Assembly: GCA_010093605.1 (NCBI GenBank)
Contig: MU004188.1
Coordinates: 685,673 to 749,672, forward strand
Length of the DNA stretch: 64,000 nucleotides
From: Lophium mytilinum
Taxonomy: Eukaryota
Direction of reading: 5' to 3'
Part shown: piece after piece, positions 1-64,000 of the stretch
How the letters are laid out: each line of letters starts with the position of its first letter
How positions within the stretch are numbered: the first letter of the stretch is position 1
Translations under genes and position numbers: made by a program
Notes under the pieces: model-generated
What the model was told of the DNA's origin: nothing
Database searches by the model: none
What the model saw: only the letters and a program-made list of their open reading frames with translations

Positions 1-2035
1 ATGGGATAGACTCGTTGAATCTAATACGCAAGGCGGGATGAAAGTCCAACATATCAGCATACTCGTCTGTATTCAGCGAAGCCCCACGTGGGCTCATCCT
101 CAACCCGATACGTGCAAGAAGTATGACTGACCTTGGAATGAAGAGAACGACGTCGAGGGCTGGGGCCAAACATCATGTGTGGAAGCTCCGAGTAGGCGTT
201 GGGCTTAGTGATGATGAGCCGAAACGACCTCGAAGGTATGCCGGAACTCGCAAAGCATCAGAGAGTGTTGTTGAGTTGGAGATCGAATGAGGATCAAGTG
301 GATTAGAAGTCGAATAAGGCCTGGATGGGTTGGGAAACATGAAGATGCAGTCGATGTTGCTCTGAGTGGCATCAGTAAGCAAGAATGAAGTAGTTGAGTG
401 CTGGAGATGACGACTTACAGGTTGATATGAGAAGCCGGACGATGGAACTCCGGAGAGTGTTAGTAACAGAGCAGGCTTGGGTGATGATAGAGAAGGAAGA
501 GAAAGCGAGATGATTGAAGAAGAACGATACTGTTGAAGGACGATGCTGTTGAAGAATGAAGGGTGGATGGTGGAACTGAGTCGATGATTTGTGAAGAAAA
601 GAAGAGAAGAAAGGCAGAGGGGAAGATGTTTATATACCTGGAAATCTGGACAGAGCAGGATCGTTGCTAGAGGAAGGGAGGAGGTAAGTATCGCATGATA
701 CTTCCGCAGATTGAGTTCTTTACTGCTTTGTGTTACAGCAAGTGCGGTATGGAACCTCTTGCGGCTCCTGTATTCCACACGGCTATTGCTTAGACAGCAG
801 GTAACACCACTGATGTTGATGCTAGGGAGGTAACAGCGTGCAGTGAGAACGCGAAAGTGGCTCAATTGCGAAGTAACAGATGGTCAGATAGATGGCGTTG
901 GGCGTGAAGTTCCCTCTGAAATGGATAAGAGCGCTGCTGATGCTAATGGCGGAGAAGGAAGAGTGTAGGATTAGAGGGCCAGAACTCTCTCGGACATGAA
1001 GTAGCAACTGGTTAAACGGAAAACTGCCTTTATCAGGGGAAGTAGCAATCCATCGTGTGAGGCAGTCAGGGTTTTTGACTATGGATAGGGGAAGTCACGA
1101 TGTTTATCGCGCCGCTCGAGATATATCAAAACACTTTGAGGGCTTTTAAGGTACATTTATCTTGCAGATTCATAAATAGAGACAATCCAACCCCTTAAGA
1201 TGAGATGGGCAGGACAGCTTCAGTGACGTTGATTGATGCCGGACGTTGGGATAGATAAGGGGCCCCTTGTCCATCCGTGAAGAAGTAACAATTACATATA
1301 CTTTAGGGTTATCCTGTATAGTGGAAGAATGAGTCCTATATATCTTTGAGGTATTAACTAAATACCACATTCTAGGTATTATTTAGAAAATATAAGAAGC
1401 AACATTCAGGTTTAGATTAAAAGTCTTCCCTTAGAAGGCGTTCAACATCGCCAAACGCGCCCATTAGCGGTAGTACAAGGATTGCGCATGTTCTATCTTG
1501 AGGTCGCCGGAGACACCTCACATATGCCACTGAAAAGAAATCACAAGTAATTATACTCTACCTCAATCTGATGGTCTGAAGCGGTTTGAATCTCGCTTGA
1601 TTATACACTACGTTCATACTATCATATTCGTGTCGTATCCGTTTCATTGAGCGAGCGTCGTCGTTCACATTCATCTTCCATCAGCTCTCATATCAAACTT
1701 TAAACATTACCACTGCCAGCAACCACTCGTCCCTCCCTTCCTCATTTTGACGCCTTATTCAAACCTTCTCAAAGGCGAACAACTCACTCAGCGAAGTCCA
1801 ATTATTCTGTGATGGATACATGCAGGGTGTAAATGTCAGCCTTGAGCGTGTACATACGGCATACCTAAGTACGTTCACATGTGTGAGGCGACTCTTCTGT
1901 CCAATCAGCTGGAGGATATAAAAGTGGAGGTGCTGCGCCGCACCAGCCACACCTGTACCTTCCGCCAAGGCCACCTTCGTCTTCTACAACTCCCCCGACC
2001 TCGACTCCCATCTCATAAGATCTAACGTCGCCGTC

Positions 2036-2944
2036 ATGCGTTGTGGAGGTGTCAAATATGTCACGATGGAACAGCAAATCCGGAGGCTAGACAAAGCGGC
2101 GCCTCCAAAGCTATCATCACGGCGCCGGGAGCTATCACGACCGCCGAAACCTAGTTCCAGACTTCTATTCCTCGGAAAACGACGCAAGCAGCAGCGTCAG
2201 ACGGGTCCACTGTTTTCGCGACTCCCTGCAGAGCTCCGAATCATGATCTTCAGCTACGTCTTCCACGATCCCAACGATGTCGTCCATGTTATATGGATGC
2301 GAAAGAGTCTCGCCCACATACGATGCCCGATTCCGGAGGATGCGCATGGCCGTCATAGAGGCTGTCATATACACTGTGAATTTTGCACCTCCTCTTATGG
2401 TCTAGCAAGCGGATTCTACCATTGCTTTCCAGGCTCAATACAAGGGACTTCGAGAACCGAGATTGCCCTCCTGCAGACATGCCGACAGGTCTACGGGGAG
2501 GCCATTAATCTCCTCTACTCAACTGCTACTTTCGACTTTATATCCGGTCGACCATTCATGTACTTTAAATGCGCTATTCTTCCACAGCGCCTTAACGCCA
2601 TAACGTCGCTGCAGATATATTGGTTCTCCTATGAGATGCCAACTCGAGACGATCGCGAAATCATTCAAATTGAGTACCTACCTAACCATTGGGACCCTAT
2701 GTGTCGGACTATTGTTACCATGAAGGGATTGCGGAGTTTCACTTTGCTGCTTCACAGCTTCAACAGTTTAGATAACTCGCATCAGGACCTGTTATTGGAG
2801 CCGTTGGAGGACTTGAGGGGTCTGAAAGAGTGCAGGATCCAAGCAGTGTACGATAATAAGCACATCTACTGCCAGGACGATGGGATTACACGACTATCGT
2901 CTCTAGGTGAGAGAATTATGGCGCAAGCCACCCTGACACGCTAG
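2036..2944 (+). CDS. Fungal hypothetical protein with F-box-like N-terminal motif (DUF7730-like)
   Basis: 302-aa ORF with LFSRLPAELRIMIFSYVF and ALLQTCRQVYGEAINLLYS motifs typical of this fungal family; the true start may be MEQQ at 2066. Confidence 0.75.
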   Translation: MRCGGVKYVTMEQQIRRLDKAAPPKLSSRRRELSRPPKPSSRLLFLGKRRKQQRQTGPLFSRLPAELRIMIFSYVFHDPNDVVHVIWMRKSLAHIRCPIPEDAHGRHRGCHIHCEFCTSSYGLASGFYHCFPGSIQGTSRTEIALLQTCRQVYGEAINLLYSTATFDFISGRPFMYFKCAILPQRLNAITSLQIYWFSYEMPTRDDREIIQIEYLPNHWDPMCRTIVTMKGLRSFTLLLHSFNSLDNSHQDLLLEPLEDLRGLKECRIQAVYDNKHIYCQDDGITRLSSLGERIMAQATLTR

Positions 2945-3798
2945 GCCAGGGAGTATTTCATAGCCTTGTCACGTAGAATCGTGTATCAACTTGCTGGCAA
3001 GGTAGATTTCAAGAATTATCCTGAGTAGAGAGTTCGATGATTTTCTCTCGCGATCGGAGTTTATCGCTACTGCTGAAGCGGTCCCTTACGTGATGTTTCG
3101 AGCAGAAAGCAGAGTGGCCATTGCCACGGCCGATGGCCTCAAACCCGTCAATCGGTTGCGACTCCTCAATTGCACCCGCCTTTCCAGTCCAACTCGATCG
3201 GAAAAGGAACCTCCATCCTCACGTACTCATGTGCTAGCTCCTTCCCGAGGCGTCTGGCTATTCGTGCGACCCTGAGAGCCTGACTCAAGTCTGCAACTTC
3301 AAAAAACATCATGATGTATTCCTCGTCTGCAAGCAGATGCTGTTATTTTCGTTCTTCCACTCTATTCTGCGCATACGAGCGTCTCGAAGCACACGCCCCG
3401 TGTTTCCTCGAGCTAGTTGCAAGGCATTAGGAGATATATCAACACCGACCATTCACAGGAGTGGGTCAGGGTGTCTTCTGCTGAGCTGGTGCTGGAACAG
3501 CAGTAGAATACATCTAGAGCCGGTACATAGAGCGAGAGTCATTGGGTCTTTTTATAGGAAACCTATTCCCATTGGGGTCGACTCGCTATTTACCACCCAA
3601 GAGTATCTGGCCCAGCGTGACCGCTTCGTAACCCGAATCCTTCTCCAACGCCTCATTATCGCAAGTCTCGTGGATCTCCATCACGTTGTTTTCTATCATA
3701 GTCCTCAGCCATCCTCCATCAGCTCCCATACATCAACCATTAAATCTTACCACTGTCACCAACACCTCGCTTCTCCTTTCCTCATCTTGACCCCTTAT

Positions 3799-4540
3799 TC
3801 AAATCTTCCCAAAGTCCACCAACTCACTCTCCTCATTCAATCTCTTCCCCGGCACCCTATTCGCCCTCCCCTTCCCTCCGACCCGCCACCTATGCACTGC
3901 CATACACGCAAACACCACATACGCAATATAGCACCCCACAACCAGCCACCCAGCCGCCACACTCGTCCATAGCAGCCCCTCAAACGCCGCCACGATCCTC
4001 CACTCAATCCCCCACGCCCCAAACATCTCAAACGTAACCTGCCACGTCCACATCCCCAGCGCTATGAGCGAGAGCACCAGCGTGGCCACGGGGTGCAGTG
4101 AGTGGCGGACCAACAGGACTAAGGAGAGCGGGAGGTGGATGGCCTCGAAGACGAGGACCATGCCGAGGCACCAGAAGAAGAAGTCGGATCTGGGGTCCGT
4201 TAGATAAGTTCAAACTCTCCTTGAGAATCGAGAGACGGGAGGGGCGGTGGTAAGGGTCAAGGACTGAGGATTGGGTTGCTTACGCTGGGTCGCCATGGCC
4301 TCGGCTCCATATCCGGGGCGGGAAGTCCATGGTGCAGAAGTGGGTCTTTGGGGTGTGGTGCGCGGCCCAGCATTTGGCGTAGCGATTGTTGGCGGTAGCT
4401 AGCCAGCCCATTTGTGCGATGGTGATGACCCATAAGAAGAGGGTGAAGAGGGTTATGGATATGAGGATGCGGGGGCCATGGCGGAGGACGCCGTGCCAGC
4501 GGGGGTCGGTGGGGTGGGTGAGGGAGGCAAGAATGGGCAT
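3799..4540 (-). CDS. Multi-pass membrane protein of unknown function (probably 2 exons)
   Basis: Two hydrophobic ORFs (4280-4540 and 3799-4161) on the same strand, separated by a GTAAGC donor near 4283; about 4 TM-like segments. Confidence 0.6.
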
Positions 4541-5986
4541 GTTGGTGATAGAGAAGGCGAAGATAGAGACGAAGAGGGTTCGGAAAAGTCGGCAGGCTTT
4601 AGTGCCAGACGCTGGATTGCGGTGTTGATGGTTGATGAAGTAGATAGAGATAGTTTAGACAGTGATGGGTAATGGAGAGAAGATATGATGACACAGACTC
4701 AAGGCGTTCGAAATAAGAAGTGTTGGACCTCAGCAACCAAGTGCGAGGCTGCATTATTCATATACCTACTGCACCCCTGCGCATGGACTACCTAAATAGG
4801 TGCTATGGACCGCCTACACAGATACCACAGCTACCAGAAAGCAGCCTTACGCACTGGATACTGCAAGCCGCAGTCGATTCGCTCTCAAGCGATGTCGAAA
4901 GTCTCAGATTCCAGGCTATTTGACGTCGCGATCGGCCTCGCTAGGAGAGGCTACAGAAAGGATGGACGTTTCGATAGGCTAGCACTGCCTCCATGCCTAG
5001 ATTTTGGCCTCATCGGCTGACTCGGCAATTCCTTTGCTTTGTACATTTAAGACAGCTTGGCGACTCCATATCAGCTCGGGATACGGGATTCGATGAATAT
5101 CGACCTGTGGGTCAAATCATGGAGGAATGATGCATATGGTCGATGGATGCTGAACCCGGTGGTTCTACCCGACGACTCAGCCTCGTTTTGTGTGCATCCT
5201 GTTGAGCTGGGTGGCTGGCTGGACTGCCTTTCGAAGCGAGGGCGAAGGATTAACTTCATCGTGCTGGCAGAAATCCTATCCTTGTCAGGGCACAGGTTTA
5301 GTTACCTTTCTGCGTGGCTGGCCTGGCCAAGAGGTGAGGTTGACTTATCGCGCCTAAGGCCACCATGCTGTGATTGGCTCCCCGCTTACCCAAACCATCT
5401 TTCACCTTTCACCATCAAAATGGAGTCGATATTGTACGTGTTGCTTGTAGACAGCAGTGAAAGGCTGATGAGTTCTTACCTACATAAGCGTTTAACGTAT
5501 TCTATACACCTCACATCGTAAATCACAAAGCGAATCATTGGGCAGAGAGTGAAGGGACGTTGTTCTTAGACTACAAGTCCACTCCTTCGTCTTCTTCCAA
5601 CCATCCCCGAAGTCATCATGCCTTCATCCATACAGTAGTAGTAGCCCAACCGAAGCCCCCATCGCCCCATGTCCGCTATATTCAGACAGCCTCCATAGAT
5701 TTATAGTACACAAGAGGGGGGAAGTCAAGCAAGCTTTACTCATTTAACGCCGTGACCTCGCAAGTTGATTTGCGCCTCCAAAGCAGCACCATATAATAAC
5801 AGGGCCGTACGTGAGACGGTAGTAAAAACAGAGTAGAAGGGGGAGGAGCTGACTTTTCGAAATGCGCCATGGAATATGCCAAGAAAGTTTCGATATTGTT
5901 CGAAGGAGGAATCCTAGGCGGGTCGACTAGTTGCAGAAACCGCCGGATATCTTCGATGCAGTAAGAGATCATGCGAGTATATGCAA

Positions 5987-7734
5987 TCATATGTAATCCC
6001 TTGCACTCTTCTGCAGCTCAATCAACCGCCAGCCCCTCGTCTCGGGATTGTTCACATCTTCCGGGATACGTGTGACGCCAATAGCATATGTGACCTGCTG
6101 GACTTTATCGTCCATACCAGCGGCGAGTTGGTTAGTCTTGGCGTTCTTGTAGACGTGGGTCTCTTGCGTCCGACAAGTGATAATAAACACCGGGATTTCG
6201 CCTGGCTCTAGCATCCGCGCTGAGAGGATATCAACGTTCCGGATGTCCAAGATCCGGCCATCTGACTTCAATCCTGCCGTTGTGTATTGCTGCATCAACG
6301 CTGCGTAGACCTGGTACTGCGCAGCCGATAGCCAAAGCTTGAGTGTCTCGACGTCGCCTTTGACATAGGCGTCTAGAACCTCCGGCAGGATATACTCGCG
6401 CATTTCCGTCAAGAAGGGCTCGAGCTGAAAGTTAGGGTCCATTTCTCTGAACTTCTTGATAACCATCGCAGTCTCGTTCTCAGCGAAGAAGCCAGTGAAG
6501 CGGTCTGATATGCTTCGGGCTGTTGAGATGAGAGGATTTTCCGACTCGTTGTAGGCAGACTTGAGAGAAAACACCGATTGCATGAAGCTAGATGAGTCGC
6601 GGAAGTCGCGCCATATTTCCTTGTACTTGGCGTCCTTGTGTAGTGTTACGTTTGTGCCAGCACTGCAGGAATGTTAGTCCATGGTGAGGTATATTGTGAG
6701 CTTATTAGGATTGAGGCATACTTTGGATCTTCCTCCATCGGCCCAGTGACCTTTCCACCCGACCTTTTGAGCTCATTGAGCTCCCTCAACTCTCTCCTTT
6801 TTCGTCGTTCTTCCTTCTCTGTCCAACCACCGTATCTTGACGAGCTACCATCATCTATGGTCTCCTTAACACTCTTGAACGCCTTGGAGTCTCGGATCGG
6901 CTTCGTCGCCACCGCAACACCCTGACCAGTCACGTTGGCAACCTTCCGCACTGCCTTCACGGGGAGGGTATCCCATGTCCACGCCGCACTAGTCCCAATA
7001 ACCTTCCCTGTGCTTTTCAGCGCCTCGGCAGTTTTCGTAGACGCAGTGTCGGTAATCGTATTATATGTCGACTTCGCCTTCTGAACCTGGGGATTCTGCG
7101 TGAAATCATTGACGCCAGCAGAAAGAGCCTTGGTAGACTCATTCCACTCTTTCGACGCCCTGAATTCCGATTTCAAGGTCTCGGTGAAGACTTGCCATGG
7201 CGTCTTATCGCCGTGCGGGGGAGGTGGGGGTGGCTCTTCCTTAGCTTTCTTCTCTTCCTCGCCCTCCTTTTTCTCCCCTGAAGACTCCTCCTCTCCAGCC
7301 TTCTTCTCCGCTTCACCCTCCTTGCCCTGCTCGCCGGCTGCCGTTTCCCCGGCCTTGGCCGCCTCTTCGACTGGTGGCGTCTGGGTTGCAGACCCAGGTG
7401 ACGCGGGCTTAGTTTTTAAATCTTCTGGCTGTTTTTGGGCTTGCTGCTGGAATGGCGAGCGGGCGGAGAAATGGCGAGCGTAGAGCGTAGTGGATCGGGT
7501 GAGGATAGTTTGTGGTAGAAAGTCACTCCGGAGGAGAATGAAGGGCGATGATTGGAGAGACGGGGTAACTAGCGACTGCTGCCGAGTCGCATATCTCGAG
7601 GCCGTTACTGGAGACGTCGATATCCGTCGATATGCAGCAGTTCGGCCATGTATGGAGCTGGGAGACGAGGCGAATGGGAGGGCAGAAGAGAGTCGCGCGC
7701 GCGCGGAGAAGGCGCTGGTGGTCAGCACTCTCAT
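5987..7734 (-). CDS. TIM44: Mitochondrial import inner membrane translocase subunit Tim44
   Basis: Arg/Ser-rich presequence; SRYGGW..KEERR, YNESENPLI, FFAENETA and YILPEVLDAYVKGD motifs; one intron 6663-6721. Confidence 0.96.
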
Positions 7735-7993
7735 GCTGGTAGACTCGAATTAGGTTTCGGGAGAGAGCGCAGAGGGATAATCTCGCCCAGAGAGATGAGG
7801 AGCGTGAGTCGGCGGTTGGGTGATCGAGTTGAGGTTGGGGCAAGCCGACATGTTTTTTCTGATGCCGAACGCACGGCCCGACTCCCGATTCTTGACCGCA
7901 GAACTCAGAACTCGACTTCGCGACCCCATCATCACAGCTTCGCAACGCCAATCCCCATAGCATTTGGGCCTGTCCCTCCCACTCGCAGGCACC

Positions 7994-8662
7994 ATGAGCA
8001 AACCCTTCGCCGCACGGCTTCTCCAGCCTCTATCATCAGCAATCTGCTCCTCCTGCCGCACTACCCTCGCCCGTCAACCTCTCCTCTCCACCCGCCCTTT
8101 CAGTAGCACGCCCGCCGTCCTCGCGAAAGACTTCCAAGATCCAACCGCGGTCATCTCCAAACTCAATTCCCTCGCTAGCGTACTAGAACCCTTTCAAAAG
8201 CCGACCTCGGGCTTTGAAGGCATCATCGGCCCCCGACACGCCCAAGACGACGAGATCGACTCCCTCGCCGCCTCCCTCCACAAGGAGGTCCCTATGTACC
8301 ATTTCCACGTCTACGCCACAAAACACAACACGCACATCACGCTGACGCGGCCGAACCGCGAGCCCCTCATCTCGGTGAGCTGTGGAAATATCGGGTTCAA
8401 GAAGGCGGCGCGGGGGACGTACGATAGCGCGTATCAATTGGCGGCGTATATGATGAGTCGGATTCAGGACAAGGGGCTGTTGACGGAGATCAGGGACATG
8501 GAGGTTATATTTCGGGGGTTTGGGCCGGGGAGAGAGGCTGTCTCGAAGGTGATTATGAGCAGCGAGGGGAGGAATGTGAGGACTAAGATTAAGAAATTGA
8601 CGGATGCGACGAGGCTGAAGTTTGGCGGGTTGAGGAGTCCGAGGATGAGGAGGTTGGGTTAG
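7994..8662 (+). CDS. Mitochondrial ribosomal protein uS11m (S11 family)
   Basis: HVYATKHNTHIT, SCGNIGFKK, FRGFGPGRE and DATRLKFGGLRSPRMRRL motifs; presequence-like N-terminus. Confidence 0.93.
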   Translation: MSKPFAARLLQPLSSAICSSCRTTLARQPLLSTRPFSSTPAVLAKDFQDPTAVISKLNSLASVLEPFQKPTSGFEGIIGPRHAQDDEIDSLAASLHKEVPMYHFHVYATKHNTHITLTRPNREPLISVSCGNIGFKKAARGTYDSAYQLAAYMMSRIQDKGLLTEIRDMEVIFRGFGPGREAVSKVIMSSEGRNVRTKIKKLTDATRLKFGGLRSPRMRRLG

Positions 8663-8935
8663 TGAGTCGTGCATGGTACGGGGAGGATGCATTTTGGGCA
8701 AGCTGTACAATATGAGGCTTCAGCTGTGTGTATAAGAGGCATGTACGATCAAAGGCGTTTGACTCTGGTGGAAGTGCTTCGCTGGGATCATCGGCTGTCT
8801 TGCTCGTGTGAGCTTGGCTACGGTCTGTAGATAAATCTTCAAAACAAGTTCCCTCTAGCTGTTCAACTCCAATTTCTCCAAACTTTCTTAACCATATCCT
8901 GAACCAGAACTCCGCGCATTAAAAGCATACAAGAA

Positions 8936-9888
8936 TCACGTTATTCGTCTCGGCATTGGCGCTCTTTCTGCAGGCGGCATTTCTCTGCCACTTGTATCTT
9001 TCACGGACACGAGCCTGGGCGCTTTATTCCTGCTGGTTCCCCTTGAACCTCCACTACTACTGTTTGATATCCTGTCCATTTCGCTGTCCCAATTGTCCTG
9101 TTCATCCAATGAAGGACGATTCCGCCGGCTACGATCATGCCGTAGCATAGCTGTTGTTTCGTCGTGGTCATCCTCGTCATCAAGCAGCTCTCCATCTGCC
9201 GTGTCGTGATCCGGTGGAGCTATCCATTCCCGTGGTACTACGCATGGTAGGGCGACACCGATGCTTGCAGCGCGATTGAGCCAGGCGGGCGCAGGCCGAG
9301 ATGTGAGCTTTTCGCAGAGATACGATGTGAAGTGATTACAGTTGTTGGTAAGGAGATTATATGAGGTTCCGAGAAACTTTTGGGAAGCCTAGAACAGTAT
9401 GATTAGCGAAGTCTTCGAAGGGTAGATGGAACCTTAATCACCTCTCGTATAATCTCGTCAAGCTCCCTGTCGTCACGGTAGGATAGTCCCTGCACGATCT
9501 CTATCCTGAAGGTCCCTCCTGGTGGTTCTAGTCGAGGTCTAGTAGTTGTAAGTATTCGCGTTGAACATATCATTCGCTCGTGCCTTACTGGGTCCAATAC
9601 ACCCCACTGATGCCATGCTTGTCGTGGCCACCGTAGGCGTACTCCCTATCTCTTATGACGACTCCAGAGTGTAGAAGAGACCCTCCGATAGCCCATAGCA
9701 CCGAGGATACCTTGCCAGGCTAAGTGCTGCGCGTAAGTTCCACTCCATGTATATGGGAGCATTTTGGGTGTTCTTACAGGAAGAAGGTCATACACGTTGA
9801 TCTTGACCTCGGTCTTTTGCAGAGACAGCGTAGAGCGGTGCTGCTGGGAGCTCTTCCGGGCGGGTTTTGGCCGTGTGGTGGACGCCAT
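8936..9888 (-). CDS. PPPDE/DeSI family peptidase (deSUMOylase/deubiquitinase, DUF862)
   Basis: Spliced reading gives INVYDL...LLHSGVVIRDREYAYGG...YNLLTNNCNHFT (catalytic His/Cys); 3 introns. Confidence 0.92.
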
Positions 9889-10371
9889 GTATATGTTTGT
9901 TGAGCACGAGTAGTAGGTCGGGCGGTTTAAGGAATTACAGACAGGGCCAGCCCGTTTTGACACGATTGAAGCTCCACAGCAGCAGAGACTAAAGGTACAA
10001 TTGAACGAAGACGAGAAAGAGAAGAGAAGGAGAGTAGACGGCGCACTTCCGAGTCGTGTGAGCTCGAGCAGTGACGAAGCGGCCGCACGGTGTCCCCGCC
10101 AAGAAGTTCGCGAGTAGTCTTATTTTACCAAGAACCCAGCCTTGCAACACCCATCCCACCAACGAAGGGACGACTCACAAGGTCGTCTCCTCCCCTCAAC
10201 CTCATCACGAACGCCCCCGGCGCTTTTCACCTTACCTTTCCTTCTTTGATACCCCATTTTTCTCGGTCTGCAGCAAGTACTGCAGTCGTCTTCACACGCT
10301 CGACTTTCTCTTCCAAACCCATTTTTCAGGCCGTCCTAGCTCGCTCCTACGCCAGCCACGGCCGCAAGAAG

Positions 10372-11926
10372 ATGCCTCCCAAGAAGGCCGTGAAGGAGGA
10401 GAAGATTCTGCTGGGCAGGCCGGGCAACAGCTTGAAGAGTGGCATCGTATGTAGGAAACCATATCCGCAGATGTTTCAAGTCCTTACCCTGACAGTGATT
10501 TCAGGTTGGCCTGGCGAACGTCGGAAAGTCCACGCTGTTCCAAGCCATCACGAAGTGTCATCTTGGTAACCCTGCCGTAAGTCTTCACTGCCCACAGCAT
10601 TTGCGCAACCAGCTGACCGGCGTGGCAGAACTTTCCCTATGCTACCATCGACCCTGAAGAAGCTCGTGTCATTGTGCCCGATGAGCGATTCGACTGGCTA
10701 GTCGACCACTACAAGCCCAAATCTGTCGTGCCCGCCAACTTGACCGTCTACGATATCGCCGGTCTAACGCGAGGCGCTTCAACTGGAGCTGGTCTTGGCA
10801 ACGCTTTCTTGTCGCACATTCGTGCCGTCGATGCCATCTTCCAGGTCGTGAGATGCTTCGACGATGCCGAGATCATCCACGTTGAGGGTGACGTAGACCC
10901 CATCCGCGACTTGGAGATCATCAGCGACGAACTCCGGATCAAGGACATCGAGTTCACGGAGAAGGCTCATGAGGCAATTGTCAAGCAGACCCGGAGAGGT
11001 GGCCAGAGCCTGGAGATGAAGAAGCTTAAGGAGGAGCAAGCTACCATCGAGAGGATCTTGGAGATGCTCAAGGACGGCAAAGACGTCCGGAAAGGCAACT
11101 GGAGCCCGAAAGAGGTAAGCACTGAGATTTCCATCTGCACATCCCACCGAACCCCTTGCCATATGATGACAAAGAGCGATTGCTCTATAATCCCAGCTCT
11201 CTAATGGCCTCACGTACGCGTAGAGGCTACTTGATTAGAAGTCCAAACACTGATTTGCAACCATTCATACAAACATAGTCTCGTATATCGGTAGTAGCAC
11301 TCCGCTAATACATGATCTTTAGGTCGAGGTCATCAACCCTCTCTTCCTTCTTACAGCTAAGCCTGTTGTCTACCTCATCAACCTCAGCGAGAAGGACTAC
11401 ATTCGCCAGAAGAACAAGCACCTTCCCAAGATCGCGCAATGGATCAAGGAGAACGCGCCAGGCGACCCAATCATCCCCATCTCTGTCTGCTTCGAAGAGC
11501 GTCTGTCGCGATTCGAGACCCAGGCCGAGGTCGACGAAGAGTGCAAGACCATTGGCGCGAAATCTGGCCTTCCTAAGGTCATTGTGACCATGCGAAAGGT
11601 TCTCAATCTCGGCAGCTTCTTCACGACTGGTACGGATGAAGTGCGGCAATGGACATTACGCAACGGGACCAAGGCTCCTCAAGCTGCTGGTGTCATTCAC
11701 GGAGGTAAGATGTGCCATAAATTCAGACATTACTCTATATACTGACACAATCGTAGACTTCGAGAAGACCTTCATTCAAGTGATTGTCTACAACTTCAAC
11801 GTGTTGAAGGAGGAGGGCGACGAAGCTACGGTGAAGGCCAAGGGCAAGGTGCTGACCAAGGGCAAGGACTACATTGTGGAGGACGGTGATATTCTGCTCA
11901 TTAAAGCCGGAGCGGCAAAGGCCTAG
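10372..11926 (+). CDS. OLA1: Obg-like ATPase 1 (YchF/Ola1)
   Basis: [12 protein letters not shown] (split by an intron), [24 protein letters not shown] and [11 protein letters not shown] motifs; introns start near 10448, 10577, 11115 and 11706. Confidence 0.97.
11156..11260 (+). ncRNA. Intronic box C/D snoRNA, probable snR69 orthologue (25S Cm2948 guide)
   Basis: Inside the 208-nt OLA1 intron 11115-11322: C box ATGATGA 11163-11169, D' CTAA 11201-11204 preceded by AATCCCAGCTCT, C'-like TTGATTA 11231-11237, D box CTGA 11250-11253, terminal TTGC/GCAA stem. Confidence 0.8.
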
Positions 11927-12400
11927 ATGCCAATCTGTTGGCCAGGTGTTGACGAGATACCTACCTTAAAAATACTCCATGCAACAGCAGGAATGAATTG
12001 ATGCTCTATACGAGCTACTTGAGAATACTCCGAGAGGTTCCTTGCACAAGATAGTCTGAGACTCGTGTGATTGCTCGACCACATCTTTTTGGAGAAGAAT
12101 GTCTTGGCGGTACAAACAGTGGTAGATGCAGAGGCTATTGAGGTTATTCAAAATATGGCGAGGATAAGGTCTCATCTCAGAGTCTTCGTCAAAGGCTACG
12201 CAATTGAAGGTGAAGTTAAGGACGTGATAACCTCCAGCCCGCAAATCAGGCGTGATATTCAAGAGCCTAGGAAACCCTGTCTCGTGGGCGAAGCAGCCCC
12301 GCCATCCTCCAAATTCAAATCGCGGGGCAACTATCCCACCTCCACCACGTCACAAAAACCACAACACCACCACAAACACCCCTCGAACCACCCCTTCAAC

Positions 12401-13133
12401 ATGTTCAAAAAAGAGTACGCAGTTAATCCACCATGAATCAGATCCAGCCCGCTAACAACCCCACCCCCAGCATCACCGCCGGTTCGAAATCCAAAGTCAA
12501 GTCGTCCGTACAACGCGGCATCCGCAGCAAAGTCATCGAAGAGTACCCGCTGCTGGAGCCGTACATCGACGAGATCATCCCGAAGAAAGGGCAACTAGAC
12601 CACATCAAACTGTACGGCCCCTCGAGTCCCCTTCCCCTCACACGCCCTACTTCCTGTGCAGCGTTTGCATTGTATTGTATGTACTGACGGTTATGGCCGT
12701 GAACAGACCCGACCGCTGCGCCCTCTACGCCCTCGGCTCCACCCCCCTCTTCTTCCAGCACATGGACGACGCTCTGCTGCCCCACCTGACCCTCGTGCAC
12801 AAGTACGCCGAGTGCTTCCCGCGCGTGCGCTGCGACCGCGGCGCGATCCGCTTCGTGCTGTCGGGCGCGACGCTCATGGTGCCGGGGCTGACGTCGGCGG
12901 GGGGGCGGCTGCCGGGGGATGAGGAGGACGAAGACGAGGAGGAGGGGAAGTGGGGGGAGGAGGAGCTGGAGGCGGGTGAAGCGGTGGTGGTCGAGGCTGA
13001 GGGCAAGGAGAATGCGTGTTTTGTGGGCGTGCTGAAGATGGGGACCGAGGAGATGAAGAAGGTGGGGAAGGGGCTGGCGTTTGAGAATGGGCATTACCTT
13101 GGGGATGGGCTGTGGGGGTTGAAGCTGGATTGA
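12401..13133 (+). CDS. TMA20: Translation machinery-associated protein 20 (MCT-1/Tma20, PUA domain)
   Basis: MFKK / KSKVKSSVQRGIR / DRGAIRFVLSGATLMVPGLTSAGG / GHYLGDGLW; 2 introns. Confidence 0.95.
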
Positions 13134-13511
13134 GGGGTATGGTGGCACGTTATGGGAAGTGCTTTGGAGCATTGTGCCATGTAGCTGTCGAGACACATAC
13201 ACGGGGGGAAGACTGCTGAAGAGGCTTTAGAGAGCTCGGAGGGCAAGGGGCTCGCTCTTTTTGAAGCGAGAAGCTTGCGGTGAAAAGGAAAGGTCACCAG
13301 CGAAAGTCAGGACGAGTCACATGGATTCTTTAAGAGATACCCAGTTTGAACTGGCAGGCGAGAAACTATTCTTCGAGGCACAGACAATTTAGTGTGGGTC
13401 AATTGGTATCATTGCTGTCTAATCCTAGGAACGGTGTAATCGTCTACAACAGGACAGCTGTAGAGAAGAATGTCGTAAGTGCGCTTGTGTATAGTTACAA
13501 GGAAAAACCAC

Positions 13512-14743
13512 CTAGGATGGGGGAGCACCTCGCCCAGCACCGCCAGCGCCACCCATGAAGTTCCTCGCCCTGAGTCCACGATTAGCGCCAAAGCTCCTCT
13601 GTGAAGAAGGAATAGTACTCACATCTCCGCAATGTTCGGGTCGTTCATCATGCTCGCCAGATCTGGCATCCCTCCACCCCCTCCAGGAGCGCCACCAGGG
13701 GCGCCACCAGCAGCTGGAGCACCTCCGCCACCCCGTCCCATACCACCCAGCATACTCTGCAGCTGGGGGTTCTGCATCAACCCACTCAGCATCTCCGGAT
13801 TCTGCATAACCCGATCCGCCATCTGCCTGATCATGGGGTTGTTCATCATCTGGCTGAAGTCGGGCATGCCTCCACCTCCTCCACCTCCAGCACCGCCCAG
13901 CATGCTCGCCAGACCCGATAGATCTGGCATACCTCCACCACCACCCCCTGGCATACCCCTACCAGCCTCCTCCACATCCGGCGCTCCCACGTCTCCAGCC
14001 TCCTCTTCATACCGCCTCTTCGCAGTCTCATACCCCCTTCTCATCACATCACTCCCCCCACCCTCAGCATCCATCCCCTGCTTATACGCCTCCATACTCC
14101 CCTTCGCATCTCCGAGGGCAAACCTCGCCAGCCCGAGCCGACTCCACGCCTTCGTATACTTCGGATCCGCCGCCGTCGCCATCTCCGCATCCTGCCTCGC
14201 CTCCTCATGCTTCAACAACCCAGAGTACGCCGCGGCCCTATTACTCAAATAGATCGGATTCAACGGCACCATCTCCAGCGCCTTCGTGTACCAATCCACC
14301 GCCGCCGCATAGTCCTTCTTCTGCATCGCGGCATTCCCCTGCGCCTTCAGCTTCTCCGCCGCCTCCTTGCCGCCCGCCGCGGGCACCGACGTCGCGGGGG
14401 TCGCGGGGCGCGCTTCCGCCGCCGAGCTCGCACCTTGGGTGGAGGGGGTGCTCTTGCCCTTCAGCTTCTCGTAGACAGAGTAGACGGCGAGCAGGTTCTG
14501 GCCGCCGACGGCGTCGTTCATGGCGGCGCTGTCGGCGGGGTCGACCTTGAACGCTTCGGCGATGCAGTTGGAGGCGATTTCGAGGGACTCGGACTCGTCG
14601 GCGGATACGCTGCCGTCTTTGACCGAGGTGGAGAGGAAGTCGATGATGGCGAGCGCGAGGCGCTTTTTGGAGGTCGAGGTTGCCTGGGGGTTTGTTTGTT
14701 AGTCGAGTTCTGCGGTCTTGGAGGTGGGGGGCTTGTGAACCAT
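13512..14743 (-). CDS. SGT2: Small glutamine-rich TPR co-chaperone Sgt2
   Basis: KKRLALAIIDFL..ESLEIASNCIAEAF dimerisation domain, TPRs (AEKLKAQGNAAM, IYLSNRAAAY, YTKAWSRLG), Met/Gly-rich C-terminus; ATG-only first exon. Confidence 0.95.
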
Positions 14744-15307
14744 TTTGGCAGGTTGAGTGGGTGTTGGAAGGGTTTCGGAGGTGTGGCCAGGCGGGGTAGG
14801 GGGAGCTTGGGGATTTTTGAGTATGCTGGAGCTTGGTGGTTGCTCGAAGTCGTTGTGGGAGGGAGGTAAAGAAGCCAGTTGGGAGGAGGTGTGGAAGATT
14901 CCATGACGGACGTTGCTTCTATCAATTTTAAGCGCTTAGCCCCGCAGAATAGGCGCGGGGTCAAATGTGAACAGGGATTCCTTTGTAGACCCCCCTCGTT
15001 CAAGATATGGAGGGAGAAGCATACCAGCATTGAACTATAGGTCTAGCATATAGTATCTAACAGAGGATTGGGCGAGGAAATTGCTCTCCCTCAGTATCGA
15101 CGATCTCACAAAGAATACTCGGGCATCCACGCAAGAGCAGATATAAAAGTAATCCGAGATCAAGATTTTTGGTATAAAGCTCTCAAGAAACGTATATAAC
15201 CATGTATCCTAAGCAAATGCAATTCAAACTCCCTCCGGATGCATATGCCCATCCAATGTCCACGTGCTAGACTCTGAGCTCTCTTCATTCATGTAGCCAC
15301 CAGCCAT

Positions 15308-16886
15308 CTACTCATCATCGTCGTCGTCGTCAATCACCCTCCTGCGCTTCGTACGAGCCACATTGGCTGCAACCTCCTCCTCGTCTCCTGCATCGTTAGC
15401 AGCAGCCCTATTTCGCTTCGGGCTGTCTGCCTCCTTCCTCCTTGGCCGCTCTTCCGGCTCGTCAAGCTCTTCCTCCTCCTCGGACGCCTCGCCCATGTCC
15501 TCTTCGTCGCTAGCAGCGATAAAGTCATCCTCCTCGTCGTACTCGTCTTCGCGATTATGCCTCCGTCCTCCGTAGTCCTCATCGTCGCTCCAATCTCTCC
15601 GAAGACCAGTTTTAGGTCTTGGCTTCTTCGCTCCACCCTGTGCACGACCACCGCCCTCTAGATCTTTAGCACTTAGCTCACCAGCCGTGCGCAAGCCACG
15701 CGCGCCCAGCGTGCGGTTCGCACGGTCTCGCTCCCGCTCTTGCGCCTTCTCGCGCGATCGTGCCTGCTTCGCCTTCTCTTTAGCTGCCGCCTGTGCTTTT
15801 AGGATCTCCGCTTCCGGATCGATGTCGATGTCCATAACATTGAGCCCACCCATCTCTGTGTGCGGATTCCGCTTCTTTGCGGCTTCGGCTAGGGCATTTT
15901 GGAGCTGCTCGACGGCCTCGTCGTTGGTATCGGCGACTGGGTTGACACCAAGGCTGGCAGTGAATTTGTTGGTGACGAGGAGGACTTCGTTATTAGCGGC
16001 GGCAAGATAGGTAAAGGCATCGTGCGCGGCGTCGTAGTGGGGGACAGGCCGACCGGGTTTTGTGCGCTGGCTGGTGGGAGTGGGCTTCTTGGGATTGTAT
16101 TGGGGATGGGCGAGCGCGTTGCCTTCGATATCGTATTGATTGACAGCGTCAGAGGCGAATTGTAGCGTCAATGAGCCGTCAGACCAGCGGAGGATTCGAG
16201 CATTGGACTGCAGCTCGGAGGGCTTGGAGGGCGATCGTCGCCAGCGGAGGGTGGTGAGAGCTGTGTTGTAGGCGGAGAAGGTCTGCGAGGCCGGGCCCTT
16301 GGAGTGGTGATCGGTGGTAGGCGGCTGGAAGGTCTTGTGGTGCCATGCTGTGGGCTCGATGCCGAAGAACTTGGGGACTCTGAGGAGATAGACCTGCGGT
16401 GGATTAGTACCCTAGAATGATATTAAGAGGCTGGAATTACTGACCTCGTTGTCGCTCGGTTCAGGGATAGGATGCCTGTAGATCTCTGTCTCCATGACCT
16501 TCAGCGCCTCCTCCTCGGGTGTTGCTTCAGCGCGTTGCGCGACGCGGTCTGTCCGGCCATCGTCGTCGCCCGAGTCTAAGTCCTCATCGTCCAGCTTGCG
16601 CTCTGGCCTGTGAATTATCAGCGTGATCCTTGGTACAGCGCACTGGATCCACGTACGGCGACTGCGCGTCATTGTCTCCATCCCCGAAAAGGTCGTCGTC
16701 GTCGATCTGCTCGTCGTCGTCGAGTCCCTCGTCCTCGACAGTCCGCCTCGGCCGCACCTCGTCGTCGTCATCCTCGCCATCGCTGGCCATGGGTCCAACA
16801 TGGCCGGTGATTTCGCGATCCGAGTCGAGGTTGTCGGGCAGCGTAGGGACGCCGGACGCAGCTTCGACTGCTGCGGCGGAGGCCAT
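15308..16886 (-). CDS. LEO1: Paf1 complex subunit Leo1
   Basis: Acidic N-terminus, LQSNARILRWSDGSLTLQ motif, acidic/basic C-terminus; 2 introns. Confidence 0.92.
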
Positions 16887-17254
16887 CTCGAAAAACTGAG
16901 CGCGTTTGCGATTGCGGGTGCTGGAGGTTTGACGGAGCTGAAGGTGGATGGTTTTGAGAGCGGCGCTGAAAGGTGGAGAGGTGTAAAGAGGTGAATCGGA
17001 GAGGAGAGAAGCGGAGGGAGATGTATAGTGCAGCTGGTGAAGTTGAATAGAATACCAGAACAATAGCTCAATGGGCTTGGCGGCTTCCCAACGCGGGCTA
17101 GCGGGTTAAAGTTGGCAGGGCCTCCCTCAGCCCCTTCTATTCAACGTCGTCCCTCACCACTCTGATATCGCCGGGGAAGACACCTTCAGGATCCCCATTC
17201 CCCTTGCAATTGTGCTGTCTCTTGCTGTCTCGGTAGCCCAGGCCTCTGCGGACC

Positions 17255-18729
17255 ATGGCGTCCTTCTTCTCCAGCATGTAAGTCGCTTCCTTGGCATAGG
17301 CGAGCTGTCGATGGTGTCCCAGGGTCATGCGTGCCTCTCCCCTCGCAGTCCGTCACCGTTTCAAGGGTCGGGTGAATGCCGCTCAGCGCGTTGCACCCTT
17401 TTCCTGTTCATTGAGCCCCGTTCCCGCCGTCCCAAACTCTTTTTCCCGCAAACAGTCCCAGTCCCAGTCCTCACGTAATTTCTACCAGGCGCCAAGGCAT
17501 CACCGGCGGCCGCAACAAGAACAACACCACAGGCCAGAACAAGGGCAGCGGCCAGTCGTCGCACGCGTCCTCCACGTACCAGCCTTCACCCACGTCGTCC
17601 CAGCCGCCGTCAATTCCCGCGATCCCTCATTCGCCCGCCCCACCCACCCAGATGTCGCTCGAGAGCCAGCAGCAGCAGGCCGCCGATGCGGCCCAGCAGT
17701 CGACCCGCAAGCCACCTTTCTTCTTCCGCGAGGAGTATGCCGGCCTCATTGTGCGCGGCAACTTCATGACGCTGGCTGCCAAGCCGGAACTCGTCGAGAC
17801 GGGCGAGTGGCTTGCTCACCAAGGTTCGTCTTCCCAAACTTATGTTTCCTAATTGCGGGGTTGTATTGACATTATGCAGTGGTCGAGCAGTACCGGCTGC
17901 TCGAGCAGATGATTGACATAATCAAGGTGATTGACGAGAAGACTGGCGCCCCCGTCTGCAACCCTAACGTCTGCCCTACCATGTCTGCTTCCGGGTTCGT
18001 GCACCAATCTCATTCTCGTTCTAATTCTATACCAAGCAGAGACTGGAAGACTTTCAAGAATACCGCAAAATCTATCCCAGCAACCCATCTCAGAAAGAGC
18101 TCGAGCGCAACATCCAGACCTGGCTAACTCTACCCACCAGCCATACATACACGTGGCTGGACAACAACAAGAAACCCATCAAGATCCCCGCCATCCAGTA
18201 CATCAACCTCGTTCAGAAGTGGATCGTCGGCAAGATCAACGACTCCTCCATCTTCCCCACTGACACTACTTCGCCCACCTTCGCTGCCGCCACCTATGCT
18301 TCCGGCTCTCTAACCCCAATGTCGGCCCCGCAACCCCTCGGCCCGACCAACCTCAACGCCTCTCTCAGCACCCTCGCCGGCCGCGACTGGCTCGGCAAGT
18401 CCTCTGGCTTCCCCGAGAGCATCGAGTCGGACATCAAGAGCATCTACCGCCAGATGATGCGCTGCTACGCCCACCTGTACCACGGCCACTGGCTGGACCC
18501 CTTCTGGAATGTCAACGCGTACAAGGAGCTGAACACGTGCTTCATCCATTTCGTGAATGTCGGCAAGCTGTTTGAGCTCATCGGCGACAAGGAGACGGAG
18601 CCCATGCAGCCGCTGATCGACCTCTGGCTCGCCAAGGGCTTGCTACCGCCGGCGCAGGGGCAGGCCCCGCCAGCCGCAAAGCAGGAGAACGTCGCGCCCT
18701 CGCAGAGCGCACCAGGTACCGCTGCGTGA
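17255..18729 (+). CDS. MOB2: Mob1/phocein family kinase activator (Mob2-like)
   Basis: IVRGNFMTLAAKP..GEWLAHQ, CPTMSA, HTYTW, IYRQMMRCYAHLY and ELNTCFIHF motifs; first exon MASFFSS at 17255 splices in frame via intron 17278-17488. Confidence 0.9.
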
Positions 18730-19896
18730 TTTCAGTATCAGAGAGTGGATAAGTTGCGTTGTTAGCGAGCGAGCGAGTGCGCGAGATGCAGCAAGTTGGC
18801 ATGGCAGTGAAGCGGTTACTTGGTGCTTGGAAGCATACGAACACGAGAACGGTGTTTATTCGGTGGGTTCCCATTTCATCTTGCCCCCTTGCATATATTC
18901 CCTTCCATTTCAGGCGTTTTTTTTCAATACGAGATATACGATTGATGGGAGGTTGGAACGGTCGGACGGACTACGAGTTGGCCTCCTGTGGCTCTGGTAG
19001 AAACAGATATATGGCCCGTCGAGATTCGGAAATTGAAAGCGTCTGTGGCGCGAGGTCTGTCTGCGTCTGTTGTTTGGTGTCTGATAGTCTGCTTTGCGTT
19101 GTGCTTGAACTCGTTGGTTGGTGAGGTCGGCTTTTAGTTGCTTGGCGTGAGGTTGCCGTGCTGACTGACGGCACCGATTGCCTATTTCGCTTGCAATCTG
19201 AGAAACGCTCCAGCCTAAACAAAATGCTTATCACGCGTGGCCGTGTTTGCGGCTGCTTTATTGCTTCGGATGTCGCTTTGGTGGTTTTCTCGTGAGGTCG
19301 ATAATATTGCTTATGCTGCTTGGGTAGTCGCTCTGGTGGTCCCATCAAGCGCGCACAGTAGTCCTGGCACGTTAAATACTCGCAAAGGTATATCTCAGTC
19401 ATATTTTGCGATGGAAGAACATGATGAAAAAGTGAGCGCAACTCCCATTCTACGAATAAACAATTAATCAGAGTGATCGATCGAATCCCGACTTTCATTT
19501 TCACATGTGGCACTTGACGGAATCGGGGTGGACGTAATACTAGAAGAGAGCTGATTTAAGCAAAGGGGGCCCGCAAGCAAAAGACAAGTAGTAGTAGTAG
19601 TAGTAGCAAGAGAAAACTGTTCCCGAGGCAACCGCACCCAACAAATATTCCATGAACTTTGTTCAGCAAAAGCTAACTCCGAAAGAGGAACAGGTTTCTC
19701 CCGCCGTTTCCGCAAGTATTGAGTTTAAGAGAGCACAACCAACGGGCAAAACACACGGGGGAGTGGTTGAGAATGGTGGGTGGTGGGAGAAAGAAGTATG
19801 GGGTTGGGATTTGGGGGGTTTGAGATTTAGTTCCGGTGGCCGATTGTAATCTTGACGTGAGGACGTGATGGGAGGTCAGAGACGCTACGTGAACGT

Positions 19897-20663
<767 letters not shown>

Positions 20664-21746
20664 TTATTGAGTGTGGAGAAGACGGGGTGGGCGAAACGCG
20701 GAGGCGGTGAGATGAGGCTCTGGAACCTGTGGCAGTGGCCAGATGTCAGTTGTGAATAGTGACAAGGCGCAAGAAGTAGATATGTGTATTGGCAGGGCGG
20801 TTCCCGACGGCAGAAGGGCGCTGCTGGTAGACAGCTGATGTCGTGCTCGAGAGACTCGAGGTGGAGATGGAGGGCCGACCAGCGGGCGCCCAGCCGGAGA
20901 TAGACGGACGGACAAAGGCAGGGGGGTTGATGGGCGGGACTCACAGATGGTGTTGCAGAGCGCAAAGGGAGGATCGAGGATGGTTTTGGGGGGAAGTCGA
21001 TGTTGCTCTAATTGAGGGCCGTCTCTTGGGGTGAGGAAATGTTGTCGAAACAAGCGAGAGCTGGGGCGGCGACAAGCGCTGAGCAAGACCAGCGCCAAGA
21101 CCTCAACCTTTGGCGGCGACAGTGTCTCCTGTGTGGCGGCGCGTGACTAGGGGCGAGAGGCAGTACTTCAGTAAGGGGACGAGAGGTGAGCTGGGGGCAC
21201 GAGAGGAGCGTCCAAGGTGTGTGATTCTCTCCTGACGGCCGAATGCGACTCCTCTTTAAACCCCCGATTGCCACCTGCAGCGAGGGGACACGTTTTCTTT
21301 TCTTCAGAACCCCATCACATACAGGCAGCAACAATGCATTGTCCCGTCAATTCACAGAAGTCGGCTGAGACACTACTGTCTATACGCCTCTGACTCTCTT
21401 CAGCGCTGACGAAATAGTAAATTGAAGTTGTGCCCAGTTAAGACTCTAACTCATCCAGCACACATCCATTGAGCACCAAAATCAAAATAAAAACGAGCAA
21501 TCAATCAAAAACGGCGTTCGCGGAAGAATTCGTGGATATTTCGATGTCTACAAATGCGTCGGTGTTGATTCCGATATCTGCTATCGTATCAAGTCCCGTC
21601 AGCGGCCGGGCCCATACGTATCGCTAACAAATGCTGAAAACACCCGAAAGCCCGAAATATCGAAATCTCAGGCAATTTAGGACTCTGATTGAGCCAGACT
21701 GATGATCTGTCCTCTCAAACGACGCTGCCTGGCCTCCAATAGCAGC

Positions 21747-23729
21747 TCACAACTGTTTCCTTCTCCTGTGAACGAGGAAACTCTTGGACATGTCAAAGAA
21801 AATCCGAGTCAGCGGTCGATATACCAGCTTTCCCTCTGTTGTCCCACTCGCAAAGCTGAATATCACGAGGGCGACCGCCGAGAGGCCAAAAATGACAGCA
21901 AACGACACCCAATAGCTTTTCAGTGTAAAGACAACACCCTCAAGCTGCGTTGAGAAGTACGCAGTCATCAGGCTGATTGGGATGAACAGGATGGTGACTT
22001 TGCCTAGAAGTAGGGTAATTCTAGTGAGTCGCTCGACGGCATAGGATTCTTTGATGGCAATGAGATTGAAGTTCTGATGTGAAGGGTCAGTCATCAATCT
22101 CCGACTCTGTGAGCTAAAGACGAAGCATACCATCATGACCAAAGAGTCCTTCTGGTCCAAGCATTCACGTATCTCGCTCAGAGCGTACAGTTTGATTCGG
22201 TCTCTCAGCCTCTCGAATCTCACTCTCGCAGCCGAGCTCAACGATACACCTAGTAAACTATCGGCTTCAGCGATCTGATTGGCGGACGAGAAGTGTGGCA
22301 TTGATGAAGCAAGAGAGTCAGGGCCCGTTACTATATGCGAGTTCTTCAGTGACGCAAGAGTTGGCTCCTGTTGTTTGAGAACTCGCTCGATAATCAGCTC
22401 GTAGCTTTCATAAACTCGCTTGAGAACTGCGAGCTGCCTTCCGATATGGTGCAGCCGATCGACGTGGCTCAGTTCCGCCTTCACCAGCATATCCTGACGC
22501 TGCCATACGTGTTAGGGCCTCATAGTCCCGACAGATGGCAGACTCACAAGCTTATCAAGCTCAGCAGCGTATTGGTGCTCTTTCCGAGCCACTAGACTGT
22601 ATGTTGTATACCAGTCCTCGAAGAGATAGTAGAACAGCAGCCCGGGGGAGTCAGTTGGCCTATGAGCAGTTTCTTCTTCGCTATCGCCGATGCGCTTTCT
22701 TATTGGTAATGTGATGATGGAGCTATCCCGAGAGGCGCATTCAGCTTTCGACAATTGTCTGAAGACGTTCACGAGGTTGCGACGGATGGAAAAATGCGTC
22801 CTCAGCTCGTGCGCTCGAAGATTACCATTACTGAACGGGAAAGGGTCTTCGGCTATCGAAAGAACTGTCTCTTCAAGAGTAATGCTGTAAGCTCTTGGCC
22901 TATTTCTGAAGCAACATACCAGACTTACTATCCTCGCATAAGACCAACCAATTCCAAACTCTTTTCCCATGAGGAATGTCACGGCTCCTATCCGGGTCTT
23001 CAACTTTATCAGTAGGATTCGCGCGAACATTGTGGAGAGAGTTGTATCCTAAGCACACGTCTGAAAGGGATCAGTAATAGTAAAAGCCTCACGAGAACAG
23101 AGTGAGATCTTACATCGTCTTCCCCAATCGACAGACGACCAGTGCCAAACCTCATCCACAATGTTGTAGTGGCTCATATCGCGGACCAGATCCATCTGGG
23201 TCGACTGCATCATCTCCGACATTCCGATGCTTTCTTCCGACTCCAGCGACTCCTGCTTCGACGACTTCTGTGATCCTCCGCGGCGATGCGACTTGCGAGA
23301 CCATAGACTCGAGGAGCTCTTTCGAGAGCTTAGCGGCTTTGACTTTGGTTGAATCGGATCTGAGCACATCAAAGCTAGCAGACGCGGGGAAAAATCGTAG
23401 TGCTTGCCTAGAGCATGAAGTACGTCCTTCTGCTCGTATGGCAGCCATATGTTGATCCATCTCGTATTGAGAGCAGGGGGGCGAGGTGCGTTCAGAAGTC
23501 TGGTAATCGACAAGGCTTCTAGGTCAAACCCACACCATGCTTCCTGGTCGCCGAAATCGACGAGGAAGTTCCTGCTATGCGGGTTTCGAACTTCGCGGTC
23601 GAACTGATCGAAGTTCCCGTCTTCGTCGAAGTTGCGGATGCCTCGCACTATGTCTTTGTCATCCAGATCGAGGTAATATTCTGGCAGCGGAGGTTCCTCC
23701 GATAACGGCGGGAAGCGAGTTCCAACCAT
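21747..23729 (-). CDS. CorA-like membrane protein (fungal family with two C-terminal TM helices)
   Basis: Three collinear ORFs with introns; RWINIW, HYDFSPRLL and C-terminal LTRITLLLGKVTILFIPISLMTAYFS plus a second TM. Confidence 0.78.
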
Positions 23730-24782
23730 GATCGTAGTGGAAGAGTTGAGGATAGTGCAAAGCCATCAGTGTCGTCAAAGAGTGCGATGACGTTGCTTGG
23801 TATATGGGTTTCTTGCGTCTCGTGGTCACTTCCTCGGTGACTTGTGATGCGTACCTCGTGCAACTATTTTGTTGAACATGATGCCTCAGCCTCGCACCAG
23901 GCTGCAGGACCGTGGCGCATGTCAGGTACCCGTCTGATCTTAGTCGCACTGCCATAGGGCATCATCCCGGGGGCTAGAAAACGTAAGGCAACTTTGACCC
24001 AGGTGGTTTGATATTAATTCGGCGCCTAAAGTCGTTGTTCCCTGTTGTCGAGGTACAGATGGTTGGGAGGCAGCTGACACCAATTGTCTCTCGCTTGCGA
24101 ACGCTGCGATCAGTTACTAGCCTCGATGACTTTTCCTTTTTCCCCAAAAGTCCTATCTACAGACTTCTTCAGCTCTCGACAACAATACATCTAGTGGCAA
24201 CTGTCTATGCTCGGCGAAGTGCCATAAAATGGGCCTCGTCGAAGACAAGCAAGTTTCAGCCGCAAGACCTATGCCTATAAGTAAAGCAATAAGCCTCAAT
24301 ACAATTCGAAATAGACTCCCCGGGTACAGCGATAAAATGTTCTCAGCGAATTACAAACTACCGTTTTGATCGTCCCTAGTCTTGCTTGGCAGTCATTCGG
24401 GAATCAGGGGAGGGCCACCCATTGCAGACCCAAGCCGCTCCGGCTGGGGGCGAAGACATACATATACGACCCAGAGGCTTGACCCATGGATGGAAATGAA
24501 TGCCTAGAGCCATGCTTTCTGCGATGGCGCGCGCAAAGGAGATGGGTTTGACCCCTCGAGGTCGGTTAAAACTCTACTCACCAGAGGTGGCAGGGATAAC
24601 AGCCATTCCAAATCAGACTCTTGAGATACTAATAAAGGGGAGAGTGCCCATCGCTACTCTTTTGCTGTGCCTTTTTGCTCCATCATAATCTCAGAGAGCT
24701 ATTCATTCGTTCATAGGTCTCTAGCATACACTCGTTTACCATCTTGCACTCAATCACTTTCTACTTCCTGTCTATCAATACC

Positions 24783-25642
24783 ATGCCTTCTCAACGCCCC
24801 CTTCCATCATGGAGCCTCCTGGCCCTCGCCCTTCTCTTCTTCTCGTCAAGTTATGCCCAGAAAACCAAGCTCTGGATCAACCAAGTCCCCGCCTACTCCA
24901 ACCTACCGGTATGCGCTGAAGTCCCCGTCAGCACCTCTCTGGAGGTTCGATCCGAACGATACCGATAATCTTATAGTCCGCGGTCGTGAATATGCCAACA
25001 TCGTTTCTTGTATCAGTTTAAAAGCCACGTCCGATAATTATCTTGACAGCGAAGCAGCTCTACATCAAGAAAACTCCGCAGTATGGTAGCTCTTACAGAG
25101 CTCGCGTCTTCTCTCGTGAGCTCGTGATAAGATTTATGGACATGATGGACGAGGACTTGAAACAGCCTGTCAGTACGCGTGGTTTTTCACGGTCAAATGT
25201 AAAAATAATGGCCTGGCTAGCTGTATTACACAGATGTTTGGGCCGGACGACTCCTTCGGAATTACTTTCGCGCCTCAAGCAACCCCATGCTTTTTTGTTA
25301 CCGGCGAACGTTGCAGTTTATTTAAAGTTGTCTAGTATATGGCTTCGCAACAATAAGATTCTGCAAACTCAAATCACTATATGCAATATCTTGGCTGCGA
25401 AGAAACGAAGCTATTTTCTATATAGAAAAGATGAGAGAGGCCCAGCGACGCAACCCAACAAAGGCTCCGGCATTTGTAATACGGATGTGCATGTTGGCGA
25501 CAAGATGGTATTCATTTCCGGTGTTCGTGACTGTTTCAAACTTGGTGGCGACTACGATTCGATGCAATTGATCAGCCCAACTGAGATGGTGCAAGAGCTG
25601 GAAGACAGCGATCTGCATTGGCAGGGTCCATGCACCGGTTAA
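24783..25642 (+). pseudogene. Chimeric relic: signal-peptide N-terminus of a secreted protein joined to HET-domain-protein-like C-terminal fragments
   Basis: MPSQRPLPSWSLLALALLFFSSSYAQ..PAYSNLPVCA ends abruptly near 24935; frameshifted LIVRG and GICNTDVHVGDKMVFISG segments follow. Confidence 0.45.
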
Positions 25643-26225
25643 TGATTTTTATATCTGCCGACTATCTGCCTAGAATTCTACCCTGGCTGGAAGATGTGGA
25701 AACCCCATTCCCAGGGGACTGGCAAGGAGAGGAGGAGGATGTGGAGTATACGTTGCGATGATATCCGTTTCCATTGCGAAATTAAAGTCTCATCGCATGT
25801 ATTTGACAGAAAAGATGCAAAGAAAGAAGACTTCAGGAAGTCGTCGAGGCTTCTGGATGTTCTAGCATGCTCATATCAAGATTTGATGTCCCCCTTCGTC
25901 GTCCGCAACGCCACCCTGATGCTACAAAACCCGCATCATACTACGGCAGCAGACTAAAGAGCCCACTAGGGAACACCCGTCGGCGTCTCCTCTCCGCTCC
26001 ATCCGTCTCCGTCGATGTTCGCATACGCTTAGTAGGAACGTATCGTATCCGACTTTCCTAGAATGAAAGAACACTCTGAATACCGTGTGATCAACCAAAG
26101 TCCACGCTTTGACAACCACCAGGATTATTCGCTAGCAGTAAACTCTGCCCATCGCCCTCAACCTCATCACCAACCCAGACGCTCTCCTCCGTCGCCCCCT
26201 CAACACCCACCTCACAACCCCACCC

Positions 26226-26432
26226 TCACCGCAATGCAGCCCTGCAAAACGGGCACGTCTCTGCTGTCTTCAGCCACCGCTCCAAGCAGCGCAGCCCGAT
26301 GCGATGGCCGCATCGCTGCAACTTCACCGCCGTTTCGATCTCGGGGTTGCTGCTGGCTATGTCTGCGGGCGAGGATGCGAAGGGGAGGGTGCAGATTGGG
26401 CATGCTTGGGAGTCCGCGGGGGTCTTGTCCAT
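26226..26432 (-). CDS. Small RING-finger protein (68 aa)
   Basis: CPIC...CGHRIGLRCLERWL...CPFCR RING signature. Confidence 0.7.
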   Translation of the reverse strand: MDKTPADSQACPICTLPFASSPADIASSNPEIETAVKLQRCGHRIGLRCLERWLKTAETCPFCRAALR

Positions 26433-29400
26433 CGTGTTTGAGCTGCTGTGGAGACGGGAGACCGATGTTTAGCTAGGAAGATGTAGTAAACGTAAAGAGG
26501 TGGGGCTATGGGTGTTGCAAAGTGGGCTCGTGAGCATGAATATGTGGGGGGTAGTAGAATGCAGTGTTGGTGATAAGCTGTGGATAGGATTTCAATGACT
26601 GTTTCCGGGTTAAGTAGGTGTTGTTGATGTTGAGAGGTGTTACTGAGCTGGTCTTTGTGAAAGCCCCTGATAATGCCGTGAATACACGAGAGTTTGCTGG
26701 CTTGGAAGAGAAGGCTATGGAGCTGTTGGAAGCAAACTTCACGGTGAGTCTACCGCTGATGCATTCACCATTCCTACCTTTGAGGCTGTTGTAGACATTG
26801 AGAACCCAGACCCAAAAAAAAGATTCAACCTCACTGGGAGTCGAGATACAAAACCTAAAACACCCCCACGCCAGAGGAAGGTGTGAGAAGGTTGGGAGGC
26901 GACGGACGCGAGTACCTTTTTAACCCAGGCTTTGAGGAGAAATCATGGCCGTAGAACCACTGAGTGATCCACTTCTCCTCTCGACATTGGGCCCGTGGAA
27001 GATGAAAGGTATGAGTAGCCTTATTTATGACATCACACATGAGCTGTTCACTTCACTAGGAAACGATATAACTCCTTTCGAGTATCACACGTTTTCACTC
27101 TTTGCGACTATTTCTTTGCGCGGTACCTAGGAAGGTATTCAGGAGTGATCTTGGAAATATGTGAGCTCAGGGGACATTCGGTATCATTGAGCCGATATCT
27201 CCGGGACGATGTCATCGCAGCTACAAGTAGTCAGCGGTGCTCCTGTATTTGCGACCATCTCGGTGCGATTGAACAACTGAAGGCGGGCATGTAGATGTTG
27301 ATTTGACAATTCAATGCGGGCTTCGGGCGTAACTCATTCGACGTTTCGGCGAGTCTTCGGAAACTGTAAGGCCAGTCAACTCATTGGAGCCGCCGACTTT
27401 ATGAGAATGGAATTACGATTTGGTCAAGTTTCTGGCCGCACAGATAATGAGATGAGGTTGAAGAGAGTCAGGTCAGGAGTAGCGCGCCCCACATCGCGTT
27501 AGCGCCTCCTAACTTGGGAATAGCCCCTTCTCTCATTTTCCACCACATAGAACCTCGTGAAAACAACCATTCTTACGAAATTCTCTTCTCACGGACACAA
27601 ACCCTCTCCTTAACGCTCGTTGTTTCCACCTCCTCGTCTCCACTGCCATGCAAAATGAAACCCATCCCTGCTTGTCTAGCTTCCTTATCAACGCTAACAC
27701 GTTAGATATCACCCCTATCCGACGCTTTCAACCCCCTTCGTAGAGTGAGGGTCACGTTCACGTGAGCACTTCTAGGTAGACCGAGTTGTGTTCGGACGCG
27801 GCTCTCATGGACTTTGAGGGCTGGCAGTTTCACGGGAGACATGGCCCTTCAACCATCCTTTTTATAGGACGTTCGGACCCGACGAATCAGCGATGCCCAC
27901 ATGTAGTCTGCATGCAGCTATAGTAACTCTAGTATTAATACCGACTGAGAACCAAATCTGCAGGGCGCTTCCCATGTTTGCCACTCCCCGTGGGGGCGGC
28001 TCCCCCCCGGAGGATGAAACGGCTCCTGAGTCCCGACTAAGATCAAAACAGCAGACGGCCTAGAACGCGTGCTAGGACGTGCCATAAGTGGCTGTATCAG
28101 AAACTTCTCGATCCAGCTCGGAGACCGATACCGTGGTGCAGCAAACTTTGTGGAAAGAGTTGGCGAGTGCACAACGGGCAGATCAGAGACTGAAAGCTTC
28201 AAGCTGAAGCGAAAACGAGCGGCATGTGCGGGTGAGACGATGCACAAAACTCGCCATGGAACAAACATTCGACCTTTGGAACAGTCTTTGCTCGTTTTTT
28301 CTTCCATCCGATGCATGCTCTTTGTTAATCCAAAACAAGAAGACGATGTGACCACGCCAGAGATCGACAACCTAAATACGAATGCTATGCTAGCTTTACA
28401 GTATTTGGGGATGGATAGATGTTGGAGCACCTTCATGCCTCCCTGGCATCGATGGCCCGCGAAGCCAGGGATACCCCGCTCGCTCAATCAGTCTCCAGCT
28501 TGCGTGCCGCTCTATTCAGTTCCAGTGGGCCAAAATAATATCTTTGGGATTGTCTGTGTTGACCTTCTGAACACCCACCTTCAGCATCCTGGTCCGGACT
28601 ACTCGTGTGCTCGGTACTCGGGAAAATCGATGACATTTAATCAACATCTCGCCCCCATTTCCTAATCTGTCTCTCATATCATCGAATTCGCAAAGTTGTG
28701 CTGAACTCGGGAGCCATGCCTTCCGCTCGCCAAAACTAAGCAACGGGGTTGCAGCCCACGATTGGCCCCATGGCATCAACAAGGCGAGAATGATGTAGTC
28801 ATGCTGCATTTGCGTCTACAAGACTGCAGAATATGACGCCAAGGACCGGATTGCGCCTTGGATCGAGCCACGAAAGCAGTTGCATATATACATACGAAAC
28901 CCAACAACAATGCTGGCAGCGTGTCCAGTACGATCGACATCGGTGACTCCGAAGTTTTTCTTCATCGTCTAAAGCAGCGAGCCAATCACTCCAGAGTCCC
29001 TTGAAAAGTTGCAGTGTTCCTTGTTCCGGGACGTGCCGCCTATCCTTGCATGAATTACTACCTCTGGAATAGAACACCCGGTGTCCCGCTCTACCGTTGC
29101 GGCGGCAGCCAAACATTCCTGATCGTTGGCATGCGCTTCTAACGATTTCGGTATCGAAGAGCGAACCAACCGTTGAAACACAGCAAGCTTTTCTTACAGA
29201 TCCGGGATCAAGGCCGAGCGAAAGGTGCCCCACACATGCGTGCTCCGCATGCCCATTCACAGAACTTTTAACTTCCCCATACAGGACGACAGGCGCACGG
29301 ACTGGCCTGAGAAGTGGCGAGACATGTTCCGCTGGCACTCTGCTGCTGGGTCCATAGCATCCGGCTTTTGGGATTCGGAAGCACGTCTTAAAGCCCTTGG

Positions 29401-31622
29401 AAAGCTTCTGACCATGCTCACGCAGCAGCCCTTCTCTTCATAGAGTATTAAGAGACCTCACCTCTCCATGTGACTAGACGCACTCGAGCTTTCCTGTGTC
29501 CTAAAAGGATACCCCTTTCGTTGGGTAGAACGACAGATACCGCTGGTAGTCTTCGCGACAAGTCGTTGGAGAGATTGGGTGCCATTCTTAGCAACAACAT
29601 GCATTGTCTGCCCCCAGTATCTCAGGAAATACTGCGTGCAATTCACTCTCCTAGAGTCTATGTGTTCATCAATGCATGGCTAGTCAGAGAAGTATGTTGA
29701 ACACTTTTGCTGCAAGCACCGGGCTGTTGTTGGTTTCCACAAGAGGATTTGGGCGATCTAAAAGAAGAAACGATGATCCAAACCAGCTAAAAGCAGAGCG
29801 CGGCGGTGAGGTTTCGTGTTGCTGAATGTCTTTGCTCTATTTTGGCAAAGACTGCGACCGGTGAGGCTGGGGAGAACTATGCGTGGAATGAGGTCGCACA
29901 ATGGCGACCGCGACCATCCCATCTCAGCGCGATCTCGTCACGACATGCCTCACTGCGTTGGCACTCGAGCTACGGGTCGTCCCGCCCGAGGAGCTGGGCA
30001 GGGCTATTGTTGGCCAATACCAGGGCCGCAGTGGTAGGAGCCGAGAGGATCGCAGCCCCTGAGCTTGTCTGCATGACAAGGCGAGTATGAGGAACGACGG
30101 CGGGCGCAGCAGGCGGCACTGGCATCCTAAATTTACTTCTTGGCGGCGCCTCTGCGCGCTGCATGTATCCCCAATCTACGCCCTCCTTACGTCGTACACC
30201 TCTTCGCCGCCCTCTCCTCACCGTATCCGCTGGGCGCCCATGCTTCACTCGCACGGCAGACTGACACCTTCCATGAACCTTCTATGCATCCCCCGTACTA
30301 CCGACGCTTTCAGCCCACAAACCTCTCCAATCGGACGGGCCTGCTGGTAATTCAAACGGCTATCAAACCAACGGTATCGGTCGCCAGACAGTGGTGCTGC
30401 TGTGCAACCCTCTTGAGAACGCCAACTTCCCCGCCCGAGCAGCGGTCGGCCTCGTATCACTTGCCTACTCTCGACCCAACTCCGATCTACTCGTGCCGTT
30501 GAAGGGTGCACGCATTGCTTTATGACATCAATGGACGCCATGGCTGCTGTAGAGCATATTGTAGCTTCAGGCGGGTGGCCTTCCAACGCTCGGAAGGCCG
30601 CTTGCTGTGCTCTTGTCAGCACAAATATATGAAGCAGCCGCCTTTTGAGCAACACAAAAGCATCTTTAAAGTGCCGTCGATGTTCTAGGCGCGTCACTCC
30701 AGCTTGAGAGGGTTCCATACGACGTGAACATGCCAGGGGCGTTGAGGGCAGACCCATCAATCAGGCTCATTCCCAAGGCACCCAGGCAACGAAACAGGAC
30801 TCCTCCTCGACCATTGGCACCGGGGCCTGAGACCCGCGTTTGTGGAGCTTCACATTGCGAAACGTATTCTTGGGTCAGGGCGCCGCTTCGGTATGCCTCG
30901 TGGTCATCATCTCTCCAACGCATTTACTTCAGTTTGTTGCACCACGCCCGTGGCACCATGCACATGGTGTCTTCCTACTTCCATTCAAGTCCTAGTGACT
31001 GGGTTCACCGACACTGTGCCTGGAAGCATTCCACAGGAATCCTTTGGTGTTGACTTTGAATCAACTAACGACTGTGCCGCTCGGGACTCTATCGTATCAG
31101 AAGCATAATGATTTCCCGTCAGTGACGAGCGAAAGCAAGGGGGCGGACACCTTGCTGGAGCTTTTGTTCATATCCATGTCAGCAACCAACTTGTAAACCC
31201 TGGGTTCCTGCATATTTTCCATCCTCGTCTGTGCATTTGGCCTGATCATGGGCCTATTCTGAGCCGTGCACTTGCATCTTGAGCTTTGGCACCAGGGTTG
31301 CCGAAGCCGTTTTCCCCATTCAACATGGTTGCTCAGCCCCCAGCAGGCCCGAGGCACAGCCCATCGGCTGAAAGTGTTGTAGTGCAGATCCATGTAAGCC
31401 ACCATGCAGGTGGTCAATCTATTGGGATACAGACCCTCTTGTTGCTGACTTGGTTCTACAGGAATCCTTCCAGATCATTTCCCTCTCTATCATAGTCGCC
31501 TGAGACTCAGACGTTGGTTCGTCACGATATATATATTATCTTGTCTTGCCCCTCGGGCTTTCAAACATGCTAAAAGAATTATCCTTCACTCAAATTTTAA
31601 ACACTACCTTCGTTCCAGAACC

Positions 31623-33094
31623 ATGTCAGTCAACAATCGTAGCCCTATTGCAAAGCCCGCGGAACCAAAGCCGCGGAAGCTGAGAGCATCTTGTGATGCA
31701 TGCTCGCGTGCTAAGGTGAAGTGTGATAAGGTCAGGCCTACATGCCATCGGTGTGGAAATATGGGGATATGCTGTAACTACTCCCCGTCAATGAGGTAAG
31801 TCATTCATATTGTCTCTAGGACCAAGAGCTAAAATGCGTTAGGCTAGGCAAGCCTCGAAAGAATCGAAGCATAGACATGTCACTGATCCGCGACGTATCT
31901 CCGGCAAGCTCCTGTGGAGCCTTCGGGTCACGGCTCGACATGAGATCACGAACCGCATCGTCTACAGCAGAGAGCTCACCTGAGCCGATTGATTCATTCT
32001 TCTTCGGACCAAATACCCCAGAGTATCCCTACCAAGACGCGTTTATGGCCGGGTTCAATAGCCGCTATTCGCCAGAAACCACCACCGGCCCTAGCTTGCC
32101 CGGATATCACACCGAAGATCTCTTTCTGACTCCGTCGTCAGAGCCGCTATTTAGCAGTCCTCTGTCCCACTTCCCGCCCTCTTATCACACCGGGACGCTC
32201 TCTGTTCCCATCACCATGCCTGGCCACTCCGCGCAGTTCACAACGCCCCAAACCATGCACCATCCCATGTCATCCCAAGCACCAAACCACTACTCCTCCT
32301 CTGACGACCAATCCTACTTCACCTCAAAATACATGACCGAGCCGACTGCAATGACAGGCCCTTGTCCCCTCCCAACCCCAGACCCAGCGCCCACCTCGAC
32401 GCCACACGCCCGCGACCACGACTGCACCGAATTCGCCTTCTCCACCCTCAGCAACCTCTACGCACCACCCTCCTACCAGCCCTCCGCCGCCGACTTCGGC
32501 GCTGCCGCCGGCCTGCCCACCCTCGACTCCGTCCTCGCCACCAACAAGGACGCCGTCGAGAAAGTCTCGGTGCTGCTCGGCTGCCCCTGCTCCACGAACC
32601 CCCACTACAGCACCACCGTCGCCTTCACCATCATCAAGATCCTCGCGTGGTACCAAGCCGTCGCGGGGCTGGGCTCGCCCCACAACGCCGTCTCCGCTTC
32701 CTCCGCCGCCGCCGACGGGACCGCGAGCAGCGGTGGGCCCCTCGAAGCGTTTACGGCGACGCCTATCGCGCTCGGCGCGTTCCAGCTCGACGGCGAGGAC
32801 GAGGCGCGCTTCCGGGCGCAGGTCGTGCTGGGCGAGCTGCGCCGCGTGGAGAAGCTGGTTGATAAGTTCAGCGACCGGTACTGCAAGGCGGCGGCGGGTG
32901 CGCGGGAGAAGATGGAGCAAGGGGGTGGTGCGGCTGGGGGCGTGTATGGGAGCTTGGAGACGCTGTTGCGGACGCGGGTGCGCGAGACGGTAGCGATGAC
33001 GCTTGGGGGTGCGGCGGAGGATGTCAGACGGCAGTGGCAGCAGGCGCAGGTGATGGGGCGGCGGAGGGGGGAGGGGTGGGGGGTTGAGGTGTGA
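31623..33094 (+). CDS. AflR-type Zn(II)2Cys6 transcription factor
   Basis: Exon 1 KLRASCDACSRAKVKCDKVRPTCHRCGNMGICCNYS; intron ~31796-31842; C-terminal AflR-like region (LDSVL..N..LL.CPCS, IIKILAWY, QVVLGELRRV). Confidence 0.92.
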
Positions 33095-34116
33095 TGGATG
33101 GCTGGTACGAAAAAGAGAAAGGTGGAGATGTGGGCTTCTTTGGAATGGGAAAGGGGGTTTTGGGTAATTTTTATTGGATATTGATTATGGAGAGTGATGT
33201 GAGTGTAGATAGAGTTGCGTGTCAACGGCTGTATGAAAACGTGTATTTCTATGAGGTGGTACCAATGTATTTTTGTCAATTTTTTTTACTCAGTAAGAGA
33301 CGCAATGGTAATACATTGACAGTATGAGAATGGGTCTAGAGAGGAGGTACTTCAAGACGTTCGTGAGGCTGATGGCGCAATGCTGACCGGACTGCTTCTG
33401 TTACCTAACCCCCCTGTCCGGACGTCCGCTTGGTGCTTACGTTATTCTACGCGAGTTGCGGCTCCGGCATGGTGGCTTGCCTATAGTAGTATCGAATAAC
33501 ATTTGCTCGACAGTGTCCATCTTGATTTTCCAGCGGATTGTGGTTCTTGGTGTTCGTCTGGTTGGTGTTTCGGAATCCTACGTGTCGAGGTTATGGCCCG
33601 TGCATATGCGTCACGTGACTCTTATGTCAGCTGCACGTGACTACATGATGAGGCTTGCGTGTTGGAGCATTCAGGTCGTCGATTCTCGGCCTCACTTCAA
33701 ATTCGAAAGGTGCATTCCCATCTTCGCAAGTATGAAGATGCAGCATTCATGATTCAAAAGAGTTCGGGGACCAGAGTCAAGGGAGGCGAACTTGGACGAT
33801 CTATTCCGGAAAGTATAATAGTTCAAAGCCCGCCAGTGAAGGCGGACAGTGAGTTAGCACCTTGATCGGGGTGTTCCGTGGTACTCTACAGGTAGGTGAA
33901 GAGAGCTCATGGTGCGTTATCCTGCATCCACGTCTTCGGCTCCGCGTACCAGCGGCCAGGAGAACCTCGCATCTCCTTCGCTTTTTGTCGGTGCATAGTA
34001 TCCTACGCAGTATGTTTACAAAGACAACTATTCATAGTCACTTTTCTGGCTCCAGGACATAACATCAAGGAAAGCTCGAAGGTTGCTGATACCCAGCTAA
34101 TCAAACTTGGTCACTG

Positions 34117-34380
34117 ATGTGTGGGTTCTTGCAAACGCTGTGCCCGGTGTGCGGGAGGGGGGGGGAGTACAGGTTCCAGAGTTGTGAGAAGTTGGATTGC
34201 CTGGCCATGGCAAAAGACGGCGGTGGGAGGGGTTGGGTGCCTGCTCAGACGGAGAAGAAGAGGTGTGAGGGATGTAAGGAGGCGCTGGATCGCTGGAGGA
34301 GTGGAAGATCCGCCGACATGGACTGTAGCGGAGGTCGTGCCGACGGAACGTTAATGGGGCCGGGGACGAGGGATTGCTGA
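34117..34380 (+). CDS. Cys-rich microprotein (MC-x6-CxxCG...CxxC), family member 1
   Basis: 87-aa ORF sharing Cys spacing with the three ORFs at 38.3-40.1 kb. Confidence 0.55.
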   Translation: MCGFLQTLCPVCGRGGEYRFQSCEKLDCLAMAKDGGGRGWVPAQTEKKRCEGCKEALDRWRSGRSADMDCSGGRADGTLMGPGTRDC

Positions 34381-35630
34381 ATCTGCTCGCAAATCTAGTA
34401 GTTTCAAGGGGTTGCTTCTTGGAAAGACTAAAAGATGTGGTATTAATCACAGCTTCTTTTGATTGGGGTACTTCGTGATCCGGTCTATTCTGTCTTGTCT
34501 ACCAAAGAGCTCTCCCATGATCGGAAACCCCCGGGAGTGATTCTCGATGCTGCGTGGCAGTCTACCGGATGTAGTACTAATCACTGTCTCCTATAGCTCG
34601 CTGCAGTCTTCCTATCTTATCTACTCGTGATCTTTGGCATTGACATCATGGTCCCAGGTCTAGACTACTGCTGATGATGCTGGCCTCGGGTAAAACGGTG
34701 GATACGAGGACTCCAGCCTGGACTGCTAATGATAGACTTGGCCTCTGGCAATGTGACCGGTTCTGCAATTTACATGGTGATCCGGTATTGCTTTTGCTGT
34801 TCCTACCGCTCGCCGGTTGTCAGACTTCTCCCAAGTTGATGTATAGTATATGGTACTAAGGCAGGCTCTTTTCCGCGATGGAGGGGAAATCGGCATGTGT
34901 TATCCACGAGCGTAAGGCGGATTGACGTCGGAAACCCGATCGACGATGCCTCCGGGGTCGGTTGGAGCCCAACGCTGAGCTGCATCTTACCTGCCGTGCA
35001 TCCTCGGGACGATGTGTCCATATAGAAATGGCGCAGCTGCAGCTGGCGACGCGGCCATCGCGATTCGAGTGGATATAGAGGGTCACACGGCGGTTGACAT
35101 CGGTGGCGGGGCGGCCAGGAACGGAGATGTGCCCCGCCACATCAGGGTCTGGGCTCGTCTTCCGACACGGAAATGGTGGGGCAGCAGCGATGACGTCGGC
35201 AATCTGCTGTGGCTTCCCGCATGCGAAAGCAACAATTGGATGCCAGAATGCCCCTAAGCCGCAATTGCCCATAGCGCGGATCTCTAGTTGCTGCTCGCGA
35301 TTGGCCGGCAGCTCGCGCCGTGCCGTCATGCCAAGCAGTGAATGGACTTTTGCTGCTTCGGGCGTAGCCTTCCGCGTGCCACTTGAGGCACTCCTTCCCA
35401 CACGTCATCGCGACGACAGCTTTGAAGGCGGCATAGAGGGGTCATGGGGTGAGGGGCAGGCAGTCGCACTGGCCGCCCGGGCGCGTCATTCCACGAGGCA
35501 GCCGCAGTCGAGGGCGTATATAAGTCTTCCACCTGCCCGCTTCCTGTCTTCTTCTTCATCCACCAACAACTCCACATCACAATCACAACACCAAACCAAC
35601 CAACAACCAATCCCCAACAACAAACTCACA

Positions 35631-35932
35631 ATGGATGCCATCAAGTATGCTCTGCCCCTCTCGTTCTGAGTCTCCGCAACGGCTGCTAACCCCTCACCTT
35701 AGGAACGCTGCCAACTCCGCCTCCGAGACCATCCAACAGGGTGTCTCCGGCACCTCCAAGGAGGCCAACAAGCAGGTCGCCAAGGACGGTGATGCATCCC
35801 TCACTGACCGTGCCACCGCTGGCAAGGACGCTCTCTCGGACAAGGCCTCTGAGGAGAAGCACGCTGTAAGCAGCCTCAACAATCCGGACACATATTCATC
35901 TCACTAACCCCTCGTCTCAGGCCAAGAAGTAA
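35631..35932 (+). CDS. grg1: Glucose-repressible protein Grg1/Ccg-1
   Basis: MDAIK/NAANSASETIQ..SKEANKQVAKD..RATAGKDALSDK..EEKH/AKK; 2 introns; TATATAA at ~35517. Confidence 0.9.
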
Positions 35933-38316
35933 ATGCTCGAGCTGGACAACCACTTCACCTTCATCAGTCAACACTAGGGATCATGGGCGATACCACGGCT
36001 AGGCCTGGTTAGGGCTAGCTACTACATCTTAGCTTCAATGAAATGACGGCTTCGGAACTCTGAACTATCTCTTGGTGTCGTGAACTGTGACTGCGTGACT
36101 GCTTCAACTACATGTGAGACGCTTCTGCCTCATCCATCCTTCTCTTCATCATCTTCTCGTTTTGCGTCCTTGGTTATTGCAATCAATACACGTTTCTCCT
36201 TCACGACCTCACGAACCTACTCAGGCTCCCAAATCGAGCCAGTGCTGCGCTGTTAGCATCGTGTAGGCGCCTATCTAAGGACTTTCTCAATTGCCATGTC
36301 GCCGCAACTCTACCACAAAATGCCGCACGCTCACATAGACGTATGTGCAAGCTCTTCTACCGCTGCTTGTGGTGTTCCGATTAGCTTCTAAGAACTTAAA
36401 CAGCTGTCAAGTCTATCAATTACAACATCTGCGAACTCGTCAGGCAACTTTCCACATCTTAGCTATCAACATTACGACTTGCAGAACGGGTCCCTTCGAA
36501 GTTTGAGCAGCTTCTCCGTATCAAAATCACTCCCTCGCCGCGTCGAATGTCAATCATCGAACCACTCTTTCCTCTTCCCTGTCATCAGGACGTGAAGGCT
36601 CGACACCTTGTAAGGGAGCTCGCCTTGAACCTTCCCCCGCCATTCCACTCCTATCTAACCTCCTTTCTCAGAACGTTGCTGAACCCCACCATGCGCACAA
36701 CCTATCCCAACCCCGCACCCGCTGGCTTAATCACACTCGTCGCCAGCGTCACCCCCCGCGTTCATGCTAAAGAAGGTCGCAGAGAAGTATAGCTCTGAGC
36801 TCTCCCCCAGGCAAGGCCACCTAGAGTTCAACGACTCCATCGAACTCGGCGTTCTTGAGGCTATACTCAGCCACGCCCGTTGCGGAGAGGAGACATTGCA
36901 CGATCCGTGGGCGAGACGCGGTAACATGCGATGACGGGGTAGTGTCATACGGCTATTGGGGATGAAATTGAGGCATCTATTATGCGAATGTGGAGACAAA
37001 TAGGCTGGAGAGGGAATTTCGGGCCCCGCGCTTTCGGAGCAAGCCGATGAAGAGGACGAGGATAATTTGAAGGATTGGGACGTGGAATCTGCTAAGAAGG
37101 AGAGCCCTACGAAGTATTGCAATGAGATTTATGGGACTGAAAATAGCGAGACGTAGGAGAAAAATTGCGGACATGACTCCGTCACGCTAGCCACACACAC
37201 ACACTACTCGGGTGACCACACGGGAGCCCTCAAAGAGAATGATCTCCTATGATGAAGACTCGATGGCTTCGATGGCACTCGGTTTGGGTATTGTTTGAGG
37301 GATTGATCACTAATGCCGACCTCCAATGATTTAGGTTGACATGGTCTTACAAGCCTACAGCTAGATCGTCATCAGGGCGCATTCGAGCAACCAGGCCATC
37401 AATTTCTACTCTTAATGGGCGCGCTAGGCCACCTCAGACGTCAGTGTCATGATGGGATGTAAGAAATGCGCATATCTATAGGCCTATGGCTGGGCACTAC
37501 TTTCTCAAAGGTCGCTTTTCTCCATGATATATTCCTCCTCATCGAACTTAGTGCGTAAGATACCCCCTACTTGCGATCCAATATGCAGCTTTACTTGCTT
37601 TCAGCTTTCGTAGAGTATCATTGGCTCTGGAGTTTCATTTCCTTGAATGCGGCCATTATGCCTTCCATCGTCCGCTCTGCTGCCTCATATCTCTACACAT
37701 ACTGTCTAATATAGGTTTGTGTGAATGCAACAATTACTACTTAAGGTACCCCAGCGCACCAATTGAAAAGCGAAGCGATAGATCAAAACGCAGTCCACTA
37801 ATCTTGCTCCTATTGTCTGAGGTAGGCGAAAAGGTTTTCGGCTGCTCAAAATGATTTACTTCAATCTGATTTGGACTGACGGAAGTTTCCGAGACGCCAC
37901 AAACATCGGCGAGATCGTATGGGATTATCCATGATAACTAAGAACCTTATTCTCATGGCTTCACGATTCCCCTTCACTAGTTCTGGCATTGCTTCAATTC
38001 TTCCATTGATACCCAAGGACTCGTTGTCCTTGACAACTTTTCTTGGAGCTGGCTGCCCCATACGTCATCACCAGTTCCGTATTGCGGTGACCCGTATTTC
38101 CTGTGAAGCTATGCTTCACTATCCCTGGAACCCAACTCACCAAGAAAATCTTTCTAGCATATATAAACCTACATCCACTTTCTTCCTTTCCTTCTATATA
38201 CCTAAGTCCTCTCCATCAAGATAACCACAACTTTCAGCATTCGAAATTCTCGCCCTCAGTCATAGAACGTTTTATCGAAACCCACCAGTAAACCACAATA
38301 CCGTACATCTTCCACA

Positions 38317-38535
38317 ATGTGCCAACTCAGTACAATCACCTGCACCCGCTGCGGCGACAAGGAGGAGGTCTACAAGCCATGCCTGATGTTCCGTGTCAAT
38401 AACCCGAAAGGCACCGTCCTTGATGCTCGTGGATTCGCGGATTGCGAATGGAAGACACAGTACAATGAGCAGAGCAATGCGGGGTGTGCCGAATGCCTTC
38501 GACGCTCGCTTGGGGGTAGACGCTATAGGCCATGA
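38317..38535 (+). CDS. Cys-rich microprotein, family member 2
   Basis: 72 aa; TATATAAA near 38159; CACAATG start context; conserved Cys pattern. Confidence 0.7.
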   Translation: MCQLSTITCTRCGDKEEVYKPCLMFRVNNPKGTVLDARGFADCEWKTQYNEQSNAGCAECLRRSLGGRRYRP

Positions 38536-39144
38536 AGTGGATGTGGGGTCCATGTGCAAGGGAAGGATGATCTAGATAGTCGATCTGATTAAGCTTGCCT
38601 CTCATTATATAATCCTGATCTTGATGTGACTGCTTGCGTGAACCCTCGGCCTTGTTCTCGGCCTCAGTCAGCTTGACTTATGCTCAGTTTCGTCATCTAC
38701 AAAATCGACGCCTGTTTTCCCTTACGTGGTGTATTATGGATACCTGGTGTCTCTTGACTCTACGTACTCCCTACTTACAATACTCCCTTCCATTTTCTGC
38801 GTCTTACTCCTGGCAACGTCTAGAATCCTCATGTCCAAATCAATCTGCAAGGTTAGCTTCTCGTCAGCAAACACAAAAGCGGCGTTATTAGGAACGTGTT
38901 AGCATTAGGTGAATGCATGCCTCGCAGTTGTCCGAAGCCACTTCACAGCCAGTAGAGGCCAGCTCACGTAGGGAAGCCTTTCGAGGGTATATAACGCTCC
39001 CTAGCTCCTCTTCTTTTCCATTACCCAAATATCCACCATCGACACAAGCAAAAATATCAGCAATCAGAAATCTAACCCCATACATAAAGCCCACCATCGA
39101 ACCAGCCTAACAGACCACTTTGCCCAACCACTACCGCTTCCACG

Positions 39145-39369
39145 ATGTGCACACACCTCACACAGACCTGCAACCGCTGCGGCGCTAAGACCGAGTACTT
39201 CACATCATGCCTAGGTTTCAGCTTTGATAACGGGCGCGAGGCCGTCCCCGATGCTAGTCAAGTTGCCAAATGCAAGTGTGCCAACCAAGTCAACCAGCGT
39301 AAGAATGGGTGCGACAAATGCTATCGATCGGATCGGCCCCGCTTGGGCCACTTGGGGCATATTGGGTAG
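39145..39369 (+). CDS. Cys-rich microprotein, family member 3
   Basis: 74 aa; TCGAGGGTATATAA promoter; conserved Cys pattern; 3' UTR homologous to member 2. Confidence 0.7.
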   Translation: MCTHLTQTCNRCGAKTEYFTSCLGFSFDNGREAVPDASQVAKCKCANQVNQRKNGCDKCYRSDRPRLGHLGHIG

Positions 39370-39915
39370 GAATTGACGGGAACGGATGATCTGAGATAGT
39401 CTATATCTAGAATATTGATTAAGCTTGCCTTGTACACCATTGATTTGACTTTGGATGAGAGTGTGAATGTCAGGGAGGAGCCTACAACTTAGTTGTTATG
39501 TGAAAAGTAATGATGTGTTAAGAGCTGCATGGCGCGGTTACCGTCTTCTTCTTTGCTCTACGTACACTCTTCCGTCATCGATACGTTCTTTTCTTTGCTC
39601 ATGCCCAACGTATACCCCTGCTACACTGCGTGACAGTTGATAAGTAATGTGTCAGCATCAGGTGAAGGCGTGCCTCGTCGCTTGAAGCCACCGCACAGTC
39701 ACTGAAAGCCACCTCGTCAAGGCAGGCCTTTCGAGGGTATATATATCCCTGACTACATCTTCTTCCTTTCCCTTATTTAAACATTCTCCACAATCACAAC
39801 TCTAACTACCAGCAGCCACAGAACTTAACCCTAACTACCAAATCCATCATCAAACCCTTTACCAACCCCTTTATCAAACGACACTCTTCATCAATCCAAC
39901 ACCCCCACCTGCACA

Positions 39916-40149
39916 GTGTGCAAGCACGAGAAGTTCATCTGCAACAACTGCGGCGCCCAGGACGAAATGTTCACCTCCTGCGCTGACTGGAGCCGGCGGA
40001 ACCCCCGCGCTGACCCCAGCGCTCCGGGCCCAGACGGCAAGCCGAACTGCTCGAAATGCCCTCGATTTGCACCTTACTACCGTCGCTACCCGACCTGCGA
40101 AGAGTGCCCTCTCCCTTCTGTATCCGGTCGCCGTGGCCGTGGGTACTAG
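39916..40149 (+). CDS. Cys-rich microprotein, family member 4 (GTG in place of ATG)
   Basis: 77-codon intact frame with conserved Cys pattern; promoter homologous to member 3; CACA-GTG-TGC start context. Confidence 0.55.
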   Translation: MCKHEKFICNNCGAQDEMFTSCADWSRRNPRADPSAPGPDGKPNCSKCPRFAPYYRRYPTCEECPLPSVSGRRGRGY

Positions 40150-40278
40150 GGGGTTGGGGAAAGGATGGGGAGGGAGTTAAGAGGATGTAGTGGGGGATCA
40201 TCATTAGGGAATACCAATCGAACGATGTGAAATCCTGATTTTGATTCACTGTGACTGTGATTGGCGTGATGAATATTG

Positions 40279-41370
40279 ATGATGCCTGGGGACGTGAGCT
40301 TGCTTAGGCAGGAGATGCTGATAACTGGTTTAGCCGCTACCGTCATAGTGAAGGACATTGACCTGTTCCAACAGCTATTGGGGCTAGGCGCAAATCCGTT
40401 TGATAAATCGGCTATTCTGATCGCTTCCCTGTGTCACGACGTAAGCTTTATCATGGAACTGTTCAGAGTATATGAGCATACTCGACCTAGAAGGCGAGGT
40501 TTCGCAACCGAAGCGCTCAAAGAAGCCATCCGAAGAGCAGACCTACAAACGATCAAACTCTTCGCAAAACGTGCAGACATCAATTAGCCTATCGCATATG
40601 CCAACATTGGAGATGATCATAGTGAATCTTTGAGCGCGCTCGGTCAAGCAATTGCCGGCAAGGGTCCATAATATGGAAGTCATTCAAATTCTCTTGGAGA
40701 ACGGCGGAGATCCGAATGGTGTTGTGGGCATATACAGTGGGACATACAGGTCGAGAGCCCTCCAGTACGCCATCGAAACGGAAGAGCTACCCAAAGTTGA
40801 ACAGTTGGTAAAGCTGGAGCAGACATCAATCTGCCAGCGAAATGGGGGGTTCATCAAACGCCTCTCCAAGCTGCAGCAGCACAAGGAGCCAATGAAATAA
40901 TTCGGTATCTAATATAGAAGGGAGCTGATGTCAACGAGCCTCCGGCATCGCGAGCCGGGGGTACGGCCCTTCGACTTGCCGCCATAGGAGGATATACTGG
41001 CACAGCATTATTGCTGCTAGAACATGGTGCGGACGTCAATGCAGCACCATCTATGATGGAGGGCAGGATGGCCTTCGAAGCCGCCGCAGAGAATGGTCGA
41101 ATCGAGATGATACTCCTACTCGTACAGAAAGGGGCTGATCTGCTATCGATTGAGAGCGCGCAGTATAAGCGTCCGTTAGATTTTGAAGAGAATTCTGGAC
41201 AAATTGCAGTTTGCAATATGGTGCAGCGGCTGTACGAGACCAAACTCAGTGAAGAACAATTGCAAAGGATGTTTCTACCTGACGGCCAAGAGACAAAGAT
41301 AGTGCATGAGACGGAAGTGGATGAGAGTGAAATCTTTAGCAACTGGGTATCGTTTAGTCCGAGGCCGTAG
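40279..41370 (+). pseudogene. Ankyrin-repeat gene relic (C-terminal part)
   Basis: GADVN, TALRLAA..G and PLQAAA..G ankyrin motifs interrupted by TAG at 40585 and 40915 and by frameshifts near 40650 and 40813. Confidence 0.85.
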
Positions 41371-42015
41371 TTCTAGGCATGTGTTTGCAAACTTAGTTGG
41401 CTTTTCGCCAGCTCCTATTTAAGAGATTTCCAGTTGTCTTCATTTGATTTCTGATTTGAGCTCAACCTAGTCAACTGTTTTACAGCACTCTAGAGACTCT
41501 TACTGATGCAGATCACTAGGCATTTTTTCCGCCAGCAGCATCTCCTGTTCTGAAACATAGCTTCCCATCGTCAACTACAGCTAAGGTCACTATCCTTTCA
41601 TTTCATCTTACGCATGACCGATATGCTTTTCTTCAGGTCTTAGCTTAGTGTCAACGATTTGATGAGTTTCGAAACGCAGGCGAATTTCCATGGAATCGCG
41701 GATGCCTCGTGGTCGTCAATGAAATGCTGGCTTTTGCGAAGCTCTTCAGGCTACAGGCGCTGACTGTGAAGTGCAAACTTTCATCTCGCAAAACATCCAT
41801 TTTACAGATTACGCCTCAAATCCTCCATGCCCATAAGAGACCACCAATAACCAGATGCGATAAAGAACCCTGCCTATATGTTAAGCCCCTAAAAACCCCC
41901 TAGCACTCGGAGTAGCAACTGCTCAAAGCCATTGCCTTTACTATTTCAAAGGAAGCCAACCTCTTAAAGCCTCTGCAGTCTTAGCCAACCCTATGATGCC
42001 CCTCATGTCTCCATC

Positions 42016-43356
42016 TCAACCCCGATTGCTCCGTATAGCGTCCAAAAACGCCTTCGCAAACGGCGCATACCCCACCCCCTTCGGATGAAACACCCGACTC
42101 AGCGCCCGCCTTACATCCTCAACATCCCGCCCCGCCAACTCCCCGCTCTCCATTCGCCTCTGAAGCGTCGCAACCGGCGCCTTCGCTTCCCCATCCCTCC
42201 CCCTCACAACCGCCTCTGATACAAGGTCCTCAAGAACCTCCTTCCCAACCCTACCCCCTGCCCCATCTCTCCCCCCAAGCTCTCCCGCACCCCCATCCCC
42301 GGACCAAATATGCCAAAACCACGTCCCCACCCCCGTCGGCCGCTCCAAATACCCCACCCCCGCCGGCTCACAAAACCGATGGCCCCCAAACGCCTCCTCA
42401 AACCCCTCGACATAGAAAACCCCCCACGGCCGCATCGCCCGCGCCACCTCCGCCAGCACCTTATTCAGCAGCTCCACAAGCCCATTCATGCTCTCCCGCA
42501 ACCCCCTCGTCAACTTCGGCTCGCTGCCGCCGTGGACGTTCCAGCTCACGTTGTCACACCCCGCGTCGTCGGCGTTGAAGAAGGGCACGTAGCCGGCGAG
42601 GTAGAGTTGGAAGCTTTCCGGGGGCGAGGCGGCGGCGGCGGCGCGGCCGGTGGTGAGGATGGCAGTGAGGGTGGTGGCGAGGTGGGATTTGAAGGCGGGT
42701 GAGGCGAGGGTAGTGGAGATGGAAGCGAGGGTTTCGGGGCAGGAGTTGGAGGGGGGCGTGATGTGGAGGATGCAGTCGTTGATGGCGCTGTTGGGTGTTA
42801 GTGAGGCATGTGTCCCAGATCTTGAGGGCAACCGCGTCGATATGATAGTAGGGAAATGGTGAGGGACTCACCCGAAGAAATTAGCGTCGTTACCCCCGAT
42901 TGTCATGACTGCTATCTGCGGTTTTCCGATTTTGGTGTATTGCGCTGCTTCGTTTGGTATACCCGGCTTTAGTTGCTTGGTTACTAGATCGTCCATTTTC
43001 GCGCCGGAGCATGCACCGAATACGAGGTCTGGGGTTCTGCTGTTGAAGCTATCCCATGCGGGGTTGGCAACTAATTGGAGTGGCCATGATTGCTTATAGC
43101 GGTCGCAGCCGGCAGAGGTGGTGATGTAATCGGCAGAGCCGTTGGCACCCTCACCCGCAGTATAGGAGTCGCCAATGGCGAGGATGGTGGTTATGGGCTG
43201 GATAGGGCGGGTATAAAGGGGGTGGTCGCGTAAGAAGTCGGCGATATTTGGGATGGAGGGGATGCTGGGAATTGAGGAGGAATGTGGGACGGCTAGGGAA
43301 GGACTGGTAGTTGCTAAGAAGACAATGCTCAGAGCGAGGAGGAAGACGAGAGACAT
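42016..43356 (-). CDS. Secreted SGNH/GDSL hydrolase
   Basis: Signal peptide; GDSYTAG, ACSGA, TIGGND, GHRFCEP and FHP blocks; one intron ~42791-42871. Confidence 0.9.
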
Positions 43357-45930
43357 GATTAAGGTTGACGTTTGAAAGCGGGTATGAGGTGTGAAAACAA
43401 ACTGACGTGGATGTAGAGATTGGAAAAATGCGCAGCTTTATGGACTGCAGGAGCTGGGCCAAAATCTTGGTTCATGCGTTTACATCTGGCTTTTCCTTAA
43501 TGCCTCAACTTGGGGAACCCTCGCTTGGTTGCTTTAGTTCGTTAAGCCGGAAACGCGCCACGAAAGAGATACTTAATCGAGTCCCAGCGTTGCTGTCGCT
43601 ACTTTCTTGTTTAAAGGTATGCAGAAACTGACGTAGTGATGTACATCGAAGAAGAGGGGGAGTGACAGATAGGAGAGAGCTAAAAGGGAAATCTTAGTCA
43701 GGTGACACCTACCCGCCACTGCGACACTTGCGTAAATCATACAACGATTCCCTGAAATTAGCTACTCAAAGAATACAATTTGGCAGTACGAACACTCAGC
43801 CTTACGAGTTGACTCAAATAATGGAAGTCACAGTTGCCGAGCTGCCGTCCGCCACAATCGGCGCCAACCATCACGTGATATCCACGTTTTGTTGCATCTT
43901 TAAGACATAATTCCTCGACCGATCTTTAGGTCTTCATGCTCGGCTTTAGGATTGTCGTGAATAGAAAGATGTTCGAAATCGTTTGAAGAGACTCCGAAAT
44001 GGAGTGTGAGTGGTGGTGCGTGTGAAAAAGTGAAGGAAAGAAAAAGCGTGGTGAATGGTTAAAAACGGTGACGATCTCCACCCTTGTAGATCAACAACAC
44101 CCCGCAGAAGAGTTATCAGAAAACGGAGAGCATCACATGCGAAGAATGGCTATGATGATCTATTCGAGAGGGCGAAGAACGGTTTCATACAATACGCTGA
44201 TGATTATTAACGCGTTATGGACCTACGACCCACCACTCCGCTCACTCCATAGCCGATCTTCTCATAGCGATTTCGAGCTTCCTTCTGCCTGGTTCTACTT
44301 CGATCTGTGGAGGAAAAGTATGAGGAACTTAACAGTCTTGCAGGATGATAGTTCTAAAGGAAAGCAGAAGGGGAATTAGTTCCTGATAATGTGACCTCCA
44401 TATGTAAGTCAGGTGGAAGGTTCGACTTTGAAGGCTAGAAAAGAGGTCATGCCGATTGGAGTGATCCCATGGGCCAAGTCCACCTCAAGAAGTAATGTTT
44501 TCCGGACAGAGGCAGGGGGAATCTCGAAAGGAATGTTCTATTTAGCCTCAATAGCAGCTCGAAATTGAGGGCGCAGCATCTGAATTCCTGCTAGTTGATT
44601 TGGGGTGGCTGGAGCTGCCTGGTGATTGAGAGCACGGCGGGTGCGGCACAGCTGCATGGGATGTGAAGGATAAGAGTAACTCAGTTCATATAGTGAAGGA
44701 TGCCAAAGAATGCAGATATCGCTGACAGATCTCAAGATCCTCTGGGCGCCCTCGAAATGATTAAGCATATGGACTGCATGATTCTGCAATCATCCGTGCG
44801 ATCGGTAAAGGATCACGGGAGTGGGCCTCTATACATGCAACGCCATGCTACTGGGCTGGAAGGATGAAACACCTGCACAGACATGGCCGTAGCCAAGACA
44901 TATGGCCAATGTGAGATAGATGGACGGCCATCTCCATCTTCCGGGGCAGGGTTCGCAGCATTGACTGGGCTCTGAACATGTGGCCTCTATGCTGGCAGAC
45001 ATCCCAGCGCGTGCTAAGGCCCGTGGCGGTGGCGGACGAGGACGCAGAGGACACGCTGGCGGTTTTGTGCGCGCCGTGAGTTTCGGGCGCATTCGCATTC
45101 GCTCTTCTCGGTGGATTGAGGGGGTTGGTGTTGCTCAGCCCTGCCAAAGGGCGGAGGACGTGAAGGGCGACGTTGATCCACGGCGGGTAAAAATGGAACC
45201 AGGGCGTGCCGCTAGCAGAGTGATCAAAAGCTTGACCTGGTGCGACGTCCTGTGATTGGGAGAAGCCCCTGCATAGCCGTTCCATCGCCTGCGTCTGTGC
45301 ATGGCGGTTTCGAAGATGGCCATGAAATGTTTCGACGTGCCGCCTGTGCCTGTTTCTGCCTGTTCTGTAATTAGGATGCTGCAAATCCTGTGCCCGGGAG
45401 CCCCTTCCTGTGCCTGTCCGCAGAGGAAACAGTCAGAGCCTTGCGGGCGGCATCGTGGCCTTGTTCCAATCCTCCATAGCCCAATTCGTGGCCAAGTAGC
45501 ACATGTAGAACACTGCATCAGGAGCCCCCGCCCTTTGCATTTATTGCCAGCCTGCCCCCGTGCTACGCCCAGCTGTGAAATTAGATTTACTGCCCATATC
45601 CCCGTTTTCGGCCTTCTCTCTTCTCGATTGCACATCTTCACTCTTCGCTGAAGCTCCCGCTCGCATCCAGCGCTGTCACATTCCTCGCTGCATCCGCAAC
45701 TGTCTCGGCACCGCAGCGCTGTCTTGGGATTGGCACGCACCCAACCGCCTTGTGACCCGCTGACATCACTCACATTCCAATTTCCGGCCCCGGCCCGAGA
45801 CCCTTCATCACCCACCGCCTTGCTCTTCAAAACGACATAAACCACCACACTCTTTCAAGACAAACTCCAGCCTCTCATTCAATCATCACTCCTCATCACA
45901 CAGCCTCTCCTACAGCTGTCGCTCAACAAG

Positions 45931-46975
45931 ATGCGTACCTCACTCTTTCTCTCTGTCCTCTCGACCGCCGCCCTTGGCCTAGCCACCGACGCCCCCGAGA
46001 CGACCAACAACCTCAGCGCCAGCTACTTTGCTGTCTTGCCCAACCGTGTTGATACTGAGGTTCGCGGTACCATCACCATCATGAGCCCTCCCAATGGCAA
46101 GGGTGCCGATATTGCCATTACCCTCAGCGGCCTCCCTTCTGAGGGCGGTCCTTTCTGTGAGTCACTCCTGCCATTTCAGAATTTGCTACCGGCCCTCTGT
46201 CGGACTGCAGCGGTTGAGCTTGCGTAGATGTTTTGATCCATGATAGAGATATGAGAATAGAAGTTGACCTTACAATAGTGTACCACATCCACGACAAGGC
46301 TGTCCCCGCCGATGGCAATTGCACCGGTGCTGGCGCCCATCTTGACCCCTACGGCCGCGGCGAGACCCCACCATGCGATTCCAGCCAGAAACAGACGTGC
46401 CAGGTTGGCGATCTGAGCGGCAAATACGGCACCATCAATGCAACCGGCTACTCCGCTGCGTAAGTGCCCCTCTCTTCCTCTTCCTTACCTATTTCTACCC
46501 TTACCCAAGGCCCAAGAACGGCCTCGTCGCCCGATTCGCCCGCAACCTCTTCAAGCTCAACACGCTTATCTTGTCTCCTGTGACCTACAGCTACACCGAC
46601 CATTATCTTTCCTTGGTGCCGGGCACTCCAGCCTACTTTGGCAACCGTAGCATTGTCGTCCACTTCGCCAACAAGACTCGCATCACCTGCGCCAACTTCA
46701 TAACCATATCCACCGGCTTCGAGACTCCGGTCACGCCCCCTGGCTTTGCCTCTTCCACTTCGTGCGCCTCGAGCACTCCAAGCAACAGCGCAAACCACAC
46801 CGCGTCCACCTCTTCCTCGGCCGCGAGCTCCCCTAGCAACCCAAGCACAACTGTCGCCGAGTCGCCGAGCGGATCCAAGTCGCTCGCAGTTGTCACGGGA
46901 ACTGGTGCCGCGACCCCGGCCTACTGGGTCTCGTTCGGCGCGCTGCTAGGTGCAGCGTTTGCCATGGTGCTGTAG
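45931..46975 (+). CDS. Extracellular GPI-anchored Cu-only superoxide dismutase (SOD5-like)
   Basis: Signal peptide; GPF/YHIH, GAHLDP, CQVGDLSGK and RSIVVHFANKTRITCAN (short electrostatic loop); Ser/Thr stalk; hydrophobic C-terminus; 2 introns. Confidence 0.9.
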
Positions 46976-48797
46976 ACGGAATAACAGGCCACTTTTCTTT
47001 GTTCTCAAAGCTTCAAGATTCCAGTCACTCTCTTTCTGCATGTCTGCGCCATCCCGCTATAATGAGTCAAGTTTGCGGAGGATGGTGGCGTTACGGGTGA
47101 AGCGTGGAGGATCTGTGCAAAGGAAGATCTCTTTCTGCGGGACACTGGGTGTATGATACCAGGTTACAGGCCGTGGAGCATGTGGCGTTACAGTGGTTAC
47201 GGATAATGAATTATGAGGGAGAGAGCGTTCTCTGCTTTTCTCCTTTCTCTACTTTACCATTGCATTGGATCGGTATACTTGCGATCAAGCCCGTACATGT
47301 TCATGCATCACAGGTAGCCATTAGCCCCGGCTGTTCTTGATGCGCGGCTGGATAAATTCAATAGAGTACAAACTTTACGTGCTGCTGTAAGGAGGTGATG
47401 TTGAGGTTTCGAAGCGGGGATCCGGTTGAAAGGGATGATAGAGAGACTTTGCATCTCAGGTCCGCTCGGCCCCAGTTTTCTCGAGGAGGTCTAATGCGTG
47501 GTATTCCCAACGTCAAACATCTCAGCCTAAGCCATGTGCCCCTCAAACATTCCATCACCGAGCACTACCTCTCGCTTGCTCTGCACGTTTCGAACCTTGT
47601 TCTGGATCCTTGTTGAACATCAAACCAGAAGCCTGTGATGATCTGGGCTGTCAAACACCTAGACGATACGTGCGTCCGTCACGTACCCTCTCCCCTTTCT
47701 CGGCCTACGAAAGATCCGTTCTCATTTTCATCAAACGTCAAACACCGCGAATTTTCTTTTTGATCCTAGTCACGTTTGTCTGAGTCTGCAGCGGGTTGTC
47801 CCGAGGTTTGTCTCCGTGCTTTCCCCGCCACATCAGGCCCGGAAACAGCCGCGTTCGCAGAATCATCCGTGGCTTGCTCGTTGTTTCACTCGCATGCTTG
47901 TCTCATCTGTAGCTTAGCAAAGCTTGGGATATGCACGGTGAGCTTGTCTGGTTGATGGTTTCAGCCATCGCAGAGACCAAGACACGGGACCGTGCCTGCG
48001 TCGGACTAGCTCGAGCAAGACTCTTGCGGATGCATCACCTCGGCTTACCGCTTTCTCGTGTCTAAAGAACATGGAAAATGGTAAACATGTTCCTTACACG
48101 CTGAGTTTTGGTGGTGAGTGAAGAAGACAGGTGCTTGTTGACACCGGAATCGGCAATTCTGCACGCGTCATGTTGGTAAGCATAGCATGTTGCTCACCCG
48201 TCGGGCATGCCGTTGCGCAACAAGCGATAACACAAGCAATACACCGGCTTTCAAGTGAGTGACGGAAACGGTAAGCGCATGGATGAAAATGGTGGGAGAG
48301 GTGAGTATATGACCAGACGTGTTGACGGAGTTCTGAATTGCTTCAACCTTCATCCACTCTTCTATTCGTATAACAACCATCCATCTTTCATCTCTCCATA
48401 TATAAATCAATCATCTCTGCTATATATACTTCACACTTGTATCACAGCCATTCTAGAGCATGTGTGTGATACTCCAGCGGCATCAGAAATGGCACTAGCC
48501 CAAATACATACCAGGCGAAGGGCTCTATGACTCTTTTTGTTACGGCAAATGCATGGACAGATGAACAGTACAAGAGCTTGACGGAAGCGACCTTGTACGA
48601 TCGATATCAAGGAAGCTCCCTTATCTACAACTTGCTAGATATTAGGTAAGGAATCTTTCTATATTATATATATGCTGATGCTGACATATACAGCTGCACC
48701 GATAAAGTGGTTACAGTTCCATTTACTGTGTTTAATTCGGAGCAAGATCTCAAAGCAGCTGCCAAACCTCCGCTAGGACAGCTGACTCTATCTTGGT

Positions 48798-48818
48798 TTA
48801 GGTTAGGGTTAGGGTTAG
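48798..48818 (+). repeat. Short interstitial telomere-like repeat, about 3.5 x TTAGGG
   Basis: TTAGG TTAGGG TTAGGG TTAG. Confidence 0.6.
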
Positions 48819-51800
48819 CGCTACGTCACTCAAAACCCAGCTGTGCCCTTATGGTGTGAACAGCAAAGAAGAAAGACCTTCACGCCGTTCGTGCACCTTA
48901 CGGACCTCATGCGACAAGAAGCTAGGCGCGACCGATCTCTCAACGATTGGAGCCTGCGCAAACATGCCAAGTACAGCCCATGATGAAACCTCCCAGACGA
49001 ATCTCCGATCTTGAAATCAAACTGGATCACCTTCGCACGAATGGCGCCGCGGAAGAGGAAGCGCAGATCAAGGCTATGCCCCCGTGTGAGGGCCTTGAGA
49101 GGAGGCGGGCTACGACAAGAATGATATGGACCTCTTTCATTCTCTAGTTGACGTGCGATGATACTGAGTTGATGGTACTTAGGGACCTTGAGGTGCTGTT
49201 AGTGGAGCAGTCTAGCTAATGCATACGAAATGGCATTGGAAGGTACGATTGTTGCAGCCCCTCCCCTTCCCTCACTCCCATCAAACACTGATAACGCATG
49301 CAGACTACTTTCACGGGGGACAATATCCGGGGCGAATTATTGGTTCGTATTCGCTAGGCTACGGCAGTCCTTGAAAGAATTCGCTCCCGACGCGGCCGTT
49401 CATCATTTTTGGCGATATCCTAGACGCGATCAGTCTTGGCTACCTCTCGATGATCTTCCCGAGGAGAAAAATGGCGCAGGTGGGTTCCGGCTAGTACGAA
49501 TCCCTTCCGCAAGCTCTTTTCAAGTGCTAAATCCTGTACAGGCTGTACAATTTAGCTTTGTGCTATATACTTTCCCTCAACTTGATATAGCTCGTCTGTA
49601 TATATGGACTATGGACTGCGGGTTCCCAGCGTAGCCGACTCTGGCAATACATGATCCGACGAAGAGACCAATGTGCAGACAGCCAGAGTAACATCTCAAC
49701 CACGCTGAAACAACAGACCGCGAACCTAACCACACTACGAACGTACAGATATGCAAAGATCATATCTTCGCTATCCGACTGAACGACGTTCATGCAATTC
49801 GAAGTCTTGCCCATTCACCATCACCGAGCTCGTCCATCGTTTCATGTATTGGCATCTTGGATGGAAAGAGGCCGAATGGATCCTGGAGGAAAATCGGATC
49901 GAATTGGGGCAATATCTCGAATACCAGTGCGCGGTGTTCTTCGCAGCGGTCCACCTAGCTGAACGAGGATGTGATGGTCTTGGACATAGCGAGCTTGGCG
50001 AGAACGACAGCGACGGCGACGTGGGCTTCGACAAAATCAACGAAACCTAGGAAGCACGACTGTTGGCGACGAAGAGCCTACTGTTACCTTGCCATGCGGA
50101 TCTAATGAACCATTACCCGAGAGCATCAACCACCACGGAATCGGCGGTATAGAAGTTCGGAGGCTTGGGCTAGCTAATGCCTACGAAATCACCGGCGGAG
50201 ATTTCACTCTCATAGCTCAGGAGCGACCAAAGGCTCTCGCGAAGAAGGGCAAGTCTCAGCCCAGACACTGAGGGAGAACTTGAGACTTGGAGAGAAGGCC
50301 ACGTGATAGCTCTACTGCTGACGTACCGACTTTGCCGACACACTAACCCCGCTACGAAAAGCCTTGACAGATCCCTAGCTGGTACGAGTGCAGCGACGAT
50401 GACAAGAAGAACTTGACATGCAGCTTTTCAAGTCACAGGGCTCAACAGGAATTCGACTTCGTATTGGCTGTACTTTGCATACTTGCGGCAATGTCCAAAT
50501 AGTCGAAATGTACACATTCGCACCTGCCAACATCAAAGGAAGTGTTGGCTCTGCTTTGAAGACGACCCAGGCGTGGACAAACGACTTCTGGAGCCATGCG
50601 CTTGAGTTGGTCGAGGACGAAAACCACCACGTTGCCCCAGCCGATGATTCCAGAGCTTAGTACCCAAAAGACGAAAAGTCTTCATGAATACCAAAAGCAA
50701 CTTGGAAGACCTATGCAGCCACTGTCTGGAAAAACCCTCAATGACCAACTGTTCACAGGGACACTTCAAAATCGGCTAGGGACCAACCCGATCACGGTGT
50801 GCCGACTTCTTCGATCGCCATTGACTTTGGCTATTAGTCGGGTCAGCGCATCGCTCAGCTGGACCCTGGGTCCATTGGCAGCTGCAAGCATCATGAGTTA
50901 GCATAGTGCTATTGGGACTCTCATATATGACTATATACGACACACCGAAACGACTATATACTACACTTTATTCACTGTATATCTCGCCTCACCATCAAAT
51001 CAAGGAGTCAACATGTCAGGACGGCGACGAAAGATTGTACTGGGGCTGGAGAGAAGTGCACGTTTTGCAAAATCAAAAAGAAGGAGTGCGACGTCGCCAC
51101 AGAATGGTGAATAGAGGCCAGTCTCGCCCGTAGTCACAGGCTTTCATGGCAGGGAAGTGGACCACGTATGTGCGAGCGGTGGACGGGAGATGAATGGAAT
51201 GGCGTTGTCGTCTCTTTGATTCTTACCACAAGAGGGCTAGATATGTATCCGGCCAGACGGAAACAAAAACCACCACACATGATAATCATGCTCATTAGTG
51301 CTGGCCGAATGTTGCTTGGAGGACGAGACCTTCGCCTGGGAGACCGAACTACCGTACAGAGTCTAAGCAACACGAGCCATCTTCGTAATCTGTACAAGGT
51401 TACGGGAAATCGGAGACTCTAAAATGGAATGGTCGCCGCCTTGGTCCGCCTCGGTTCAGAACTTTGCATCCCCGGGTTGGTAGGACAGGGCCCTATGCGA
51501 TTCCTTCTTCTGTCAAAGTTTTATATCTTTACGCGGCCCGCATATAACTCGCTATCAAAACCAGTACACACGAAGAGAAGAACGACTCAGTGAAATGGGA
51601 GTTCCGCCGCCGGTCCTTTCGGAACCGAAATTCAGAAACCGATGCCTGTTTCCCACCAAAGCCCAGTCAATCTACGAAGAAAGCGACTATACGACTAGCA
51701 AGCAGGATTGTATAGTGCTCACTAATGATCTGCACCGACCATATAACCAGTACTATTCGGAGAGATAACCTTGCCTTGATTCAATCGAGAGAAGCGGATA

Positions 51801-51841
51801 GATGCCCACCGTGCAAAGCTAGAATGAATTTGGCTTGCCTA

Positions 51842-51900
51842 TATGTAGCACGAGGGTTTGAGCAAGTCTATGGCATTGACTTCGATGAGACATATGGGGA
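51842..51900 (+). mobile_element. Ty1/copia reverse transcriptase relic
   Basis: YVARGFEQVYGIDFDETY matches the RVT_2 motif (KARL)VA.GF.Q.YGID..ET. Confidence 0.7.
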
Positions 51901-53172
51901 CTTTCTTGACACATCCACAAGACATTGATCTTCGTTCAAAGACGCAGCCTACCTACACATAAGATGTATCACCACACGCAATGCATCGCGACGACTCTAG
52001 AGTTAGAAAAGAGTTTATCCTGTCCATGTTAGACAGATTCTCTCTTGGCCTCGCCAACCTACCTGTTGATGGCTTCACATGACTGGGAGGCTGATGTCTT
52101 GGAGAAGGGAAGGAGAGTCAGGTACGCTAGTAGTTCGAGAAAGGGTACGCAGTATATCAATGGGGGTATCTTTTTTTCTGCTTTCTCAGGTTTGAAACCT
52201 TATCAGCGGGCTAATTCGCCACGGAAGTTCTTTGGTGGAACCGCTTGACGCGGTTATAGAAATTAAGTTCATCCTATTGGTGACTTTTACACCCACCGTG
52301 AGCCTGCACGGGTCTGAACAAAACAGAAGTCAACTCTGTAGAAGCTATCCCAGCCCTGGTGCAATTATCCTTCAAGATGTCGGTTCTTCAACGATCTAGA
52401 GAACGTTTAAGTCGTTTATATGTGCAACGTTTGTATCGAGTGCACCTTTTATGTGACCCTATTCGTGCGTGCGCCCGACCACACCTATGAATATCCACAG
52501 TTTAGATCCCTGAGGCCGCTCGCGCAGCTCGACGCTTTCATGAAAGCTACTTTTCGAAAGCACGAAGGATGCTGAGTGATGAGCATCCCATGCCCGAGGG
52601 CCGTCAATGAAGCACTCAGGACAAAGTTCTGGTAATCCTTTCAGGCAAATGTATGATACAGCTCGGCGAGTGTTGTCAGTGGACCTGCGACATGGGGTCT
52701 TAGATTGAGCCACAGATCAGGCTCCAAGAGTGTGAGTCAATCGTCGGAGTAAACGGGAAGAAGCAAACAACCAAGCAAATCCAAGCAAGCTAACAATCAC
52801 TCTGCCTCAAAGATGCTAGAGGACCAATCCAAACCTGACTTCTAATTAGGCAGATTAAATCAGACTCGTCCAAATACCAGAAGTTGCATCGCTCGTTTGT
52901 TAGCAAATACAGTGCGCCAAAGACAAAGAACTGCTACACCTCCTGTTCTCCTGGGCTGCTCCATCGAACGTGCCTGCACTACAAATAGTATCGTGGACTC
53001 ACATCATTCGTGACCATGGTGCGTACCATGGTTCGCCCCCGGTGAGCCGTGACTCATCTCCAACCACGACCCAAGTATTTAATTATCAAGATATCCTTAT
53101 TTTCTACCCCCACACAATACTCAACTCACTCACCTAAGACACCCCACACAAATCACCCCCTATCCCGCCACC

Positions 53173-53925
53173 ATGCCGCCCCCAAAACCCCACCAACGCA
53201 CCTCCAAAACCCCCGCCCCAAACCCCCCCACCGAAAGCCCCAACTCCACCCTCTTCTTCTACATGCCCGACGAAAAACCCTACGGCCTCTTCTGCCAATG
53301 GCACCCCTCCCCCTTCACCGTCTCCACCTCCGCGCTCGTCTGGCTGCTCACCGAAGGCCCCCAACCCCCCTCCTTTTCCGACACTACCACAATGATAAAC
53401 GGCGAGCCGGCTGACCCCCTCGTCGCTGCCTCAAGGGAGCTACCCATTCTTGCCACTAGCAAAATAAACTTCAACTGCGCCGAGCAGTTCATGATGTTCG
53501 CGAAAGCGTTGTACTTCAGCGACTTCCGCACCGCCGTACGGATCATGGATTCGAAATCGCCGAAAGAGCAGCAGGCGCTCGGCGCGGCCGTTGCAGGGTT
53601 CTCGTCGGAGCGGTGGGGGCATGTGAAGGCGGGGCATGAGCGGATGGTGAAGGAGCGGGTGGTGGAGCAGGGGAATTATTGCAAGTTTACGCAGAATCGC
53701 GCGTTTAGGGAGGTGTTGCTGGGGACGGGGGAGCGGGAGCTGGCGGAGGCGGGGAGTAAGGATCGCACGTGGGGGATTGGGTATACGGCGAAGAACGCGG
53801 AGCGGTATAGGAGTTATTGGGGACAGAATTTGTTGGGGAAGTGCTTGATGAGGGCTAGGGGGTGGATTAGGGAGGATGTTGCGAAGAGGGAGGAGAGTAG
53901 AGGGGGAGGTGGTACCAAGAGATAG
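53173..53925 (+). CDS. NADAR (YbiA/DUF1768) family protein
   Basis: Intronless; FCQWHPS, AEQFMMFAKA, NYCKFTQN, LLGTG.RELAEA, DRTWGIG and WGQNLLG motifs. Confidence 0.92.
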   Translation: MPPPKPHQRTSKTPAPNPPTESPNSTLFFYMPDEKPYGLFCQWHPSPFTVSTSALVWLLTEGPQPPSFSDTTTMINGEPADPLVAASRELPILATSKINFNCAEQFMMFAKALYFSDFRTAVRIMDSKSPKEQQALGAAVAGFSSERWGHVKAGHERMVKERVVEQGNYCKFTQNRAFREVLLGTGERELAEAGSKDRTWGIGYTAKNAERYRSYWGQNLLGKCLMRARGWIREDVAKREESRGGGGTKR

Positions 53926-54078
53926 GATAGGGAAACGACATGCCTTTCGTTCTAGCTATAGCGATTCTGTTATATGATGCTAGACTTCGCTTGACGACTT
54001 GACGAGATTTTGGTTCTTACGTTAGTGAATGAACGCCCCAGCAATCACATATAATGCCCATTATTTCCCCCGACTCTC

Positions 54079-54198
54079 GCCCTAAGGGGTGTCTGCCTGT
54101 TGAGCGTCTGACCAGCGAACTCATTCGGGCATTCGGTCATATAGTAAAAACCGCCTTGGCAAGGGGCGGTATTCGTAGGGCTTCGGCCTGAGCTTTTT
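54079..54198 (+). ncRNA. Putative Pol III structured ncRNA, array unit 1 (most diverged)
   Basis: CATATAA at -31, 5' hairpin GCCCTAAGGGGT, CCGCC/GGCGG hairpin, GGC-TTCG-GCC hairpin, T5, downstream GGTTCGATAC at 54219; no clear A box. Confidence 0.55.
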
Positions 54199-54461
54199 GT
54201 TCCCCCTTACGGGTTCAGGGTTCGATACGCGTGCCCGCCAGGTATTTCTTTTTGTCGAATGCTTTCTTGGTCACCACGTGATGGCCGGGGGACTACAACT
54301 TTCACTTGAACGACGTGCATGGTTTCCAGGCTTGTGTGCTGCCATTGAACGGGAACAAGATGGAGAATGTACGTACATACATACCTGACACTTCTCCGCC
54401 GTGTGAGTATATCAAGTCGAAATACACAAGTAGATATACGCCACTAATCACCGCCACCTTC

Positions 54462-54603
54462 GCCTTTCGGGGCCTGCTCACTTTCGAGTGATGCAGTGGG
54501 GTCGGGCCTATGTGGGCTGGGCTCCAACAACGACCGAAAGGTCGACAAAAAACCCCTTTGGGTGCACCAGGGGGTTTTTAGTAAGGCTTCGGCCTGAGTT
54601 TTT
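54462..54603 (+). ncRNA. Putative Pol III structured ncRNA, array unit 2
   Basis: TAGATATA at -31, GCCTTTCGGGGC, TGATGCAGTGG, conserved 3' hairpins, T5, GATTCGATCC at 54613. Confidence 0.65.
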
Positions 54604-54737
54604 ACTGTCGAGGATTCGATCCGCATGAGCGAGTAGATTGGATGTTCCTTTTTGCTAACGGGATTTATTGCATCATATCTTTTTTCGGCCTGTGGAACTA
54701 TCCAGGTATATATACACTTCAAGCCACCGCTACCTTC

Positions 54738-54873
54738 GCCTTTCGGGGCCTGCACACTTTCGAGTGGCGCAGTGGGTCGGGTGCAATTCCACTCAGCTCT
54801 GTCGACCGAGAGGTCGTAAAAAACTCCTTGCGTGCACCAAGGGGTTTTTAGTAAGGCTTCGGCCTGAGTTTTT
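54738..54873 (+). ncRNA. Putative Pol III structured ncRNA, array unit 3
   Basis: TATATATA at -31, GCCTTTCGGGGC, consensus A box TGGCGCAGTGG, conserved 3' hairpins, T5, GGTTCGACGC at 54890, then T8. Confidence 0.7.
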
Positions 54874-55016
54874 GGCTATCTCATAGGAGGGTTCGACGCG
54901 CGTAAGCGGGTCCGCAGTTTCTTTTTTTTCGCCAACTGGATATCTCACATCTCATCTTTTTTAGCTGCATGTAGAAGTATCCAGGTATATAGACACTCCA
55001 ATTCGCTGCTGCCCTC

Positions 55017-55111
55017 GCCCTACGGGGCACCACTTGCGCAATGACGCAGTGACCCGAAGAACCCCTTGCGTGCAACAGGGGGTTTTCGTAGGGCTTCGGC
55101 CTGAGCTTTTT
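55017..55111 (+). ncRNA. Putative Pol III structured ncRNA, array unit 4
   Basis: TATATAG at -31, GCCCTACGGGGC, TGACGCAGTGA, conserved 3' hairpins, T5, GGTTCGATCC at 55133. Confidence 0.65.
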
Positions 55112-55251
55112 GCTCTTTCAAAGAAGGGATAGGGTTCGATCCGCATGAGCGGACTGGTATCTTCTTTTTGCGGATTCGGATATCTTACCCTTCATTTCCC
55201 TGCTTGTGCAACTATTCAAGTATATAGACGCTCCGATTCGCCGCCGCCTTC

Positions 55252-55364
55252 GCCGTTCGGGGCCTACAGCCGATTTTGGTGCAGTCATGCGAGAGAAATC
55301 CCGCCTTCAGAAAGCCCCTTGGGTGCAACAAGGGGTTTTCGTAGGGCTTCGGCCCGAAGTTTTT
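55252..55364 (+). ncRNA. Putative Pol III structured ncRNA, array unit 5
   Basis: TATATAG at -31, GCCGTTCGGGGC, TGGTGCAGTCA, conserved 3' hairpins, T5, AGTTCGAGAT at 55383. Confidence 0.6.
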
Positions 55365-55543
55365 GCTCTTCTGAATACCGCGAGTTCGAGATGTAGACGA
55401 GTGAGAAAAGGTTCTTCTTTTTTGCAGATAGATAGAATTTTAACTAAAAGAGTATAAGAGATAAAGAGTTTAAGAGAGAGTATGAGCCACCATGCTTACT
55501 CATACTGTGAAGTCTTTGATTTCAATATCGTACCACGCATCTC

Positions 55544-57963
55544 TCAATGAATGCCCTCCAAAAACGCAACCAACCGCTTCTTAATCACCACCCCAACCAA
55601 CGCCCCAGTCCCCTCCTCCACCACACACAGGTGCCGCAGACCCAGCTTCCCAAACATCTCCACCGCATACTCCACCGGCGCCGCCGCGCACAGCGTGATC
55701 GGCGTGCGATCCACGAACGGCGTGAGGTCCATCACCGTCTCCGCCTCATGCTCTTCCTCATGCGGACCACCCAACAGCCTCACCTCCGCATCAGCCGCGT
55801 ACACCGAGCCCAGCGCGTCCGGCTTACTGGAGAGCCCAAACGCGAGCTCGCCTTCCGCAATGTAGCCCTGCAGCATCTGCACGCTCGTTCCGGGAAGCGC
55901 CTGCACGAGCACGAGGCCCGCGTCCATAAGGCCCCTCGCGTGAAGCTGATCGAGCTTCTTTTGCAGCAGCACGCGAGGGACTTTGTTGCTCGGCGGCACT
56001 ACGACCGTGATCTCGTCCATTGTCTGCTTCGGCGGTACGAGTTCCTGCACTAACCGACTCTCTTTTCGTACGAGTAGCGTTGCGTGATCGGCGTCGAGAA
56101 ACGGGTGTCCTAGTACCGTCTGCGCGAGGTCGTATACTCCCTCCGATGAGATGGCGTCGGCGACCCATTTCGCGACTAGGATTGCGATCATGTGTGGGAC
56201 GATGTACTCGAGTTCGCCGGTGAGCTCGAACATGATTACGCAGAGGGAGATGGTCATGCGGGAGACGCCGGCGAGGAAGGCGGCTGCGCCTACCATCGCG
56301 AAGATGCCGGGGGAGATGGTGCCGATAGATTGGCCTAGCAGGCGGCCAAAGAGAGCGCCAGCGTCGAGGGCGGGGATGATCACGCCCGAGGGGACTTTGC
56401 AGCCGAAGGTGATGATCGTGAGGATGAGTTTGGTGAGGGTGCCGTAAGTGAGCCAGCCGACGTAGACCCAGCGCGCGGAAGTGCTTGAGGCAGCGTCGGC
56501 TTCGTGTGTGCAGACCCAGGAGCTGGCTGACTTGGGGGAACGACAGTCTACGAGGAGGTTCTTGATGATTGTGTCGCCTGGTTCTCGCGTCAGGGGATTG
56601 GGGTACTGAAGTAGAGTGGTGGCGAGAACGACGAGGAAGACTTCGAAAACGGGGTGGTTCTTGATGAGGCCGTAGCTGCGGAACCATTTCGACCACTTGA
56701 AGTTTGCTTTGCAGAAGATGCCACCGAAGATGCCGCCCGCGATTCCTAGCACTACGAAGACGACGTAGTGGATTGGTGAGTATGAAGTGCCGTAATTAGT
56801 CTCGAAGAGAACGAGTTTTCCTGTGCCCGTGGGATTAAGTGCTTTCAAGACCATCGCTGCGAAGAGTGAGCAGAGAAAAGCGCGCCAGAGGACTTTGCGT
56901 GGGAAGTATGTGCTGATTTCTTCGTAGCTGAATAAGACGCCGCCGATAGGTGCACCAAAAGCGACGCTGAGGCCTGATGCACACGCAGCGGAGAGTAGCT
57001 CTCGCATTTTGCGGCCATTCTCTCGGTATTTGGGAAACCAATTGCCAACAATGTAGCCCACGCAGGTAGAGATATGCACGAAAGGACCTTCTTTGCCTAG
57101 ACACATGCCTGTAGCAACGGCGAAGATGGCACCGAAGCCTTTGACAACGAGAACCTTCAGGTCCAGGAAGTTGGGGATCACAAAGCCGGAGAGAATGGTC
57201 TTGATCTCTGGGATACCGGAGCCAGCGGCCATGTACATCGATTTCCCAGCCGGCTGCGATTTGGACTTTGTGTCGTGAGGCTTGCCTGCCTTCCCTGGTG
57301 CTACAGCTGGCAACGAGCTTTTCGTGAGCATAGTTGCGCTGGAGCTGATAAGGCCGAAAAGCAACGCCCATGCTACGTAGATGGCAAATGAGGCCCAGTA
57401 ATTCTCCGACCATAGTTGGAAATGCTTGCATTGGTCTCCAATCTCGGATTGAATTCCAAGGAGAGGGGTCTTATCCTCGCAGCATGCTTCGCGATTTAGC
57501 AGTGGATTCCTGGTGCAGTAGCCCAACTTCCAGTCCGAGACAGTTGCTTCGGCCACATCCACGACAAACGCTACACAAGCCGTAAGCGTTCCTATAATCA
57601 TCACGGCAATCCATCCAGAAGAGGCTTCGAAGAGAGAAACGAGCTCGTAGCGGAGGCCTTTCCGAGATTTGATATAGCGGAACCGGTACGAATCTTTTAC
57701 CTATGAACTATCAATGCCTGCGAGTTTGGACAGCGGGAAGAGATTACCAAATCATGTAACCAGTCAATGGTCGTATAGTCGTTGTACGGCAATCTTTCCC
57801 CAACCGTACTGCCGGCCATTTGCTGCTCTTCCTTCGTAACAGCAGACGAGATGATAGACTGAGCCTCGTCCTCATGCTGCAGATGGCTCAATCTGCGATT
57901 GTTCGCAGCATGGGAGAGGAGATGCGTCCGCTCTGTTGCGGATTCGACGTCCGTAGAAGGCAT
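55544..57963 (-). CDS. CLC family chloride channel/antiporter
   Basis: DYTTIDW, GSGIPEIK, GKEGP, FGAPIGGVLF, GVIIP and C-terminal CBS motifs; intron ~57701-57748. Confidence 0.97.
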
Positions 57964-58567
57964 GGTGCATATCAGAAGATTCAAAGGCTACAGAAGCTCG
58001 AAAACACAGCCCCGAGGGGGCCTTTTGAAGGAGAGAAAACAAGACTCGAGACATATCTCCGGAGATCTGGGGTATTCTAGAGCTCCAAAGCTTGATGACG
58101 CTACTGCTAATGCTCAGATCGACCGGGGCTGGTATGGCATTCAGCTTATCGGCCCGCGGAAATGCTGGCCGGTGTGGCTGCGAGTTGGTGAAAAGGAGAT
58201 CGAGCCCAAAGATAAGGAACGGGAAGCGTGTCGATCGCGCTAAACGTGACTTCGTGTTGTGGTGGCGGCAAACATTGATAACTTCAAAGAGCAGAGGAGA
58301 ACTCAGTTGTTCATGAGGATTTATTAAGTGTATGTTTAGCACTTATCTATAGTCCAACTCACGAAAATCATGCATATGTAGTCAGAGTCACGTGATCTTC
58401 AAACTGGTAAACCATGGCATGTCTGGAAACTTTTTGAAGGCCGTTCTTTCGCTTCGTGAATCATATCCACTGCTACTAAACCCTTTTACTAGACTCTTAA
58501 CCCAGAACGGCACATCAAGTCTTGACGCTACTCGCTGCTGGGCGCATGGACGAGTCTCGAAACGGTA

Positions 58568-58872
58568 GGTCTTGGCCGCTACGCATTCGAAAAGCGTGGA
58601 GGGCAGTATTTACCACCCGTAGAGCAGCACACACATCTATGAACCAGGCGGTAGACGGCAAAGGCGGCATAGCATACGACAGCCTAGATGCAGCAAGTCG
58701 TGGCCCCACCCATGACCAGAGTGTGGAAGACCGCATCTACCACCCGTAGAGCGGCACACAGATTACCTCCCTCCTCACATCCCCCCTCGTTCCCAGAAGG
58801 GGCAAGTCTTGGCTGTCAGAAAAGTGTGGAGGGCCGTATCTGTGGCCAGGGCTTGGGTGTGGAGGGCAGATG
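58568..58872. repeat. Degenerate direct repeats (GTGGAGGG...TACCACCCGTAGAGC)
   Basis: TACCACCCGTAGAGC(A/G)GCACAC at ~58611 and ~58738; GTGTGGAGGGC at ~58824 and ~58857. Confidence 0.55.
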
Positions 58873-59909
58873 CCAAGGTGGTTAATGCGTGAGACTGGCA
58901 TTTACAAGGGGTAAGACGCATGCGGTAAGTCTAAGCGATGTGGTCCACGAACTGTGGAGAGCAGGGGCTGATGGACTGTGATAATGTCGTGATATTTGGA
59001 GCGAGATTTATGAAATAAGACAAGTGAGATGGCATCGTCTAAGGCGGCTCAGATAATTCACAGATTTCTCCAAATCACATCATTCAATTTTGCAAAGAAG
59101 CATTGAAACATGCCAAACAGTCGCGAACCGGTGTATGCCAACAATCCACAGCATACACGAATCTCATTCACGCCCACTCCACCGGGCCAATACTCTAGAA
59201 TATCAACACGCCTCCTCCTACTACCTCCAAGCACACTAATCCACAATCCGTACCCCCTCAATCCCAACAATTACCCGGATGCTGTATTGATCCAAAGTTC
59301 GCAAAAGAAGCACAAAAGCCAACCCCATTTTGGGTCTAACGCAGAATCCAAAAACATATCAAGCCGCCTGTCTTTTGAGACAATCAAGAAACAAAATGCA
59401 GTTAATCAAAACAGAAAGAACCGAGATCCAGATACCCAGAGCCCCAGTATGAACAAGTACCCAGAGGTCTGTTGTAACTCCAAAATCAAATAAAACTCCG
59501 ACTATAGTACAATATGCCTTCAGTTCCGCCGATCTCTGAGGCGAAGGTGTTCGTTCTCGCTAGTGTTGTGTGTATAATATGTATGTCGGGTAGGCGTGTT
59601 TGGGGGTGGTCGGGTATCGAGAGGGTCGTGTAGGCGGTGTATCGTGGTGTGGTATCGCATCGGTACTTCAAAGACGCAATAATGCGCTTTTAGCACGCGC
59701 TGTAGAGGAGTGATCAAGGCGCAGGGAACATTTAATACAACACATACGCTGGTATACGCAAGCGTCGTTCCACTTGCTTCTCTTCGTGTCGATCTGTTTA
59801 CCGCAAAAACCAGATGCCGTATAATGTCGGTATCGATATCGGAGCGCCTTCGAACGGTTTCCTGTGCTTCAAATCTTGAATTTAGCGCTCACGAGACCCC
59901 CCCCGAGCT

Positions 59910-61427
59910 TCATCGTACCTCTCTGCTATCTTCCTCATACTCGATGTCCATGATCGGGCTTCCTCTAGGGCTCCTCCTTAGGCTCTGTGCCGCCGCAGCA
60001 ACCGCTGCCCTCGGTTCAACGACTGGACTGTGGTCTTTGGAGCCGCCACTTCCAGGTGCTTGAGCTGATCTCGCGGATGCTGGTGTGATGGGACTTCGAC
60101 CAACGCCCTGAAGGGCACGCGGCGTAGTACTTCCGCCGCTCTCGACGCTGACGTGACGCGCACGCGGTGTGGTCTCTTTGCTTCCACCACTTCGGCTCCC
60201 GCTGCCAGCTGAGGTGCGCTGGGGAGCGCCTGCGCGGGGTGTCGTTTCTTTGCTACCACCGCTGCCGCTGCTGCGATGTCCGCCGCTGCCGCTTCGACTA
60301 CCCGCACTGTTGCGACGTTGAGCGGAAGGGCTGGTCATGATTCCACCCGAGTTGTCCGTCTTCTTGGTCCTCGTTGGGCTCTGTTGTTGTTGCGGAGCCC
60401 ACATGTTTGGCTGAGCTGAGCTTCCGTTCCCCCCTACTCCCAAACCAGGTGCACCGACGGGGCTGCCAACTCCGCTTCCCACATGCGGCGTACCCTCCCA
60501 ACTCTTTCGCTTCATCATCCGCCCTAGCACACCGACAAGCTCGGCCGCATCTTCGAATTCGGCATCGTCCATGCCCTCCTGAGCACGATAGACGTCTTTG
60601 ATGGCCTTGCGAGCTAGGCGTCGGGCGCCATCGTGATCGTGCTGGCAGTCCCACATGAAAGCGGCGTACTCGAGGGCCACCGAGAGGCGGAGGGGGTGAG
60701 AGCCATGTAGTCGTACGTTGGCATAGTCTTGGGCTGTCTTGAAGTGCGCGGCAGCTAGAGGGAGGAAATTGAGAGGTGGAAGGATGAAGGAGGATGGCTG
60801 CGGAATCGGGATGGGATTCAGGCCTGGCGGTGCTGGAGGATGTGGAGATGGTGTTCCAACAGGGCCACCTGCGGCGTACGGATTCGTGAGAAAGGAGGTC
60901 TCAGACGTGATGGACTCGATCGGCTCGCGCAGAGCTGGCTGCTTGCCACGACGAGCTGTGAATGGAGAAGCGGGATCACGGCGGGATTGGCCATTGCCTT
61001 GTCGTGGAGATAGTGGCTGTGGTAAAGGTGGTACCTCAGCAGCCCGGGCGTCGAATGTCGGAAGGCTCGAGACAGGCGGCTGGTTGTGGAACAGACAGAA
61101 GATGTGGTAGAAGCTGGCGCGCAGCTTGACACTCAGCACCTGACATTCTGGCCCTTGTTGATTGTCTTGCGCGTAGGGCAGGACATAAAGCTCGAGGATT
61201 GAGAGGCCCTCGCGTGAGATCCAGAGGATGTGTTGATACAAGGCCAGCGACTTGGTGTCGCGCGAGGTATCCAGCTTCCGTAGCTTCCGCGCTCTGAACA
61301 ACTTCCGCGAGAGGAGGACTGACAGACCGAGGAGCTGGAATAGCGAGGAAGACAAGAGAGGATTGGAGTCGCGGGTCGCTTTTGCTAAACGACCAAGGAA
61401 CTTCTGGTCCACGTCCGAAGAGGCCAT
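59910..61427 (-). CDS. Divergent fungal 14-3-3 domain protein with low-complexity tail
   Basis: KLRASFYHIF and GSHPLRLSVALEYAAF..ARRLARKAI..DAAELV (14-3-3 C-terminal helices); start MASSDVDQK. Confidence 0.85.
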   Translation of the reverse strand: MASSDVDQKFLGRLAKATRDSNPLLSSSLFQLLGLSVLLSRKLFRARKLRKLDTSRDTKSLALYQHILWISREGLSILELYVLPYAQDNQQGPECQVLSVKLRASFYHIFCLFHNQPPVSSLPTFDARAAEVPPLPQPLSPRQGNGQSRRDPASPFTARRGKQPALREPIESITSETSFLTNPYAAGGPVGTPSPHPPAPPGLNPIPIPQPSSFILPPLNFLPLAAAHFKTAQDYANVRLHGSHPLRLSVALEYAAFMWDCQHDHDGARRLARKAIKDVYRAQEGMDDAEFEDAAELVGVLGRMMKRKSWEGTPHVGSGVGSPVGAPGLGVGGNGSSAQPNMWAPQQQQSPTRTKKTDNSGGIMTSPSAQRRNSAGSRSGSGGHRSSGSGGSKETTPRAGAPQRTSAGSGSRSGGSKETTPRARHVSVESGGSTTPRALQGVGRSPITPASARSAQAPGSGGSKDHSPVVEPRAAVAAAAQSLRRSPRGSPIMDIEYEEDSREVR

Positions 61428-64000
61428 CTCTCTCAGATCTAGGAAAGTCAGCTTGACTGAAGTGGATGCATGGCTGCGTGAACGAGAATGAAGAGGTCCA
61501 AGATGAGGGCCATAGTTGCCGCCGGCCACAGACCAGCTTGCAGCCATGACGCGGTGAAAGGAGGTTGGCATAGTGAACGGATGACTTACCATTCAGCCTC
61601 GATCACCTCAGCAGCCCGATATCAGCCCTGTCAACCCTTAGCGAGTCTCCGGGGTGACAGATGCGGCGCGTGGATGATGCGCAGGCGTGAGATGAAGTGG
61701 TGAAACCTGGCCAGATGTACCCCCCGCCGTTGGTCGTTGATACGTCGAGGAGGGCCGGCCGTGCGCGTCACCTCCCGCGGCTACTGGGCTAGGCGTAGCA
61801 GACGGGCGGATATGAGGGCTATTTGGGGGGAGAAGGCGTGCGGGAGAGAAGGAGGCGTCTCGGAGATTTGTTGATTAGGCCCTGGAAAGTCAAAGAGACT
61901 ACTGATACAAGAGCGGGCAGGCGGGCGGCTGCAGACGAGGACAGTGGAGACGAGATATAGAACAGATGAAGGAGTGACAGGGCGAATCCGGATGATATCT
62001 GAAGGAAAAGTCAGAGACTGGGCGGGAGCAGCAGCGCACGCCTCACGACGGCCAGCGGACTCTGTTTGTGTACCTAATGCGGAACAAGCAGGATGAATTG
62101 GCTGCTAACTTCAACGACGGCCTCCCATTCGCCTAATCTCAGCGGGTAGAGGTCAATTGGCCAATGACAGCCTCTACAGACGAGGGCGCGGCGATTCTGG
62201 CACGTGGAGGCTAGCAGACGTCACTCATGAGGCGGCGATCGCGAGGAGGCTGGACAGTGACTTGGAGCTGGACCAGACAACGCATTGCGACGTGCGGGCT
62301 CTGGAGGGTGGTGACGAGGGCAACGGCGGATATAAAAAGGCGCGACGTTGGCAGGGCGGTGAGGGCGCGGTCAATGCTCCGTCGTCCTCCACGGCAGGCA
62401 GTGTCTCGGCGATGGGAGCCCAGCAGCAGAGCACAGGACGAGGTGCGGCCGTGTTGTGGTGAGGCCCGTGGTGGTGCCCGTGGTGGCCGAGGTCGCCTCG
62501 TTCTCGCGAACTTTTTTGGCGTGGTGGAGAGAAGCGAGCGACAGTCGGTCCGCGCGAAGAACAAGCACCCAGCACAACTGCGCACAATGGAATTGGGAGA
62601 GGAAGAGAGGGAGGTTGGGAGAGAGAGGGCGACACGACTATGGCACTGCTGCAGCAGACGGGGGCTGTCCGGAGGTGCAGCGGGTCCTGCGTCAATATGC
62701 AGCTGCGAGCTACGTGTTCGTCGCGCTATGCCCGAACAGCGCACACGACTCTGACCAGCGCCACGAGAGCGCGACGGGCCCGGCCCTGGAGGGGTTCTAG
62801 AGGGGCGCAGGGCGTCATATCTGCCAGCTGGCACTGGGGCTGGGTGGGATCGCAGAGCGCGATGGCCGTGGTGGAGGCATGGCTGGGAGCCGTGGGAGTC
62901 GACGTGGGACAGACAACACCACGACCACAATGCTCCAGTGTGGGAGGCGTTCGCGTAGCTGCAGCACCTGGGCCAGCCCTGCTCGATTCCAGGGCGCGAA
63001 CTGCTCGAGCTGGGCGCCGGAGATATGCAGGGCTGCTTGCCACGACACCCCTCGGTGGGGTCGAATACCTGAGGGCCTTTGCTCTCACGAACCGTGGACC
63101 ATTGCACCCTCCTCCTTCTCTCCCGACTCCAGCTTCAACACCTCGCCGGACCACACGATGCTCCCGACGACAGGGACATGCCCGGCAGTCTGCTCGGGCG
63201 CTGTCGATATGCGGGCAAAGTATCACCAGCAACAGCCCGCAGCGGTTCGCATCGCTCTACTTTTTCAATTGGCGGTGTAGCTCTCCTCCCATTGGCCGTC
63301 TCGTGCGTCTGCAGTTGGCCGCCAGTGTGCCAGCCTTGTGACTTTTCTCTTTCAACGTCCCTATCTCTCTCTATTTATGCCCACATTTAGACCAGTCTAG
63401 CCAGCGCGCCGCAGACCCCTCTACTGTCGTCATTCCGCATCTCAAACATTTTCCAAAATCCCCACCATCCTCAACCCCACCATTGTCAAAATTATCCCTA
63501 GTACACGGCTACCTACTCACCATCTGCGCAACGGGCCAACTCAAACTCCTCAAACTCACCGCCGCCTGATATTTCCCCCGCGAGAAGTTTGATGCGCCCC
63601 GTATCATGAGATCTGCCCATGATTATCACGCCAAGACGCAAACAACTTTACCCTCGAACCCTCATAGGTTCGCCGTCACCGACTTCCTCACCTCATCTGC
63701 AGCCCGTGAATAGTGCAGAACGCGAAACGAATACCACAGCAGAGGAGATAAATCGTTGCTGGAGCCCCGGAGGTAATGCCGGGAGGAATGGGTTTCACAT
63801 CTCAACCCTCAAGCTTCAAGATCGAACTCTTGCTCAATTTCCCTTATCACTAACACCCAAACTAACCACCGAACTCCGCCAAAGGCTGCACATTCCTCCG
63901 CCCCTCCACCACCGTGTCTCATCTCCGAAACACCCGCACCCACCCGCGCGCCGTCCTACGCAAGCCACGCCCACCACGCGCTTGCAGTGCTGCACGTACG

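What the first reader, a model, noticed from the sequence alone, without database searches (positions are those of the whole stretch)
54048..55423. Tandem array of five structured, Pol III-type ncRNA genes of no recognisable family
Seen: five diverged units start at G 54079, 54462, 54738, 55017 and 55252. Each has a TATA-like element starting exactly 31 nt upstream (54048, 54431, 54707, 54986, 55221) and a 5' hairpin GCC(N)TNNGGGGY. An A-box-like word follows in units 2-5 (TGGCGCAGTGG in unit 3). Each unit then has a long hairpin, (A/C)GTA, an (A/G)GGC-TTCG-GCC(T/C) hairpin, GAG/GAAG and T5, followed by a B-box-like (G/A)GTTCGA or GATTCGA motif 9-21 nt later and a second T run. Established: TATA at about -30, an internal A box, a B box and an oligo-T terminator is the layout of fungal U6-type Pol III genes, and the 5' hairpin resembles that of fungal U6. 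The U6 ACAGAGA core and a tRNA cloverleaf are absent. Inference: these are five independently promoted RNAs of ~95-142 nt (~150-190 nt if read to the second T run), forming a possibly undescribed ncRNA family.
Basis: partly seen in the sequence, partly recalled or inferred. Interest (0 to 1): 0.92.

Follow-up and report, generated by a model that had tools for sequence, protein, structure and literature searches.

The report
Five tandem Pol III-type small-RNA genes
A 1.4 kb gap between two ordinary fungal genes holds five diverged copies of what looks like a self-contained small-RNA gene of the kind read by RNA polymerase III, matching no catalogued RNA family, but nobody has yet shown that the RNAs are made.

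Summary
Five diverged head-to-tail units (57-74% pairwise identity) lie at 54048-55423. Each carries, in the same order:
- a TATA-like word at -31;
- a G start followed by a 12-nt hairpin;
- a long A/U-flanked hairpin, then GUA;
- an RGGC-UUCG-GCCY hairpin, GAG/GAA and exactly T5;
- a TTCGA-core B-box-like word 9-21 nt later, then a second T run.

Four of the five also carry an A-box-like word at +26/+28. These elements are 75-82% identical between units. The RNA centre and the spacer after T5 are only 46% identical.

Rfam (4227 families) and ARAGORN find nothing in the array. The layout matches the yeast U6 gene (upstream TATA, internal A block, B block beyond the terminator), without any U6 sequence.

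New here: assembly contigs of the same genome show at least four more copies of the 3' module at other loci, one with a B-box-like word after its T run. The family is therefore dispersed as well as tandem.

Weak points:
- No run on record as RNA was available, so there is no transcript evidence.
- No fungal genomes could be searched.
- Covariation among five paralogues is not significant.
- Units 2 and 3 carry an internal T5.

Best reading: an uncatalogued, lineage-specific Pol III small-RNA family (confidence about 0.6).

The parts
54048..54055 (+). unit 1 TATA-like word (CATATAAT), -31..-24
54079..54198 (+). unit 1 predicted RNA, 120 nt. 5' hairpin 54079-54090, long hairpin 54150-54170, GUA 54175-54177, UUCG hairpin 54178-54189, T5 54194-54198. 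No A-box-like word. Most diverged unit.
54219..54229 (+). unit 1 B-box-like word GGTTCGATACG, 20 nt after T5
54249..54253 (+). unit 1 second T run (T5)
54431..54438 (+). unit 2 TATA-like word (TAGATATA)
54462..54603 (+). unit 2 predicted RNA, 142 nt. 5' UUCG hairpin 54462-54473, A-box-like TGATGCAGTGG 54489-54499, long hairpin 54548-54579 (holds an internal T5 at 54575-54579), UUCG hairpin 54584-54595, T5 54599-54603.
54613..54623 (+). unit 2 B-box-like word GATTCGATCCG, 9 nt after T5
54649..54653 (+). unit 2 second T run (T5). A third run (T6) starts at 54680.
54707..54714 (+). unit 3 TATA word (TATATATA)
54738..54873 (+). unit 3 predicted RNA, 136 nt. 5' UUCG hairpin 54738-54749, A-box-like TGGCGCAGTGG 54765-54775, long hairpin 54819-54849 (internal T5 at 54845-54849), UUCG hairpin 54854-54865, T5 54869-54873.
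54890..54900 (+). unit 3 B-box-like word GGTTCGACGCG, 16 nt after T5
54922..54929 (+). unit 3 second T run (T8). A third run (T6) starts at 54957.
54986..54993 (+). unit 4 TATA word (TATATAGA)
55017..55111 (+). unit 4 predicted RNA, 95 nt (the minimal form). 5' UACG hairpin 55017-55028, A-box-like TGACGCAGTGA 55042-55052, long hairpin 55058-55086, UUCG hairpin 55091-55102, T5 55107-55111.
55133..55143 (+). unit 4 B-box-like word GGTTCGATCCG, 21 nt after T5
55165..55169 (+). unit 4 second T run (T5)
55221..55228 (+). unit 5 TATA word (TATATAGA)
55252..55364 (+). unit 5 predicted RNA, 113 nt. 5' hairpin 55252-55263, T4 at 55274, A-box-like TGGTGCAGTCA 55277-55287, long hairpin 55310-55340, UUCG hairpin 55344-55355 (G-C outer pair), T5 55360-55364.
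55383..55393 (+). unit 5 B-box-like word AGTTCGAGATG, 18 nt after T5
55418..55423 (+). unit 5 second T run (T6)
53173..53925 (+). upstream neighbour: NADAR-domain ORF (context only, not part of the element)
   Evidence: PF08719, E 1.4e-45
55544..57604 (-). downstream neighbour: CLC chloride-channel ORF (context only)
   Evidence: PF00654, E 6.6e-82

Best explanation
Each unit is an independent RNA polymerase III gene with a split promoter like that of yeast U6.

Inferred mechanism:
- TFIIIC binds the intragenic A-box-like word (+26/+28) and the B-box-like word that lies 9-21 bp beyond the first full T5.
- TFIIIC places TFIIIB on the TATA word at -31.
- Pol III starts at the G and stops mainly at the T5. 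The second (and in places third) T run acts as a back-up stop that shields the next unit.

Inferred product: a 95-142 nt RNA with
- a 4-bp 5'-terminal hairpin (UNCG loop in 4 of 5 units);
- a centre that varies in length and sequence and holds one to three further hairpins;
- a constant 3' module (12-bp A/U-flanked hairpin, GUA, UUCG hairpin, GAG, oligo-U).

The oligo-U tail would bind La, and the closed ends would protect the RNA.

Most likely role: a lineage-specific RNP scaffold or decoy RNA. The constant 3' module would bind a protein and the paralogue-specific centre would give specificity, as in Y, vault, snaR or RUF6 RNA families. The family arose by DNA duplication, both tandem and dispersed.

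What is shown: the sequence anatomy, its conservation pattern, the absence of any known family, and the extra genomic copies. What is inferred: transcription, the polymerase, the RNA ends, and the protein partners and role.
For: Element order and spacing are the same in all 5 units.

Mean pairwise identity by segment (10 pairs):
- 5' hairpin 0.82
- 3' module 0.82
- TATA 0.75
- B box 0.75
- RNA centre 0.46
- T5-to-B-box spacer 0.46
- three inter-unit spacers 0.56-0.69

Within the B box, TTCGA is invariant in the MAFFT alignment while its flanks vary. GCAGT is the only shared word in the otherwise poorly alignable centres of units 2-5.

Structure:
- RNAalifold recovers the 5' hairpin, the long hairpin and the UUCG hairpin as the consensus.
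- 92% of 75 pair cells are standard pairs, against 26-73% when partners are slid by 1-3 columns. 10 of the cells are G-U and would be A-C on the other strand.
- The outer pair of the 3' hairpin is A-U, G-U or G-C in different units.
- The + strand MFE beats the - strand in 5 of 5 units.
- Fold z-scores are -4.4, -3.3, -2.9 and -1.7 for units 2, 4, 5 and 3.

T runs of 5 or more are frequent in the array on the + strand: 20 overlapping TTTTT words in 1.4 kb, out of 70 in the whole 64 kb window.

No Rfam family and no tRNA match.

At least 4 other loci in the same genome keep the 3' module, and one has GGTTCGA 12 nt after its T run.

[quoted passage not shown] U6 promoter elements are variable among fungi (PMC5855946, passages).
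Against: - No transcript evidence: no listed run is on record as RNA.
- Units 2 and 3 carry a T5 inside the long hairpin, 24 nt before the proposed terminator. Units 4 and 5 carry a T4 there, and unit 5 another T4 at +23. These could stop Pol III early.
- Covariation is not significant: 300 of 500 shuffles reach the observed values, and the RNAalifold covariation term is 0. Only one pair changes on both sides.
- Unit 1 lacks the A-box-like word, and its fold is no better than shuffles (z -0.27; 74 of 200 shuffles fold as well).
- The five copies are paralogues in one genome. Shared motifs could partly reflect common descent or gene conversion. Units 2 and 3 are identical over their last 33 nt (contig breaks).
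- No orthologue from another species could be examined.
- The A-box-like word sits further from the start than in tRNA genes (recalled).
Confidence: 0.6

Rival explanations
1. A Pol III-derived repeat without cellular function. It would be either a low-copy SINE-like element or a set of decaying duplicated pseudogenes of some small-RNA gene, spread by duplication or retroposition.
For: - Copies exist at 4 or more other loci besides the array.
- Unit 1 looks degraded.
- Aspergillus SINEs are low-copy and carry degenerate A and B boxes and oligo-T tracts (PMC5063351, abstract and passages).
Against: - There is no tRNA, 5S or 7SL head and no A-rich or LINE-like tail. Units end in T runs.
- The spacers between units are homologous, so the array grew by DNA duplication rather than by insertion.
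- A dispersed copy keeps a B-box-like word beyond its T run, which a retrocopy of the short RNA would lack.
- At 57-74% overall identity, the promoter words and hairpins are kept at 75-82%. This argues for selection on each copy.
Confidence: 0.15
2. Pol II-transcribed snRNA- or snoRNA-like genes. The TATA word would serve Pol II, and the U5 would be an Sm/Lsm-type single-stranded site rather than a terminator.
For: - TATA at about -30 also suits Pol II.
- The first T run is exactly 5 in all 5 units, while the later runs vary from 5 to 8.
- Internal T5/T4 runs are harmless for Pol II.
- Contigs of run X3 (only guessed to be RNA) cross unit borders at 55078-55391.
Against: - The base before U5 is G or C in 5 of 5 units, not the A of the Sm consensus (consensus recalled).
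- No conserved hairpin follows the U5 (0.46 identity there).
- No C/D or H/ACA boxes are shared (by eye), and no Rfam snRNA or snoRNA hit appears at E<=10.
- This reading leaves the invariant TTCGA word and the stack of T runs unexplained.
Confidence: 0.08
3. A DNA-level element. The cluster of five B boxes would recruit TFIIIC as a boundary or insulator between the two flanking genes, like the B-box clusters of fission-yeast boundary repeats (recalled), with little or no stable RNA.
For: - Five TTCGA-core words lie in 1.4 kb between a convergent gene pair.
- The TTCGA core is invariant.
Against: - It does not explain the conserved TATA at a fixed 31 nt from a conserved hairpin.
- It does not explain the strand-specific G-U pairs, the + strand fold advantage, or the 82% conservation of a 55-nt hairpin module.
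- It could coexist with transcription.
Confidence: 0.07
4. Highly diverged members of a known family (a U6 variant, Y, vault or 7SK-like RNA) that the Rfam models miss.
For: - The gene layout is U6-like, with a 5'-terminal UUCG hairpin.
- In the single-sequence folds of units 1 and 4, the 5' end pairs with UAGGGC near the 3' end, giving a terminal stem like Y or vault RNAs.
Against: - No Rfam match to any of the 4227 families at E<=10 in the 1.6 kb region, apart from one noise hit (DLEU2_6, 17 bits against a gathering score of 60).
- No ACAGAGA in the units (read).
- The RNAalifold consensus prefers local hairpins.
Confidence: 0.05

Closest known systems
S. cerevisiae U6 snRNA gene SNR6 (promoter architecture)
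   Same: Upstream TATA at about -30, an intragenic A block, an oligo-T terminator and a B block placed downstream of the terminator. The RNA begins with a stem-loop. Source: PMC5855946 passages, compared.
   Different: No U6 sequence: no ACAGAGA and no Rfam U6 hit at E<=10. The B-box-like word lies only 9-21 nt past the T5, whereas SNR6's A and B blocks are ~200 bp apart, against roughly 90-125 bp start to start here. There are five tandem plus dispersed copies with a hypervariable centre.
Clustered lineage-specific Pol III RNA families: vault and Y RNA gene clusters, primate snaR arrays, Plasmodium RUF6
   Same: Several paralogous ~100-140 nt Pol III-type genes, each with its own promoter, often in tandem, with constant ends and a variable middle. 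snaR: PMC3045588 (search listing and abstract only). RUF6: PMC9670795 (search listing and abstract only). Vault and Y clusters are recalled.
   Different: No sequence or model match to Y_RNA or Vault in Rfam. The consensus fold has separate terminal hairpins rather than a 5'-3' terminal stem. The B box lies outside the short RNA. No partner protein is known.
Aspergillus SINEs (AfuSINE2 and AfuSINE3)
   Same: Low-copy fungal elements with degenerate A and B boxes and oligo-T tracts (PMC5063351, abstract and passages).
   Different: Those derive from tRNA or 5S heads and carry target-site duplications. Here there is no tRNA or 5S similarity, the arrangement is tandem with homologous spacers, and there is no tail.

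Membership tests
U6-type split Pol III promoter (TATA + A block + downstream B block) | TATA element about 30 bp upstream of the start | tested here: met
   TAGATA/TATATA exactly 31 nt before the G in units 2-5; CATATAAT in unit 1.
U6-type split Pol III promoter (TATA + A block + downstream B block) | Intragenic A block (consensus TRGCNNAGTGG, recalled) | tested here: inconclusive
   A word of this type sits at +26/+28 in 4 of 5 units. It matches the recalled consensus fully only in unit 3, and unit 1 has none.
U6-type split Pol III promoter (TATA + A block + downstream B block) | B block (GGTTCGANTCC, recalled) downstream of the terminator | tested here: met
   RRTTCGA 9-21 nt after T5 in 5 of 5 units, with TTCGA invariant.
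U6-type split Pol III promoter (TATA + A block + downstream B block) | Occupancy by TFIIIC, TFIIIB and Pol III; transcripts with oligo-U ends | not testable with these tools
   No run on record as RNA and no ChIP data.
U6 snRNA (RNA family) | Conserved ACAGAGA/AGC core and ISL; match to the Rfam U6 model | tested here: not met
   No U6 hit at gathering score or at E<=10; no ACAGAGA in the units.
tRNA or tRNA-derived SINE | Cloverleaf or tRNA-related head | tested here: not met
   ARAGORN finds 0 genes in the window; no Rfam tRNA hit.
tRNA or tRNA-derived SINE | Target-site duplications and an A-rich or LINE-related tail; many dispersed copies | tested here: inconclusive
   Units end in T runs and share homologous spacers, so they are tandem duplications. 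Four or more dispersed copies were seen, but their flanks could not be fetched.
Sm-class snRNA | Sm site RAU4-6GR between two hairpins (recalled) | tested here: not met
   U5 is preceded by G or C in 5 of 5 units. The sequence after it is 46% identical, without a shared hairpin.
Y RNA / vault RNA | 5' and 3' ends paired in a terminal stem; match to the Rfam models | tested here: not met
   No Rfam hit. The RNAalifold consensus gives separate end hairpins. A terminal stem appears only in the single-sequence folds of units 1 and 4.
box C/D or H/ACA snoRNA | Shared C/D boxes, or H and ACA boxes | tested here: not met
   No snoRNA model hits in the array. CUGA is present before T5 in 4 of 5 units, but no shared C box (read).

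The most novel reading that the evidence does not exclude
A previously undescribed family of nine or more Pol III-transcribed structured RNAs in a filamentous ascomycete. They would be built on a U6-gene-like split promoter, with a constant protein-binding 3' module and a paralogue-specific centre. This would be a fungal counterpart of Y, vault, snaR or RUF6 RNAs, in a lineage where no such family is catalogued.
Probability: 0.4. Interest if true: 0.8.

Novelty: new variant of a known kind. Interest (0 to 1): 0.6.

Why it matters
The catalogued Pol III transcripts of fungi are essentially tRNAs, 5S, U6, SRP RNA and RNase P RNA, plus a few yeast oddities (recalled). A multi-copy, structured, lineage-specific Pol III RNA family in a filamentous fungus would add a new class of fungal RNP.

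The array would also give five natural variants of one promoter design (TATA, A block, downstream B block, stacked terminators). These could be used to study Pol III initiation and leaky termination in filamentous fungi. They may also offer compact native Pol III promoters and terminators for guide-RNA expression.

Tried and rejected
- Whole-genome search: no genome is held for this window.
- Earlier findings of this scan: nothing by place, sequence or words.
- Metagenome scan with GGCTTCGGCCYGARN{0,1}TTTTT: 111 loci. None of the 111 has the GTAR prefix or an RRTTCGA word within 70 nt downstream (script), so all are chance or unrelated matches.
- Prokaryote genome collection scan with the 23-nt motif: 0 matches. 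This shows only that the motif is not bacterial.
- Sequencing runs: no RNA holder listed. X1 and X2 are DNA and are probably the source. X3 is only guessed to be RNA.
- X3 contigs cover 54607-54820 and 55078-55391 at depth 3-5. They do not follow the unit borders, and other parts have no cover. I take nothing from this about expression.
- Bacterial-type promoter/terminator scan: 0 promoters, and 2 terminator-like sites against 1.9 expected. Uninformative.
- Covariance-model hit at 50148-50205(-), 14 bits: read, and it shows none of the motifs.
- Literature: the searches, and the motif-string search (0 papers), found no description of such a family. Passage searches in PMC2377427 (A. fumigatus small-RNA screen) and PMC5640933 (15 fungal RNA motifs) showed nothing resembling it. 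Their supplements were not read. Canzler et al. 2016, on fungal U6 promoters, is not in the library.
- Terminal-stem (panhandle) fold: considered because position 4 of the RNA and the R of GUARGGC change together (C with G in units 1 and 4; U with A in units 2 and 3). Both changes are also neutral in the local-hairpin model, and unit 5 fits neither. Left open.
Full report
**Observation**

The stretch 54048-55423 holds five head-to-tail units on the + strand.

| Unit | +1 G | TATA-like word at -31 | A-box-like word | Length to end of T5 | Gap T5 to B box | Length to end of 2nd T run |
|---|---|---|---|---|---|---|
| 1 | 54079 | CATATAAT (from 54048) | none | 120 | 20 | 175 |
| 2 | 54462 | TAGATA (54431) | TGATGCAGTGG, +28 | 142 | 9 | 192 |
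| 3 | 54738 | TATATA (54707) | TGGCGCAGTGG, +28 | 136 | 16 | 192 |
| 4 | 55017 | TATATA (54986) | TGACGCAGTGA, +26 | 95 | 21 | 153 |
| 5 | 55252 | TATATA (55221) | TGGTGCAGTCA, +26 | 113 | 18 | 172 |

All five units also share the 12-nt word GCCNTNNGGGGY at +1, then GTA + RGGC-TTCG-GCCY + GAG/GAA + exactly five T, then RRTTCGA, then a second T run of 5-8.

This is far beyond chance:
- The 17-mer GTARGGCTTCGGCCYGA (up to 2 mismatches) occurs five times in the 64 kb window, only here. The expectation is 0.01, and 0 of 100 shuffles reached five.
- A covariance model of the 3' module (57 positions, 15 pairs) scores the five units at 64.3-83.1 bits with filters off.
- The next matches (22 bits or less) are mirror images of the palindromic hairpin on the other strand.
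- The best match outside the array (14.2 bits, 50148-50205, - strand) shows none of the motifs.

**How the copies relate**

- Whole units are 57-74% identical pairwise. Units 2 and 3 are closest, and unit 1 is the outlier.
- The spacers between units 2/3, 3/4 and 4/5 are themselves homologous (56-69%). The array therefore grew by tandem DNA duplication, not by separate insertions.
- Divergence is uneven (mean of 10 pairs):

| Segment | Mean identity |
|---|---|
| 5' hairpin | 0.82 |
| 3' module | 0.82 |
| TATA word | 0.75 |
| B-box word | 0.75 |
| RNA centre | 0.46 |
| Stretch between T5 and B box | 0.46 |

- TTCGA is invariant in the MAFFT alignment while its flanks change.
- GCAGT is the one word kept in the otherwise poorly alignable centres of units 2-5.
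- I read this pattern as selection on promoter-like words and on two structured RNA ends. With five paralogues in one genome, common descent and gene conversion remain partial alternatives.

**Structure**

- RNAalifold, run on the five predicted RNAs without guidance, returns exactly three shared helices: the 4-bp 5' hairpin (loops UUCG in three units, UACG and UAAG in one each), a 12-bp hairpin flanked by an A run and a U run, and the 4-bp UUCG hairpin.
- On the model-fitted alignment, 92% of 75 pair cells are standard pairs, against 26-73% when partners are slid by 1-3 columns. Ten cells are G-U, which would be A-C mismatches on the - strand.
- The + strand folds better than the - strand in 5 of 5 units.
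- Fold z-scores against dinucleotide shuffles are -4.43, -3.26, -2.85, -1.70 and -0.27 for units 2, 4, 5, 3 and 1.
- Covariation is weak. Only the outer pair of the 3' hairpin changes on both sides (A-U, G-U, G-C). 300 of 500 column shuffles do as well, and the RNAalifold covariation term is 0.
- By eye, unit 1 also flips one C-G pair to G-C in the long hairpin once its 5' arm is shifted by one column. The automatic alignments did not make this shift, so I do not count it.
- Units 2 and 3 carry extra hairpins in the centre, capped by UUCG and by GAAA/GAGA loops. Unit 4, at 95 nt, is the minimal form.
- An alternative fold pairs the 5' end with UAGGGC near the 3' end. It appears in the single-sequence folds of units 1 and 4 and stays open.

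**What it is not**

- Rfam 15 at gathering thresholds finds one family in the whole window: the C/D snoRNA Afu_304 at 11159-11256.
- At E<=10, the 1.6 kb around the array gives only a noise match (DLEU2_6, 17 bits against a gathering score of 60, E = 3).
- ARAGORN finds no tRNA in the window.
- The units have no ACAGAGA, no shared C/D or H/ACA boxes, and no A before the U5 as an Sm site would need (consensus words recalled).
- There is no tRNA, 5S or 7SL head and no A-rich tail. This differs from the tRNA- and 5S-derived low-copy SINEs described in A. fumigatus (PMC5063351, abstract and passages).

**Promoter reading**

- The order (upstream TATA, internal A block, terminator, B block beyond the terminator) is the one described for the S. 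cerevisiae U6 gene.
[quoted passage not shown] The same review notes that U6 promoter elements vary among fungi (PMC5855946, passages).
- The start is a G preceded by C, 31 nt from the TATA word.
- The + strand of the array is crowded with T runs: 20 overlapping TTTTT words in 1.4 kb, out of 70 in 64 kb.
- Each unit has a second T run, and units 2 and 3 a third, before the next TATA. This fits back-up terminators between closely packed Pol III genes.

Complications for this reading:
- Units 2 and 3 have a T5 inside the 3' arm of the long hairpin, 24 nt before the proposed terminator.
- Units 4 and 5 have a T4 there, and unit 5 another T4 at +23.
- Either T5 is a leaky stop in this organism, which the stacked T runs would suit, or units 2 and 3 give shorter RNAs.

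**New finding: more copies elsewhere**

Laying the assembly contigs of two DNA runs that hold the stretch (X1 and X2, probably the source of the window) showed contigs from other loci that match only the 3' module:
- one at 54838-54873 (2 differences);
- one at 55078-55112 (2 differences);
- one at 55331-55366 (3 differences);
- a fourth inferred from a loose end at 54849.

Their unmatched flanks continue with an A-run/hairpin arm upstream. In one case GGTTCGA follows 12 nt after the T run, and in another the 3' hairpin has a UUAG loop with a G-C outer pair.

The family therefore has at least nine members, dispersed as well as tandem. A B-box-like word beyond the T run is kept outside the array, which a retrocopy of the short RNA would not carry. 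These contigs could not be fetched, so copy number, flanks and target-site duplications remain unknown.

**Context**

- The array fills the gap between a NADAR-domain ORF ending at 53925 (+) and a CLC chloride-channel ORF at 55544-57604 (-).
- The rest of the window holds ordinary fungal genes: Tim44, mitochondrial S11, SGT, Leo1, Mob1, an AflR-like regulator and 14-3-3. No transposon domains were seen.
- G+C content is 51% in the array and 53% in the window.

**What could not be done**

- No genome is held for the window.
- The metagenome scan gave 111 unrelated matches, 0 with the flanking signature.
- The prokaryote collection gave 0 matches.
- No run on record as RNA was offered.
- Seven literature searches and a motif-string search found no description of such a family. 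This covers only the held library, and supplements were not read.

**Verdict**

The sequence anatomy fits five independent U6-layout Pol III genes for a structured 95-142 nt RNA family that is in no catalogue, with further copies elsewhere in the genome.

Transcription, the polymerase, the RNA ends and the function are inferred. I put 0.6 on this reading. The rivals are:

| Rival reading | Confidence |
|---|---|
| Functionless Pol III-derived repeat | 0.15 |
| Pol II snRNA-like genes | 0.08 |
| TFIIIC-binding DNA element | 0.07 |
| Diverged known family | 0.05 |

Noticed in passing
window 11159-11256 (+): Rfam match to the C/D box snoRNA Afu_304 (39.1 bits, gathering score 35). This is the only Rfam family found in the window, and it points to a relative of Aspergillus.
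   Followed up: no
other loci of the same genome (contigs of runs X1/X2): At least four dispersed copies of the 3' module lie outside the window. Their long-hairpin loops differ from the GUGCA(A/C)C loop shared by units 2-5, which suggests subfamilies.
   Followed up: partly
window 53708-53751: A G-rich stretch in the C-terminal part of the NADAR-domain ORF also matches a contig from another locus of the genome (6 differences in 44 nt), so it is a short repeated or low-complexity segment.
   Followed up: no
window 54680-54685 and 54957-54962: A third T6 run sits in the spacers after units 2 and 3, about 27 nt past the second T run. The homologous place after unit 4 has lost it.
   Followed up: partly
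window 54623-54631, 54900-54908, 55143-55151: Just after the B-box-like word, units 2, 3 and 4 keep a small CGC-(AUGA/GUAA)-GCG hairpin. It would be part of the RNA only if transcription reads through to the second T run.
   Followed up: no
window 31820-33094 (+): An ORF with an AflR (aflatoxin-regulator type) domain (PF08493, E 4e-22). It may mark a secondary-metabolite gene cluster.
   Followed up: no
window 54444-54755 (-): A 103-aa open frame on the opposite strand spans units 2-3. It is most likely a by-product of the repeat, and it was not scanned against protein families.
   Followed up: no

Follow-up and report, generated by a model that had tools for sequence, protein, structure and literature searches.

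What is encoded by the row of five related units that occupies the gap between two convergent genes in the analysed stretch of Lophium mytilinum DNA (64 kb in all, hereafter the window)? The units, U1 to U5, lie in tandem on the + strand and look like a row of small-RNA genes, in a 1.6 kb gap bordered by the 3' ends of a NADAR gene on one side and of a CLC channel open reading frame (ORF) on the other (Table 1). They share one order of elements, namely a TATA-like octamer, a 5' hairpin, an A-box-like motif, variable hairpins, a 3' module, a B-box and a second T run, the exception being U1, which has no A-box. The 5' hairpin is of the UNCG type in every unit. In U2, the hairpins H1 (GCCU-UUCG-GGGC), H2 (CACU-UUCG-AGUG), H3 and H4 (CGACC-GAAA-GGUCG) follow one another ahead of the 3' module; U3 repeats this series with GAGA replacing GAAA in the H4 loop; U4 is a minimal form, in which H1 (GCCC-UACG-GGGC) and H2 are immediately followed by the 3' module. 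The middle part of U5 is unit-specific, and that of U1 differs from the middles of all other units. Mean pairwise column identity among the five units was 0.66 for the TATA element, 0.72-0.82 for the 5' module, 0.72-0.94 for the 3' module and 0.79 for the B-box, against 0.13-0.4 for the middle part and the spacers. The array was not detected by Tandem Repeats Finder because its units are too diverged.

Table 1. Positions of the array, its neighbouring genes and the elements of each unit in the window.
Feature	Position	Strand	Remarks
NADAR gene	53173-53925	+	
Whole array, U1-U5	54040..55440	+	Convergent intergenic gap, NADAR gene to CLC channel ORF
CLC channel ORF	55544-57604	-	
U1 TATA-like octamer, CATATAAT	54048..54055	+	29 nt before TCGCC
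U1 predicted RNA	54073..54198	+	Predicted start at the purine at -4 of TCGCC, predicted end at T5
U1 3' module	54146..54198	+	Hairpin 54146-54174; GGGC-UUCG-GCCU 54178-54189; T5 54194-54198
U1 B-box, GGTTCGATAC	54219..54228	+	20 nt past T run
U1 second T5	54249..54253	+	
U2 TATA-like octamer, TAGATATA	54431..54438	+	At -29
U2 predicted RNA, 148 nt	54456..54603	+	Predicted ends
U2 A-box-like, TGATGCAGTGG	54489..54499	+	9/11 to TRGCNNAGTGG
U2 3' module	54547..54603	+	Hairpin 54547-54579; AGGC-UUCG-GCCU 54584-54595; T5 54599-54603
U2 B-box, GATTCGATCC	54613..54622	+	9 nt past T run
U2 second T5	54649..54653	+	
U3 TATA box, TATATATA	54707..54714	+	At -29
U3 predicted RNA, 142 nt	54732..54873	+	Predicted ends
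U3 A-box, TGGCGCAGTGG	54765..54775	+	Perfect TRGCNNAGTGG
U3 3' module	54818..54873	+	Hairpin 54818-54849; AGGC-UUCG-GCCU 54854-54865; T5 54869-54873
U3 B-box, GGTTCGACGC	54890..54899	+	16 nt past T run
U3 second T run, T8	54922..54929	+	
U4 TATA box, TATATAGA	54986..54993	+	At -29
U4 predicted RNA, 101 nt	55011..55111	+	Predicted ends
U4 A-box-like, TGACGCAGTGA	55042..55052	+	9/11
U4 3' module	55056..55111	+	Hairpin 55056-55087; GGGC-UUCG-GCCU 55091-55102; T5 55107-55111
U4 B-box, GGTTCGATCC	55133..55142	+	21 nt past T run
U4 second T5	55165..55169	+	
U5 TATA box, TATATAGA, as in U4	55221..55228	+	At -29
U5 predicted RNA, 119 nt	55246..55364	+	Predicted ends
U5 A-box-like, TGGTGCAGTCA	55277..55287	+	8/11
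U5 3' module	55310..55364	+	Hairpin 55310-55340, base G-C; GGGC-UUCG-GCCC 55344-55355; T5 55360-55364
U5 B-box-like, AGTTCGAGAT	55383..55392	+	GTTCGA core intact; 18 nt past T run
U5 second T run, T6	55418..55423	+	

The 3' module is built from a 12-bp A/U-based hairpin, a three-base linker (GUA) and a C(UUCG)G hairpin, with a T5 run after the latter in all five units. A 23-nt motif of this part occurs five times, against none expected from 100 shuffles. A covariance model of the module found only five sites in the 64 kb, scoring 66-83 bits on the + strand versus 18-24 bits on the - strand; no sixth copy was found in the window, the next + strand matches reaching at most 11 bits. The two hairpins are separated by a U stretch, GUUUUUAG or GUUUUCGU. 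In U2 (54575-54579) and U3 (54845-54849), an internal T5 closes the 3' strand of the long hairpin, whose loop in these two units holds the palindrome GTGCAC; the long hairpin can fold on the - strand too. CUGA stands 5' of the T run in four units.

The original prediction was that compensatory base changes in the 3' module reflect selection on RNA structure rather than neutral satellite DNA. The sequence features that it quoted were all found in place. The base of the long stem reads AAAAA(A)/TTTTT in U2 and U3, GAAGAA/TTTTC in U4 and GAAAG/TTTTC in U5; the outer pair of the GGC-UUCG-GCC hairpin is A-U in two units, G-U in two and G-C in one; and the extra hairpins are CACT-TTCG-AGTG at 54479 and 54755, and CGACC-GAAA-GGTCG and CGACC-GAGA-GGTCG at 54531 and 54803, respectively. 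The long stem is indeed ACCGCCTT...GGGGCGGT in U1 (54150-54170) and ACCCCTT...GGGGGT in U2 and U4, but the C-G to G-C swap read from it depends on the register, because U1 has eight rather than seven bases per strand and the change is equally an inserted G-C pair. Under either register, this change is two-sided and the pairing is kept. At the stem base, the G...C of U4 pairs only with a bulge, and U1 and U4 show A.C, so that two of the five units are unpaired there. RIP-type mutation as a source of the A-U/G-U/G-C series was set aside; many of the changes that separate U2 from U3 are transversions.

The argument from compensatory change itself did not rise above chance among these five paralogues: 2 of 16 pairs were two-sided, and 162 of 500 column shuffles reached the same, which makes the covariation argument statistically empty at n=5. 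In the five-unit alignment, 90% of the 3'-module cells are paired. The wider interpretation, selection at the RNA level rather than a neutral satellite, stood mainly on other evidence. A neutral satellite would decay evenly and carry no strand-specific RNA features, whereas here islands of conservation alternate with drifted spacers and the stable tetraloops are one-stranded. Among hairpins with four-base loops, UNCG or GNRA loops made up 12 of 39 on the + strand of the array, 1 of 42 on its - strand and 56 of 1128 elsewhere on the + strand of the window (array vs rest, Fisher 6.5e-7), although such p values overstate independence because the copies are paralogues. G.U pairs account for 10 of the 72 paired cells of the 3' module and would be A.C if read on the opposite strand. 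The predicted fold energies on the + and - strands were -40 and -30 kcal/mol for U1, -69 and -53 for U2, and -51 and -42 for U3, and the whole-RNA folding z-scores were -3.45 and -3.51 in two units and -0.6 to -1.0 in the other three. Between U2 and U3, the closest pair, none of 45 predicted pairs is broken by substitution and one is lost to a gap, while two adjacent H3 pairs are changed on both sides. Taken together, these data are a real but thin indication that the RNA shape of the array is under selection.

Some further structural ideas were given up. One was a long-range helix in which GCCYU (5' hairpin) would pair with ARGGC (3' hairpin). It fits four of the five units, with 8 perfect bp in U4, but any two GCCC/GGGC stems would produce it, and it rests on a single evolutionary change. 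The suggestion of a ribozyme found no support either: Rfam scans at E<=10 gave no self-cleaving family (hammerhead, twister, HDV-like and others), and GUGAUG of a candidate hammerhead core is not conserved. An anticodon-like 7-nt loop does not have U at position 2, and the candidate U5 snRNA loop 1, GCCUUU, varies (GCCCUA, GCCGUU).

A question raised by these structures is which polymerase would make the RNAs. We lean towards reading the units as five genes of the Pol III type, whose hairpin-rich RNAs of 100-150 nt would form an undescribed family and in which the 3' module would serve as terminator and 3'-end clamp. In all units, the distance from an A/T-rich TATA-like octamer to TCGCC is exactly 29 nt, and a purine occupies position -4 relative to TCGCC; with the start predicted from this, the octamer agrees with the TATA box expected about 30 bp upstream of the start in an SNR6-type gene. 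The A-box-like TGRYGCAGT is present in four units and missing in U1, at 56-58 nt from the TATA where measured, and T[AG][AG][CT]GCAGT has five + strand matches in the 64 kb, four of them within the array. Scored against the A block consensus TRGCNNAGTGG, U3 is the sole strict match on the + strand of the window, and U1 has none. The B-box GGTTCGA follows 9-21 nt downstream of the T5 run: G[GA]TTCGA..[CG] has nine + strand matches in the window, four of which fall within the array, whose - strand has none. Against the B block consensus GGTTCGANNC, four of five units match downstream of the terminator and U5 has AGTTCGAGAT; the GTTCGA core beyond the T run is kept in all five, in poorly conserved surroundings. 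An oligo-T run stands at the predicted RNA 3' end of every unit, complicated by the internal T5 of U2 and U3, and a second run of at least five (T5-T8) lies beyond the B-box in every unit, about 50 nt after the first.

The original prediction also saw a conserved protein-binding scaffold in the 3' module. Because the module is the last element before T5 and the B-box comes next, its position suggests a more specific role, in which it would end transcription and protect the 3' end of the RNA in a small-RNA gene of the Pol III type. In such a scheme, each paralogous unit would be a separate + strand transcription unit with the signals of the Pol III SNR6 (U6) layout: a TATA some 25 nt upstream of the start, an A-box inside the gene, an oligo-T terminator and, shortly past it, a TFIIIC-binding B-box and then a fail-safe second T run. 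A 3-bp YUC/GAR helix would close the RNA together with the constant 5' hairpin, its middle would hold 0-2 unit-specific hairpins, and the 3' module would form the constant 3' end, with a hairpin on an A-run/U-run base, the GUA linker, the C(UUCG)G clamp and a U tail. Such an end may let the polymerase stop cleanly within a head-to-tail row of genes and may leave a compact, exonuclease-resistant terminus ending in UUUU-OH, a type of tail that La or Lsm proteins recognise. We infer that the units are transcribed, which polymerase does so, where the RNAs begin and end, and what the 3' module does.

Several observations count against a Pol III origin. At the internal T5 of U2 and U3, Pol III could halt without reaching the UUCG hairpin; a perfect A-box is found in just one of the five units; and the spacing from A-box to B-box, 91-125 nt, lies above the tRNA-gene range and below that of SNR6. 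The covariation of the 3' module is non-significant, and the folding z-scores are notable in two of the five units.

Evidence from outside the window was also considered. In contigs of the likely source run, the 35-36-nt 3' module recurs at three or more other places with unlike flanks, differing there at 2-3 positions, and one visible downstream flank again has GGTTCGAAGC. The locus combines defined motifs, fixed spacing, strand-specific tetraloops and conservation islands with further copies in the same organism. In a presumed-RNA run, contigs identical to 54607-54820 and 55078-55391 were found at a depth of 3-5, versus 30-41 on the neighbouring genes; other parts of the array had no contig. 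The first of these contigs runs across a spacer and includes a TATA box, both unexpected in the transcript of a clean Pol III unit. The contig ends fall at 31-mers shared between units and therefore do not map transcript ends.

Such a spacer-spanning contig would fit Pol II small-RNA genes read from the TATA in the manner of snRNAs or snoRNAs, with the U-rich stretch as an Sm/Lsm-type site and GTTCGA as incidental. The TATA at a fixed -29 in all units agrees with this, the internal T5 of U2 and U3 would be no hindrance to Pol II, and GUUUUUAG or GUUUUCGU occupies an Sm-site-like position between two hairpins. The Sm site consensus is a single-stranded RAU4-6GR between two hairpins, but the U stretch here has neither the preceding A nor the following G, and in the predicted fold it is paired to the A run. 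Pol II genes would also leave unexplained the conservation of GTTCGA beyond the T run in all five units, as well as the T runs of at least five that follow the last hairpin and recur about 50 nt on in every unit, and no Rfam snRNA or snoRNA family matched. We consider this reading unlikely.

Also to be weighed is a decaying repeat, either tRNA-derived and SINE-like or a local satellite, in which promoter and hairpin features would be relics and the RNA functionless. Repeats derived from tRNAs typically contain A- and B-box-like motifs, copies occur scattered and not only in tandem, U1 has no A-box, the U5 B-box is weakened and the covariation is not significant. Yet the conservation islands coincide with the promoter, terminator and hairpin elements while the spacers have drifted, the stable tetraloops are confined to one strand, and the U2/U3 substitutions break no predicted pair. 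Nothing tRNA-like was found by ARAGORN (no tRNA gene in the window) or by the Rfam tRNA model, the bases flanking TTCGA form no T stem by eye, and neither an A-rich tail nor a target-site duplication is visible in the array sequence. A mere relic is, in our judgement, quite unlikely.

Fungal tandem small-RNA clusters are usually snoRNA clusters, and a single long Pol II precursor across the array, cut into small RNAs like the fungal polycistronic snoRNA clusters, would account for the two presumed-RNA contigs, which cover unit-spacer-unit stretches, and for CUGA ahead of the T run in four units. C/D snoRNAs are marked by RUGAUGA (C box) close to the 5' end, CUGA (D box) close to the 3' end and a terminal stem. 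Here, the candidate C box sits mid-RNA and differs among units (TGATGC, TGGCGC, TGACGC, TGGTGC), no terminal C/D stem is present, the ACA / H box pattern is absent, and the Rfam snoRNA models had no match in the array, although one exists elsewhere in the window. Moreover, every unit is provided with a separate TATA at constant distance and with two or three T runs, and the contig ends do not map transcript ends. We regard a common precursor as very unlikely. Finally, we give hardly any credence to an array acting as DNA, that is, as a row of TFIIIC-binding B-boxes (extra-TFIIIC-type) or cruciform palindromes forming a boundary between convergent genes: five B-box cores within 1.4 kb, the position between two gene 3' ends and the long hairpin, which holds the GTGCAC palindrome in U2 and U3 and also folds on the - strand, speak for it, but such an array would have no need of TATA, A-box or T runs, and the G.U pairs and + strand-biased UNCG/GNRA loops are properties of RNA and not of DNA.

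Returning to the Pol III-type genes, we asked whether their products belong to a known family. Rfam scans at lax (E<=10) and gathering thresholds found no known family in the array, including U6, tRNA, snoRNA, snRNA, Y_RNA and Vault; U6 snRNA (ACAGAGA and AGC elements) was rejected accordingly. The rows that did appear (DLEU2_6, mir-210, mir-1324, sno_ncR3, malK-III, His_leader, flavi_FSE, rsmX and MIR2619) were at chance level, all with E>=1.8 and scores far below the gathering thresholds. A scan for bacterial promoters and terminators gave 2 terminator-like sites versus 1.9 expected. The only metagenome match to the 23-nt 3' motif lay within a 701-aa ORF on a bacterial-looking contig and had no other unit feature, and is therefore put down to chance. 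A prokaryote genome scan for the 3' motif with T run and GTTCGA gave five matches, all in named bacteria, which are likewise attributed to chance because they scored 9-20 bits versus 66-83 for the units. Orthologues were thus not found in the metagenome and prokaryote genome collections searched. A keyword search of the literature returned no description of such a fungal RNA family, and 14-nt motif strings of the array had no match in literature text.

It is a tentative and rather doubtful further step to regard the array as part of a lineage-specific Dothideomycete family of Pol III-made modular RNAs with an exchangeable middle, forming the core of a new RNP and a counterpart in kind of Y and vault RNAs. 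Such a family, absent from Rfam and from the literature searched, would combine a constant 5' hairpin and a 3' hairpin, clamp and U tail with a cassette of 0-2 tetraloop-capped hairpins, and would be multi-copy, clustered as well as dispersed. To our knowledge, the fungal Pol III transcripts known outside budding and fission yeast are essentially tRNA, 5S, U6, SRP and RNase P RNA. If the Pol III reading is true, the array would add a new multi-copy, strongly structured Pol III-type RNA family in fungi, and an SNR6-like layout with an external B-box would serve more than U6; five paralogues with a swappable middle would also be a natural dissection of the constant parts. If the array is merely a decaying repeat, tetraloop and promoter signals can outlive function.

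Compared with known systems, the array resembles fungal polycistronic C/D snoRNA clusters in its tandem structured small RNAs between protein genes and in CUGA near the 3' end of four units, and differs in having no conserved C box, terminal stem or Rfam snoRNA match and in its TATA and T runs per unit. In form, it also recalls bacterial intrinsic terminators: a G/C-rich hairpin directly followed by U4-5 occurs twice per unit, the A run ahead of the first hairpin lends a bidirectional look, and the chance-level Rfam alignments to His_leader and rsmX fall on their terminator parts. The host here is, however, fungal (the nearest named protein relatives are Dothideomycetes), and a role of the hairpin in termination can only be presumed, because a T run alone stops Pol III in eukaryotes. 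Vertebrate Y RNA and vault RNA loci hold adjacent paralogues of about 100 nt with their own promoters, a 3' U tail, conserved ends and a variable centre. The array likewise has adjacent paralogues, constant ends and a variable middle; unlike Y and vault RNAs, which are closed by a long 5'/3' stem, its RNAs are predicted to close with 3 bp, and no Rfam Y_RNA or Vault match was found. SNR6 of Saccharomyces cerevisiae has an upstream TATA, an internal A block, an oligo-T terminator and, beyond the transcribed part, a B block that TFIIIC bridges to the A block, with an A-B spacing of about 200 nt, compared with 30-90 nt in tRNA genes (PMC5855946). Unlike SNR6, the array has a product that is not U6, five tandem paralogues instead of one gene, a B-box close behind the terminator and a shorter A-B distance; the order of TATA, A-box, oligo-T and downstream B-box is the same in the four units that have an A-box.

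The array lies directly downstream of a NADAR-domain (DUF1768) gene, whose protein has a proline-rich, low-complexity N-terminus and nearest named relatives in Dothideomycete fungi (the best 64% identical). On its other side is a CLC chloride-channel open frame of 686 aa (Voltage_CLC E-value 6.6e-82, with a weak CBS domain). Because these genes converge, with the CLC 3' end facing the array, the units occupy a 1.6-kb gap flanked on both sides by gene 3' ends. The window is eukaryotic, and its sole Rfam match above gathering score, the C/D box snoRNA Afu_304 (39.1 bits, threshold 35), is consistent with a filamentous ascomycete genome. A direct-repeat search combined with alignment resolved five head-to-tail units (U1–U5), with 3' motif start-to-start spacings of 405, 271, 237, and 253 nt. 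Tandem Repeats Finder missed the array since the units are too diverged; a row that it did report (period 22) falls in the NADAR gene. The U1–U2 spacer exceeds the others by about 130 nt and holds a short palindromic run and an extra TATA-like element.

Features of the array and its surroundings (window positions)
Feature	Position	Strand	Remark
C/D box snoRNA Afu_304	11159-11256	+	Rfam match
Tandem Repeats Finder row	53141-53213		in NADAR gene
NADAR-domain gene	53173-53925	+
Match to second source-run contig	53708-53751		in NADAR gene; 6 differences
Array U1–U5	54040-55440	+
U1 3' module	54146-54198	+
U1–U2 spacer	54260-54430
Palindromic run	about 54367-54385		ACGTAC/GTACAT
Extra TATA-like element	54403-54414		GAGTATATCAAG
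U2 internal T5	54575-54579	+	in long hairpin
U3 internal T5	54845-54849	+	in long hairpin
U4 first hairpin, 5' strand	55017-55024	+	GCCCUACG
U4 complement of GCCCUACG	55087-55094	+	CGUAGGGC
U5 3' module	55310-55364	+
CLC open frame	55544-57604	-

All five units carry a TATA-like octamer exactly 29 nt upstream of the pentamer TCGCC, together with a purine at -4 of this pentamer. The first hairpin has the form GCCY-UNNG-GGGC (loop UUCG in U2 and U3, UACG in U4) and is followed in U2–U5 by TGRYGCAGT, these being four of the window's five + strand matches; the U3 copy is a perfect A-box (consensus TRGCNNAGTGG). Next comes a variable middle, with two extra hairpins in U2 and U3 (including the GAAA and GAGA ones), none in U4, and sequence particular to each of U1 and U5, and then the 3' module, which closes with T5. 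GGTTCGA stands 9–21 nt beyond T5 (four of the nine + strand B-box-pattern matches in the window lie in the array; U5 retains the GTTCGA core), and a second run of 5–8 T occurs about 30 nt past the B-box in every unit. The mean pairwise column identity was 0.66 for the TATA element, 0.72–0.82 for the 5' module, 0.72–0.94 for the 3' module, and 0.79 for the B-box, as against 0.13–0.4 for the middle and spacers, so that the B-box forms a conserved island past the T run. RNAalifold added a 3-bp closing helix in which YUC at the 5' end pairs with GAR immediately ahead of the U tail; across the units it reads U.G in two, C-G in two, and U-A in one. In U4, GCCCUACG is a perfect complement of CGUAGGGC, a segment that takes in the GUA linker and the UUCG hairpin's 5' strand; such complementarity recurs at equivalent places of the other units, with Y/R variation matching in 4/5, and could reflect an alternative 5'-3' conformer or simply follow from the presence of two GCCC/GGGC stems.

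Each of the five units contains a single copy of the 23-nt motif GTARGGCTTCGGCCYGANNTTTT, where chance predicts none, and a covariance model built on the 3' module found these five sites alone in 64 kb (66–83 bits, versus 18–24 bits on the opposite strand). The model comprises two hairpins, one of 12 bp and one, with the UUCG loop, of 4 bp; standard pairs fill 90% of its 80 cells, and sliding one strand by one column lowers this to 75% and 62%. The sequences quoted in the original prediction were all located, and its description of a paired module holds, but the selection that it deduced from compensatory changes lacks statistical support: only 2 of 16 pairs change on both sides, which 162 of 500 column shuffles equalled. 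The C-G to G-C swap that it reported for U1 depends on the register, because both strands are one base longer in U1, and the base of the long hairpin is A.C in two of the five units. With about three independent lineages among the five paralogues (U2+U3, U4+U5, and U1), too few for covariation testing, this argument is underpowered.

Selection on RNA structure, as opposed to neutral satellite DNA, is nevertheless probably the right conclusion, on other grounds. Among hairpins with stems of at least 4 bp and 4-nt loops, UNCG or GNRA loops made up 12/39 on the array + strand, compared with 56/1128 on the rest of the window's + strand (Fisher 6.5e-7) and 1/42 on the array - strand; the 12 represent about four independent types, the copies being related, and the strand asymmetry is clear despite this kinship. 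G.U occupies 10 of the 72 paired cells of the 3' module, each equivalent to an A.C mismatch on the - strand. Folding of the + strand was 9–16 kcal/mol better than that of the - strand in U1–U3, with no such advantage in U4–U5, and whole-RNA folding z-scores were strong in U2 (-3.45) and U4 (-3.51) and weak in the other three units. Between U2 and U3, substitutions broke none of 45 predicted pairs (one was lost to a gap), and in the third hairpin two adjacent pairs were replaced on both sides, one from C-G to U-A and the other from C-G to G-C; this preservation is supportive, not independent, since the structure prediction itself used U2 and U3.

Further copies were sought in contigs of the sequencing run that probably yielded the assembly and of a second run. 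In the probable source run, the 35–36-nt module was present with 2–3 differences at three or more additional sites that differ in their flanks, which makes the family larger than the array. All three readable upstream flanks (two in the source run, one in the second) showed an A run and then a pyrimidine-rich strand, and one of two readable downstream flanks (one per run) contained GGTTCGAAGC again. A second source-run contig resembling part of the NADAR gene suggests a paralogue of that gene elsewhere. The prokaryote genome scan gave no orthologue, only five chance matches, all bacterial, and the metagenome scan none beyond one chance match, on the bacterial-looking contig L001 (1464-1526; exact to the 23-nt motif, 35.7 bits with the module model). 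Its position inside a 701-aa ORF indicates that hairpin, UUCG, and T-run shapes easily arise by chance.

The units probably function as small-RNA genes, of one type or another, on the + strand. The predicted RNAs of U1–U5 would be about 126, 148, 142, 101, and 119 nt long (ends inferred), with the 3' module as their constant terminal part. Its likely job would be to end transcription cleanly, since in a head-to-tail row read-through would enter the next promoter. La-type proteins bind U tails, and on general grounds of Pol III biology the module would also provide a compact, protected 3' end with a U tail for them. Several observations tell against a Pol III reading. Most units have an imperfect A-box and U1 has none, and the A-to-B distance of 91–125 nt fits neither tRNA genes nor the yeast gene SNR6. 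A full T5 lies inside the long hairpin of U2 and U3 (TATTC or TTTTC at this position in U1, U4, and U5) and could stop Pol III transcripts ahead of the UUCG hairpin; that hairpin and its own T5 would then be a back-up stop outside the RNA, and the paralogues, if read by Pol III, may differ in their 3' ends. The array contigs, from a run guessed to be RNA (none of the listed runs is recorded as RNA), are low-depth and include a spacer; they give neither strand nor ends, the contig ends coinciding with words common to the units.

Among known families, U6, tRNA, C/D or H/ACA snoRNA, and catalogued ribozymes were rejected as identities of the units; an Sm-site reading is weak. Lax scans of the array against Rfam release 15 returned no credible match (all rows E≥1.8, 10–17 bits versus gathering scores of 43–113), and ARAGORN reported no tRNA. 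Within the main text of open papers, the array motif strings had no match and keyword searches listed nothing on a fungal family of this kind, and an earlier description of this RNA family under no name is conceivable. The architecture described for the yeast U6 snRNA gene SNR6 is a TATA box, A block, terminator, and downstream B block (PMC5855946), and this element order leads us to interpret the array as a set of five Pol III-type genes. On balance we lean slightly towards the 3' module being the terminator/clamp of a putatively new family of Pol III small RNAs whose promoter resembles that of SNR6. The array represents a plausible new lineage-specific RNA family.
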